From NCBI RefSeq assembly GCF_014280195.1, contig NZ_CP047960.1:630001-662000 (forward strand): a stretch of 32,000 nt of DNA, written 5' to 3'. Shown here piece after piece: positions 1 to 32,000 of the stretch. The notes beneath the pieces were generated by a model, which worked only from the letters and a program-made list of their open reading frames with translations, was not told the DNA's origin and searched no databases. Both the position numbers and the translations under genes were made by a program. The first letter of the stretch is position 1; each line of letters starts with the position of its first letter. This DNA comes from Synechococcus sp. A15-24 (GTDB taxonomy: Bacteria > Cyanobacteriota > Cyanobacteriia > PCC-6307 > Cyanobiaceae).

Positions 1-2
1 TT

Positions 3-227
3 GTTGAATCCGAGGATCAAAAAGGATTTGTATTTGAAGGGGCAGAGCCTACATTTAGCGATTTTTTGTACATATCTTATTCAATAGGCCTTACCTATTC
101 AATGACTGATTGTGGTATTAAGGATTCTTCCGTCAGGCGTGTTGTCATTATTCACTGTCTTTCATCATTTCTGTTTGCCTCAACAGTCCTCTCTATCATA
201 TTTTCATTGGCAACTAAAGTGAGTTGA
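3..227 (+). CDS. C-terminal fragment of a DUF1345-like integral membrane protein; the 5' end lies outside the window.
   Basis: Frame 3 is open from position 3 to TGA at 225-227. It translates to VESEDQKGFVFEGAEPTFSDFLYISYSIGLTYSMTDCGIKDSSVRRVVIIHCLSSFLFASTVLSIIFSLATKVS. The pattern (DFLY-S-SIG-T, D, RR, H, SF-F plus a hydrophobic tail) matches my recollection of the DUF1345 C-terminus. It is absent from the ORF track because it has no start codon in the window. Confidence 0.5.
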   Translation, partial: VESEDQKGFVFEGAEPTFSDFLYISYSIGLTYSMTDCGIKDSSVRRVVIIHCLSSFLFASTVLSIIFSLATKVS

Positions 228-257
228 CGTGTGAGGGACCAGCCCGGCGCACGTCAA
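224..257 (+). terminator. Hairpin overlapping the stop codon of the DUF1345-like ORF; a possible weak terminator or a palindromic operator.
   Basis: There is a perfect 8-bp inverted repeat, TTGACGTG (224-231) and CACGTCAA (250-257), with an 18-nt GC-rich loop, followed by TTTGTGTGCATTT. The loop is long for a classic intrinsic terminator. Confidence 0.3.
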
Positions 258-355
258 TTTGTGTGCATTTGCAATCATTTCGGAGGGTTGCTGTAATGAG
301 CACTTCCCAAAAACCAGATCATCTTTAAAATTCTGCTGATGAACCAAATTTTGTC

Positions 356-658
356 ATGTTTGAACTCGAGTATCTCGTTGCCTTTGGCTTGGGCGCTGGG
401 CTCGTCGCACTTACTCCTGTTGTAGCAGCTGCTGCCGGGAAAGAAAGTTCCATCACGAAATCTGTTGCAGGTGCTGGCCGCGGCCTTACAAAACAAGGCC
501 TTAAGGTCGGCCTCTTCGTGGGTGGCAAGGTGTCTGGACTCTTTTCTGGCGTAAAGTCTGGCATTAATGAAGTTGGTGAAAGCTTCGGCGACATCCTTGC
601 TGAAGCCAAAGCCGACATGGCGGCACCGAAAACCAAAACCGCATCACCAAAGGCTTAA
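356..658 (+). CDS. Small membrane protein, paralog A (100 aa). It has an N-terminal TM helix, a Gly-zipper/Lys-rich middle and an acidic C-terminal helix. It is DUF5132-like by recollection only.
   Basis: ATG at 356 and TAA at 656-658. The N-terminus MFELEYLVAFGLGAGLVALTPVV is paralogous to the ORF at 2238. G-x3-G repeats occur in GLFVGGKVSGLFSGVKSG. The C-terminal motif ESFGDILAEAKAD is shared with paralog B (ESFVDLVEEAKSE). Confidence 0.75.
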   Translation: MFELEYLVAFGLGAGLVALTPVVAAAAGKESSITKSVAGAGRGLTKQGLKVGLFVGGKVSGLFSGVKSGINEVGESFGDILAEAKADMAAPKTKTASPKA

Positions 659-661
659 GGC

Positions 662-1102
662 TTGCGAGTTACAGTTAAACACCGTATTTTTGGGCGCGTA
701 AGATTTTGTTGGCAAAAAAAATTAACATTCTATGACATGCATTTCATGGAATGTTCATTTTTTTTTGTGTTTCCCACATGTCGTTTTCGACCGGTTTCGG
801 GCAATTCTGGTTGTGTGATCCATTTTGATGAAGCTGCTGATCATTCACTCTTTTCTCAGATCACTACGTGGATAGGTGATTTCTTAGCAATTGGCAATTG
901 TCAGGGACCCTTGCTTCCACCGTCCAAGACGGATTTATTGATCGATAAGGCTAAAGGTTGGACAGCTCAGTCCATGATCGTAATAGCAATACTTGGCTGG
1001 ATTCTTCCAATTCTTCCAGGAACACCTTTTTTCTTACTAGCTTGGTGGCTTGGTTGGAGACCAGTATCGTCAACTGAGCTGTCAGTTGTGACTGAACCAT
1101 AG
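662..1102 (+). CDS. HMA2/CoBaHMA-like N-terminal domain fused to a DUF454/YbaN-like two-helix membrane hairpin (146 aa).
   Basis: The only start that keeps the conserved VKHRIFGRVRF strand is TTG at 662, which is 3 nt after and in frame with the upstream TAA. The second conserved strand is TCRFRPVSGNSGCVIHF. The C-terminal ILGWILPILPGTPFFLLAWW resembles the YbaN motif LP-LPTTPF-LLA. Internal A8 (714-721) and T9 (758-766) tracts are present. Confidence 0.6.
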   Translation: MRVTVKHRIFGRVRFCWQKKLTFYDMHFMECSFFFVFPTCRFRPVSGNSGCVIHFDEAADHSLFSQITTWIGDFLAIGNCQGPLLPPSKTDLLIDKAKGWTAQSMIVIAILGWILPILPGTPFFLLAWWLGWRPVSSTELSVVTEP

Positions 1103-2143
1103 AGTAAGCCATCCTAGAGCGATTTGAGCACGCTCACATTGCTTGGAAACGAACTCTGTTGGCAATGCAATACTTCGGCAATACCCATTGAATATCAAAT
1201 GTATGCTTGCGTCGACTTGTTCGATTTTTAAATTAGCCTTTGTCACACCCGGCAAGAATATTTTTGCGCAAAGTTTCTCTGTATCCCACTCCTCGATGCG
1301 ATTGCTTGCTCTCTTCTCATCATTTGTTTTGGCTTCTTCAACTAAAGCGGGAACTGCGATTGATTTGTTGATCATTATTGGTCCCTGTCGGCATTCATTC
1401 TCGAGTTCAACATTGGCTTCAGTACTTGCCTCCTCGACTATTAGAATATGAGGTATTGCACGGTGCATTCCAGCAATGCTAAGCCGATTCCTTAGCTGCG
1501 CAGGCTTGTAGTTCTTGCCGTCAAGAATTAATGTGAAATGATGATTGCTACGATCAGAGATCGTTTTTTGTAGGAGATGTAAGCGGCTTTTCCAGGCGTC
1601 GTTAAGACGCAACTGTTGTGACGAGGGCAAGCGTAGGCGTAGTATTTTTTCGACTGTCGAGAGTGTTTGGCGCGTTTTGTCCCACCAGTTGAGCAACGGC
1701 TCAAGCAATTGGTCGATCAAGGCTGGACCCTTTTGCGCCATGCCCAGGATTTTCAGTGCATGCAATGGCGTTGGCAGGATTGCGATCAAAATTGTCCCCA
1801 TTTGAGCACTCTCCAGTGCTTCTGAGAAGAAGATTAATTTGGTTAAATCTTCGATTCCAGGTATTGGAGGGAGCTCGGTTGATTGTTTAGAGGCAATGTC
1901 GAGCAGTTGCCACCACTCACTAGCGTGAGGATTGAGCTGCTTCCAAAGCTGCTTGAGAACACTGATATGGTCGAAGTATTGAATAATACAATTGTTGCTC
2001 GCCGTGAGCTGCGCGTGATCTAAATTGAACTCACCTGAAAGGTCATACAGCTTGATTTGACAATCTCTTGTCTGGTTCAAGAAAAAATCTTGCAACCATT
2101 GATGTATCGCCGTATACCTATCTGCGCTGACCAAGAGGATCAA
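1082..2143 (-). CDS. ArsA/Get3-like protein that lacks the P-loop and carries a C-terminal HSP20-like (ArsA_HSP20-type) domain (353 aa).
   Basis: TTG start at 2143 with an in-frame TAA at 2159-2161, so no Walker A can be encoded. The N-terminus ILLVSADRYTAI aligns with the ArsA LLVSTDPAHSL region. IPGIEDL followed by ILIAILPTPLHALKIL aligns with PG-eE and D-APTGHTLRLL. The C-terminus IFLPGVTKANLKIEQVDASIHLIFNGYCRSIALP resembles the ArsA HSP20-like tail. The 3' end overlaps ORF 662..1102 by 21 nt in convergent orientation. Confidence 0.65.
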   Translation of the reverse strand: MILLVSADRYTAIHQWLQDFFLNQTRDCQIKLYDLSGEFNLDHAQLTASNNCIIQYFDHISVLKQLWKQLNPHASEWWQLLDIASKQSTELPPIPGIEDLTKLIFFSEALESAQMGTILIAILPTPLHALKILGMAQKGPALIDQLLEPLLNWWDKTRQTLSTVEKILRLRLPSSQQLRLNDAWKSRLHLLQKTISDRSNHHFTLILDGKNYKPAQLRNRLSIAGMHRAIPHILIVEEASTEANVELENECRQGPIMINKSIAVPALVEEAKTNDEKRASNRIEEWDTEKLCAKIFLPGVTKANLKIEQVDASIHLIFNGYCRSIALPTEFVSKQCERAQIALGWLTLWFSHN

Positions 2144-2237
2144 GGCATTGTCTTCGTCTTAGAACGCCATTGTATCGGGGATGTCGTCGGAGGTTTCAAG
2201 AATTTTGAGTTATTATTTCTTGAACTTCCATGACACT

Positions 2238-2579
2238 ATGTTCGAGCTAGAAACCCTTGCGGCTTTTGGCGCGGGTGCTGCCTTGATGGCATTAGCTCCG
2301 GTAGTTCGCAAGATGGGTAATCAAGAACTTGGCGATTCAATGGGGCAGGCTGGTCGCACAATGGCCAAAGGTGGTGTCAAGGTTGGTCTTGTTGCAGCAG
2401 GCGTTGCAGGGAAAGTTGCCAAGGGTGTCGCTAAGAATGCCGCTGAAGTCGCTGAATCATTTGTAGACCTGGTTGAAGAGGCTAAATCCGAACGGGTTGA
2501 GCCAACGAACATTGATGATGCTCAGCCATCTGCCGAGGCCCCTCAATCTCAGAGAGTCACCAATGTGACTGTCGAGTAA
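2238..2579 (+). CDS. Small membrane protein, paralog B (113 aa), of the same family as 356..658.
   Basis: The internal ATG at 2238 gives MFELETLAAFGAGAALMALAPVV, collinear with the paralog A N-terminus. A Gly/Ala/Lys-rich middle is followed by ESFVDLVEEAKSE. The longer track ORF from 2181 adds 19 residues with no counterpart in the paralog. Confidence 0.75.
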   Translation: MFELETLAAFGAGAALMALAPVVRKMGNQELGDSMGQAGRTMAKGGVKVGLVAAGVAGKVAKGVAKNAAEVAESFVDLVEEAKSERVEPTNIDDAQPSAEAPQSQRVTNVTVE

Positions 2580-2621
2580 GTACGACTCCAGCACCCATCC
2601 AAAACTTCTCTCGAAAACACC

Positions 2622-5156
2622 ATGGCCACATCATTTCAGATTGATTCAGGTCTTGGGATCGTTGACGGAGGCGCTTCTACTCGAGCCTCCCGAGAGTACG
2701 TTCTACCAAGATTTATTGATCGCATTCTCCACGCTTCGCCCAGAAGACTTCGATTCAGTGTGGAGTCTGGTTTTCAAGATCCAGATAACTTTACACGTCA
2801 TATTAAATCTCTTGCATCAGTTGGACAGGTTCGTTTTAACAATTTGGCTTCGTGCTATGTCGTCGTTTTTAAGACAGGTCAATCAGTTGACGCACTTCAA
2901 TGGCTCAGTGCTTTGCCGCGACGAGCGCGTGAGATACCTTTTGTGCCAGAAGTTGCGCTAATTAATGCTGTAGATTCTTCAAATGTGCAGTTAGCTGAGG
3001 AAGAAGATGAAAAATTTGTCCCAACGCGCATTATACTCCCCGTCTGCTCTCTTGGCCTGGCGATAGCAGCTGGTCCTCTGTCCCTTCCTCCCCTTGCCGT
3101 TGGTGTTTTTATTATTGGTGCAGCACATCTGAGTTTTAAACGGGCTTGGGAGGGTTTAAAGAAAGAACGCAAGATTAATGTTGATTTCCTTGATGCTTTA
3201 GCTGTATTGCTTCACAGTTTGGAAGGATTTCTTCTGGGTCCGGCCATGATGATCACCATGATTGAGGGTGGTGAGGCTGTACGGGACGCCACCCAGCGAA
3301 TTGCCAATTCATCAAATACTGATCTGGTTTCAAGTCTTCAATCTGATGTTCGTCTTCTCACGGAAGATGGCGAGAAGATTGTTTCAAGTTTTGATCTTAA
3401 TCCGGGTGATCGGGTTTCCTTTTTGCCAGGTGACAAGATACCAATCGATGGCGTCATTGAATCTGGAGAAGCTTCCCTGGACGTTGTCAAGCTTACAGGT
3501 GAATCAGTTCCCAGAATGTCTGGCCCTGGAGAGGAAATCTTAGCAGGTTTTATCGTCCTCGAGGGTCACATTATTGTGACAACTTCAGCGGTCGGTGATG
3601 ATACACGTGTGGGGCAGATCACCAAAATGATTGAGTCCGCACCTGTATTTGATACACGTGTTGGTAATTTTGCCGCAAATATTGCCAATCACTTTGTTAT
3701 CCCAACATTGGTTCTTGCGGGTGTTTCCTTGTTGCTGAGTGCCGGCAACATTGCCCAGGCAGCGTCGCTGTTGATGTTCGATCTTGGAACTGGTTTACGT
3801 GTATCCGTTCCCACGGCCATTATGGCGGCTCTCACCAGAGCTGGAAGCCAGGGTCTGCTGATTCGCAGTGGACGAGCTCTTGAACAGTTGGTTGATGTGG
3901 ATGTTGTTGTGTTTGACAAAACCGGCACTTTGACAGAAGGTCATCCATCCGTTGTCGAATTTACGATATTTGATCAAACAGGGTCCCCCATCGAAGTTGT
4001 TGCTTCTGATCGCCTCAGGCATCTTTTGCAACTTTCCACCTCCCTGGAACAAGGCCTGAATCATCCAATCGCCAAGGCGATTCGTGATTTTGCTGCAGAG
4101 CAGGATGTCGAGGTTATTGACTGTGAAAGCTGGGATTACAGAGTTGGTCGTGGTGTCGTCGCCACTGTGAACGATCAGACCATTCTTCTAGGCAATTCAA
4201 AACTACTTCACGAAGAAGGGGTTGAGATCTGGTCAGTCGATTCCAAGCCGGAACTCGACGTGGCAACCCCAATTTATCTCGCTGTTGACGGCCTACTAGT
4301 TGGTATTCACTACGCACTTGATCGTGTGCGACCTGATACTCCAGCCATGATCGCTGAGTTGCATCGCCGTGGTATCGAAGCTCACATGCTTACGGGTGAT
4401 ATTTCCTCTGTTGCCCATGCAGTTGCTGCTGACATTGGACTGCAGCGGCACGAAGTTCATTCAGATGCCTTACCTGATCAGAAAGCTGAATTAGTTCAAA
4501 AGTTTACGGCTGAAGGCAAAAAAGTTGTCTTTGTGGGTGATGGTATCAACGATTCCGCAGCTCTTGCTTATGCAGATGTCTCTGTATCGTTTGCCTCAGG
4601 TAGCGACCTTGCTCGAGAAACTGCTGACATTGTTCTCACCAATGACCAGGTATCGGATTTGATTGTTGCTCAAGACTTAGCGAGACACACCTTTGCTTTG
4701 GTGAAGCAGAACATTGGAATTGTTGGAGTCCCGAATTTATCCGCACTTTTGATCGGTACGTTTCTTCCTGTTAATCCAATTGCTGCTGTTTTCCTCAACA
4801 ACGGTTCTTGTCTCGTGGCAGCGGGTAATGCGATCCGCGCTCTTGGCTTCAAGGCTAAATCACTTCCAGAGGTTGATGCTTCATCTGATGAAGTTCTAGT
4901 TGAGCCGATTTTGTCTGAAGCCTCAGAAGTCAGACCGATAACCAAAGATTCTATGGACGCTAAAACTACCTCTCCTTCCATCCAACTTGATCTGTCTGCC
5001 CTCTCCAGTCGGGTTGGCCTGAGTTACCAGAAGATCTCTGCTCGTCGTCGTCGGAGTGATTTCATTGACTGGATATCGGCCCATGATCCTGAGGGTTATG
5101 GTTGGGAGTACAGCAAGGATCGCAACACCTTTTCCATGGTTGCTGCGAATTCATGA
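2622..5156 (+). CDS. P1B-like P-type ATPase (844 aa) with an HMA2/CoBaHMA-like N-terminal domain, no CPx-type TM motif, and a C-terminal extension of about 100 aa.
   Basis: Motifs KLTGESVP (TGE), VVFDKTGTLT, LNHPIAKAI (P1B SEHP-like), MLTGD and GDGINDSAAL are all present. The N-terminus carries SPRRLRFSV and VGQVRFNNLASCYVVVF. The segment aligned to CPC-ALGLATPTAIM reads FDLGTGLRVSVPTAIM. Confidence 0.95.
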   Translation: MATSFQIDSGLGIVDGGASTRASREYVLPRFIDRILHASPRRLRFSVESGFQDPDNFTRHIKSLASVGQVRFNNLASCYVVVFKTGQSVDALQWLSALPRRAREIPFVPEVALINAVDSSNVQLAEEEDEKFVPTRIILPVCSLGLAIAAGPLSLPPLAVGVFIIGAAHLSFKRAWEGLKKERKINVDFLDALAVLLHSLEGFLLGPAMMITMIEGGEAVRDATQRIANSSNTDLVSSLQSDVRLLTEDGEKIVSSFDLNPGDRVSFLPGDKIPIDGVIESGEASLDVVKLTGESVPRMSGPGEEILAGFIVLEGHIIVTTSAVGDDTRVGQITKMIESAPVFDTRVGNFAANIANHFVIPTLVLAGVSLLLSAGNIAQAASLLMFDLGTGLRVSVPTAIMAALTRAGSQGLLIRSGRALEQLVDVDVVVFDKTGTLTEGHPSVVEFTIFDQTGSPIEVVASDRLRHLLQLSTSLEQGLNHPIAKAIRDFAAEQDVEVIDCESWDYRVGRGVVATVNDQTILLGNSKLLHEEGVEIWSVDSKPELDVATPIYLAVDGLLVGIHYALDRVRPDTPAMIAELHRRGIEAHMLTGDISSVAHAVAADIGLQRHEVHSDALPDQKAELVQKFTAEGKKVVFVGDGINDSAALAYADVSVSFASGSDLARETADIVLTNDQVSDLIVAQDLARHTFALVKQNIGIVGVPNLSALLIGTFLPVNPIAAVFLNNGSCLVAAGNAIRALGFKAKSLPEVDASSDEVLVEPILSEASEVRPITKDSMDAKTTSPSIQLDLSALSSRVGLSYQKISARRRRSDFIDWISAHDPEGYGWEYSKDRNTFSMVAANS

Positions 5157-5677
5157 CTCCGACGCTTCATTTGCGCCACCGTACAGATCATCGTTGGCGA
5201 TTCGTTGTGTCCCAATCATCTGCTCTTGATTGGGTCCGCTTGCAAAGTGACCTCCTCAATGTTTTCCCCCAGAGCAGCTGGTTTGTTCGCATCAACCAGA
5301 GGGTTGGTTCGATTGTTATTTGCCGATTGGCCTCAGCACCACGCCTTCGCCAAGATCCGCTGACGCTGGTGTTTGGTCGTATTGCTCAGCAATTGAACCT
5401 TCAAGGATTTTCCATTTCTGAAACTCCTTTGATACCAACTGAAATCATGGACCAGACCTCACAGAACTGGAGAAACACTATTCAGTCAGCGTTTCGTTTC
5501 ATTGCTAATGCTGCTTCTGTGTCCTTATCCATATCCACGTTGCTGTTCTCTTTCGCCATTTTTATAATCGGGTTTTTAGGTCTATTCATACCCTTTTCAC
5601 CCGGGATCTGGTTGTTGATTGCCGCAACAGCTCTCTTTGACCTCGCACTTACTTTTCGTCGCCCCTTCGTCGTTTAA
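5153..5677 (+). CDS. HMA2/CoBaHMA-like domain fused to a degenerate DUF454-like membrane hairpin (174 aa); paralog of 662..1102.
   Basis: The ATG at 5153 overlaps the ATPase TGA (ATGA at 5153-5156). The N-terminus has LRHRTDHRWRFVV and SWFVRINQRVGSIVICR. The C-terminus is FIIGFLGLFIPFSPGIWLLIAATALF. The longer track start at 5102 would lie inside the ATPase coding region. Confidence 0.65.
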   Translation: MTPTLHLRHRTDHRWRFVVSQSSALDWVRLQSDLLNVFPQSSWFVRINQRVGSIVICRLASAPRLRQDPLTLVFGRIAQQLNLQGFSISETPLIPTEIMDQTSQNWRNTIQSAFRFIANAASVSLSISTLLFSFAIFIIGFLGLFIPFSPGIWLLIAATALFDLALTFRRPFVV

Positions 5678-5689
5678 TCCCTTCTGATC

Positions 5690-7780
5690 ATGCTTACAGC
5701 GGTTTGCCCATCCCAATGGATTATCCGCAGTGAGCTGGTTGATCGGGTTCGTGTATTCCATCCAGGTTTATCCTCCTCGCCTGGATTACGCCAACATTGT
5801 GGGTCATTGTTGCATCGTACCCATTGGCTTCTCAGTCACCGTATCAATGCGGTGTCCTCCACAGTGGTGATTCGATTTCACCCTCGCCAGCGAGATGAAA
5901 TCACGCTTCTTCTCGAGCGTTGCTTCATTGAACCCGTTGCTGATTCAGGCCTTGAACAGGCATTGGCTGCAGAAACACGTATTACAGACATCACCCATAG
6001 TTCTTCTTTTCAACAGGCTCTGCGCAGTGGAGTGATTTGCGGTTCTGTTCTTCTCATTGATTCCATTCTGGCCATTCCCCCGTTGGGTCTTGGCTTGGTG
6101 GCCACCATGCTGAGCTTGCCGCTGTTGCGTGAATTTATTGAACAAGTGAAAGAGCGTCTTAAAGGCGAGGTTGATTCCAGACAATTGCTACCTCCAGCTT
6201 CGGTTGAAGTTGCCCTTTCAGCGATGTTGATTGGTTCAGGTTTGGCGCGCGAATCTCTTGTTGAAGGACTATTAGGAAGCTCTACGTCAGCGCTCCAGTC
6301 GATAAGTGAAAATACTGATGGCTCCAGTTCGGAGTTTTTTGTGTTTTTGGAGCGTATTAAGACTTCAGTGATGCTGAGATGTGTAGGTACTAAATCAGAG
6401 GGTAGTAGCTTATGTCCAATCGGGGATGTTCAAGTTGGTCAGCGCTATCGATTGATTGATGAGTATCACGTTTATTTACCCTCCAGGGTGGTCCAAGGAG
6501 AGTTGGTTGTAATTAATAGCCTCAGCGATGGCTCTCCCCTCCCGTTCCATGTAATTCCGGGTGATTTTCTTGCCTTTGGCGCATTTGTGCTGTCTGGCGA
6601 CGGTATTTGTGAAGTCGTTCAGCCTTTTTCTGAGATTGCTGCTTTTCAGATTGAGGACACTCTTCTGGAAGAGGAGCCATTAAGTGTTTTCCAGCAGCGT
6701 TTGTCCTCCTTGTACGACATTCTTTTGCCGCCTGTGCAGCTTGGATTTGGAGTTTGGTCATTACTTAATGGCCTCACAGAACGTGCTATTGGTTTGCTGG
6801 CTTTCAATCCGGCTGAAGATTCTGAGCATGCCTCTTTGTCTTCTGCTGAGTCAGCTTTGGTTGACATGGCACTCAATAATGTGCACATTTCTGATTCTCG
6901 CGTTTTGGACACACTGAGCGATGTGAGTCATGTTTTAGTCAGTGTTGATGCTATGCGACATCTTGGCTCTTATTCATATGAACAGAATTTGTCAAAGGAT
7001 GCATCTGGTTTTGGTTGTGACTTGCTTCAAATTCTATGGGCTATTGTCTCACATCTTGGTGCAGACCCAAGCTCTGTCTTTTGGGGTATTTTGAGTGATG
7101 TCCTAGAGAAACACCCGACACTTCAATCTCTTGAGGTAAACCTTGGTGAATCAGATCAAGGCCTTTACCACGTTGTTCTTGAAGGCCAGCCCAAGGTTTT
7201 GATCCGTTTTGAGGAAAAGGGTGAATCCATTCATGCTCTCTTTTCTACGTCAGATGCTTCTCTCGGTGGACTCACTATTGTCTGGCGGCCATCCCCAGAG
7301 TTTGAATCGGTGATGTCCCAGCTTTGTGAACTTGGCATTGCAGTTAGTACGGTTGGTTCTCATTCTGGGAGAACTAGGGAACCACAAGATCGCAAATCTA
7401 AGTTGCATGAACTTCAAAAAAATGGATCTAAAGTTGCTTACTTAGGTGATGTTGTTAATGATATCGCTGCTATGGCGGCAGCTGATGTAGCGATTGGTTT
7501 TTCAGAGGATGAAAAGGGCTTTATCTCTAAAACCGTCTGCGACGTTATTCTAGGCGGAGACATTCATTGGCTTTCTCGTCTTTTTGTTCTTAGCCGTAAT
7601 TATGTGCAATCTAATCATTTTAACACGAATTTGATTGTTGTTTCATCAATTCTGCTTGCTGCGGCTTCTTTTGCGGCTACCTTCTCTCCCCTCCAAACAA
7701 TTGTCCTGTTTAATGCAGCCCCTGTTATTGCCGAAATCAATACATTGCGATCTCTAAATTTTTCTAGGACAAGAAGTTAA
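5690..7780 (+). CDS. Degenerate P-type ATPase paralog (696 aa) with an HMA2/CoBaHMA-like N-terminus. The catalytic motifs are eroded, so it is a probable pseudoenzyme.
   Basis: It is collinear with the neighbouring ATPase. TGES is replaced by SLSDGSPLP, DKTGT by LVSVDAMRHLG, and no TGD is recognisable. Only GDVVNDIAAMAAADVAIGF (GDxxND) survives. The N-terminus has VDRVRVFH and LLSHRINAVSSTVVIRF. The ORF is intact over 2.1 kb. Confidence 0.85.
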   Translation: MLTAVCPSQWIIRSELVDRVRVFHPGLSSSPGLRQHCGSLLHRTHWLLSHRINAVSSTVVIRFHPRQRDEITLLLERCFIEPVADSGLEQALAAETRITDITHSSSFQQALRSGVICGSVLLIDSILAIPPLGLGLVATMLSLPLLREFIEQVKERLKGEVDSRQLLPPASVEVALSAMLIGSGLARESLVEGLLGSSTSALQSISENTDGSSSEFFVFLERIKTSVMLRCVGTKSEGSSLCPIGDVQVGQRYRLIDEYHVYLPSRVVQGELVVINSLSDGSPLPFHVIPGDFLAFGAFVLSGDGICEVVQPFSEIAAFQIEDTLLEEEPLSVFQQRLSSLYDILLPPVQLGFGVWSLLNGLTERAIGLLAFNPAEDSEHASLSSAESALVDMALNNVHISDSRVLDTLSDVSHVLVSVDAMRHLGSYSYEQNLSKDASGFGCDLLQILWAIVSHLGADPSSVFWGILSDVLEKHPTLQSLEVNLGESDQGLYHVVLEGQPKVLIRFEEKGESIHALFSTSDASLGGLTIVWRPSPEFESVMSQLCELGIAVSTVGSHSGRTREPQDRKSKLHELQKNGSKVAYLGDVVNDIAAMAAADVAIGFSEDEKGFISKTVCDVILGGDIHWLSRLFVLSRNYVQSNHFNTNLIVVSSILLAAASFAATFSPLQTIVLFNAAPVIAEINTLRSLNFSRTRS

Positions 7781-7822
7781 CTCATTAGCTTTATTTAGGT
7801 TATAGATTTTTGCTGAATGACG

Positions 7823-8431
7823 CTAATGCGCCAATATATTTATTCCGAGAGCTATAAACAAAGCACCACTTATGTACAAGAGTCGTTTTTGGCATAGGCG
7901 TTTTTTTAAGCATTTCCCTGACGATACCGCCATAATCGCAAGAAGAAAGTTAGCCGCTACTGCTCCAGAAAAAATGCTTTCTGCAGATATGTTTGGCCCA
8001 GCGGCTAATGCAAGAAGCGCAAGTTGCGTGCGGTCACCGAACTCAGCTAAAAATGTTGTCGCAAACGAGTTGCGAATCACCTCGTTTGCGGGCATTGCTA
8101 GTTCTACTGATTCAAATGTTTTTTTGGTTCCTTCTTCGTTGGTGGCAACATGAAGGCTTGATTTCATTTTTCTTGCTTCGAGAAATGCGTTGGCTCCGAA
8201 TAGGAGAAATGCCACTCCTGAGAAGATTTGAATGGTATCGATGGATATGACCGATTTCATCCATACCCCGGCTGTAATCCAAAGTCCTGCGCCGATTGTT
8301 AGGGCCGAAACGCTTCCAGTGAAAACCCAACGAGCTTTATGCCTTGCCGCGAGAACAAGAGTGGTTAAGAATGATTTATCTCCTACGCCCGCGATGGCGA
8401 CCGTGGCGAATGCTGTAGTAAAGCCAGCCAC
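7823..8431 (-). CDS. UPF0016/GDT1-family (TMEM165/Mnx-type) cation transporter (202 aa).
   Basis: It has a two-repeat membrane architecture. The second signature is canonical (EFGDRTQ). The first reads GVGDKSF, with Gly where Glu is expected. The start is GTG at 8431, with an upstream in-frame stop at 8456-8458. Confidence 0.85.
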   Translation of the reverse strand: MAGFTTAFATVAIAGVGDKSFLTTLVLAARHKARWVFTGSVSALTIGAGLWITAGVWMKSVISIDTIQIFSGVAFLLFGANAFLEARKMKSSLHVATNEEGTKKTFESVELAMPANEVIRNSFATTFLAEFGDRTQLALLALAAGPNISAESIFSGAVAANFLLAIMAVSSGKCLKKRLCQKRLLYISGALFIALGINILAH

Positions 8432-8508
8432 ATACCTAGGGAAATTTCTGACAAGCTATCGGAGATGTCTTTTCCCTGTTGCTCGCGTCAGTGCATGTGG
8501 ATATGGCT

Positions 8509-9036
8509 TCAGCGATCCGTGGGTTCCTTGACAAGCCAGGCTGTGCGCTGTCCGGCTCGACTGATTCGTTCAAACTCTAATCCCATTCTGTGAAAACCCC
8601 GTTGCCCACTGGATAATTGCTCCGTCTGCGGCAAGCGCTTGATCTCGAGAAGTGAGCAGATTTCGTGACCTGTGAGTTCGATTTGCGTGGTTTTGAGCAG
8701 ATCTAGAACTTCAATCCTTTCTCGTAATAAACGTAGCTTGGAATACTTTCTGACATCGTCTTCGATTGGCGGCTCTGAGCTGGTTTCGGTTGTTGCCAGT
8801 TCGTGGTGTGTGAAGTTGGTTTCCACTGTGACCACTTCCGCGACCAGGGGCTCTTTCGGATTGGCCCGTCCCAGGTGGTCATAGATGCGTCCCGTTTCTT
8901 CTTGTCGAATCCAGGTGCGCATGCCTCGTCGGATCGGCTCAATACCGAGTTCACGCATCACCAGCAGTAGGTCAACCCGCGACAGACCGAGGTCAGACTC
9001 CAGACTGCCAAGACTGACCGCTTGTTGTGAGCTCAT
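8509..9036 (-). CDS. Hypothetical protein (175 aa), possibly HTH-like at the N-terminus; it sits at the compositional boundary.
   Basis: ATG at 9036 and TGA at 8509-8511, with intermediate GC. The N-terminus LGSLESDLGLSRVDLLLVMRELGIEPIRRGMRTWI looks like a small DNA-binding helix bundle. No family was recognised. Confidence 0.55.
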   Translation of the reverse strand: MSSQQAVSLGSLESDLGLSRVDLLLVMRELGIEPIRRGMRTWIRQEETGRIYDHLGRANPKEPLVAEVVTVETNFTHHELATTETSSEPPIEDDVRKYSKLRLLRERIEVLDLLKTTQIELTGHEICSLLEIKRLPQTEQLSSGQRGFHRMGLEFERISRAGQRTAWLVKEPTDR

Positions 9037-9101
9037 GCTGGGAACTTCTACAAGACCTTTTTACTCGTTGTTCACGTCCAGTTGTCAATTGTCTTCGGCT
9101 C

Positions 9102-9138
9102 AAAAAAACGTGCGTGAAGCCATTTCACTCCACACACG
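9102..9138 (-). terminator. Intrinsic terminator downstream of cysK.
   Basis: The minus-strand RNA reads CGUG-ugugga-GUGAA-auggc-UUCAC-g-CACG followed by U7 (plus-strand A-run at 9102-9108). It lies 43 nt after the cysK stop. Confidence 0.55.
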
Positions 9139-9180
9139 CGTTGATCGCTCTAGTCGATTTGAGGCTCCAGTGATCCTGAG

Positions 9181-10167
9181 TCAGACTGCGACAGGCTGCT
9201 CGATGATGCCGGTGGGCACATCGGCGAACATGACCGACGAGAGATAGCGCTCGGCCAGGTCGGGCAGCACTACCACGATGGTTTTGCCGGCGTAGGCGTC
9301 CTGTTCCGCCAGGCGGATGGCAGCTGCGGCGGCGGCTCCACAGGAGATGCCTACCAACAGACCCTCTTCCTGGGCCAGGCGCAGGGCCATGGCGATCGAT
9401 TCGTCATTGGTCACCTGCTCCACCTTGTCGACCATGGACATGTCCAGGTTCTTAGGGATGAAGCCGGCGCCGATGCCCTGGATCTTGTGGGGACCGGGCT
9501 TGACCGTTTCTCCGTTGATTGTCTGGGTGATCACCGGGCTATGGCTGGGTTCCACGGCGACGGATTCGATCGCTTTGCCGGCTTCGTTCTTGATGTAGCG
9601 GGACACACCGGTGATGGTGCCGCCGGTGCCGACGCCAGCCACCAGCACATCGATGGCACCGTCACAGTCGTTCCAGATCTCCGGACCAGTGGTCTTGAAG
9701 TGGATATCGGGGTTGGCGGGATTGTCGAACTGCCCTGGCATGAAGTACTTGCCGGGATCGCTGTCGGCAATCTCCTTGGCCTTGGCGATGGCACCGGGCA
9801 TGCCCTTGGCGGCCTCGGTGAGGATCAGCTCGGCGCCAAGAACGGCCATCATCCGGCGACGCTCGATCGACATCGACTCGGGCATCGTCAGAATCAGTTT
9901 GTAGCCGCGGGCCGCCGCTGTAAAGGCGAGGGCGATTCCGGTATTGCCGGAGGTGGGCTCGACAATCACCTTGTCTTTGGTGAGCTTGCCGCTCTTCTCG
10001 GCATCCCAAATCATGTTGGCGCCGATCCGGCACTTCACGCTGTAAGCGGGATTGCGACCTTCGACCTTTGCCAGCACGGTGGCTTTGCAGTTCTTGGTGA
10101 CGCTGTTCAGCTTCACCAGCGGGGTGTTGCCGATGGCGAGGCTGTTGTCGTCGTAAATGCGGGACAT
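9181..10167 (-). CDS. cysK: O-acetylserine sulfhydrylase / cysteine synthase A (328 aa).
   Basis: The full-length ORF starts [21 protein letters not shown]. It carries the PLP-lysine context SVKCRIG, the [10 protein letters not shown] loop and the GTGGT motif typical of CysK. Confidence 0.95.
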
Positions 10168-10269
10168 GAGGCTGCTGGCAGGTAATGGGGCCCGAAGAAA
10201 ACAAAATAGACATCCGAATCCCTTACCAGCGCTGTTGTTAAGGGCTTTTTCAGAGTCTCCGTTGGTTCC

Positions 10270-11721
10270 TCAGGATTCCAGCGCTCTGGCGAAGCGTTGC
10301 CAGAGCTCGTTCGGATCTTCCAGACCGACGGAGACCCGCAGCAGATAGGCAGGTACACCGCAATCGGCTGCCCAGTCCAGCTCGTCGTAATGGGCCAGCT
10401 GGGTGTAAGGGCAGGCCAGGGTGAAGTGGGTCCCCAGGCTGGGACCCTTGCTTACCTGCAGGGCATCGAACACCTGTTGCGTCCTGGTGGCGTCGTTCAG
10501 CACAAAGGAGAGCAGGCAGCCGTGGCAGGCATTGGGGCGCATCAGGCCCCTGAAGTTGACGCAGTCCTTGGGATGGAGCACCTGCCGCACCGCAGGGTGG
10601 TGTTCCAGGTGTTGCGCCAGCTGAAGGCAGTGACGATCGAGTTGTGGGACCCGGTCGTTCACGTCGCGACTGGCCTGCTCCAGGGCAATGGCATCACCAT
10701 CCCCCAGGGGTGCTGGAGTCGTGATGGCCTGCAGCAGTTGGGTGCTCCAGCGGGAGTGGGGGCTCACCAGCAGGCTTCCGGCCATCACATCGCCTCGTCC
10801 GGCGAAGCTCTTGGTCAGGGAGGTGAAGATCAGGTCGGCATAGGGCAGGGCATTGAGGTTGATGCCAGTGCCGATGGTGTCGTCGGCGATCACAGGAATC
10901 CCACGGGAGTGAGCCATTTCGCTCACCGCCGGCAGATCCACACAGCGCAGCAGCGGATTGCTCGGCAGTTCCACGATCACGGCTGCCGGCTGGTGCTGAT
11001 CCAGCGCCGCTTCCACCTCGGTAAGGGTCTGTGGTTGCAGCAGCTCGCCGCCGTGGAACACCACCTGCGGTTGCTTCAGCACATCCACATAGGGAAAGCC
11101 GAGCTGCAGGGTGGGGCGCTGCGGTCGCAGCTGCTGAATGGCGTTTAACGCGGCATGAAGGCCGGCCATGCCCGCCGGATGAAGGCTGATCCGTTCGGCT
11201 TCGACGCCATGGATGGCAGCCAGGCGCTGGCGAATGCTGGTTCTGGCCGCTTCAGCGTCCTCTGCTGATGGCGACTGTTCCAGCCCCAGTGCAACGGCCG
11301 CCTGCCGGGAGGAGGCGCCGAGGCCGGTGTGCTGCCAGAAGGCTTTGGCATGGGGACTGGCGCTGGCATCGGTGTGCAACGCCACCAAGGGGCCGGAGCT
11401 GGTCAGTTGGGTGTGGGCCTGCGGCGCCTTGCGGCGGCAGTGGGCCTCGGCGGCGCGGGCCGCGGCTTCGGTGGCATAAGGCCAGGCCGTCAGTCCATCG
11501 AGGGCCAACTGGCCCGACAGCGTCTGCAGCAGAGGGTGCAACCCGAAGCGCGGGTAAATGGTCTGCAGCGCCTGACGACAGCTGGGGTCTTGTTCCTCGT
11601 AGGCAATCACGTCCTGCCAGCGGGGCAGGGCCATCGACACGGCGTGGGTGGCGTCCGGCAGGGGATGGCCCAGATCCGCTCCCTGCCAGCAGGGTTCGCT
11701 CAAGAGGTCGCGGGGACTCAC
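10270..11721 (-). CDS. Cys/Met-metabolism PLP-dependent enzyme, cystathionine gamma-synthase-like, with a long N-terminal extension (483 aa).
   Basis: FTSLTKSFAGRGDVMAGS gives the PLP-lysine context. The GTG start at 11721 overlaps the upstream TGA (GTGA at 11718-11721). Confidence 0.8.
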   Translation of the reverse strand: MSPRDLLSEPCWQGADLGHPLPDATHAVSMALPRWQDVIAYEEQDPSCRQALQTIYPRFGLHPLLQTLSGQLALDGLTAWPYATEAAARAAEAHCRRKAPQAHTQLTSSGPLVALHTDASASPHAKAFWQHTGLGASSRQAAVALGLEQSPSAEDAEAARTSIRQRLAAIHGVEAERISLHPAGMAGLHAALNAIQQLRPQRPTLQLGFPYVDVLKQPQVVFHGGELLQPQTLTEVEAALDQHQPAAVIVELPSNPLLRCVDLPAVSEMAHSRGIPVIADDTIGTGINLNALPYADLIFTSLTKSFAGRGDVMAGSLLVSPHSRWSTQLLQAITTPAPLGDGDAIALEQASRDVNDRVPQLDRHCLQLAQHLEHHPAVRQVLHPKDCVNFRGLMRPNACHGCLLSFVLNDATRTQQVFDALQVSKGPSLGTHFTLACPYTQLAHYDELDWAADCGVPAYLLRVSVGLEDPNELWQRFARALES

Positions 11722-12860
11722 GCCAGCAACTCCAGGGCCTGCTCCAGATCGGCCTGCAGATCGGCGAGGTCTTCACAGCCCACTGAGAAGCGCACCAGGC
11801 CATCGTCAATGCCCAGCTTGGCCTTCACCTCGGCAGAGACAGCGGCGTGGGTCATGGTGGCCGGGTGGCAGATCAGGCTTTCGATGCCGCCGAGACTTTC
11901 GGCCATGGTGAACCAGCGCAGTTGTTTGCAGAGGGCATAGGTCTGCTCCTGGCTGGCGTTGAAGCTCACCGTCACGATGGCGCCGCCGGCACTCATCTGA
12001 CGGCTTGCCACCTGATGTTGAGGGTGATCTCTGCGGTGGGGATAACGCACCCAATTCACTTTGGCGTGCCCCGCCAGTTGATCGGCCAGGGCCGCGGCAT
12101 TGGCCATCTGCTGCTTCAGCCGAAGTGGCAGCGTCTTGATGCCCCGCGTGATCAACCAGCAATCAAAAGGGGAGGGCTGCAGGCCCAGGGCCTTTTGGGA
12201 GAACATCATCTTCTGGTGCCACTCGGGATCGTTGGTGCAGACCGCTCCACCGAGGGCATCGGAGTGGCCGTTGATGTATTTGGTGGTGCTGGTGAGCGAG
12301 AGGGTGGCGCCAAGATCCAGGGGACGCTGCACCAGGGCGGTGGCGAAGGTGTTGTCGACCACCACGGGGATTCCCAGGGGTTGAGTGACGCTACAGACCG
12401 CCTCCAGGTCGATCACCTTGAGCAGGGGGTTGGTGGGGCTCTCCAGCCACACCATCGCCGGCGTCTGAGCTTGGATCTGCTCCAGTGCTGCCGGCTGGGT
12501 GAAGTCCGCCAAGGCGGTTTTCAACCCGAACTTGGCGAACACCTGCTCGAACAGCCGCACGGTGCAGCCGTAGAGGTTCTCCTCGCACAGCACCAGATCG
12601 CCCTGCTTCAACTGCGACACCACGGCGGTGATGGCGCTGACGCCGGAGGCGAAGACGGTGGCGTGGGCGCAGCCTTCCACCGAAGCAAGAACGCTGTCGA
12701 GGATGCGGAAGTTGGGGTTGCCCGAGCGGGTGTAATCAAATCCGCCCGCATTGCCATGGGCAAAGGTGCTGGTGGGGAAGATCGGCGGCATCACGGTGCC
12801 GGTGTCCCCGGCAAAGCTCTCGCCGTGGTGGATCACCCGGGTGTTCAGGCCTTCGCTCAC
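11718..12860 (-). CDS. Cystathionine gamma-synthase / beta-lyase family PLP enzyme (380 aa).
   Basis: The N-terminus is NTRVIHHGE. SLTSTTKYINGHSDALGG gives the PLP-lysine context. The start is GTG at 12860, with an upstream in-frame stop at 12885-12887. Confidence 0.9.
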   Translation of the reverse strand: MSEGLNTRVIHHGESFAGDTGTVMPPIFPTSTFAHGNAGGFDYTRSGNPNFRILDSVLASVEGCAHATVFASGVSAITAVVSQLKQGDLVLCEENLYGCTVRLFEQVFAKFGLKTALADFTQPAALEQIQAQTPAMVWLESPTNPLLKVIDLEAVCSVTQPLGIPVVVDNTFATALVQRPLDLGATLSLTSTTKYINGHSDALGGAVCTNDPEWHQKMMFSQKALGLQPSPFDCWLITRGIKTLPLRLKQQMANAAALADQLAGHAKVNWVRYPHRRDHPQHQVASRQMSAGGAIVTVSFNASQEQTYALCKQLRWFTMAESLGGIESLICHPATMTHAAVSAEVKAKLGIDDGLVRFSVGCEDLADLQADLEQALELLA

Positions 12861-12899
12861 TGCCGCGTCATCGATGGGAACAGACTAAGAAATCGCTAT

Positions 12900-12950
12900 T
12901 GGCACGATATCGCAGACATTTCGCATTGATTTCGTGAATATTTCGTGCCA
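12900..12950 (-). promoter_or_regulatory. Repeat-rich putative operator/promoter upstream of the Met/Cys operon.
   Basis: Three direct ATTTCG(Y)(R) repeats begin at 12918, 12929 and 12940, an exact 11-bp phasing. They are enclosed by a perfect 8-bp inverted repeat, TGGCACGA (12900-12907) and TCGTGCCA (12943-12950). The element lies between the psbC terminator and the GTG at 12860. Confidence 0.35.
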
Positions 12951-12980
12951 AATAAAAACCCCCGCCCGTAGGCGAGGGTG
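12951..12980 (-). terminator. Intrinsic terminator of psbDC.
   Basis: The minus-strand RNA reads CCCUCGCC-uacg-GGCGGGG (7 bp with one bulge) followed by UUUUUAUUU. It lies 30 nt after the psbC stop. Confidence 0.65.
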
Positions 12981-13009
12981 AATGACGATCGTTGGATTGA
13001 ACCAGTTGA

Positions 13010-14398
13010 TCAGTCGAGGTCGGGCATGCCGAGCACAGGCTCAGCCTTGCGGTCGATGCCTTTCTCAAAGCCAGCAGCAGCAGCGCGGGCGCGGCCGGCG
13101 TGCCAGAGGTGACCAACCAGGAAGAAGAAGGCGAGCACGAACTGCGTTGCACCCAACCACTGGCGGAGGTTCACGTAGTTCACCGAGTTGGGCTCGGTGA
13201 TGATGCCGCCCACGGAGTTGATCGAGGCGTTGGGAGCGTGGGTCATGTACTCAGCCGCACGGCGCACTTGCCAGGGCTGAATGTCGTTCTGCAGCTTGTC
13301 GAGGCTGAGACCGTTGGGGCCACGCAGGGGCTCCAGCCAGGGACCACGGAAGTCCCAGAAACGCATGGTTTCACCACCGAAGATGATTTCACCGGTGGGT
13401 GAGCGCATCAAGTACTTACCAAGGCCGGTGGGGCCCATGGCGGAACCGATGTTGGCGCCGAGACGCTGGTCACGCACCAGGAAGGTGAAGCTCTGAGCCT
13501 GGGATGCCTCAGCGTTGGTGGGGCCCCAGAACTCGGAGGGATAGGCGGTGTTGTTGAACCAGATGTAGGCCGAGGCGATGAAGCTCATAAAGCTCAGGGC
13601 GCCAAGGCTGTAGCTCAGGTAGGCCTCACCATTCCAGATGAAGGCGCGACGCACCCAGCCGAAGGGCTTGGTGATGGCGTGCCAGATGCCTCCGAAGATC
13701 AGGGTCAGACCCAGCCAGATGTGGCCACCGATGATGTCCTCCATTGAGTTCACACCGATGATCCAGCCTTCGCCGCCGAAGGGGGCGCGAGTTAGATAAC
13801 CGAAGATCACGCCCGGATCGAGAGTCGGGTTGGTGATCATGCGGACGTCACCGCCGCCGGGAGCCCAAGTGTCGTAGACGCCACCGAAGAACATGGCCTT
13901 GAAGACCAGCAGCAGGCAGCCGACGCCCAGAAGGATCAGGTGATAACCAATGATGTTGGTCATCTGGTTTTTATCGCGCCAGTCCTGGGAGAAGAAGGAG
14001 GAGTAGTTCTCCAGGATCTCCGGACCGCGCAGAGCGTGATACAGACCGCCCAGGCCGAGAACGGCAGAGCTGATCAGGTGCAGAACACCGACCACGAAGA
14101 ATGGGAATAGATCAGTGACCTCACCGCCGGGGCCCACGCCGTAGCCAAGGGTGGCGACGTGGGGCATGCAGATGAAGCCCTGCTCATACATGGGCTTGTC
14201 GAAAGTGAAGTGACTCACTTCGAACAGCATCATGGCGCCGGCCCAGAACACCATCAGGCCAGCGTGCGCCACGTGAGCGCCGAGCAGACGGCCGGACAGG
14301 TTGATCAGACGAGCGTTGCCGGACCACCAGGCGTAGCCGGTGGAGTCGAGGTCTTTGCCGCCAGTGGCGCCAAGACCGGGATTAGAGAGCGTTACCAC
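13010..14398 (-). CDS. psbC: Photosystem II CP43 chlorophyll apoprotein.
   Basis: The sequence reads [53 protein letters not shown] and ends in [10 protein letters not shown] place the start at the in-frame GTG at 14398, which gives the conserved (M)VTLSN N-terminus. The track ORF extends to 14476, inside psbD. Confidence 0.95.
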
Positions 14399-15437
14399 GG
14401 GGCAGAACCTCTTCAGGGAAGACGAAGTTTTCGTGCGGCTGGTCAGCCGGTGCCATCCAGGCACGCAGACCTTCATTCAGAAGGATGTTCTTGGTGTAGA
14501 AGGTCTCGAATTCGGGATCTTCTGCAGCGCGAATTTCCTGCGACACGAAGTCGTAGGCACGCAGGTTGAGGGCGAGGCCGATGATGCCGATGGAGCTGGT
14601 CCACAGGCCCATCACAGGCACGAACAGCATGAAGAAGTGCAGCCAGCGCTTGTTGGAGAAGGCGATACCGAAGATCTGACTCCAGAAGCGGTTGGCGGTG
14701 ACCATGGAATAGGTCTCTTCTTCCTGAGTGGGCTCGAACGCCTTGAAGGTGTTGGCCTGCTCGCCGTCCTCAAACAGGGTGTTTTCCACGGTTGCGCCGT
14801 GAATGGCGCAAAGCAGTGCACCGCCGAGGATGCCGGCGACGCCCATCATGTGAAAGGGATTCAGGGTCCAGTTGTGGAAGCCCTGGAGGAAGAGGAGGAA
14901 GCGGAAGATCGCAGCCACACCGAAGGATGGCGCGAAGAACCAGCTGCTCTGACCGAGGGGGTACATCAGGAAGACGCTGACGAACACCGCGATCGGGCCG
15001 GAGAAGGCGATGGCGTTGTACGGGCGGATGCCCACCAGACGAGCGATCTCGAACTGACGCAGCATGAAGCCGATCAGCGCGAAGGCGCCGTGCAGGGCCA
15101 CGAAGGCCCATAGGCCGCCGAGCTGACACCAGCGAACGAAGTCGCCTTGGGCTTCAGGGCCCCAGAGCAGCAGCAGGCTGTGACCCATCGCATCAGCGGG
15201 GGTGGAGACAGCAGCAGTGAGGAAGTTGCAACCTTCCAGGTACGAGGAGGCAATGCCGTGGGTGTACCAGGAGGTGACGAAGGTGGTGCCTGTGAGCCAG
15301 CCACCGATGGCCAAGTAGGCCGTGGGGAAAAGGAGGATGCCGGACCAGCCGACAAAAACGAAGCGGTCGCGCTTGAGCCAGTCATCGAGGATGTCGAACC
15401 ATCCCCGCTGAGGCGCGCGTCCTACAGCGATCGTCAT
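14382..15437 (-). CDS. psbD: Photosystem II D2 protein.
   Basis: The internal ATG at 15437 gives the canonical [34 protein letters not shown]-terminus. The protein is 351 aa and ends in PRGNAL. It overlaps psbC by 17 nt. Confidence 0.97.
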
Positions 15438-15491
15438 GAGTGGTGAACGGTGCGGAAGACCGCACGCTGTGGGATACGCCAGCGACCTTAA

Positions 15492-16163
<672 letters not shown>

Positions 16164-16167
16164 ACCA

Positions 16168-16839
16168 ATGCGTCGCTTCGTTCTCTGGTCTTTATTGCTG
16201 CTCCTTCCCCTGATGGTGAGCTGCAGCCCCTCCCCTCGCGCTGCGGTAGCTCGTGGTTGCGCTGATGCGGAAGCCGCTTGTCTGCAGGGGAAGGCCACCG
16301 TGTTGATGAGCACCAGTCGTGGTGACATCACCATCGAAGTGGATGGTGATGCCGCACCTCTCACGGCCGGCAACTTCGTTGATCTGGTGCGTCGCGGTAC
16401 CTACGACGGCACCATGTTCCACCGTGTTGTCCGCGAGCCCGTTCCCTTCGTGGTTCAGGGCGGTGACCCGCAGTCGAGCGATCGTTCCGTTCCCCTCAGC
16501 CAGCTGGGAACTGGCAGCTTTGTGGATCCCACCAACGGCGTGGCTCGGATGATTCCGCTGGAGCTGAGCTTCCAGGGTGAGGATTCCCCGCGCTACAGCC
16601 GCATCAGCAGCAACCCCAGCGAACTCCAGGATCTGGTGTTATCCCACGAGCGTGGATCCGTGGCCATGGCCCGCTCCCAGGCGCCGGATTCCGCTAGTGC
16701 GCAGTTCTACATCGCCCTGCGTCCATTGCCTGAGCTGGATGGTCGTTATGCTGTCTTCGGTCGGGTGGTGAAAGGGCTGGACATGGTGGACACGATCGAA
16801 CAAGGGGATCGCATCAAAACCGCCCGACTGAGCGACTGA
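16168..16839 (+). CDS. Cyclophilin-type peptidyl-prolyl cis-trans isomerase with a lipoprotein signal (223 aa).
   Basis: The ATG at 16168 gives MRRFVLWSLLLLLPLMVSCSP, a lipobox-like LMVSC. The cyclophilin core carries FHRVV and FVVQGGDP, plus the later A and QF-I motifs. Confidence 0.88.
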   Translation: MRRFVLWSLLLLLPLMVSCSPSPRAAVARGCADAEAACLQGKATVLMSTSRGDITIEVDGDAAPLTAGNFVDLVRRGTYDGTMFHRVVREPVPFVVQGGDPQSSDRSVPLSQLGTGSFVDPTNGVARMIPLELSFQGEDSPRYSRISSNPSELQDLVLSHERGSVAMARSQAPDSASAQFYIALRPLPELDGRYAVFGRVVKGLDMVDTIEQGDRIKTARLSD

Positions 16840-16841
16840 GC

Positions 16842-17372
16842 TCAGGCCGGAACTCTGTTTTCGCTCGGTGACACCTTGAGCAGTTCGGTGTTCACGCCGG
16901 ACGCCCGTTCCAGCGCCACCTTGCCGGTGCGGGCGATTTCAAGAATGCCGAAGGGCGCCATCAGCCGTTCCAGGGCCACCAGCTTTCCTGGGTCCCCCAC
17001 CACTTCCAGGGTGAGGGCTTCATCGGCCACATCCACCACCTTGGCTCGGAACACCTGCACCAGGTCAAACACCGCGCTGCGGGTTTCGGCGGGCGCTGAG
17101 ACCTTCAATAGCATCAGTTCCCGCTCCACGGCAGGTCGCTGGGTCAGGTCGAGCACTTGAAGCACGTTCACCAGCTTGTCCAGCTGTTTGGTCATCTGCT
17201 GAAGGGTCTGGTCATCCCCCTCCACCACCATCGTTAAACGCGACTGGCGGTCGGCCTCTGCAGGCCCCACAGCCAGGCTGTCGATGTTGAAGCCGCGGCG
17301 CGCGAACAGTCCGGCGATCCGACTGAGTGCGCCGGATTCGTCCTCCACCAGCACCGAAAGGGTGTGTTTCAT
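16842..17372 (-). CDS. ilvH: Acetolactate synthase small (regulatory) subunit (176 aa).
   Basis: The internal ATG at 17372 gives [39 protein letters not shown], the classic ACT-domain N-terminus. Confidence 0.9.
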
Positions 17373-17397
17373 CGCTGCTGGTCGTTCCCGTCCGGTC

Positions 17398-18309
17398 TCA
17401 CACACCCAAGTTACGATCCAGCCAGGGCAGCACCAAGGCAACGAACTGATCCGGCCGTTCGTCATGGGGACAGTGGCCGCAGGCATCGATCACCTGCAGC
17501 TCGGTATCAGGGCGGCAGGCGTGGATCTGTCGGGTCACGCTCAGGGGCACAAACCGATCCTGCTGTCCCCAGATCAACAGCAGCGGACAGTGCAGCTGTT
17601 TCAGAAGAGCGGGGGCGGTTGCCCCTCGCGGTCGCAGCGCCATTCCCAGGCTCATCGCCCGCAGGGCTCGGGCAGCTGTGGGACGTCGCGCCGGTCGGGC
17701 AATCAGCTGCAGCAGCTGCTGGTCTGAAGAGATCGATTGGTGATAGGCACCCTGGAGTCCTGATTTGATCAGGCCTGTGCGGGCGATTAGGGGCACCAGC
17801 AGCTCCAGGGGCAGGAGCCTCAGAACCACGCTCAACAGACGCCGCCGCCACCGGCGTTGCCAGGGTGGTCGACGTGGCGGGATTGGTTGGATCAGAGCCG
17901 GGTCCGGCAGCGGTGCGGCAACCACTGCGCGGATCTGCTCCGGCTTCAGCACAGCGGCCGTCAGGGCCGTGAGGGCCCCCAGGGAATTGCCGATCAGGAC
18001 GGCGGGCCGCTGCACCACCTGCTCAACAAAGGCGTTCACCTGTTGTCCCCAGACGCGATTGTCCAGGGGAATCGCTGGCTGGTCCGAGGCCCCGAACCCC
18101 AGCAGGTCGAGGCTGAAGACCCGCCAGCCCTGGCTGGCCAGGCGCGGAGCGGTATGGCGCCAATGGCCGCTGGCAGCTCCGAAACCATGAAGCAGGACGA
18201 TGGCCGGATCGTCGTCTTGGCCCAAGACTCTCCAGTGGCAGGACCAGCCCCGCCATCGCCAGATGGCCTGGTCACCCCAGTCGGCAGTCTGGTGAGCAGC
18301 GGCGGTCAA
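17398..18309 (-). CDS. Alpha/beta-fold hydrolase (303 aa).
   Basis: It has the HGFGAS oxyanion region, the GNSLGA nucleophile elbow and a C-terminal CGHCPHDE. The start is TTG at 18309. Confidence 0.8.
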
Positions 18310-18412
18310 AGCTCTGGTAGATCCTGGTCCTCACTATCGCGAGGGGGCGGCTGAGCTGCTGCTGGGGGGTGGCTTCTTCCGCCGCGACTCACGGCCGGCC
18401 AGGGATGGCTCG

Positions 18413-19474
18413 GTGCTGCTGGCCTGGCATCAGGCCAGCACAAAAACCTGTGAACACCCCCTCCAGTGGCTGGATCTGATGGCGGGATGCGGCATACGGG
18501 GGCTGCGTTGGGGGCTGGAGGCAGCTGGGGCTCATTCGATGCCACCGGAGATCGTTGTGAACGATGCCGATGGCGATCGACGGCCCCTGCTGGAGCACAA
18601 CCTCAAGCCATTGGCAGGGGCCACCTGCAGCAGTGTTCCTGCCGAGACGTTGCTGTGCCAGGCCCAGCTCGAGGGGCGACGGTTTGACCTGATTGATCTG
18701 GACGCCTTCGGCCATCCCGGTGCTCTGATCCAGCCAGTCCTGCAGCTCCTCGCCCCGGACGGAATTCTTGTGCTGGCCAGCACCGATGGTCGTTCTCCCA
18801 CCGGCCATGACCGCCCCGGCGCGATCCGCAGCTTCGGAGCAGCGGCTCGCGCCCATCCCGCCAGCTGGGAGCTGGCCTTGCGTCAACACCTGGGGTTGCT
18901 GGCACGACAGGCCTGGTTGCTCGGCCGCGGACTCCAGCCGTTGATGAGCTTCAGCGATGGCCGCACCTTCCGTCTCGCGGTTCGTCTGAAACGCCTTCTC
19001 CATCCAGATGAGGAAGCGACGCTGGGATTGCTGGCCCGCTGTGGGACCTGTGGTGCCCAGCAAAGCCAGCCGCTGTTGCGTCTGCGCAATTGGTCGGCCT
19101 GTCACTGCCCACCCGAGCAGGGGCGCTGGGCCATCAGCGGACCGCTCTGGCTGGGTCCGTTGCAGCAGGTCGACTTGCTCGAGGAGCTGATGGCCAGTCC
19201 CGTGCCGGTGGCCTCAGCCACGCGGCGGTTGTTGCAGCGGCTCCAGGCCGACCCAGGGGGGTTGGGCCATGTTTGGTCGACCGCCGAGTTGGCGCAGCGC
19301 TGTGGATCCGGCCCGCCACCACTGCAGCGCCTGGTGGAAGCCCTCCGCACCCAGGGACACCAGGCCTGGCCCAGTGGGGTGATGGCTGGTCAGGTGCGCA
19401 CGGATGCCGATCTTCCCGAGCTGTTACAGATCTGCTCCAACCTTTGTGGGGAAGGGCCTTTAATAGGCTCTTGA
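18413..19474 (+). CDS. Trm1-like tRNA (guanine-N2)-dimethyltransferase family protein. The annotated GTG start probably truncates the conserved N-terminus.
   Basis: [18 protein letters not shown] and VVNDADGD match the Trm1 SAM-binding region. The in-frame upstream peptide [29 protein letters not shown] (18335-18412) matches the Trm1 N-terminal EG-A, F-NP and NRD pattern, but it has no ATG, GTG or TTG. Confidence 0.75.
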
Positions 19475-19490
19475 ACATCCACACAACAGC

Positions 19491-19589
19491 ATGGCTTCGG
19501 AGATTTTCGGCACGGCCGCCATTTTCTGGGTGCTGATCCCCGTGGGTCTGGCGGGTGGCGCACTGTTGTTGAAGCTGCAGGGTGACTGA
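19491..19589 (+). CDS. petM: Cytochrome b6-f complex subunit 7, PetM (32 aa).
   Basis: Manual translation gives [32 protein letters not shown] followed by TGA at 19587-19589. It has a single TM helix and the characteristic KLQG ending. It falls below the ORF-track length cut-off. Confidence 0.85.
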
Positions 19590-19644
19590 ATCCCCCTTTG
19601 TCACCCGAGCCACCTAGGCTCCACGACTTCTAAGCGAGGGCCCC

Positions 19645-20607
19645 ATGCAGGTTCTGGTGTTGGGTGGCACGGGCACCCTTGGACGACAGATTGCCCGCCG
19701 TGCCTTTGATGCCGGACACGATGTCCGCTGCATGGTCCGCACCCCAAGAAAGGCGTCGTTTCTGCAGGAATGGGGTTGTGAACTTACCCGAGGTGACCTG
19801 CTTGAGCCAGACAGCCTCGATTACGCCCTAGATGGCGTGGATTCGGTGATTGATGCCGCCACCAGTCGTCCCACCGATCCCCACAGCGTTTACGAGACGG
19901 ACTGGGACGGAAAGCTCAATCTGCTGCGGGCCTGCGAGCGCGCTGACGTCAAACGGTTTGTCTTTGTTTCGCTGCTCGGAGCTCACAGACACCGCTCGGT
20001 GCCGTTGATGGACATCAAGGCTTGTACCGAGAACCTGTTGGAGTCGTCTGATTTCGAGTACACGATCCTCCAGGGTGCTGCCTTTATGCAGGGGGTGATC
20101 AGTCAGTTCGCGATCCCAGTGCTGGAGAGTCAGACGGTGTGGGTGAGCGGCAGCCCGACGGCTATTGCCTATATGAACTCCCAGGACATGGCCCGGTTCG
20201 CCATTGCGGCCCTCGAGCGCCAGGAGACCATTCGCGGCACCTATCCGGTTGTGGGTTTGAAAGCATGGAACACCGGCGAGTTGGTCCAGCTTTGTGAGCG
20301 CTGCAGCGGCAAGACGGCCCGCGTGTTCCGGGTTCAGCCTGTGTTGATCAAGCTGATGCAGGGCCTTGCATCGTTCTTTGAACCGGCCGTGAACGTGGCC
20401 GAGCGTCTTGCCTTCGCGGAGGTGACGGGCGGCGGCCAGGCGTTGGATGCACCGATGGAGAACAGCTACGCCGCTTTCGGTCTGGAACCCTCGGAGACCA
20501 CCGAGATGGAGAGCTACATCAGCGAGTACTACGACACGATCCTCAAGCGGCTTCGGGAGATGGAGGCCGATCTGGACAAAGATGCCAAGAAAAAGCTGCC
20601 GTTCTGA
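19645..20607 (+). CDS. ycf39: Ycf39, an atypical SDR (NmrA-like) photosystem II assembly factor (320 aa).
   Basis: It starts MQVLVLGGTGTLGRQIARRAFDAGHDVRCMVRTPRKASFLQEWG. It is collinear along its length with my recollection of Synechocystis Slr0399, for example PLMDIKACTE, AFMQG, RLAFAEV and the YISEYY tail. Confidence 0.9.
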   Translation: MQVLVLGGTGTLGRQIARRAFDAGHDVRCMVRTPRKASFLQEWGCELTRGDLLEPDSLDYALDGVDSVIDAATSRPTDPHSVYETDWDGKLNLLRACERADVKRFVFVSLLGAHRHRSVPLMDIKACTENLLESSDFEYTILQGAAFMQGVISQFAIPVLESQTVWVSGSPTAIAYMNSQDMARFAIAALERQETIRGTYPVVGLKAWNTGELVQLCERCSGKTARVFRVQPVLIKLMQGLASFFEPAVNVAERLAFAEVTGGGQALDAPMENSYAAFGLEPSETTEMESYISEYYDTILKRLREMEADLDKDAKKKLPF

Positions 20608-20662
20608 GGAGCCTTGCTCTCTGCTAGTTCTTTTGTACTGTTAAGGGGTCCGGGCTGGTTCG

Positions 20663-20878
20663 ATGGCAGTTGCTCAGTTGAAGAATTTGCAGCGCCGGCT
20701 GCAGTTGCTTTCCGATGAAGCAGAGCAAGGCTTAACTCGCTCCTGTGGTCATGAGTTATGGAAGAGCGTTGGTCCCGATGCGATCGATGGGCTGGAGGAC
20801 CCTGCCCGCCGCGCGGAGGCCAACTACTGGTATGGCCAGTGGAACGTTGTGCGGGAGCTTCAGGAGGCCTTCGGCTGA
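20663..20878 (+). CDS. Small conserved-looking hypothetical protein (71 aa), translationally coupled to the ArsM-like gene.
   Basis: ATG at 20663. Its TGA at 20876-20878 shares one nucleotide with the ATG at 20878. No family was recognised. Confidence 0.5.
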   Translation: MAVAQLKNLQRRLQLLSDEAEQGLTRSCGHELWKSVGPDAIDGLEDPARRAEANYWYGQWNVVRELQEAFG

Positions 20879-21660
20879 TGGCGGAGTCCTGCTGCCCATC
20901 TCCAGAACCACTGGATCAGTCCGACGCCGTGGATGCCCGGTACGGCGCCGCTGCCCTAGAGCGTGAGGCCTGCCTGTGCACGCCTGTGGGTTTTGACCCG
21001 GCACTGCTTCAGGTGATTCCGGATGCGGTGGTGGAGCGTGACTACGGCTGCGGCGATCCCACCCGCTGGGTCCGTCCGGGTGATCGGGTGCTGGATCTTG
21101 GTAGTGGCAGCGGCAAAAATGCCTTCATCTGCTCCCAGGTCGTCGGAGCTGATGGGGCTGTGCTGGGGGTGGACCGCAATCCCGACATGTTGACCCTCTC
21201 CCGTCAGGCGGCACCGGTGGTTGCCGAGGCCATTGGTTACGGCAATGTCCGTTTCGTCGAAGGCGCTATTGAGGCGCTGGACGAGCAGGGCGACGCTGCT
21301 GAACCGCTGGTGCCGGACGCCAGCATCGACGTGGTTCTCAGCAACTGCGTCCTCAATCTGGTGAATCCCTCGTCCCGTCAGCGGCTCCTGGCCAACATCC
21401 GGCGTGTGCTGGCCCCGGGCGGTCGTGTGGCGATCAGCGACATCGTCTGCGATCAACCGGTGCCGATGCATCTCCAGCAAGACCCAGAGTTGTGGAGCGG
21501 CTGCATCAGCGGCGCCTGGCAGGAAGACGACTTTCTGAAGGATTTCCGTGCGCTCGGTCTGGAGCAGGTGACGTTCGCCGATCGCAGTGAGCAGCCCTGG
21601 CGAACGCTGGAGGGCATTGAATTCCGCGCGGTCACCCTCGTCGGTCAGCTTCCCGGCTAG
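20878..21660 (+). CDS. arsM: ArsM-like SAM-dependent (arsenite) methyltransferase (260 aa).
   Basis: It contains YGCGDP, the [12 protein letters not shown] motif, SNCVLNL, and [10 protein letters not shown] followed by [12 protein letters not shown]. These include the conserved Cys positions expected for ArsM. The start is taken at ATG 20878 (MAESCC). Confidence 0.75.
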
Positions 21661-22384
21661 TCCTATGTGGTCGGGGCGCCCTGCTGCTGAGCAGACGGTT
21701 CAGGCGCTCCTGCTCAGCGCTGGTCACGGACCGCCAACGGCCTGCCGGTAGATCGTTCAGATCAAATGCATCCCCGCCGTCCATCAGGTCGATTCGGCAA
21801 CGGATCAGCCTCAGGGTTGGAAGCCCCACCGCGGCGGTCATCCGGCGCACCTGGCGGTTGCGCCCCTCCCGCAGGGACAGCTCAAGCCAACTGGTGGGAA
21901 TCGTGGCGCGAACTCGGATCGGGGGATCGCGTTCTGGGAGTAGCGGAATCTCCTTGCCCTGCAGACAGTGCGCCCGTGCCGGCAGGGTCCGCTGGCGTTG
22001 GATCTCAACTCCCTCCCTCAGTCGCTGCAGTTGATCGTCGTCCGGGTGACCTTCCACCTGAACCCAGTAGCTGCGCCAGTGCCCGAAACGGGGATCGGTC
22101 AGCCGTTGCTGCAGACGACCTTGATCGGTCAGAAGCAGCAACCCCTCGCTGTCGGCATCCAGCCGACCTGCGGCGTAGACGCCAGGAACATTGATGAATT
22201 CAGCCAGACATCGCCAGCGGCTTGCCACCTCAGGGGTGAACTGACTGAGGACGCCGTAGGGCTTGTTGAACAGCAGGGTGGTCAACCGGCGTTTTCGCGA
22301 GCCCTCCACAGGTTGACAACGCCAATGGAGATCAGCAGAAGTCCCAGGTCCATGGTGATCGGAGGCAGCAGCACGGCAGGACAA
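21632..22384 (-). CDS. RsuA/RluE-family pseudouridine synthase.
   Basis: [13 protein letters not shown] and the catalytic [14 protein letters not shown] motif are present. The start is uncertain: TTG at 22384 or GTG at 22309. The 3' end overlaps the arsM-like gene by 29 nt in convergent orientation. Confidence 0.8.
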
Positions 22385-22476
22385 GCGGGAGCCGCGGAGC
22401 CTAAAGGCACTGGCGGCAGAAGCGGGCCTGGAGGCGCCCTTTTAGAGTGATTGGACTACTGGAAAGACACCGGCGC

Positions 22477-22746
22477 ATGATCGAAACCTCGGGCGTGATC
22501 GAGAAGGAACAGGGAAATGGGTTCTATCTGGTCACCCTTGAGCAGCCTGCCGGTCACCAATGTTTGTGTCGGGCCGCAGGCAAACTCACCAAGTTCCGCA
22601 TCAAGTTGCTCGCCGGAGACAAGGTGTTGGTGGAGATCAGTCCCTACGACCTGACCCGTGGCCGAATCACCTATCGGGAGCGGAATGCTGGTGCCCCTGG
22701 TGGACGGCCAGGTGGCAACCGTCCAGGGGGACCGCGTCGCCGTTAG
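22477..22746 (+). CDS. IF-1-like S1-fold protein with a Gly/Pro/Arg-rich C-terminal tail (89 aa).
   Basis: The ATG at 22477 gives [22 protein letters not shown] and [32 protein letters not shown], an IF-1 core, followed by [19 protein letters not shown]. The gene is not in a ribosomal-protein context. Confidence 0.8.
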
Positions 22747-24116
22747 GCCGTCAGCGATTCAATCGCGGCCTTGAACTCGCTGCGTGGCTTGACGCCACGC
22801 CATTGCCTCACCATTGCTTTGTTGTGGAACAGCTGCACAGTCGGTGTCCCACTCACACCGGCCTGTTCGGCGATGGCCTGATCCGCTTCGATATCAATCA
22901 CGACAGCCTGGGCATGGCCATCGAGCTCATTGATTACACGCTGAAGCTGTGGCTTGAGCACATGGCACGGTCCACAGGTTGGTGAGGTGTAAATCACGAG
23001 CAGTGGCTTGTCACTGTCGTGATAAAGCTTGCGGAGGGCGAAGCTGCCTTTCTGCCACAGCCCCTTCGGGTCGTAGCTCTCCTCGGTGGTCACGGCCACA
23101 TTCACCGGTTGTTCCGCTTTGGCTGGCTCCACGGATGCCCTGGGAACGCGTGTTGCCAGGTTGTGGTGGGTGAGCCAGCGCTCCGCCACCAGAGCCGCCT
23201 TGCAGCCACTGCCTGCGGCGGTGATGCCTTGTCTCCATTCGGCGTCGGCGACGTCACCTGCTGAAAAGACGCCGTCCACGGAGGTTTCTGGGCGTCCTGA
23301 TGCTGTAACCAAATACCCCTTCCCGTCCAGTTCGATCTGGCCTTTGAGCAGATCGGTGTTGGGGGTATGTCCGATGGCATAGAAAAGCCCTCGCACCGCG
23401 AGGGTTCGGGTCTCGCTGGTCTGTCGGTCCCGAAGGATGAGGGACTCCATCCACGCCCCCCCTGCCACGTCCTCGATTTCACTGTTCCAGTGCACGGTGA
23501 TGGCTGGATTGGCCATCACGCGATCGGCCATGGCAGCGCTGGCTCGGAATTGGTCGGAGCGCACGATCAGATGAACATGACTGCCGTACTTGGTGAGATA
23601 AACCGCTTCTTCGCAAGCGGAGTCACCTCCACCCACTACGGCCAGTTCCTCATTGCGGAACTGGGGAGTGGCCCCATCGCAGATCGCGCAGGCACTGATG
23701 CCACTGCTCCAGAAGCGATCCTCTGTGGGTAAACCAAGCCGGTTAGCGCTGGCTCCGGTGGCAATGACGACGGCATGGGCCTGGATTGTTTGTCCTTCCG
23801 CTTCGATGCGGAAGGGTCTCTGGCTCAGGTCAATCCGGTCTGCATCGGCCTCGATGAGGTGTGTGCCCCAGCGCACAGCCTGGGCCTTCATCAGATCCAT
23901 CAAGTCTGGCCCCAGAATCCCATCGGGGAAACCCGGGAAATTCTCCACGTGGGTCGTGGTCATCAATTGGCCGCCAGGGATGCCTCCCCGCTGGAACCCC
24001 GTGATCAGCAGCGGCTGCAGGTTCGCCCGTGCTGCGTAGATGGCGGCTGTGTAGCCAGCAGGTCCAGACCCAACAATGACAAGGTTTTCAACGTGCCCGG
24101 AAGCTTCAACGGACAT
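22743..24116 (-). CDS. NADPH-dependent thioredoxin reductase C (NTRC): thioredoxin reductase fused to a thioredoxin domain (457 aa).
   Basis: [16 protein letters not shown] (FAD), the CAICDG redox centre and a second GGGDSA Rossmann motif are present. A C-terminal thioredoxin domain carries TCGPC. Confidence 0.93.
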
Positions 24117-24193
24117 TCACTAATGCGGAATGACTATGAGTTGAGTCTACGGAAGACGGCGTGCGGCTCGAGAGCTGACCTAGACAGCAACTT

Positions 24194-24216
24194 CAAAAAT
24201 GTTCTATTGGAACATT
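24194..24216 (-). terminator. AT-rich hairpin with a short U-run downstream of the small ORF at 24241.
   Basis: The minus strand reads AATGTTC-caata-GAACATT followed by TTTG (stem at 24198-24204 and 24210-24216). The stem is weak. Confidence 0.35.
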
Positions 24217-24240
24217 GATGAAGGCAATTTAATAAATTCT

Positions 24241-24525
24241 TCAGATTTCAAGTTGATAATCGCTTGACGATTCGTCGCGCATCATTCCGCGTTTGCTTGG
24301 ATTGCGGGGGACGGCCAGAACATTGGCTTTAAGCATGGCTTCGTCTTCGCCCATGCAGGTGATCCATTCACGGAATTCTTCCGTTACCGCATAACTGTCT
24401 TCATAACGCTCATCCTTGTCAAGGACAGCGATCCGGGTTGAGGCCCAGCATGTGGCAACGCTGACTCGACGTTCCATTGCAGCGTCCATGGTTACCCCTA
24501 ACGGAAGAACAGAATGAAGGATCAA
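24241..24525 (-). CDS. Hypothetical small protein (82-94 aa) in a locally lower-GC patch.
   Basis: The ORF has possible starts at 24525, 24489 (MDAAMERR) or 24477. No family was recognised, and codon third positions are less GC-biased than in neighbouring genes. Confidence 0.4.
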   Translation of the reverse strand: MILHSVLPLGVTMDAAMERRVSVATCWASTRIAVLDKDERYEDSYAVTEEFREWITCMGEDEAMLKANVLAVPRNPSKRGMMRDESSSDYQLEI

Positions 24526-24585
24526 GGTCCCCGGTCAGGGCTTGATTTTGCAGAAATTCGCATTTTTCTCTGCAGAAAGATGTCG

Positions 24586-24846
24586 TCAACGCTGCAAAAA
24601 AGAGGGCAGTTGCGGCGTTTTCAGGCGGATCATGGCCCCTGCTCCGTCGTTCACCGCCTCCAGCGGCAAGCTGGGACCTCTTCCACGAACAGGGGAATCG
24701 CCGATAGGGGCCTGGCCGCTGTCCTGCGAGGACAGCACGTAAGGCTCAGCCACGGACCAGGAGCGGGCGTAGCTCATCAGCAAAGGGTCCGCAGGGGCCA
24801 CCACGTACGAGGGGTTGCGGGGAACTTGCTCCTGTTCCGCTAGCAC
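24586..24846 (-). CDS. Hypothetical 86-aa ORF that overlaps the helicase stop. It is either a coupled gene or a frameshifted helicase C-terminus.
   Basis: The GTG at 24846 overlaps the helicase TAG (GTGCTAG). Third-codon positions are strongly G/C, as in genuine genes of this genome. The frame stays open upstream of the GTG. Confidence 0.35.
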   Translation of the reverse strand: MLAEQEQVPRNPSYVVAPADPLLMSYARSWSVAEPYVLSSQDSGQAPIGDSPVRGRGPSLPLEAVNDGAGAMIRLKTPQLPSFLQR

Positions 24847-26039
24847 AGGGTCATGCGCACGGCTCGAGTAATGCCTTGCAGGAAACGGCTGCGGGTGACC
24901 ACCGTCGTCAGATACGCCACCACCCTGAGGCGGGGGGCATCAAATCCTTCGGCACACATGTCGATGCTCACCAACCAGTCCGCTCCACCGGCCTGAAATC
25001 CATTGAGCCGAGCCGACGCCTCCGGGTCCTGGGAGTGGACCAGATCCACCTTGTGGCCGTCGTCCTCCAAAAGGGTGGCGATGGCTGAGGCATGGTCGAT
25101 GTCGCGGGCGATGACCAGTCCTGCGGCATTGGGCTGCTGCTGTCGAACCCTCGAGAGTCTTCGCTGGGCTTGGAGGATCACCTGTTGACCGATGCAGCTG
25201 CTGTCGGCCAGCCGGATAGCTCGACGCAGATTGCGGGCACGCCAGCTCTCGCGATGCTCCTGAGAGAGAGGCGAGACATCACGATCGGGTCGGCCCTCCT
25301 GGCTGTGCTCCACCCAGCCATCTTGAAAGTGAAATTCCAGTGGGCGCACGTCTCCCGCGGCGATCAGGTCCCTCGGTTCCACGCAGAGATCGGGCTGAAT
25401 CTGCTCCACCAGCTCTCCGTTCTGGACGGTGCGGATGCGGCGCGCTGCGCAAAAGCCAAGGTTGTCGGCGCGGAAGGGCGTCCCCGTCAATCCCAGGCGC
25501 AGTCGACACCTTGAGGTCTGCTCTGTAAAGGTCTGGCTCCAGGTCGCAGCCCCAGGGTCCTCGGGATCCAGCCCGAGGTGGTGGGCTTCGTCTGCGATGG
25601 CGAGCATGCTCGAGCCAGGCCAGGAGCCGAGCGCTGTCGCAAGCTGCTGGGGCTGTCGACCGGAGGATTGATAGGTCAACAGCAGACCATCCGCTTGTTT
25701 CAGCTTTTCTGGCTCGCAGGGCCAGCTGACCAGGTCGAGCCCCAACCGCGCTGCGGCTCGTTGCCATTGCTCCAGGATCGAGTTGCGGTGACAGAACACC
25801 AGGAAATGTTGAAGCCGTTGTTCCTGACGCATGCTGCGGAAGGCCAGCAGCGCGCCAAGGGTCTTTCCTGCACCTGGCCCTGCAAAAACGAGGACATCTT
25901 GTTCTTCAATCGCTTCACCATCCAGGCGACGACGTAGAAGCTGAATCAGATGGGTTTGCCACTGTCTGGGTTGGATCGCGGACCCGGATCCTGAAGGCCC
26001 TACGTCAAAGCTGTAAGGAGAGATGGTGTGCCTGGGCAA
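24840..26039 (-). CDS. Superfamily-2 DEAD/DEAH-box helicase (type III restriction Res-subunit-like) (399 aa).
   Basis: It has Walker A AGPGAGKT, the DEAH box IADEAHHLG and motif VI-like LQGITRAVR only 5 residues before the stop. The start is TTG at 26039. Confidence 0.82.
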   Translation of the reverse strand: MPRHTISPYSFDVGPSGSGSAIQPRQWQTHLIQLLRRRLDGEAIEEQDVLVFAGPGAGKTLGALLAFRSMRQEQRLQHFLVFCHRNSILEQWQRAAARLGLDLVSWPCEPEKLKQADGLLLTYQSSGRQPQQLATALGSWPGSSMLAIADEAHHLGLDPEDPGAATWSQTFTEQTSRCRLRLGLTGTPFRADNLGFCAARRIRTVQNGELVEQIQPDLCVEPRDLIAAGDVRPLEFHFQDGWVEHSQEGRPDRDVSPLSQEHRESWRARNLRRAIRLADSSCIGQQVILQAQRRLSRVRQQQPNAAGLVIARDIDHASAIATLLEDDGHKVDLVHSQDPEASARLNGFQAGGADWLVSIDMCAEGFDAPRLRVVAYLTTVVTRSRFLQGITRAVRMTLC

Positions 26040-26129
26040 AGATGAGTCTTTTTAACCATTTCGAACCACTTCGGCATCTCTAGGTTCCGGCCATCAGCGT
26101 TTGTTCCGGATCACCAGCCGACTCCTGCC

Positions 26130-26306
26130 ATGGCCAAAGGCCGCCCATCACCTGAGTCCCTCGAGCAGCTTCGGCGCCAACTCGATCGGTGTTGGCAGGA
26201 CGATTGTGATATCGACCACCTAATCCTGCGGGCCCGTCAGCTGCGTCGTTGGGGACGCTGGCGTCAGGCCCGATCTCTAGAACAGGAAGTGTTACCGCTC
26301 GTTTAA
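26130..26306 (+). CDS. Possible small Arg/Trp-rich protein (58 aa).
   Basis: Manual translation gives MAKGRPSPESLEQLRRQLDRCWQDDCDIDHLILRARQLRRWGRWRQARSLEQEVLPLV. It fills an otherwise empty 270-nt gap. High GC makes chance ORFs common here. Confidence 0.25.
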   Translation: MAKGRPSPESLEQLRRQLDRCWQDDCDIDHLILRARQLRRWGRWRQARSLEQEVLPLV

Positions 26307-26308
26307 AT

Positions 26309-26887
26309 TCAGAGCGCTTCAGCGTGATTGACCACCAGACGTTCAACTTCCAGTAAGGCATCCTCCGCTGCAGTGTGAGCCGCATCGAAGTTCCCTTTGG
26401 CGGCCTCGAGCAGTTGATGGGCCAAACGATCCAGCAGCTCCTGCCGCTTTTCCGCCAACATCGCCACAATCTCCGTCTCCACCAGGGTGCGCACCGCCTG
26501 AATGCGCAGATCATCTTCGGTGGCTTCGGCAAAAGTTCCCTGCACCAGTTCCTGGATGAAAAGGCGGTGCACTTCACTGCTGCGCAGGAAGCTCTCGGTC
26601 GCATTGATGATGCCGTCCACCAAGGTGCGATCCGGTTCTGACTCGCGTTCGTTGAGCTTGAACTCCCAGTCGAGATGACGGCGCTGCCAACCCGCGGCAT
26701 GCAGGCTCGGCATCACGCTTTGGGAGAAGCTGTCCACCGATATTTCATAGATCCGCTCCGCCAGCCGCTCGCACCAGTCGCGTCCGTGCTCCTCAAGGGT
26801 GGATTGCATGGCCCGACGTTCAACGGAATGACCTCCGTGGTGGCTGTGGCAGACGCCGTCGGGACACTCGATTGCGCTGAGACCCAT
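26309..26887 (-). CDS. Hypothetical acidic, helical protein (192 aa from ATG 26887, or 166 aa from ATG 26809).
   Basis: The long track ORF (to 27247) would run through the pntA promoter and 5' region, so I chose an internal ATG. The N-terminus contains CPDGVCHSHHGGH. The rest is helical and Glu/Leu-rich. Confidence 0.55.
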   Translation of the reverse strand: MGLSAIECPDGVCHSHHGGHSVERRAMQSTLEEHGRDWCERLAERIYEISVDSFSQSVMPSLHAAGWQRRHLDWEFKLNERESEPDRTLVDGIINATESFLRSSEVHRLFIQELVQGTFAEATEDDLRIQAVRTLVETEIVAMLAEKRQELLDRLAHQLLEAAKGNFDAAHTAAEDALLEVERLVVNHAEAL

Positions 26888-27012
26888 GGGGAACACAAGA
26901 TTCAATTGTCCAATAGCCAGGGTTGTGCAGCGACCTCTGCATTCTTCAGAAAAGTTCCGGGTCACCAGGAGGCGACCTTCTAACCTCAGGCCGGCCGGTG
27001 GTTGTCCTCGTC

Positions 27013-28152
27013 TTGCCCAGACTTTTAATTCCGGTGGAGTCGACACCGGGGGAAACCCGGGTCGCGGCGACGCCCGACACGGTGAAAAAATTCCTGTCTT
27101 TCGGCTGTGATGTTTCCGTAGAGCGCGGGGCCGGAATAACGTCGGGATACCTCGATCAGGCCTACGCCAATCAGGGTGCTCAGTTGATAGAGCCCGGTCA
27201 TGCATCGGGCTGGTCTCAGGCCGACGTTGTCCTATGTGTCCAACCACCGTCTGCGGCCAGCTTGGCTCTCCTTCGGCAGAGTGCCCTGGTGGTGGGCTTG
27301 CTCTCTCCCTATGCCAATCAGGAGTTGACCGCGAGCCTTAAGCGCAATGCACTCTCGGCCATGGCTCTTGAGCTGCTGCCTCGCATCAGCCGTGCTCAGT
27401 CAGCGGATGCTCTGTCGTCTCAGGCCAATATCGCCGGTTACAAGTCGGTGCTGTTGGCCTCAGCCGCCCTCGACCGTTATTTTCCGATGCTGATGACGGC
27501 GGCTGGCACTGTTCAGCCTGCCAAGGTGGTGATCTTGGGAGCCGGTGTTGCTGGCCTACAGGCCGTCGCAACAGCACGGCGGCTTGGAGCAGTTGTTTAC
27601 GTCAGCGATATCCGCCCAGCCGTGAAGGAGCAGGTGGAATCCCTTGGTGCACGTTTTATCGATCCGCCGGAGCTCGAGGACAAACCAGCCGAATCAGGTG
27701 GTTATGCCAAGCAGGCCTCCGATGCCTTCCTGGCGGCACAGCGACAGCAGCTCTCCGATCAGCTCGCCGAAGCGGATGTGGCGATCTGCACGGCTCAGGT
27801 GCCTGGTCGTCGTGCCCCACGTCTGATCAGTGAGGACATGCTCGACCGCATGCGCCCCGGTGCGGTGGTGGTGGATCTAGCGGTGGCTCAGGGGGGGAAT
27901 TGCGCTGACACTGTTTCTGGGCAAACCGTGGATCGCAAGGGTGTGAAGCTGATCGGTGGCAACGACCTCCCCTGCACTGTGCCTAACCACGCCAGCGCCC
28001 TTTACGCGCGAAATCTGGTGGCACTGCTGGAGCCCACTCTCAAAGATGGTGAACTCAAACTCGACCTCGAGGATGAGTTGATTGCCGGCTGCTTGGTTGC
28101 CCAGGACGGCATCATTCGTCGCGGCGACGTTCTTACCCCTGGTGCCAGCTGA
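27013..28152 (+). CDS. pntA: NAD(P) transhydrogenase alpha subunit, soluble dI part.
   Basis: The sequence (M)PRLLIPVESTPGETRVAATPDTVKKF aligns with the E. coli PntA N-terminus. A GAGVAGLQA Rossmann motif is present. The start is TTG at 27013, with GTG at 26998 as an alternative. Confidence 0.9.
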   Translation: MPRLLIPVESTPGETRVAATPDTVKKFLSFGCDVSVERGAGITSGYLDQAYANQGAQLIEPGHASGWSQADVVLCVQPPSAASLALLRQSALVVGLLSPYANQELTASLKRNALSAMALELLPRISRAQSADALSSQANIAGYKSVLLASAALDRYFPMLMTAAGTVQPAKVVILGAGVAGLQAVATARRLGAVVYVSDIRPAVKEQVESLGARFIDPPELEDKPAESGGYAKQASDAFLAAQRQQLSDQLAEADVAICTAQVPGRRAPRLISEDMLDRMRPGAVVVDLAVAQGGNCADTVSGQTVDRKGVKLIGGNDLPCTVPNHASALYARNLVALLEPTLKDGELKLDLEDELIAGCLVAQDGIIRRGDVLTPGAS

Positions 28153-28448
28153 TGTTCGTTGAATTCCTCTGGGTGTTGCTGCTGGGCAGCCTTCTAGGCC
28201 TTGAACTCATCGGCAAAGTGCCTCCCACCCTCCACACCCCGCTGATGAGCGGGGCCAATGCCATCTCTGGCATCACAGTTCTGGCGGCCCTCACCCTGAT
28301 CATCAAAGCGGGGGATAACCCAGTGCTGCTCTCGCTTGGTGCCGTCTCGCTGGGGTTCGCGCTTTTCAATGTGATCGGTGGCTTCCTGGTCACTGACCGA
28401 ATGCTGGCCATGTTTAGCCGTAAGCCCGCCCGCAAGGAGAACCGCTGA
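28152..28448 (+). CDS. pntA: NAD(P) transhydrogenase alpha subunit, membrane part (PntA-2 / PntAB, 98 aa).
   Basis: It starts MFVEFLWVLLLGSLLGLELIGKVPPTLHTPLMSGANAISGI. The ATG shares one nucleotide with the upstream TGA. Confidence 0.9.
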   Translation: MFVEFLWVLLLGSLLGLELIGKVPPTLHTPLMSGANAISGITVLAALTLIIKAGDNPVLLSLGAVSLGFALFNVIGGFLVTDRMLAMFSRKPARKENR

Positions 28449-29872
28449 TGTCCGCTTCTCTGATCCTCAAATACGCGATCGAACTGGTCGCTGTCCTCCT
28501 GCTGGCTCTGGGTATCAAGGGCCTCTCCAAGGTGCGCTCGGCTCGTGGTGCCAATCAGCTGGCTGCTGTGGCGATGGCCCTGGCAGTTACCGGTTTGCTG
28601 GTCAATTACGCCGGCGATGGTGGCATCGCTGCGACCGCCTGGATCTGGATCATCGCCGGCACTCTGGTGGGCGGAATCCTGGGTGCCATAACGGCTCAAC
28701 GGGTCCCGATGACCTCCATGCCGGAGACCGTCGCTCTGTTCAATGGCTGCGGCGGCATGTCCTCGCTGCTGGTGGCCCTCGGCGTGGCGCTGTTCCCCGA
28801 GGCCGGTGGTTCAGATCTGGTGGCGGTGGTGTCGATTGTCGTGTCGGTGTTTGTCGGTGCGATCACCTTCACCGGCTCGATCGTGGCCATGGCCAAGCTC
28901 CAAGGCTGGTTGTCCACACCCGCCTGGATGCAGAGCCGGCTGCGCCATGCCGTGAACATCGCCCTGGCGGTGCTGTCTCTCGTGGCCGCAGTCAAGTTGA
29001 TTGCATCCGGTGAGGGTGCCCAGGGTCTGTGGTTGCTGGTGATCGGCTCCGGTCTGCTCGGCATCGGCGTCACGCTGCCGATCGGTGGGGCCGACATGCC
29101 GGTGGTGATTTCACTGCTGAACAGTTATTCCGGGGTCGCAGCGGCGGCGGCGGGCTTTGTGGTGGGCAGCCAACTGCTGATCGTGGCGGGAGCCATGGTT
29201 GGAGCAGCCGGCCTGATCCTCACCCAGGTGATGTGTGACGGCATGAACCGTTCCCTGGTGTCCGTTCTGTTCGGCGGTGCCCTTGGAGCAACATCCGGAG
29301 GCGGAGGTGGCGGTGGTGAGTACACCAACATCACTAGCTGCAGTGCTGAGGAATGTGCTCTCACCCTCGAGGCGGCAGAGCGGGTGATCATTGTTCCGGG
29401 CTATGGCCTGGCAGTCGCCCAGGCCCAGCACACCCTGCGGGAGGTGACCCGGGTGTTGGAAAGCGCCGGGATCGATGTGGCCTATGCCATTCATCCTGTG
29501 GCTGGCCGGATGCCTGGACACATGAACGTGCTGCTGGCAGAGGCCGATGTGCCCTATGAGCAGCTCAAGGAAATGGATCAGATCAATCCTGAGTTCCCCG
29601 CCACCGATGTGGTGCTGGTGCTGGGAGCCAACGATGTGGTCAACCCCCAGGCCAAGAACGATTCCAGTTCCCCGCTCTACGGCATGCCTGTGCTCGACGT
29701 TCAGGAGGCCCGCACCGTGTTTGTGGTGAAGCGCGGTATGAGTGCTGGCTACTCCGGCATCAAGAACGACCTGTTTGAACTGGCGAACACGTCGATGGTG
29801 TTTGGTGATGCCAAGAAGGTGCTTGGCGATCTGCTGACGGAACTCAAGGATCTCGGACTGGGCAAGAAGTGA
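28448..29872 (+). CDS. pntB: NAD(P) transhydrogenase beta subunit (474 aa).
   Basis: A multi-TM N-terminal half and a Gly-rich linker are followed by the dIII domain, with IIVPGYGLAVAQAQH, the GRMPGHMNVLLAEA loop and GANDVVNP. Confidence 0.95.
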   Translation: MSASLILKYAIELVAVLLLALGIKGLSKVRSARGANQLAAVAMALAVTGLLVNYAGDGGIAATAWIWIIAGTLVGGILGAITAQRVPMTSMPETVALFNGCGGMSSLLVALGVALFPEAGGSDLVAVVSIVVSVFVGAITFTGSIVAMAKLQGWLSTPAWMQSRLRHAVNIALAVLSLVAAVKLIASGEGAQGLWLLVIGSGLLGIGVTLPIGGADMPVVISLLNSYSGVAAAAAGFVVGSQLLIVAGAMVGAAGLILTQVMCDGMNRSLVSVLFGGALGATSGGGGGGGEYTNITSCSAEECALTLEAAERVIIVPGYGLAVAQAQHTLREVTRVLESAGIDVAYAIHPVAGRMPGHMNVLLAEADVPYEQLKEMDQINPEFPATDVVLVLGANDVVNPQAKNDSSSPLYGMPVLDVQEARTVFVVKRGMSAGYSGIKNDLFELANTSMVFGDAKKVLGDLLTELKDLGLGKK

Positions 29873-30996
29873 TGCCACTGGGCGCTGACGATCCCCAGCT
29901 GCTGAAGCAGCTGGGGATTGAGTTGTTTCAGCAGCGCCTTCCCTGGTTCGGTGGCGACCTGCAGACCTTGCGGGACACGCTCAGGCCGGTGGACTTGCCG
30001 GTTGATCAGGGGGAGCCCGTTCGCATTCCAGTTCCGGCCCTGGCGAGTGGTGCCGCCAAAGCGGGTGAGCTGCTGGCCTATCTGGATCGTCCTCGTTGGA
30101 GCGTTGATGCCGCCGCAGCACAAGCGCCGAAAGCGTTGGTGGTGGTGTTGCACGGTCTGGGGGGCTCCAGTCGCCGTCAGGGTCTGCGCCGGTTGACCCT
30201 CAGCCTGCAAGGGGCCGGATTTGCTGTGTTGCGGTTGAACTTGCGCGGCGCTGACCCGGGCCGGCACTTGGCCGGTGGCACCTACGCCGCTGCCTGCAAC
30301 AGCGATCTGTTGCCCGTCCTCAAGCGGGCTCGCCAAATTGCCGCGTCGTTGGCGCTGGAGGGTGGTCTGCCTCAGCCGTTACCTCTCCTGGGTGCCGGGA
30401 TCTCGCTGGGGGGAACGATGTTGCTGAATGCCTGTCTGGATCAAAGCGGGGCCCTGGATGCGCTGTTTTGTGCCAGCAGTCCCCTGGACCTGGCCGCCTG
30501 CAGTGCATCGATCGAACGGCCGCGCAATCGCATCTACCAACGCTGGCTCCTGCAGCGACTGGTGCGTCAGACCCTTGCTGATCCCTTCGGCGTGACCCCG
30601 GCTGAGGAACAACAGCTTCAGGACCATCCACCCGAGTCGATTCGTGCCTTTGATGCAGCGGTCACAGCACCACGCTGGGGCTTCGCATCGGTGGAGGATT
30701 ACTACGAGGGTGCGTCACCTTTGCCGCGCTTGTTGTCGTCCTGGCAGGTCTTACCGCCGACGTTGTTGCTGCAAGCCCTTGATGATCCCTGGGTCGAAGC
30801 GACGTCAGCTATACAGCTGCAATCGTCGTTGGCTGAACATCATTCCTCTGATTCAGATCAACATCTGAAGATTGTGCTGACAGCCCGTGGCGGTCACAAC
30901 GGTTTTCATGGCCCGGGTGACACGCTCCGCAACGGTTGCTGGTCTGATCGATTGGCGTGTGCCTGGTTCAACAATGTCAGAACCAGGCACTCTTGA
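29872..30996 (+). CDS. YheT-type alpha/beta-fold hydrolase (about 374 aa).
   Basis: VVLHGLGGSS and the GISLGG nucleophile elbow are present. The ATG at 29872 (or GTG at 29869) overlaps the pntB TGA. Confidence 0.8.
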   Translation: MPLGADDPQLLKQLGIELFQQRLPWFGGDLQTLRDTLRPVDLPVDQGEPVRIPVPALASGAAKAGELLAYLDRPRWSVDAAAAQAPKALVVVLHGLGGSSRRQGLRRLTLSLQGAGFAVLRLNLRGADPGRHLAGGTYAAACNSDLLPVLKRARQIAASLALEGGLPQPLPLLGAGISLGGTMLLNACLDQSGALDALFCASSPLDLAACSASIERPRNRIYQRWLLQRLVRQTLADPFGVTPAEEQQLQDHPPESIRAFDAAVTAPRWGFASVEDYYEGASPLPRLLSSWQVLPPTLLLQALDDPWVEATSAIQLQSSLAEHHSSDSDQHLKIVLTARGGHNGFHGPGDTLRNGCWSDRLACAWFNNVRTRHS

Positions 30997-31019
30997 AAAC
31001 GAATGTTCAGTGAAGTTGT

Positions 31020-32000
31020 TTAGTAATAGAAGGCTCGATCCGAGGGGTTTTGATACACAGCACCGCCACAGGCTGTAGCGACACGCCAAAGGGCACGGTG
31101 AATTGGTGTTGAGTCGTAGCGCACAAGATCTGGGAAGCGCTGCCTCAAAAGGGCTGTTCCCCGCCAGGCATTGTAGTGCGGAATAGCAGAATTGACGTGA
31201 TGGCAGACGTGGGTTGAACCGATGCCATGGTGTAAAAAGTTCAGTACAGGACCGTAGGGGCGATCAACGGTTTGAAGTGCACCTTTGGCCCAATCCCATG
31301 TTTCATTCGAGAAATGAGGGATATTGCGGTCTGTATGTTGCAGCCAGGTGTAAGTGGTGAGCCAGATATTGATCACCATATAGGGCAACCCATACAGGCA
31401 GGCAATACGAGCAAATGAAAAGTGTATTGATGCCCCAATTAAAAGTGTAATCATTGCGATCAAACCGAGGTTCGAGCGCACCATGTATTTACGGAACGAA
31501 CTTGGGAATAGGGCACGTTTGCCATTCCTAAACGCTGCATCATTCCAGAAGTGTGAAGTGGGGAAGCCATAATCTTCACCACCCGTGGCACCAAGGAACA
31601 GGTACAGCTGCCAGCCAATGATCAGATGGTTGAACAGGGAAATCAGACCAAACAGTTTTGTGTTGAGCTTTCGTTTCAGTTTTTCTGTTGCTTGCCCTTG
31701 GGGAGAGCTCTCACGAGGTGGAACATGGGTTTCCCCCCCTTCGAGATGGTTGCAATGGGCGTGGTGAACGGCATGGCTTCGAGCCCAGCTGTAATAGGGA
31801 ACCAGCAGTGCGCTGTGCAGAACAAATCCCACCACCCCTTCGACACGCCTGTTGGGATGAAAGGCGTTGTGGCCACATTCGTGGGCCAGCACCCAGCAGC
31901 CCATGGCGATGGTTCCTGTGACGGCTCCGTAGAGAATCCAGAGCGGAAGAGCTGCAAGCGTGAGCGGAATGGTTGTGCCGATGCAAACGGCTGCGATGGA
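31020..32000 (-). CDS. desA: Membrane fatty-acid desaturase, Delta12 (FAD2/DesA)-like; the 5' end lies outside the window.
   Basis: Three His boxes are present: HECGH, HAVHHAHCNH and HVCHHV followed by IPHYN. Manual translation shows the frame stays open from 31904 to position 32000 (SIAAVCIGTTIPLTLAALPLWILYGAVTGTIA preceding MGCWVLAHECGH). GC is lower than in flanking genes. Confidence 0.88.
   Translation of the reverse strand, partial: SIAAVCIGTTIPLTLAALPLWILYGAVTGTIAMGCWVLAHECGHNAFHPNRRVEGVVGFVLHSALLVPYYSWARSHAVHHAHCNHLEGGETHVPPRESSPQGQATEKLKRKLNTKLFGLISLFNHLIIGWQLYLFLGATGGEDYGFPTSHFWNDAAFRNGKRALFPSSFRKYMVRSNLGLIAMITLLIGASIHFSFARIACLYGLPYMVINIWLTTYTWLQHTDRNIPHFSNETWDWAKGALQTVDRPYGPVLNFLHHGIGSTHVCHHVNSAIPHYNAWRGTALLRQRFPDLVRYDSTPIHRALWRVATACGGAVYQNPSDRAFYY

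What the first reader, a model, noticed from the sequence alone, without database searches (positions are those of the whole stretch)
356..7780. Candidate undescribed membrane cation-handling or compartment system built from repeated HMA2/CoBaHMA-like modules, an active/inactive P-type ATPase pair, Gly-zipper small proteins and a P-loop-less ArsA/Get3-like protein
Seen in sequence, within low-GC DNA:
- Two paralogous 100-113 aa proteins both begin MFELE-L-AFG-GA-L-AL-PVV (356..658 and 2238..2579).
- Four proteins share the same N-terminal module of about 60 aa (662..1102, 2622..5156, 5153..5677, 5690..7780).
- That module is fused once to a catalytically complete P-type ATPase and once to an ATPase paralog with destroyed TGE and DKTGT motifs.
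- It is fused twice to a short YbaN/DUF454-like two-helix hairpin.
- An ArsA/Get3-like gene that cannot encode a Walker A sits on the opposite strand between the two sub-modules.
- Spacing is operon-like: an ATGA overlap at 5153-5156, and gaps of 3, 12 and 42 nt.
- The syntax 'small protein then HMA2-like protein' occurs twice.

Established knowledge:
- CoBaHMA/HMA2 domains (HMA-superfamily fold with conserved basic residues) were defined from calcyanin. Calcyanin is the marker of intracellular carbonate biomineralisation in cyanobacteria and also contains glycine-zipper repeats.
- Ferrosome (fez) clusters combine an atypical P1B ATPase with small membrane proteins to build a metal-storage organelle.
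- Get3/ArsA proteins chaperone tail-anchored membrane proteins.

Inference: this is a dedicated machine that loads a cation (Fe, Mn, Ca or other) into, or organises, a specialised membrane domain or compartment. The HMA2-like domains would act as lipid- or anion-binding regulators. The pseudo-ATPase would be a non-catalytic partner. The ArsA-like protein would be an ATP-independent holdase for the C-terminally anchored HMA2-hairpin proteins. I do not know of a described system with this exact composition.
Basis: partly seen in the sequence, partly recalled or inferred. Interest (0 to 1): 0.9.

Follow-up and report, generated by a model that had tools for sequence, protein, structure and literature searches.

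The report
Calcyanin-less cation/carbonate cassette in marine Synechococcus
This low-GC island of a marine Synechococcus carries a conserved set of membrane genes, including an odd ion pump, its dead twin and a dead chaperone-like protein; in estuarine and probably freshwater relatives the same set sits beside the marker gene for intracellular calcium-carbonate granules, so it may be unrecognised machinery for that process.

Summary
The window comes from Synechococcus sp. A15-24. Bases 1-9100 form a 47% GC island inside 62% GC core DNA.

The island carries these genes:
- two paralogous DUF5132 small membrane proteins;
- two paralogous proteins with a CoBaHMA-like domain and a membrane hairpin;
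- a catalytically complete P1B-like ATPase whose TM4 reads D-L-G-T-G where CPC normally sits;
- a full-length paralogue of that ATPase lacking TGES, DKTGT and TGD;
- a Get3d-like protein without a P-loop;
- an atypical GDT1 antiporter;
- a conserved 175-aa protein of unknown function.

The cassette runs off the window start. In syntenic loci, including the complete CC9605 genome, a DUF1345 protein, a cation/H+ antiporter and a beta-carbonic anhydrase lie upstream.

The same cassette occurs in CC9616, in Tara metagenomes and in strain CB0101. In CB0101 and in high-GC picocyanobacterial contigs it also contains a calcyanin-like gene, and once a CAX exchanger.

Part of this neighbourhood (DUF5132 plus CoBaHMA-DUF454 next to ccyA) was described in Microcystis. 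I found no description of the ATPase/pseudo-ATPase pair or the P-loop-less Get3d-like gene.

Best reading: a divalent-cation/proton/carbonate handling module related to intracellular carbonate biomineralisation, here without calcyanin. The function is inferred, not shown.

The parts
1..9100 (.). Low-GC genomic island that holds the whole visible cassette; it continues upstream of the window
   Evidence: 46.7% GC against 61.9% for 9101-31000. The island sits at the same site (queA | cysK) in CC9605. The marine versions are 39-48% GC inside 60-65% flanks.
3..227 (+). 3' end of a DUF1345 (Pfam BPSS1818) membrane-protein gene, cut by the window start
   Evidence: tblastn: 75% identity over 71 residues to the L005 homologue, E 1e-39. 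PF07077 genes flank the cassette in all related loci.
356..658 (+). A: DUF5132 small membrane protein (100 aa) with an N-terminal hydrophobic segment and a Gly/Ala-rich region
   Evidence: Pfam DUF5132 28.1 bits, cutoff 25. Hydrophobic segment at residues 1-28 and 32% G+A. 64-70% identical orthologues in all related loci.
662..1102 (+). B: CoBaHMA-like domain (residues 1-77) plus a C-terminal DUF454-type helical hairpin (residues 89-129)
   Evidence: AlphaFold model, pLDDT 81.6, b0b1a1b2b3a2 plus two helices. H7, R12, R14 and the LPILPGTPFF...WLGWRP hairpin are invariant in 38 homologues. Partial DUF454 match, E 3.7e-6.
1082..2143 (-). C: Get3d/ArsA-fold protein without a Walker A, with a C-terminal alpha-crystallin (ArsA_HSP20) domain; its 3' end overlaps that of B
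   Evidence: ArsA_HSP20 24.4 bits, cutoff 22.5; ArsA_ATPase 18.4, below 24.3. Profile search of PDB: Nostoc All4481 (3igf/8egk) E 3.3e-7 and At1g26090 (8elf). The P-loop position is S-A-D-R-Y (2108-2128) in six lineages.
2238..2579 (+). D: paralogue of A (113 aa)
   Evidence: 44% identity to A, E 8e-13. Orthologues 54-88% identical. The L011 orthologue gives a weak DUF5132 match.
2622..5156 (+). E: CoBaHMA-like domain fused to a catalytically complete P1B-like ATPase. TM4 reads DLGTG (3780-3794) where CPC normally sits; TM6 reads NNGS (4797-4808)
   Evidence: TIGR01525 448.7 bits (cutoff 346). Below cutoff for the Cu (318/397) and Cd (311/313.5) models. TGES 3495-3506, DKTGT 3915-3929, GDGIND 4536-4553. 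Aligned to HMA4, CPC corresponds to LGT. These motifs are conserved in the whole clade, including the Gloeothece and Nostoc homologues.
5153..5677 (+). F: second protein with a CoBaHMA-like domain and a hairpin (174 aa), paralogue of B; start overlaps the stop of E (ATGA)
   Evidence: hhalign of the F and B families: 93.7%, E 2e-7, 128 columns covering both the domain and the hairpin. Hydrophobic stretch at residues 120-168.
5690..7780 (+). G: CoBaHMA-like domain fused to a pseudo-P-type ATPase (TGES>SDGS at 6524-6535; DKTGT>SVDAM at 6941-6955; TGD lost; TM4 FNPAED)
   Evidence: E and G families align at 99.9%, E 4.5e-32. The model matches ATP7B, ZntA and CopA at E 1e-24 to 1e-19. All 13 divergent family representatives lack the catalytic motifs. 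HMA_2 match is weak (E 0.016).
7823..8431 (-). H: GDT1/UPF0016 cation/H+ antiporter with a degenerate first E-x-G-D-K-T motif
   Evidence: Pfam GDT1 111 bits. Orthologue at the same position in all marine versions. Motif alignment.
8509..9036 (-). I: conserved soluble 175-aa protein of unknown function; last gene of the cassette
   Evidence: 38-81% identical orthologues at the same position in every version of the cassette. No Pfam, NCBIfam or PDB match.
9108..9139 (-). Terminator-like hairpin after cysK, at the island's edge
   Evidence: 13-bp stem followed by a T run. Overall the scan found no more sites than shuffles did, so this is weak.

Best explanation
The window holds the marine-Synechococcus version of a conserved picocyanobacterial membrane cassette. 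It most likely moves a hard divalent cation (most likely Ca2+, perhaps with Sr/Ba or Mn), together with protons and inorganic carbon, at a specialised membrane site. This is the same gene set that surrounds a calcyanin-like gene in estuarine and probably freshwater relatives. The version here has no calcyanin gene.

Proposed working (inferred unless marked):
- E is the ATP-driven pump. Its catalytic motifs are intact (shown). Its transmembrane site has Asp, Thr, Asn and Ser where the thiol ligands of Cu/Zn pumps sit (shown). That pattern suits a hard cation (inferred).
- G cannot be phosphorylated (shown). It keeps a P-type fold and a polar TM4 (shown), so it probably acts as a non-catalytic partner or scaffold of E.
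- H, together with the upstream CPA-type antiporter and beta-carbonic anhydrase seen in syntenic loci, would exchange protons and supply bicarbonate/carbonate.
- B and F are anchored by C-terminal hairpins and display basic CoBaHMA-like domains. These could dock on anionic lipids or on the pump's own CoBaHMA domain.
- A and D are single-pass Gly/Ala-rich proteins that may oligomerise in the membrane.
- C is a Get3d relative that cannot bind ATP through a P-loop (shown). It may hold or deliver the C-terminally anchored B and F.
- I is unassigned.
For: Conservation and co-inheritance:
- All nine genes keep their order and orientation in three divergent marine lineages, in the complete CC9605 genome, and in CB0101-type loci. 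Protein identities fall as low as 28-30%, and every reading frame is intact.

Link to calcium carbonate:
- CB0101, L011-L014 and L016 carry, inside the cassette, a protein with a CoBaHMA-like N-terminus and three Gly-rich repeats.
- Its second repeat hits the PdsO model, as published for the calcyanin GlyZip2 motif (PMC8890360).
- In L016 this gene abuts a Na_Ca_ex/CAX gene.
- A beta-CA with intact C-x-D-x-R and H-x-x-C motifs adjoins the cassette.
- In Microcystis, DUF5132 and CoBaHMA-DUF454 genes flank ccyA and are co-expressed with it.
- The marine strain RS9917 has ccyA and forms carbonate granules.

Pump chemistry.
Pseudo-ATPase.
Get3d relationship. Get3d binds tail-anchored proteins (PMC10248533).
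Abundance: exact or at least 90% identical copies sit on hundreds of marine metagenome contigs.
Against: - No experiment bears on any of these genes.
- The marine version lacks the calcyanin-like gene and CAX. Carbonate granules have not been reported for A15-24, CC9605 or CC9616.
- The ion is guessed from ligand chemistry and from neighbouring genes only.
- E-like ATPases with DUF5132, DUF1345 and HMA2 neighbours also occur on Gloeothece PCC 7822 and Nostoc flagelliforme plasmids, with no calcyanin gene nearby. The module is therefore broader than carbonate biomineralisation.
- I could not run the authors' GlyZip HMMs, so the calcyanin identity of the neighbour rests on architecture, the PdsO match and context.
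- Foldseek found no significant PDB match for the B model.
- GDT1 proteins in cyanobacteria are known mainly for Mn2+ export (own knowledge).
Confidence: 0.5

Rival explanations
1. It is a manganese (or general divalent-metal) homeostasis island. E exports Mn2+ or another transition metal, H (GDT1/Mnx-like) backs it up, and the remaining genes are accessory. There is no link to carbonate or to any compartment.
For: H belongs to GDT1/UPF0016. Cyanobacterial members of that family are known for Mn2+ export (own knowledge). E is most similar overall to heavy-metal P1B pumps. The island is horizontally mobile, as many metal-resistance islands are.
Against: E lacks every Cys/His/Met ligand of the P1B-1 to -4 sites. 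No metal-sensing regulator (ArsR/MerR/CsoR type) was detected. The fixed association with a beta-carbonic anhydrase, cation/H+ antiporters and, in relatives, a calcyanin-like gene and CAX is not explained.
Confidence: 0.2
2. It is a pH, salinity or inorganic-carbon adaptation module. The antiporters, the carbonic anhydrase and the pump adjust cytoplasmic or periplasmic pH and bicarbonate, and nothing is stored.
For: A CPA-type antiporter, GDT1 and a beta-CA are present. The cassette occurs from open-ocean strains to estuarine CB0101 and 65%-GC contigs that look non-marine.
Against: This does not explain two conserved pseudo-enzymes, four CoBaHMA-like domains, the hairpin proteins or the calcyanin-like neighbour.
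Confidence: 0.15
3. It is a decaying remnant. The marine island is a former carbonate-granule cluster that lost calcyanin and no longer works.
For: No calcyanin-like gene is present. Two members are catalytically dead. The first GDT1 motif is degenerate.
Against: The dead motifs are family-wide and ancient, and they are also present where the calcyanin-like gene is present. All frames are intact across lineages only 36-77% identical. The hairpin of B is invariant in 38 homologues. Copies are abundant in ocean metagenomes.
Confidence: 0.07
4. It is a ferrosome-like iron-storage organelle system, as the first reader suggested by analogy.
For: Only the general resemblance: an atypical P1B ATPase together with small membrane proteins.
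Against: E has no Cys at the TM4 site (DLGTG). To my knowledge the ferrosome pump FezB belongs to a subgroup that keeps a Cys there (own knowledge, not tested here). No iron-related neighbour was found. The neighbours are a carbonic anhydrase, cation/H+ exchangers and a calcyanin-like gene.
Confidence: 0.03

Closest known systems
The ccyA (calcyanin) gene neighbourhood linked to intracellular amorphous calcium carbonate in cyanobacteria (Benzerara et al. 2022, PMC8890360; Bruley et al., bioRxiv 10.1101/2024.07.07.602159)
   Same: DUF5132 small proteins, a CoBaHMA + DUF454-hairpin protein, further CoBaHMA proteins and cation/H+ exchangers lie together. In CB0101-type relatives a calcyanin-like gene sits inside the very cassette found here.
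   Different: The window's version has no calcyanin-like gene and no CAX. In the papers I could read, the ATPase/pseudo-ATPase pair, the P-loop-less Get3d-like gene, the GDT1 gene and protein I are not described as part of that neighbourhood. The one partial exception is two unspecified cation ATPases and a carbonic anhydrase near ccyA on the Fischerella NIES-4106 megaplasmid.
P1B-type (heavy-metal) ATPases: CopA, ZntA, CadA, HMA4
   Same: E shares the overall sequence and domain plan, and its best solved relatives are these pumps (E 4e-62). It has all catalytic motifs. G has the same fold.
   Different: In E, TM4 CPC becomes DLGTG, the TM5 YN and TM6 MxxSS ligands are absent, and the N-terminal domain is CoBaHMA-like without CxxC. 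G has lost TGES, DKTGT and TGD.
Get3d (Nostoc All4481, Arabidopsis At1g26090; Barlow et al. 2023, PMC10248533)
   Same: C has the Get3/ArsA fold with a C-terminal alpha-crystallin domain, and the family is restricted to photosynthetic lineages. These are C's best PDB matches.
   Different: Get3d keeps a P-loop and hydrolyses ATP. C has S-A-D-R-Y at that position in all six lineages. It falls far below the NCBIfam NosAFP cutoff (20 against 325).
CoBaHMA / Pfam HMA_2 (PF19991) domain family (Gaschignard et al. 2024, not readable here)
   Same: The order b0-b1-a1-b2-b3-a2, a His in b0, R-x-R in b1, no CxxC, and fusion to membrane proteins.
   Different: The window's four copies are too divergent to pass the Pfam threshold. 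No b4 strand was predicted in the B and G models.
E-like ATPase loci on Gloeothece verrucosa PCC 7822 and Nostoc flagelliforme plasmids
   Same: The ATPase is 39-41% identical to E and has the same D-x-G-T-G and NNGS motifs and an HMA_2 N-terminus. It lies next to DUF1345, DUF5132, HMA2-domain, DUF454 and DUF1269 genes.
   Different: These loci show no pseudo-ATPase, no Get3d-like gene, no GDT1 and no carbonic anhydrase within the stretches examined.

Membership tests
CoBaHMA / Pfam HMA_2 (N-terminal modules of B, E, F, G) | Match to PF19991 at or above the gathering score (30 bits) | tested here: not met
   No hit for B, E or F at E<=1; G scores 15.6 bits. E's 39-41% identical homologues do pass, at 33.4 and 51.5 bits, over the region that aligns to E residues 34-110.
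CoBaHMA / Pfam HMA_2 (N-terminal modules of B, E, F, G) | Ferredoxin-like HMA fold with an extra N-terminal strand b0 | tested here: inconclusive
CoBaHMA / Pfam HMA_2 (N-terminal modules of B, E, F, G) | Conserved His in b0 and basic residues in b1/b2; no CxxC metal site | tested here: met
   B: H7, R12 and R14 are invariant in 38 sequences. E reads LH-x(3)-RR-x-RF, F reads H-x(4)-RWR-F/Y, and G reads R-x-R with the His replaced by Ser. No CxxC is present in these segments.
P1B-type ATPase (E) | Catalytic motifs TGES, DKTGT, HP, TGD, GDGxND, and a match to the generic P1B model | tested here: met
   TIGR01525 448.7 bits against a cutoff of 346.25.
P1B-type ATPase (E) | TM4 CPx-type motif and subgroup-specific TM5/TM6 ligands | tested here: not met
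   CPC is replaced by LGT within DLGTG, the YN and MxxSS ligands are absent, and TM6 reads NNGS. The Cu and Cd subfamily models are below cutoff.
P-type ATPase, functional enzyme (G) | Phosphorylatable Asp in DKTGT and the TGES dephosphorylation loop | tested here: not met
   G has SVDAM and SDGS. The same loss is seen in all 13 divergent representatives. The fold is retained.
Get3d / ArsA-Get3 ATPases (C) | Deviant Walker A (P-loop) | tested here: not met
   S-A-D-R-Y at the P-loop position; S6 and D8 are invariant in six lineages. No longer reading frame is possible upstream of 2143.
Get3d / ArsA-Get3 ATPases (C) | C-terminal alpha-crystallin (ArsA_HSP20) domain and the Get3 fold | tested here: met
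   ArsA_HSP20 24.4 bits against 22.5. PDB profile hits to Get3d 3igf/8egk (E 3.3e-7) and 8elf. The ATPase-domain match is sub-threshold (18.4 against 24.3). No structure model of C was made.
Calcyanin-associated carbonate biomineralisation cluster | Presence of ccyA: an N-terminal domain followed by a (GlyZip)3 domain | tested here: not met
   The window, CC9605, L001 and L010 have no such gene. It is present in the orthologous cassette of CB0101, L011-L014 and L016. The authors' GlyZip HMMs were not available.
Calcyanin-associated carbonate biomineralisation cluster | The organism forms intracellular amorphous carbonate granules | not testable with these tools
   This needs electron microscopy with elemental analysis of A15-24, CC9605 and CB0101.
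DUF5132 (A, D) | Match to PF17195 | tested here: met
   A scores 28.1 bits against 25. D has no direct hit but is 44% identical to A.
DUF454 / YbaN (B, F) | Match to PF04304 at or above the gathering score (35.1 bits) | tested here: not met
   B scores 27.4 bits and covers only profile positions 10-39 of 115. It shares just the hairpin, as reported for the Microcystis protein.
GDT1 / UPF0016 (H) | Two repeats, each with an E-x-G-D-(K/R)-(T/S) motif | tested here: inconclusive
   Pfam GDT1 111 bits with both repeats. The first motif reads A-G-V-G-D-K-S, lacking the Glu, in all marine versions.

The most novel reading that the evidence does not exclude
The cassette is the core machinery that loads and organises an intracellular cation-carbonate store, and calcyanin is an optional add-on. 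If so, abundant open-ocean Synechococcus (CC9605 and A15-24, which to my knowledge belong to clades II and III) would sequester alkaline-earth cations intracellularly by a calcyanin-independent route. The E/G pair would be the first case of a P-type pump working with a dedicated dead paralogue. C would be a nucleotide-independent Get3-type chaperone for hairpin-anchored CoBaHMA proteins.
Probability: 0.2. Interest if true: 0.9.

Novelty: new variant of a known kind. Interest (0 to 1): 0.72.

Why it matters
How cyanobacteria make intracellular calcium carbonate is unknown. Only one marker gene (ccyA) and a few candidate neighbours have been named.

This cassette offers a concrete and testable parts list that travels with a calcyanin-like gene in picocyanobacteria:
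- a pump with a hard-cation-type site;
- a conserved dead paralogue of that pump;
- membrane-anchored CoBaHMA proteins;
- a dead Get3d-like chaperone;
- proton exchangers;
- a carbonic anhydrase.

The cassette also exists without that gene in cultured, genome-sequenced ocean strains (CC9605, CC9616, A15-24). That allows a clean comparison between the two versions.

If the marine version stores Ca, Sr or Ba, it would bear on alkaline-earth and carbon cycling by some of the most abundant phototrophs.

Independently of function, two ancient pseudo-enzymes kept under selection in one operon-like unit are of interest for P-type ATPase and Get3 biology.

Tried and rejected
- Pfam and NCBIfam scans of the window proteins did not detect HMA_2 except weakly in G. 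The assignment therefore rests on profile-profile comparison, models and transitive homology.
- The single genome-contig scan with the G profile used very specific peptide patterns. It returned only one Synechococcus single-cell genome and one mis-binned contig. It therefore says little about the wider distribution.
- An exact look-up of G failed because the public gene call uses a later start.
- tblastn of the calcyanin-like protein and of B against plasmids found nothing, so the Fischerella NIES-4106 megaplasmid could not be compared.
- A homology search with the calcyanin-like protein returned only relatives at least 45% identical, none of them named. It did not reach RS9917 CcyA. I could not establish whether RS9917 carries the cassette.
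- The paper defining CoBaHMA (doi 10.1002/prot.26668) is not held. No supplementary files are held for PMC8890360. One literature search was wasted on plant HMA2 genes.
- Protein I has no detectable family or solved relative.
- Promoter and terminator scans were no better than shuffles.
- No copy was found on viral contigs, so phage carriage was dropped.
- The ferrosome analogy was considered and rejected for lack of any supporting feature.

Full report
**Source and setting.** The pseudo-ATPase gene product is 100% identical to a hypothetical protein of Synechococcus sp. A15-24. The other products match that genome exactly and are almost all labelled 'hypothetical'. Bases 1-9100 are 46.7% GC and the rest of the window is about 62%. 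Downstream lie core genes: cysK, two Cys/Met PLP enzymes, psbC, psbD, NTRC, pntAB and a desaturase.

**The observation.** All the listed features are real.
- A (356-658) and D (2238-2579) are paralogues: 44% identity, E 8e-13. A passes DUF5132.
- E (2622-5156) is a complete P-type ATPase. It scores above the generic heavy-metal model but below the Cu and Cd subfamily cutoffs.
- Aligned to solved Cu pumps, E's TM4 CPC is replaced by L-G-T inside D-L-G-T-G, and the TM5/TM6 ligands are missing. TM6 carries N-N-G-S.
- G (5690-7780) aligns with E from end to end at the profile level: 99.9%, E 4.5e-32. Its model matches P1B pump structures at E 1e-24 to 1e-19. It has SDGS where TGES should be, SVDAM where DKTGT should be, and no TGD.
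- C (1082-2143, minus strand) passes ArsA_HSP20. Its closest solved relatives are the Get3d proteins of Nostoc and Arabidopsis. Where Get3d has its P-loop, C reads S-A-D-R-Y in all six lineages examined.

**The shared N-terminal module.** Pairwise comparison does not show it. Family profiles do: E-F 93%, E-B 91%, F-B 79%. B and F align over both the domain and the hairpin at 93.7%. Models of B (pLDDT 81.6) and G (68.7) give the same strand-helix order, b0-b1-a1-b2-b3-a2. The signature is a His in b0 and R-x-R in b1. It is invariant in 38 B homologues and recurs in E and F; G keeps the R-x-R but has Ser in place of the His. Pfam HMA_2 is reached only weakly, by G. However, E's 39-41% identical homologues on Gloeothece and Nostoc plasmids pass HMA_2 over the aligned region. 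Foldseek found no significant solved match for B. I therefore call these modules CoBaHMA-like: they are divergent members by transitive homology and signature, not by the curated threshold.

H (7823-8431, GDT1) and I (8509-9036, unknown) are conserved at the same positions in every version. The first 227 bases encode the end of a DUF1345 protein. In syntenic loci, including the complete CC9605 genome, the cassette continues upstream with a CPA-type cation/H+ antiporter and a beta-carbonic anhydrase with intact zinc ligands. It lies between queA and cysK.

**Distribution.**
- Marine versions occur in A15-24, CC9605, CC9616, MIT S1220, a single-cell genome and many Tara contigs.
- These versions are 39-48% GC inside 60-65% GC flanks, which suggests horizontal spread.
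- A more distant version, 28-64% identical protein by protein, occurs in Synechococcus CB0101 and in 65%-GC picocyanobacterial contigs, with no compositional contrast to the flanks.
- Among 1.84 billion representative proteins, the G family comprises only about 13 full-length clusters (298-1129 bits). A gap then separates them from ordinary P-type ATPases (83 bits or less). All members lack the catalytic motifs.
- No copy was found on viral contigs.

**The link to calcium carbonate.** In CB0101, L011-L014 and L016, a 294-317-aa gene lies between the carbonic anhydrase and the first small protein. Its product has a CoBaHMA-like N-terminus (LMHATPQRLRL...) and three Gly-rich repeats. Its N-terminus matches those of B, E and F at 89-92%. 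Its second repeat hits the PdsO model, which is the match published for the second GlyZip of calcyanins. In L016 it abuts a CAX-type exchanger, as ccyA does in Microcystis and Chlorogloeopsis.

The literature adds three points:
- Calcyanin marks intracellular carbonate formation, and the marine strain RS9917 has it.
- In Microcystis, DUF5132 and CoBaHMA-DUF454 genes flank ccyA and are co-expressed with it.
- On the Fischerella megaplasmid, ccyA lies near two cation ATPases and a carbonic anhydrase.

The marine cassette, including the window, has no calcyanin-like gene.

**Mechanism.**
- Shown: gene content, motif states, folds and conservation.
- Inferred: E pumps a hard divalent cation. G is a non-catalytic partner. 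H, the antiporter and the carbonic anhydrase balance protons and supply carbonate. B and F are hairpin-anchored adaptors with basic domains. A and D oligomerise in the membrane. C handles B and F without ATP, by analogy with Get3d, which binds tail-anchored proteins.

The main rivals are Mn/metal homeostasis and pH/Ci adaptation. A decaying relic is unlikely given family-wide conservation. The ferrosome analogy has no support.

**A caution.** E-like pumps with DUF5132, DUF1345, HMA2, DUF454 and DUF1269 neighbours also occur where no calcyanin gene is nearby. The toolkit is therefore broader than carbonate granules.

**Novelty.** Part of this neighbourhood is published. In the accessible literature I found no description of the full cassette, its pseudo-ATPase and P-loop-less Get3d-like members, or its calcyanin-less marine form. 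I could not read the 2024 CoBaHMA paper. I rate this a new variant of a known kind, of fairly high interest.

Noticed in passing
window 7823-8431 (minus strand): The cassette's GDT1 protein has lost the Glu of its first E-x-G-D-K-T motif (it reads A-G-V-G-D-K-S). The same loss is seen in all marine versions. The second motif is canonical, and an unlinked GDT1 in L011 has both.
   Followed up: partly
window 1082-1102; L011:10412-10459; L005:5339-5486: Genes B and C overlap tail to tail in every lineage, by 21, 48 and 148 nt. This convergent overlap is conserved and might couple their expression.
   Followed up: no
window 5690-5809: The RefSeq start of G (656 aa) removes the first strands of the conserved N-terminal module. 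Twenty-two homologues conserve W10, R13, R19, R21 and H24 upstream of that start. B was not called at all in the CC9605 gene set.
   Followed up: yes
window 1-9100; L001, L005, L010, L021: The island is 39-48% GC in every marine lineage but 65% GC, like its flanks, in CB0101-type genomes. It occupies the same queA|cysK site in CC9605 and A15-24, whereas L001 has a different downstream flank (cobO). The donor is unknown.
   Followed up: partly
L009; proteins P0151, P0405, P0420: Metagenome bins labelled Rhodopirellula and Verrucomicrobiales carry near-identical copies of cassette genes on short contigs. This is most likely binning contamination by Synechococcus DNA.
   Followed up: no
window 8509-9036 (minus strand): Protein I is conserved in all versions of the cassette but matches no family or structure. 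Its N-terminal conserved segment (LGLSRVDLLL..REL.I.P...GMRT) looks like a helix-turn-helix, so it could be the cassette's regulator. That is a guess.
   Followed up: partly
L018:12416-19930 (Gloeothece verrucosa PCC 7822 plasmid): Beside the E-like ATPase lie DUF1345, DUF5132, a 522-aa HMA2-domain protein, a lipid kinase and a DUF1269 (Gly-zipper) protein, with a huge hemolysin-type Ca-binding protein nearby. This is a related toolkit without a pseudo-ATPase or a Get3d-like gene.
   Followed up: partly
L020:11996-14454 (Synechococcus CB0101): The E orthologue is called as two genes (765 + 54 aa) in CB0101. This may be a frameshift or an annotation split; it was not examined.
   Followed up: no
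window 9181-31904: The rest of the window is ordinary core genome: cysK, two Cys/Met PLP enzymes, psbC, psbD, an NmrA-like protein, NTRC, a helicase, pntA/pntB and a fatty-acid desaturase. GC dips to 52% in the last kilobase.
   Followed up: partly

Follow-up and report, generated by a model that had tools for sequence, protein, structure and literature searches.

A conserved P1B-type ATPase paralog, predicted to be non-catalytic, is encoded beside an active pump in Synechococcus

Few membrane enzymes have been studied as thoroughly as the P-type ATPases. In heterodimeric ABC exporters one ATP site is dead and the degenerate paralog mainly stabilises or regulates the active protomer, and MamB and MamM are paired transporter paralogs in magnetosomes, a biomineralising organelle. 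These proteins belong to other superfamilies, but they resemble the locus described here in combining an active protein with a degenerate paralog, the pump complex in our case being putative and known from its genes. Among P-type ATPases, the alveolate flippase-guanylate-cyclase P4-ATPase modules (PMC13466520) have in some lineages lost the Asp of DKTGT and the Glu of DGET while the module is retained, as here; however, these are eukaryotic proteins of another subfamily, fused to a cyclase and lacking an active paralog partner, whereas the dead pump is a separate protein. The neighbourhood of calcyanin (ccyA) in cyanobacteria with intracellular amorphous calcium carbonate (PMC8890360; bioRxiv 10.1101/2024.07.07.602159) shares with our locus a basic ferredoxin-like head domain and DUF5132 and CoBaHMA-DUF454 neighbours, and these two reports do not mention a pair of pump and dead pump. 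The literature searched on CoBaHMA, calcyanin and pseudo P-type ATPases, with CoBaHMA covered in part, contains no description of the dead pump. The novelty of paired active and inactive P-type ATPases in bacteria, claimed in an earlier sequence-only reading of this DNA, is not contradicted by the literature searched, in which a free-standing, full-length family of dead P-type ATPases, long kept beside an active pump, is undescribed.

The window analysed is a 32,000-nucleotide stretch of Synechococcus sp. A15-24 (contig NZ_CP047960.1, positions 630,001 to 662,000); its relevant features are collected in Table 1. The 696-residue reading frame is free of stops throughout and its ATG follows the TAA of the preceding gene (5675-5677) after a 12-nt gap, coordinates and translation both agreeing with the unbroken frame and the spacing noted previously. 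Public gene calls for this genome start at codon 40/41 of the frame and are therefore too short, losing 40 codons, and in CC9605 and CC9616 the database label for the gene is "hypothetical protein"; both annotations are corrected here. A promoter and terminator scan of positions 1-9300 gave a number of sites not above that in shuffled sequence and was therefore uninformative.

Table 1. Features of the dead-pump gene and of the surrounding cluster, in window coordinates.
Feature	Position	Strand	Basis
DUF5132 protein (356-658) and CoBaHMA-like/DUF454 protein (662-1102)	356..1102	+	sequence, synteny
ArsA-like protein with HSP20-like tail	1082..2143	-	present in every cluster
Small DUF5132-like membrane protein, upstream of pump	2181..2579	+	sequence, synteny
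Active partner, 844-aa P1B-like ATPase (TGES, DKTGT, HP, TGD, GDGIND)	2622..5156	+	motifs, Pfam/NCBIfam
174-aa protein, CoBaHMA-like head and C-terminal membrane hairpin	5153..5677	+	sequence, synteny
Catalytically dead P1B-type ATPase paralog (predicted), 696 aa	5690..7780	+	alignment, fold, residue conservation
N-terminal CoBaHMA/HMA_2-like domain, aa 1-85	5690..5944	+	conserved residues, AF2 secondary structure, weak Pfam
Actuator loop D-G-S-P (aa 280-283) replacing TGES	6527..6538	+	family alignment
M4 motif F372-N373-P374, opposite partner's F-D-L; no CPx metal motif	6803..6811	+	family alignment
S418-V-D-A-M replacing DKTGT; Ser418 at phospho-Asp position	6941..6955	+	family alignment
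GDVVND, GDGxND remnant; G586 and D591 invariant	7445..7462	+	family alignment
M5-M6, conserved N645, P667, A681, E682	7565..7777	+	family alignment
GDT1/UPF0016 divalent cation/H+ antiporter, convergent with dead pump	7823..8431	-	family match
175-aa protein, no family match, conserved at cluster edge	8509..9036	-	synteny

The AF2 model of the 696-residue protein (pLDDT 68.6, with low confidence in the N-terminal membrane part) matches ZntA, CopA, ATP7B and CadA with E-values of 1e-23 to 1e-18, Foldseek aligning it to ZntA (4umw, E 1e-23) over 645 columns at a TM of 0.55-0.62. Alignment of 36 dead-family members with 16 partner pumps by hhalign gives a probability of 100% and an E-value of 2.6e-41 over 659 columns, collinear with the family of the 844-residue neighbour from the N-terminal domain through the last helix. 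The A, P and N domains and the 8-helix membrane domain are thus collinear with those of known pumps by both Foldseek and hhalign, which upholds the collinearity with a P1B ATPase first proposed from the sequence alone. Plain BLASTP against the 844-residue neighbour aligns residues 565-691 only (27% identity over about 130 residues), and Pfam and NCBIfam searches with the single 696-residue sequence return matches that are sub-threshold or confined to the C-terminus; given such weak single-sequence matches, detection of the homology required profiles and structure. With ZntA, CopA and CadA the protein shares fold, domain order, eight helices and an N-terminal HMA-superfamily domain, and it keeps the structural P-domain hinge and M5 residues D591, D618, R630 and N645, but it lacks the phospho-Asp, the TGE Glu, HP, TGD and the CPx/SPC motif, and the marine dead-pump clade carries a 26-residue P-domain deletion. 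CoBaHMA domains are recognised by conserved basic residues on beta1 and beta2 and a His on beta0 (PMC8890360). In the head of the 696-residue protein R19, R21, R51 and N53 are invariant, and the predicted strands fit the b-b-a-b-b-a layout at a pLDDT of 60-72; unlike the CoBaHMA of calcyanin systems, however, its beta0 His is replaced by R13 and its score against Pfam HMA_2 (PF19991) lies below the cut-off of 30 (15.9 bits, E 0.013; a freshwater member scores 15.8 bits).

Loss of catalytic residues spans the whole dead family, distant clades included. All 36 + 5 family members carry Ser, Thr or Ala at the phospho-Asp position and none has the catalytic Asp; Ser418 itself is nearly invariant (Thr in a few). 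The sequence-only reading had equated DKTGT with VDAMR in the string LVSVDAMRHLG (residues 416-426); the loss of the Asp motif stands but the register was one residue off, careful alignment giving S418-V-D420-A-M. As a substitute catalytic Asp, D420 was rejected, since it varies between D, N and S. The same reading had rightly seen the loss of the actuator TGE in SLSDGSPLP (residues 277-285), where TGES aligns with D-G281-S282-P; the Glu position is occupied by Ser282, which does not vary among marine members; freshwater members have D/E-W. The N-domain HP aligns with A-D, and TGD, also correctly read as absent, aligns with V-G-S ahead of the deletion that only marine members carry. The string GDVVND (residues 586-591), thought to be the sole remnant, is present, but across the family the first Asp of GDGxND (D587) is not conserved (D/N/Y/S) and the invariant positions are G586 and D591. 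R568 and D618 are retained as well, and invariant residues are distributed along the full length of the family alignment. M4 of the 696-residue protein reads F-N-P-A-E-D, strongly polar beyond the FNP motif, where the partner has F-D-L-G-T; the partner is without CPC (its M4 is FDLGTG..SVPTA), and a CPx/SPC/PCP metal motif is absent from both. With the phospho-Asp, TGE Glu, HP and TGD all lost, the protein would be unable to run the P-type cycle. These alignments place it in the clade of CoBaHMA-type P1B-like ATPases, as a conserved member that is non-catalytic by its motifs.

In comparisons with relatives of 78-92% identity the dN/dS of the dead pump is 0.10-0.28; omega is 0.12-0.21 overall and 0.07-0.38 per domain, indicating purifying selection in every domain, and neutrality is rejected with P of 4e-18 to 6e-30. 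The corresponding values are 0.05-0.08 for the active pump and 0.09-0.23 for GDT1; the dead pump evolves 2-3 times as fast as the active one and sits on very long stem branches. The 2.1-kb frame is open in about 30 species, in homologs down to 25% identity, and among the dead-pump genes of our genome surveys it is kept in all but one, which has an in-frame stop in a genome (G527) whose adjacent pump gene is likewise interrupted by stop codons. Omega, open frames and loss of the catalytic Asp therefore agree with the earlier proposal of a maintained pseudoenzyme and not a decaying pseudogene, the protein combining homology to an enzyme, lost catalytic residues and purifying selection.

About 22 loci in 7 picocyanobacterial genera share the gene order active pump, small CoBaHMA-like membrane protein, dead pump, as does one distant metagenomic contig (46% GC) on which stops and starts overlap. 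In every cluster the gene for the 174-residue protein separates the pump gene from the dead-pump gene, its ATG in the window overlapping the TGA of the pump as ATGA, so that of the tandem arrangement described earlier the close linkage holds and strict adjacency does not. Within one sample of 401 genomes, 30 of the 36 with the pump also have the dead pump and none of the 365 without the pump does, a co-occurrence to be expected in part, since one island carries all these genes. A class-wide sample of 401 genomes yielded no family member at E<=1e-25 beyond the window's own genome, and a search with a distant dead form (P0078) gave two active CoBaHMA pumps as its sole matches. In the phylogenetic tree all dead proteins with a Ser/Thr site form one clade (SH-aLRT 100) and the partner pumps another (99), the branching of which mirrors the dead clade; separate, supported and mirrored clades indicate that the pair is old and co-inherited. 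An origin of the dead gene as a recent duplicate of its neighbour was rejected, given these old separate clades and the 27% BLAST identity over 130 residues. As judged by sequence comparison, purifying selection maintains the dead pump within a fixed unit of three genes, and its linkage to the pump across genomes is very strong. In one genome (G719) the intact dead gene nevertheless lies 460 kb from the pump, and one genus has extra dead-pump paralogs after a Na_Ca_ex/CAX antiporter gene, translationally coupled to it and with no pump nearby. This unlinking and these paralogs mean that an obligate one-to-one pairing with the pump is not shown and, given the CAX-linked paralogs, the dead pump may not be a subunit dedicated to the pump.

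The three-gene unit sits inside a cation/carbonate-handling cluster, which besides the genes of Table 1 includes a beta-carbonic anhydrase, a Na+/H+ exchanger and DUF1345. Four cluster proteins have the same basic head domain, and the ArsA-like protein has no Pfam-level P-loop match. The dead pump probably belongs to a membrane system that handles calcium/carbonate, as a component without enzyme activity. The sequence-only reading had offered several possible roles, those of a regulatory or structural partner, a channel-like subunit or a scaffold. We lean, on genomic grounds, towards an arrangement in which the three proteins of the unit would act jointly in one membrane, the dead copy being an accessory or regulatory subunit that could stabilise, target or gate the pump as well as the cation/H+ antiporters encoded nearby. 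The retained membrane domain, with its conserved N373, N645 and E682, and the basic head domain would mediate this. The ion would most likely be Ca2+ or another hard divalent cation, an assignment for which the neighbours and relatives and the absent Cys/His metal motifs are the sole basis.

The residues conserved in M4, M5 and M6 (N373, N645, E682) are polar or charged, as they might be if the dead pump were instead a self-standing passive route for ions or an ion-gated leak, with its soluble domains as plug or sensor, working beside any cation transporter and not as a subunit of the pump. The paralogs coupled to the CAX antiporter, the intact gene unlinked from the pump and the convergent GDT1 gene all speak for such a pathway, but in the genomes sampled the dead pump never occurs without the partner pump, M4 is highly polar after FNP, the N-terminal membrane part of the model is of low confidence, and we know of no natural P-type ATPase that acts as a channel; we consider it unlikely. 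Less likely still is a scaffold or targeting protein without an ion-binding role, whose basic CoBaHMA head and bulky cytosolic domains could arrange or label a specialised membrane or compartment such as a mineral or ion store. This would suit the shared head of the four cluster proteins and of the calcyanin in freshwater clusters, the binding of anionic lipids that has been proposed for CoBaHMA, and the presence in the same cluster of an ArsA/Get3-like protein without P-loop. However, selection is equal across the membrane, A, P and N domains, and the invariance of the coupling residues D591, D618, R630 and N645 goes beyond the needs of a passive scaffold.

Two further readings concern the catalytic centre and the gene itself. 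Enzyme activity retained through a catalytic centre that has moved or changed, for example to Ser418 or a nearby acidic residue, appears very improbable: Ser418 is nearly invariant and D591, D618 and R568 are retained, but the residues adjacent to Ser418 vary by clade (V-D-A-M, R-S-C-L, E-G-S), HP has gone, TGD has either been lost or deleted, and GDGxND does not conserve its first Asp. A pseudogene in slow decay, open by chance, could be argued from the faster rate, the very long stem branches and the one in-frame stop, yet an omega of about 0.2, the rejection of neutrality (P<1e-17), the frames open across so many species and at such divergence, and the invariant residues over the whole length refute it, and we give it practically no weight.

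Pump, small CoBaHMA protein and dead pump might even constitute the first P1B-type transporter known to be heteromeric, with a non-catalytic protomer that would gate or target cation loading of an intracellular calcium/carbonate store, a reading that we hold to be rather doubtful. If true, its presence in calcyanin-less open-ocean Synechococcus such as CC9605 and CC9616 would suggest that abundant marine picocyanobacteria have a system for cation-carbonate storage that has gone unrecognised. The family offers a natural system for the function of a pump scaffold without its chemistry, in regulation, gating or targeting, and adds a testable component to the machinery associated with calcyanin and with carbonate formation inside cells. 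Calcyanin (ccyA) has no match in the window's genome or in 6 other marine carriers, and with the marine genomes lacking it the link to carbonate granules is here indirect. In freshwater carriers a calcyanin-like gene (CoBaHMA and Gly-zipper) lies inside the cluster itself in two genomes (G597, G485) and elsewhere in the genome in another (G615).

The dead-pump frame starts 12 nt after the end of the 174-aa CoBaHMA-like membrane protein gene (CoBa-TM), whose own ATG overlaps the stop codon of the active 844-aa pump (ATGA). Public gene calls for this genome begin at codon 40/41 (656 and 657 aa) and miss 40 conserved head-domain residues; because W10, R19, R21, H24 and P25 all lie here and are invariant across homologs, the upstream ATG at 5690 is likely the true start. 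The counterparts in Synechococcus CC9605 and CC9616 are annotated "hypothetical protein". Searches with this one sequence give little signal: the Pfam E1-E2_ATPase and Hydrolase models fall below threshold, matches to NCBIfam P1B models and PDB sequences are confined to aa 555-690, and a BLASTP alignment with the adjacent pump covers just aa 565-691, at 27% identity. Kinship to P-type ATPases becomes clear once profiles and structure are used. A profile of 36 dead-pump family members matched one of 16 partner pumps with 100% probability (E 2.6e-41) over 659 collinear columns spanning the N-terminal head through the final helix, and the hydrophobic segments match in position. Searched against the whole database, the dead-pump profile recovered conventional P1B pumps (E 1e-11 to 1e-18), in many cases as one stretch over profile positions ~236-690. 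AF2, given 24 homologs, yielded a model (pLDDT 68.6; 78-93 across the P and N domains) that matched ZntA (4umw; E 1e-23, 645 columns, TM 0.55/0.62) as well as ATP7B, CopA and CadA.

The strings quoted in the sequence-only reading were all found (aa 277-285, 416-426 and 586-591), and the DKTGT aspartate it reported lost is indeed absent, although its register was off by one, the replacement being S418-V-D-A-M. Ser418 is nearly invariant in the family (few Thr), D420 varies (D/N/S), and no member of the family alignment has Asp at the phospho-site. TGES has become D-G281-S282-P, with Ser282 invariant in the marine clade; the N-domain HP is an unconserved A-D; TGD is V-G-S followed by a 26-aa deletion peculiar to the marine clade, freshwater members keeping G-S-D; an invariant R568 occupies the Lys position of PxxK; and GDGIND is GDVVND, in which G586 and D591 are invariant and D587 is not. 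Judged by these replacements, the protein is unable to make an aspartyl-phosphate intermediate, and the known contacts to ATP are gone. Structural residues of the P-domain hinge and M5/M6 are retained (D591, D618, R630, N645, P667 and E682). The CPx motif is absent from both proteins, M4 being F-N-P in the dead pump versus F-D-L in its partner, where FDLGTG..SVPTA is conserved in place of CPx; the active pump also carries a C-terminal tail of ~100 aa with a conserved RRRR-DF--WI motif.

A word-indexed search returned 34 dead-pump homologs (690-714 aa, 46-92% identity), nearly all from marine metagenomes. Codon alignments with the nearest three copies from metagenomes (92, 87 and 82% identity) and with a sister species gave dN/dS of 0.10-0.28 for the dead pump, 0.05-0.08 for the active pump, 0.09-0.23 for GDT1 and 0.01-0.06 for the core gene cysK, the dead pump evolving about two to three times as fast as its active neighbour. 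Omega is 0.07-0.38 in each domain, the "dead" P and N domains included, and in the three pairs whose dS is unsaturated (0.19-0.34), non-synonymous changes lie far below neutral expectation (P 4e-18 to 6e-30). These values, together with frames free of stops in all surveyed genomic copies but one, bear out the earlier proposal of a maintained pseudoenzyme rather than a decaying pseudogene, and we regard the dead pump as a pseudoenzyme under selection; the chance that the gene is in slow decay is negligible. In the exception, genome G527, stop codons interrupt the pump as well as the adjacent dead pump, a state that could reflect joint decay or an assembly error.

A low-GC island takes up the opening ~9 kb of the window (GC 42-50% vs 60-65% in the remainder; GC3 38-39% vs 82% in cysK). 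Including 10 kb upstream, its genes are a beta-carbonic anhydrase (minus strand), Na+/H+ exchanger, DUF1345, DUF5132, CoBaHMA-like/DUF454, an ArsA-like protein without a Pfam-level P-loop region (minus), a second DUF5132-like protein, the pump, CoBa-TM, the dead pump, GDT1/UPF0016 (minus) and a 175-aa protein of no named family (minus), flanked by queA-like and cysK-like core genes. The same queA-cysK site holds the island in seven marine species genomes of the genus, CC9605 and CC9616 among them. Since freshwater and brackish clusters of the family have their genomes' own GC (60-67%), the low GC suggests that the marine island was acquired from a low-GC donor. Those clusters also carry a 302-aa ORF of calcyanin make-up, combining a CoBaHMA head with three glycine-zipper-like stretches and giving no Pfam match; no calcyanin-like gene is present in the seven marine carriers. 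The ArsA/Get3-like gene is kept in every cluster, the distant contig L075 included, and apparently encodes a second dead ATPase; its product has an HSP20-like tail, and its match to ArsA_ATPase is weak and partial.

Coordinates of the dead-pump locus and related loci (window positions unless a contig is named)
Feature	Location	Strand	Remark
Low-GC island	1-9100
ArsA/Get3-like gene	1082-2143	-
Active pump	2622-5156	+	844 aa
CoBa-TM	5153-5677	+	174 aa
Dead pump	5690-7780	+	696 codons, single open frame
Head residues dropped by gene calls	5690-5809	+
Calcyanin-like ORF	L051 2432-3340	-	inside freshwater cluster
Calcyanin-like ORF	L054 15441-16349	+	inside freshwater cluster
Extra dead-pump paralogs	L050 6632-11234; L053 8029-10419; L058 7965-10229		after Na_Ca_ex/CAX antiporter
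Interrupted pair, G527	L052 8594-13892
G719 loci	L049 8513-10663; L074
529-aa inserted gene	L062 6832-8421	-	one freshwater genome

The block DUF5132, CoBa-DUF454, ArsA-like, DUF5132, pump, CoBa-TM, dead pump recurs at about 22 loci in 7 genera (identity 58-86% for the pump, 25-79% for the dead pump), a fixed order inside a cation/proton/carbonate gene set; in one freshwater genome an inserted 529-aa gene separates CoBa-TM from the dead pump. In one set of 401 genomes of the family, 36 have the pump and 30 of these the dead pump (28 by profile, two by ORF reading), which occurs in none of the 365 pump-less genomes. Contigs binned as Rhodopirellula sp. (DOPG01000004.1; MAI32287.1) carry a 78% identical dead pump and are probably mis-binned marine Synechococcus DNA. 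DUF5132, CoBaHMA-DUF454 and cax have been described next to ccyA (PMC8890360; bioRxiv 10.1101/2024.07.07.602159). The pump/dead-pump pair was not found in the calcyanin and CoBaHMA literature searched, which lay outside the CoBaHMA family paper (Gaschignard 2024), and accession numbers gave no match; for pseudo P-type ATPases the sole match was to alveolate guanylate cyclases, whose flippase modules are degenerate (PMC13466520).

We think it somewhat probable that the three proteins with CoBaHMA heads function in a single membrane, the dead pump serving as an accessory or regulatory subunit, with Ca2+ or another hard cation as the likely substrate, to judge from the neighbouring GDT1 and CAX genes, the link to calcyanin, the Asp/Asn/Ser that replace Cys in the pump helices and the Asn/Glu conserved in the dead copy. 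Caution against a strict one-to-one subunit model comes from G719, where the Na+/H+ exchanger and the dead pump are missing from the island and an intact copy of the latter sits 460 kb off in another low-GC patch, and from three genomes of one genus with extra paralogs directly 3' of a Na_Ca_ex/CAX gene and no pump nearby (a tandem pair in G597). That the dead pump is an autonomous passive ion pathway is unlikely, a scaffold or targeting role is still more doubtful, and a cryptic new enzyme, in a protein stripped of its catalytic residues, is very improbable.

A quick ML tree sets all CoBaHMA-type proteins apart from CPC-type pumps (support 100). The dead proteins of picocyanobacteria group with the clade of protein P0078 (100), the stem of this joint clade being very long, and the partner pumps form a distinct clade (99) with the P0078 partner as sister; by these groupings the pair is old and co-inherited, deeper placements being uncertain from long branches. 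Recent local duplication is rejected as its origin, the dead proteins and partner pumps falling in separate clades. Among the top 150 database matches, 25 full-length proteins lack DKTGT, 14 of them outside the close family: the P0078-like clade reads S/A/T-E in place of the Asp, two proteins show a plain D-to-A change, and others are partly degenerate. Eight other CoBaHMA-type pumps (P0093, P0171, P0096, P0125, P0166, P0114, P0152 and P0159) have independently lost DKTGT in part or whole, by D-to-A, DKTAT or a deleted N domain, so that degeneration, as read from these sequences, recurs within the clade. The P0078 contig runs active pump, 121-aa CoBaHMA membrane protein, dead pump (stops and starts overlapping) and ArsA_HSP20 protein, and that of P0093 active CoBaHMA pump, two DUF5132-like genes, dead pump and DUF1345.
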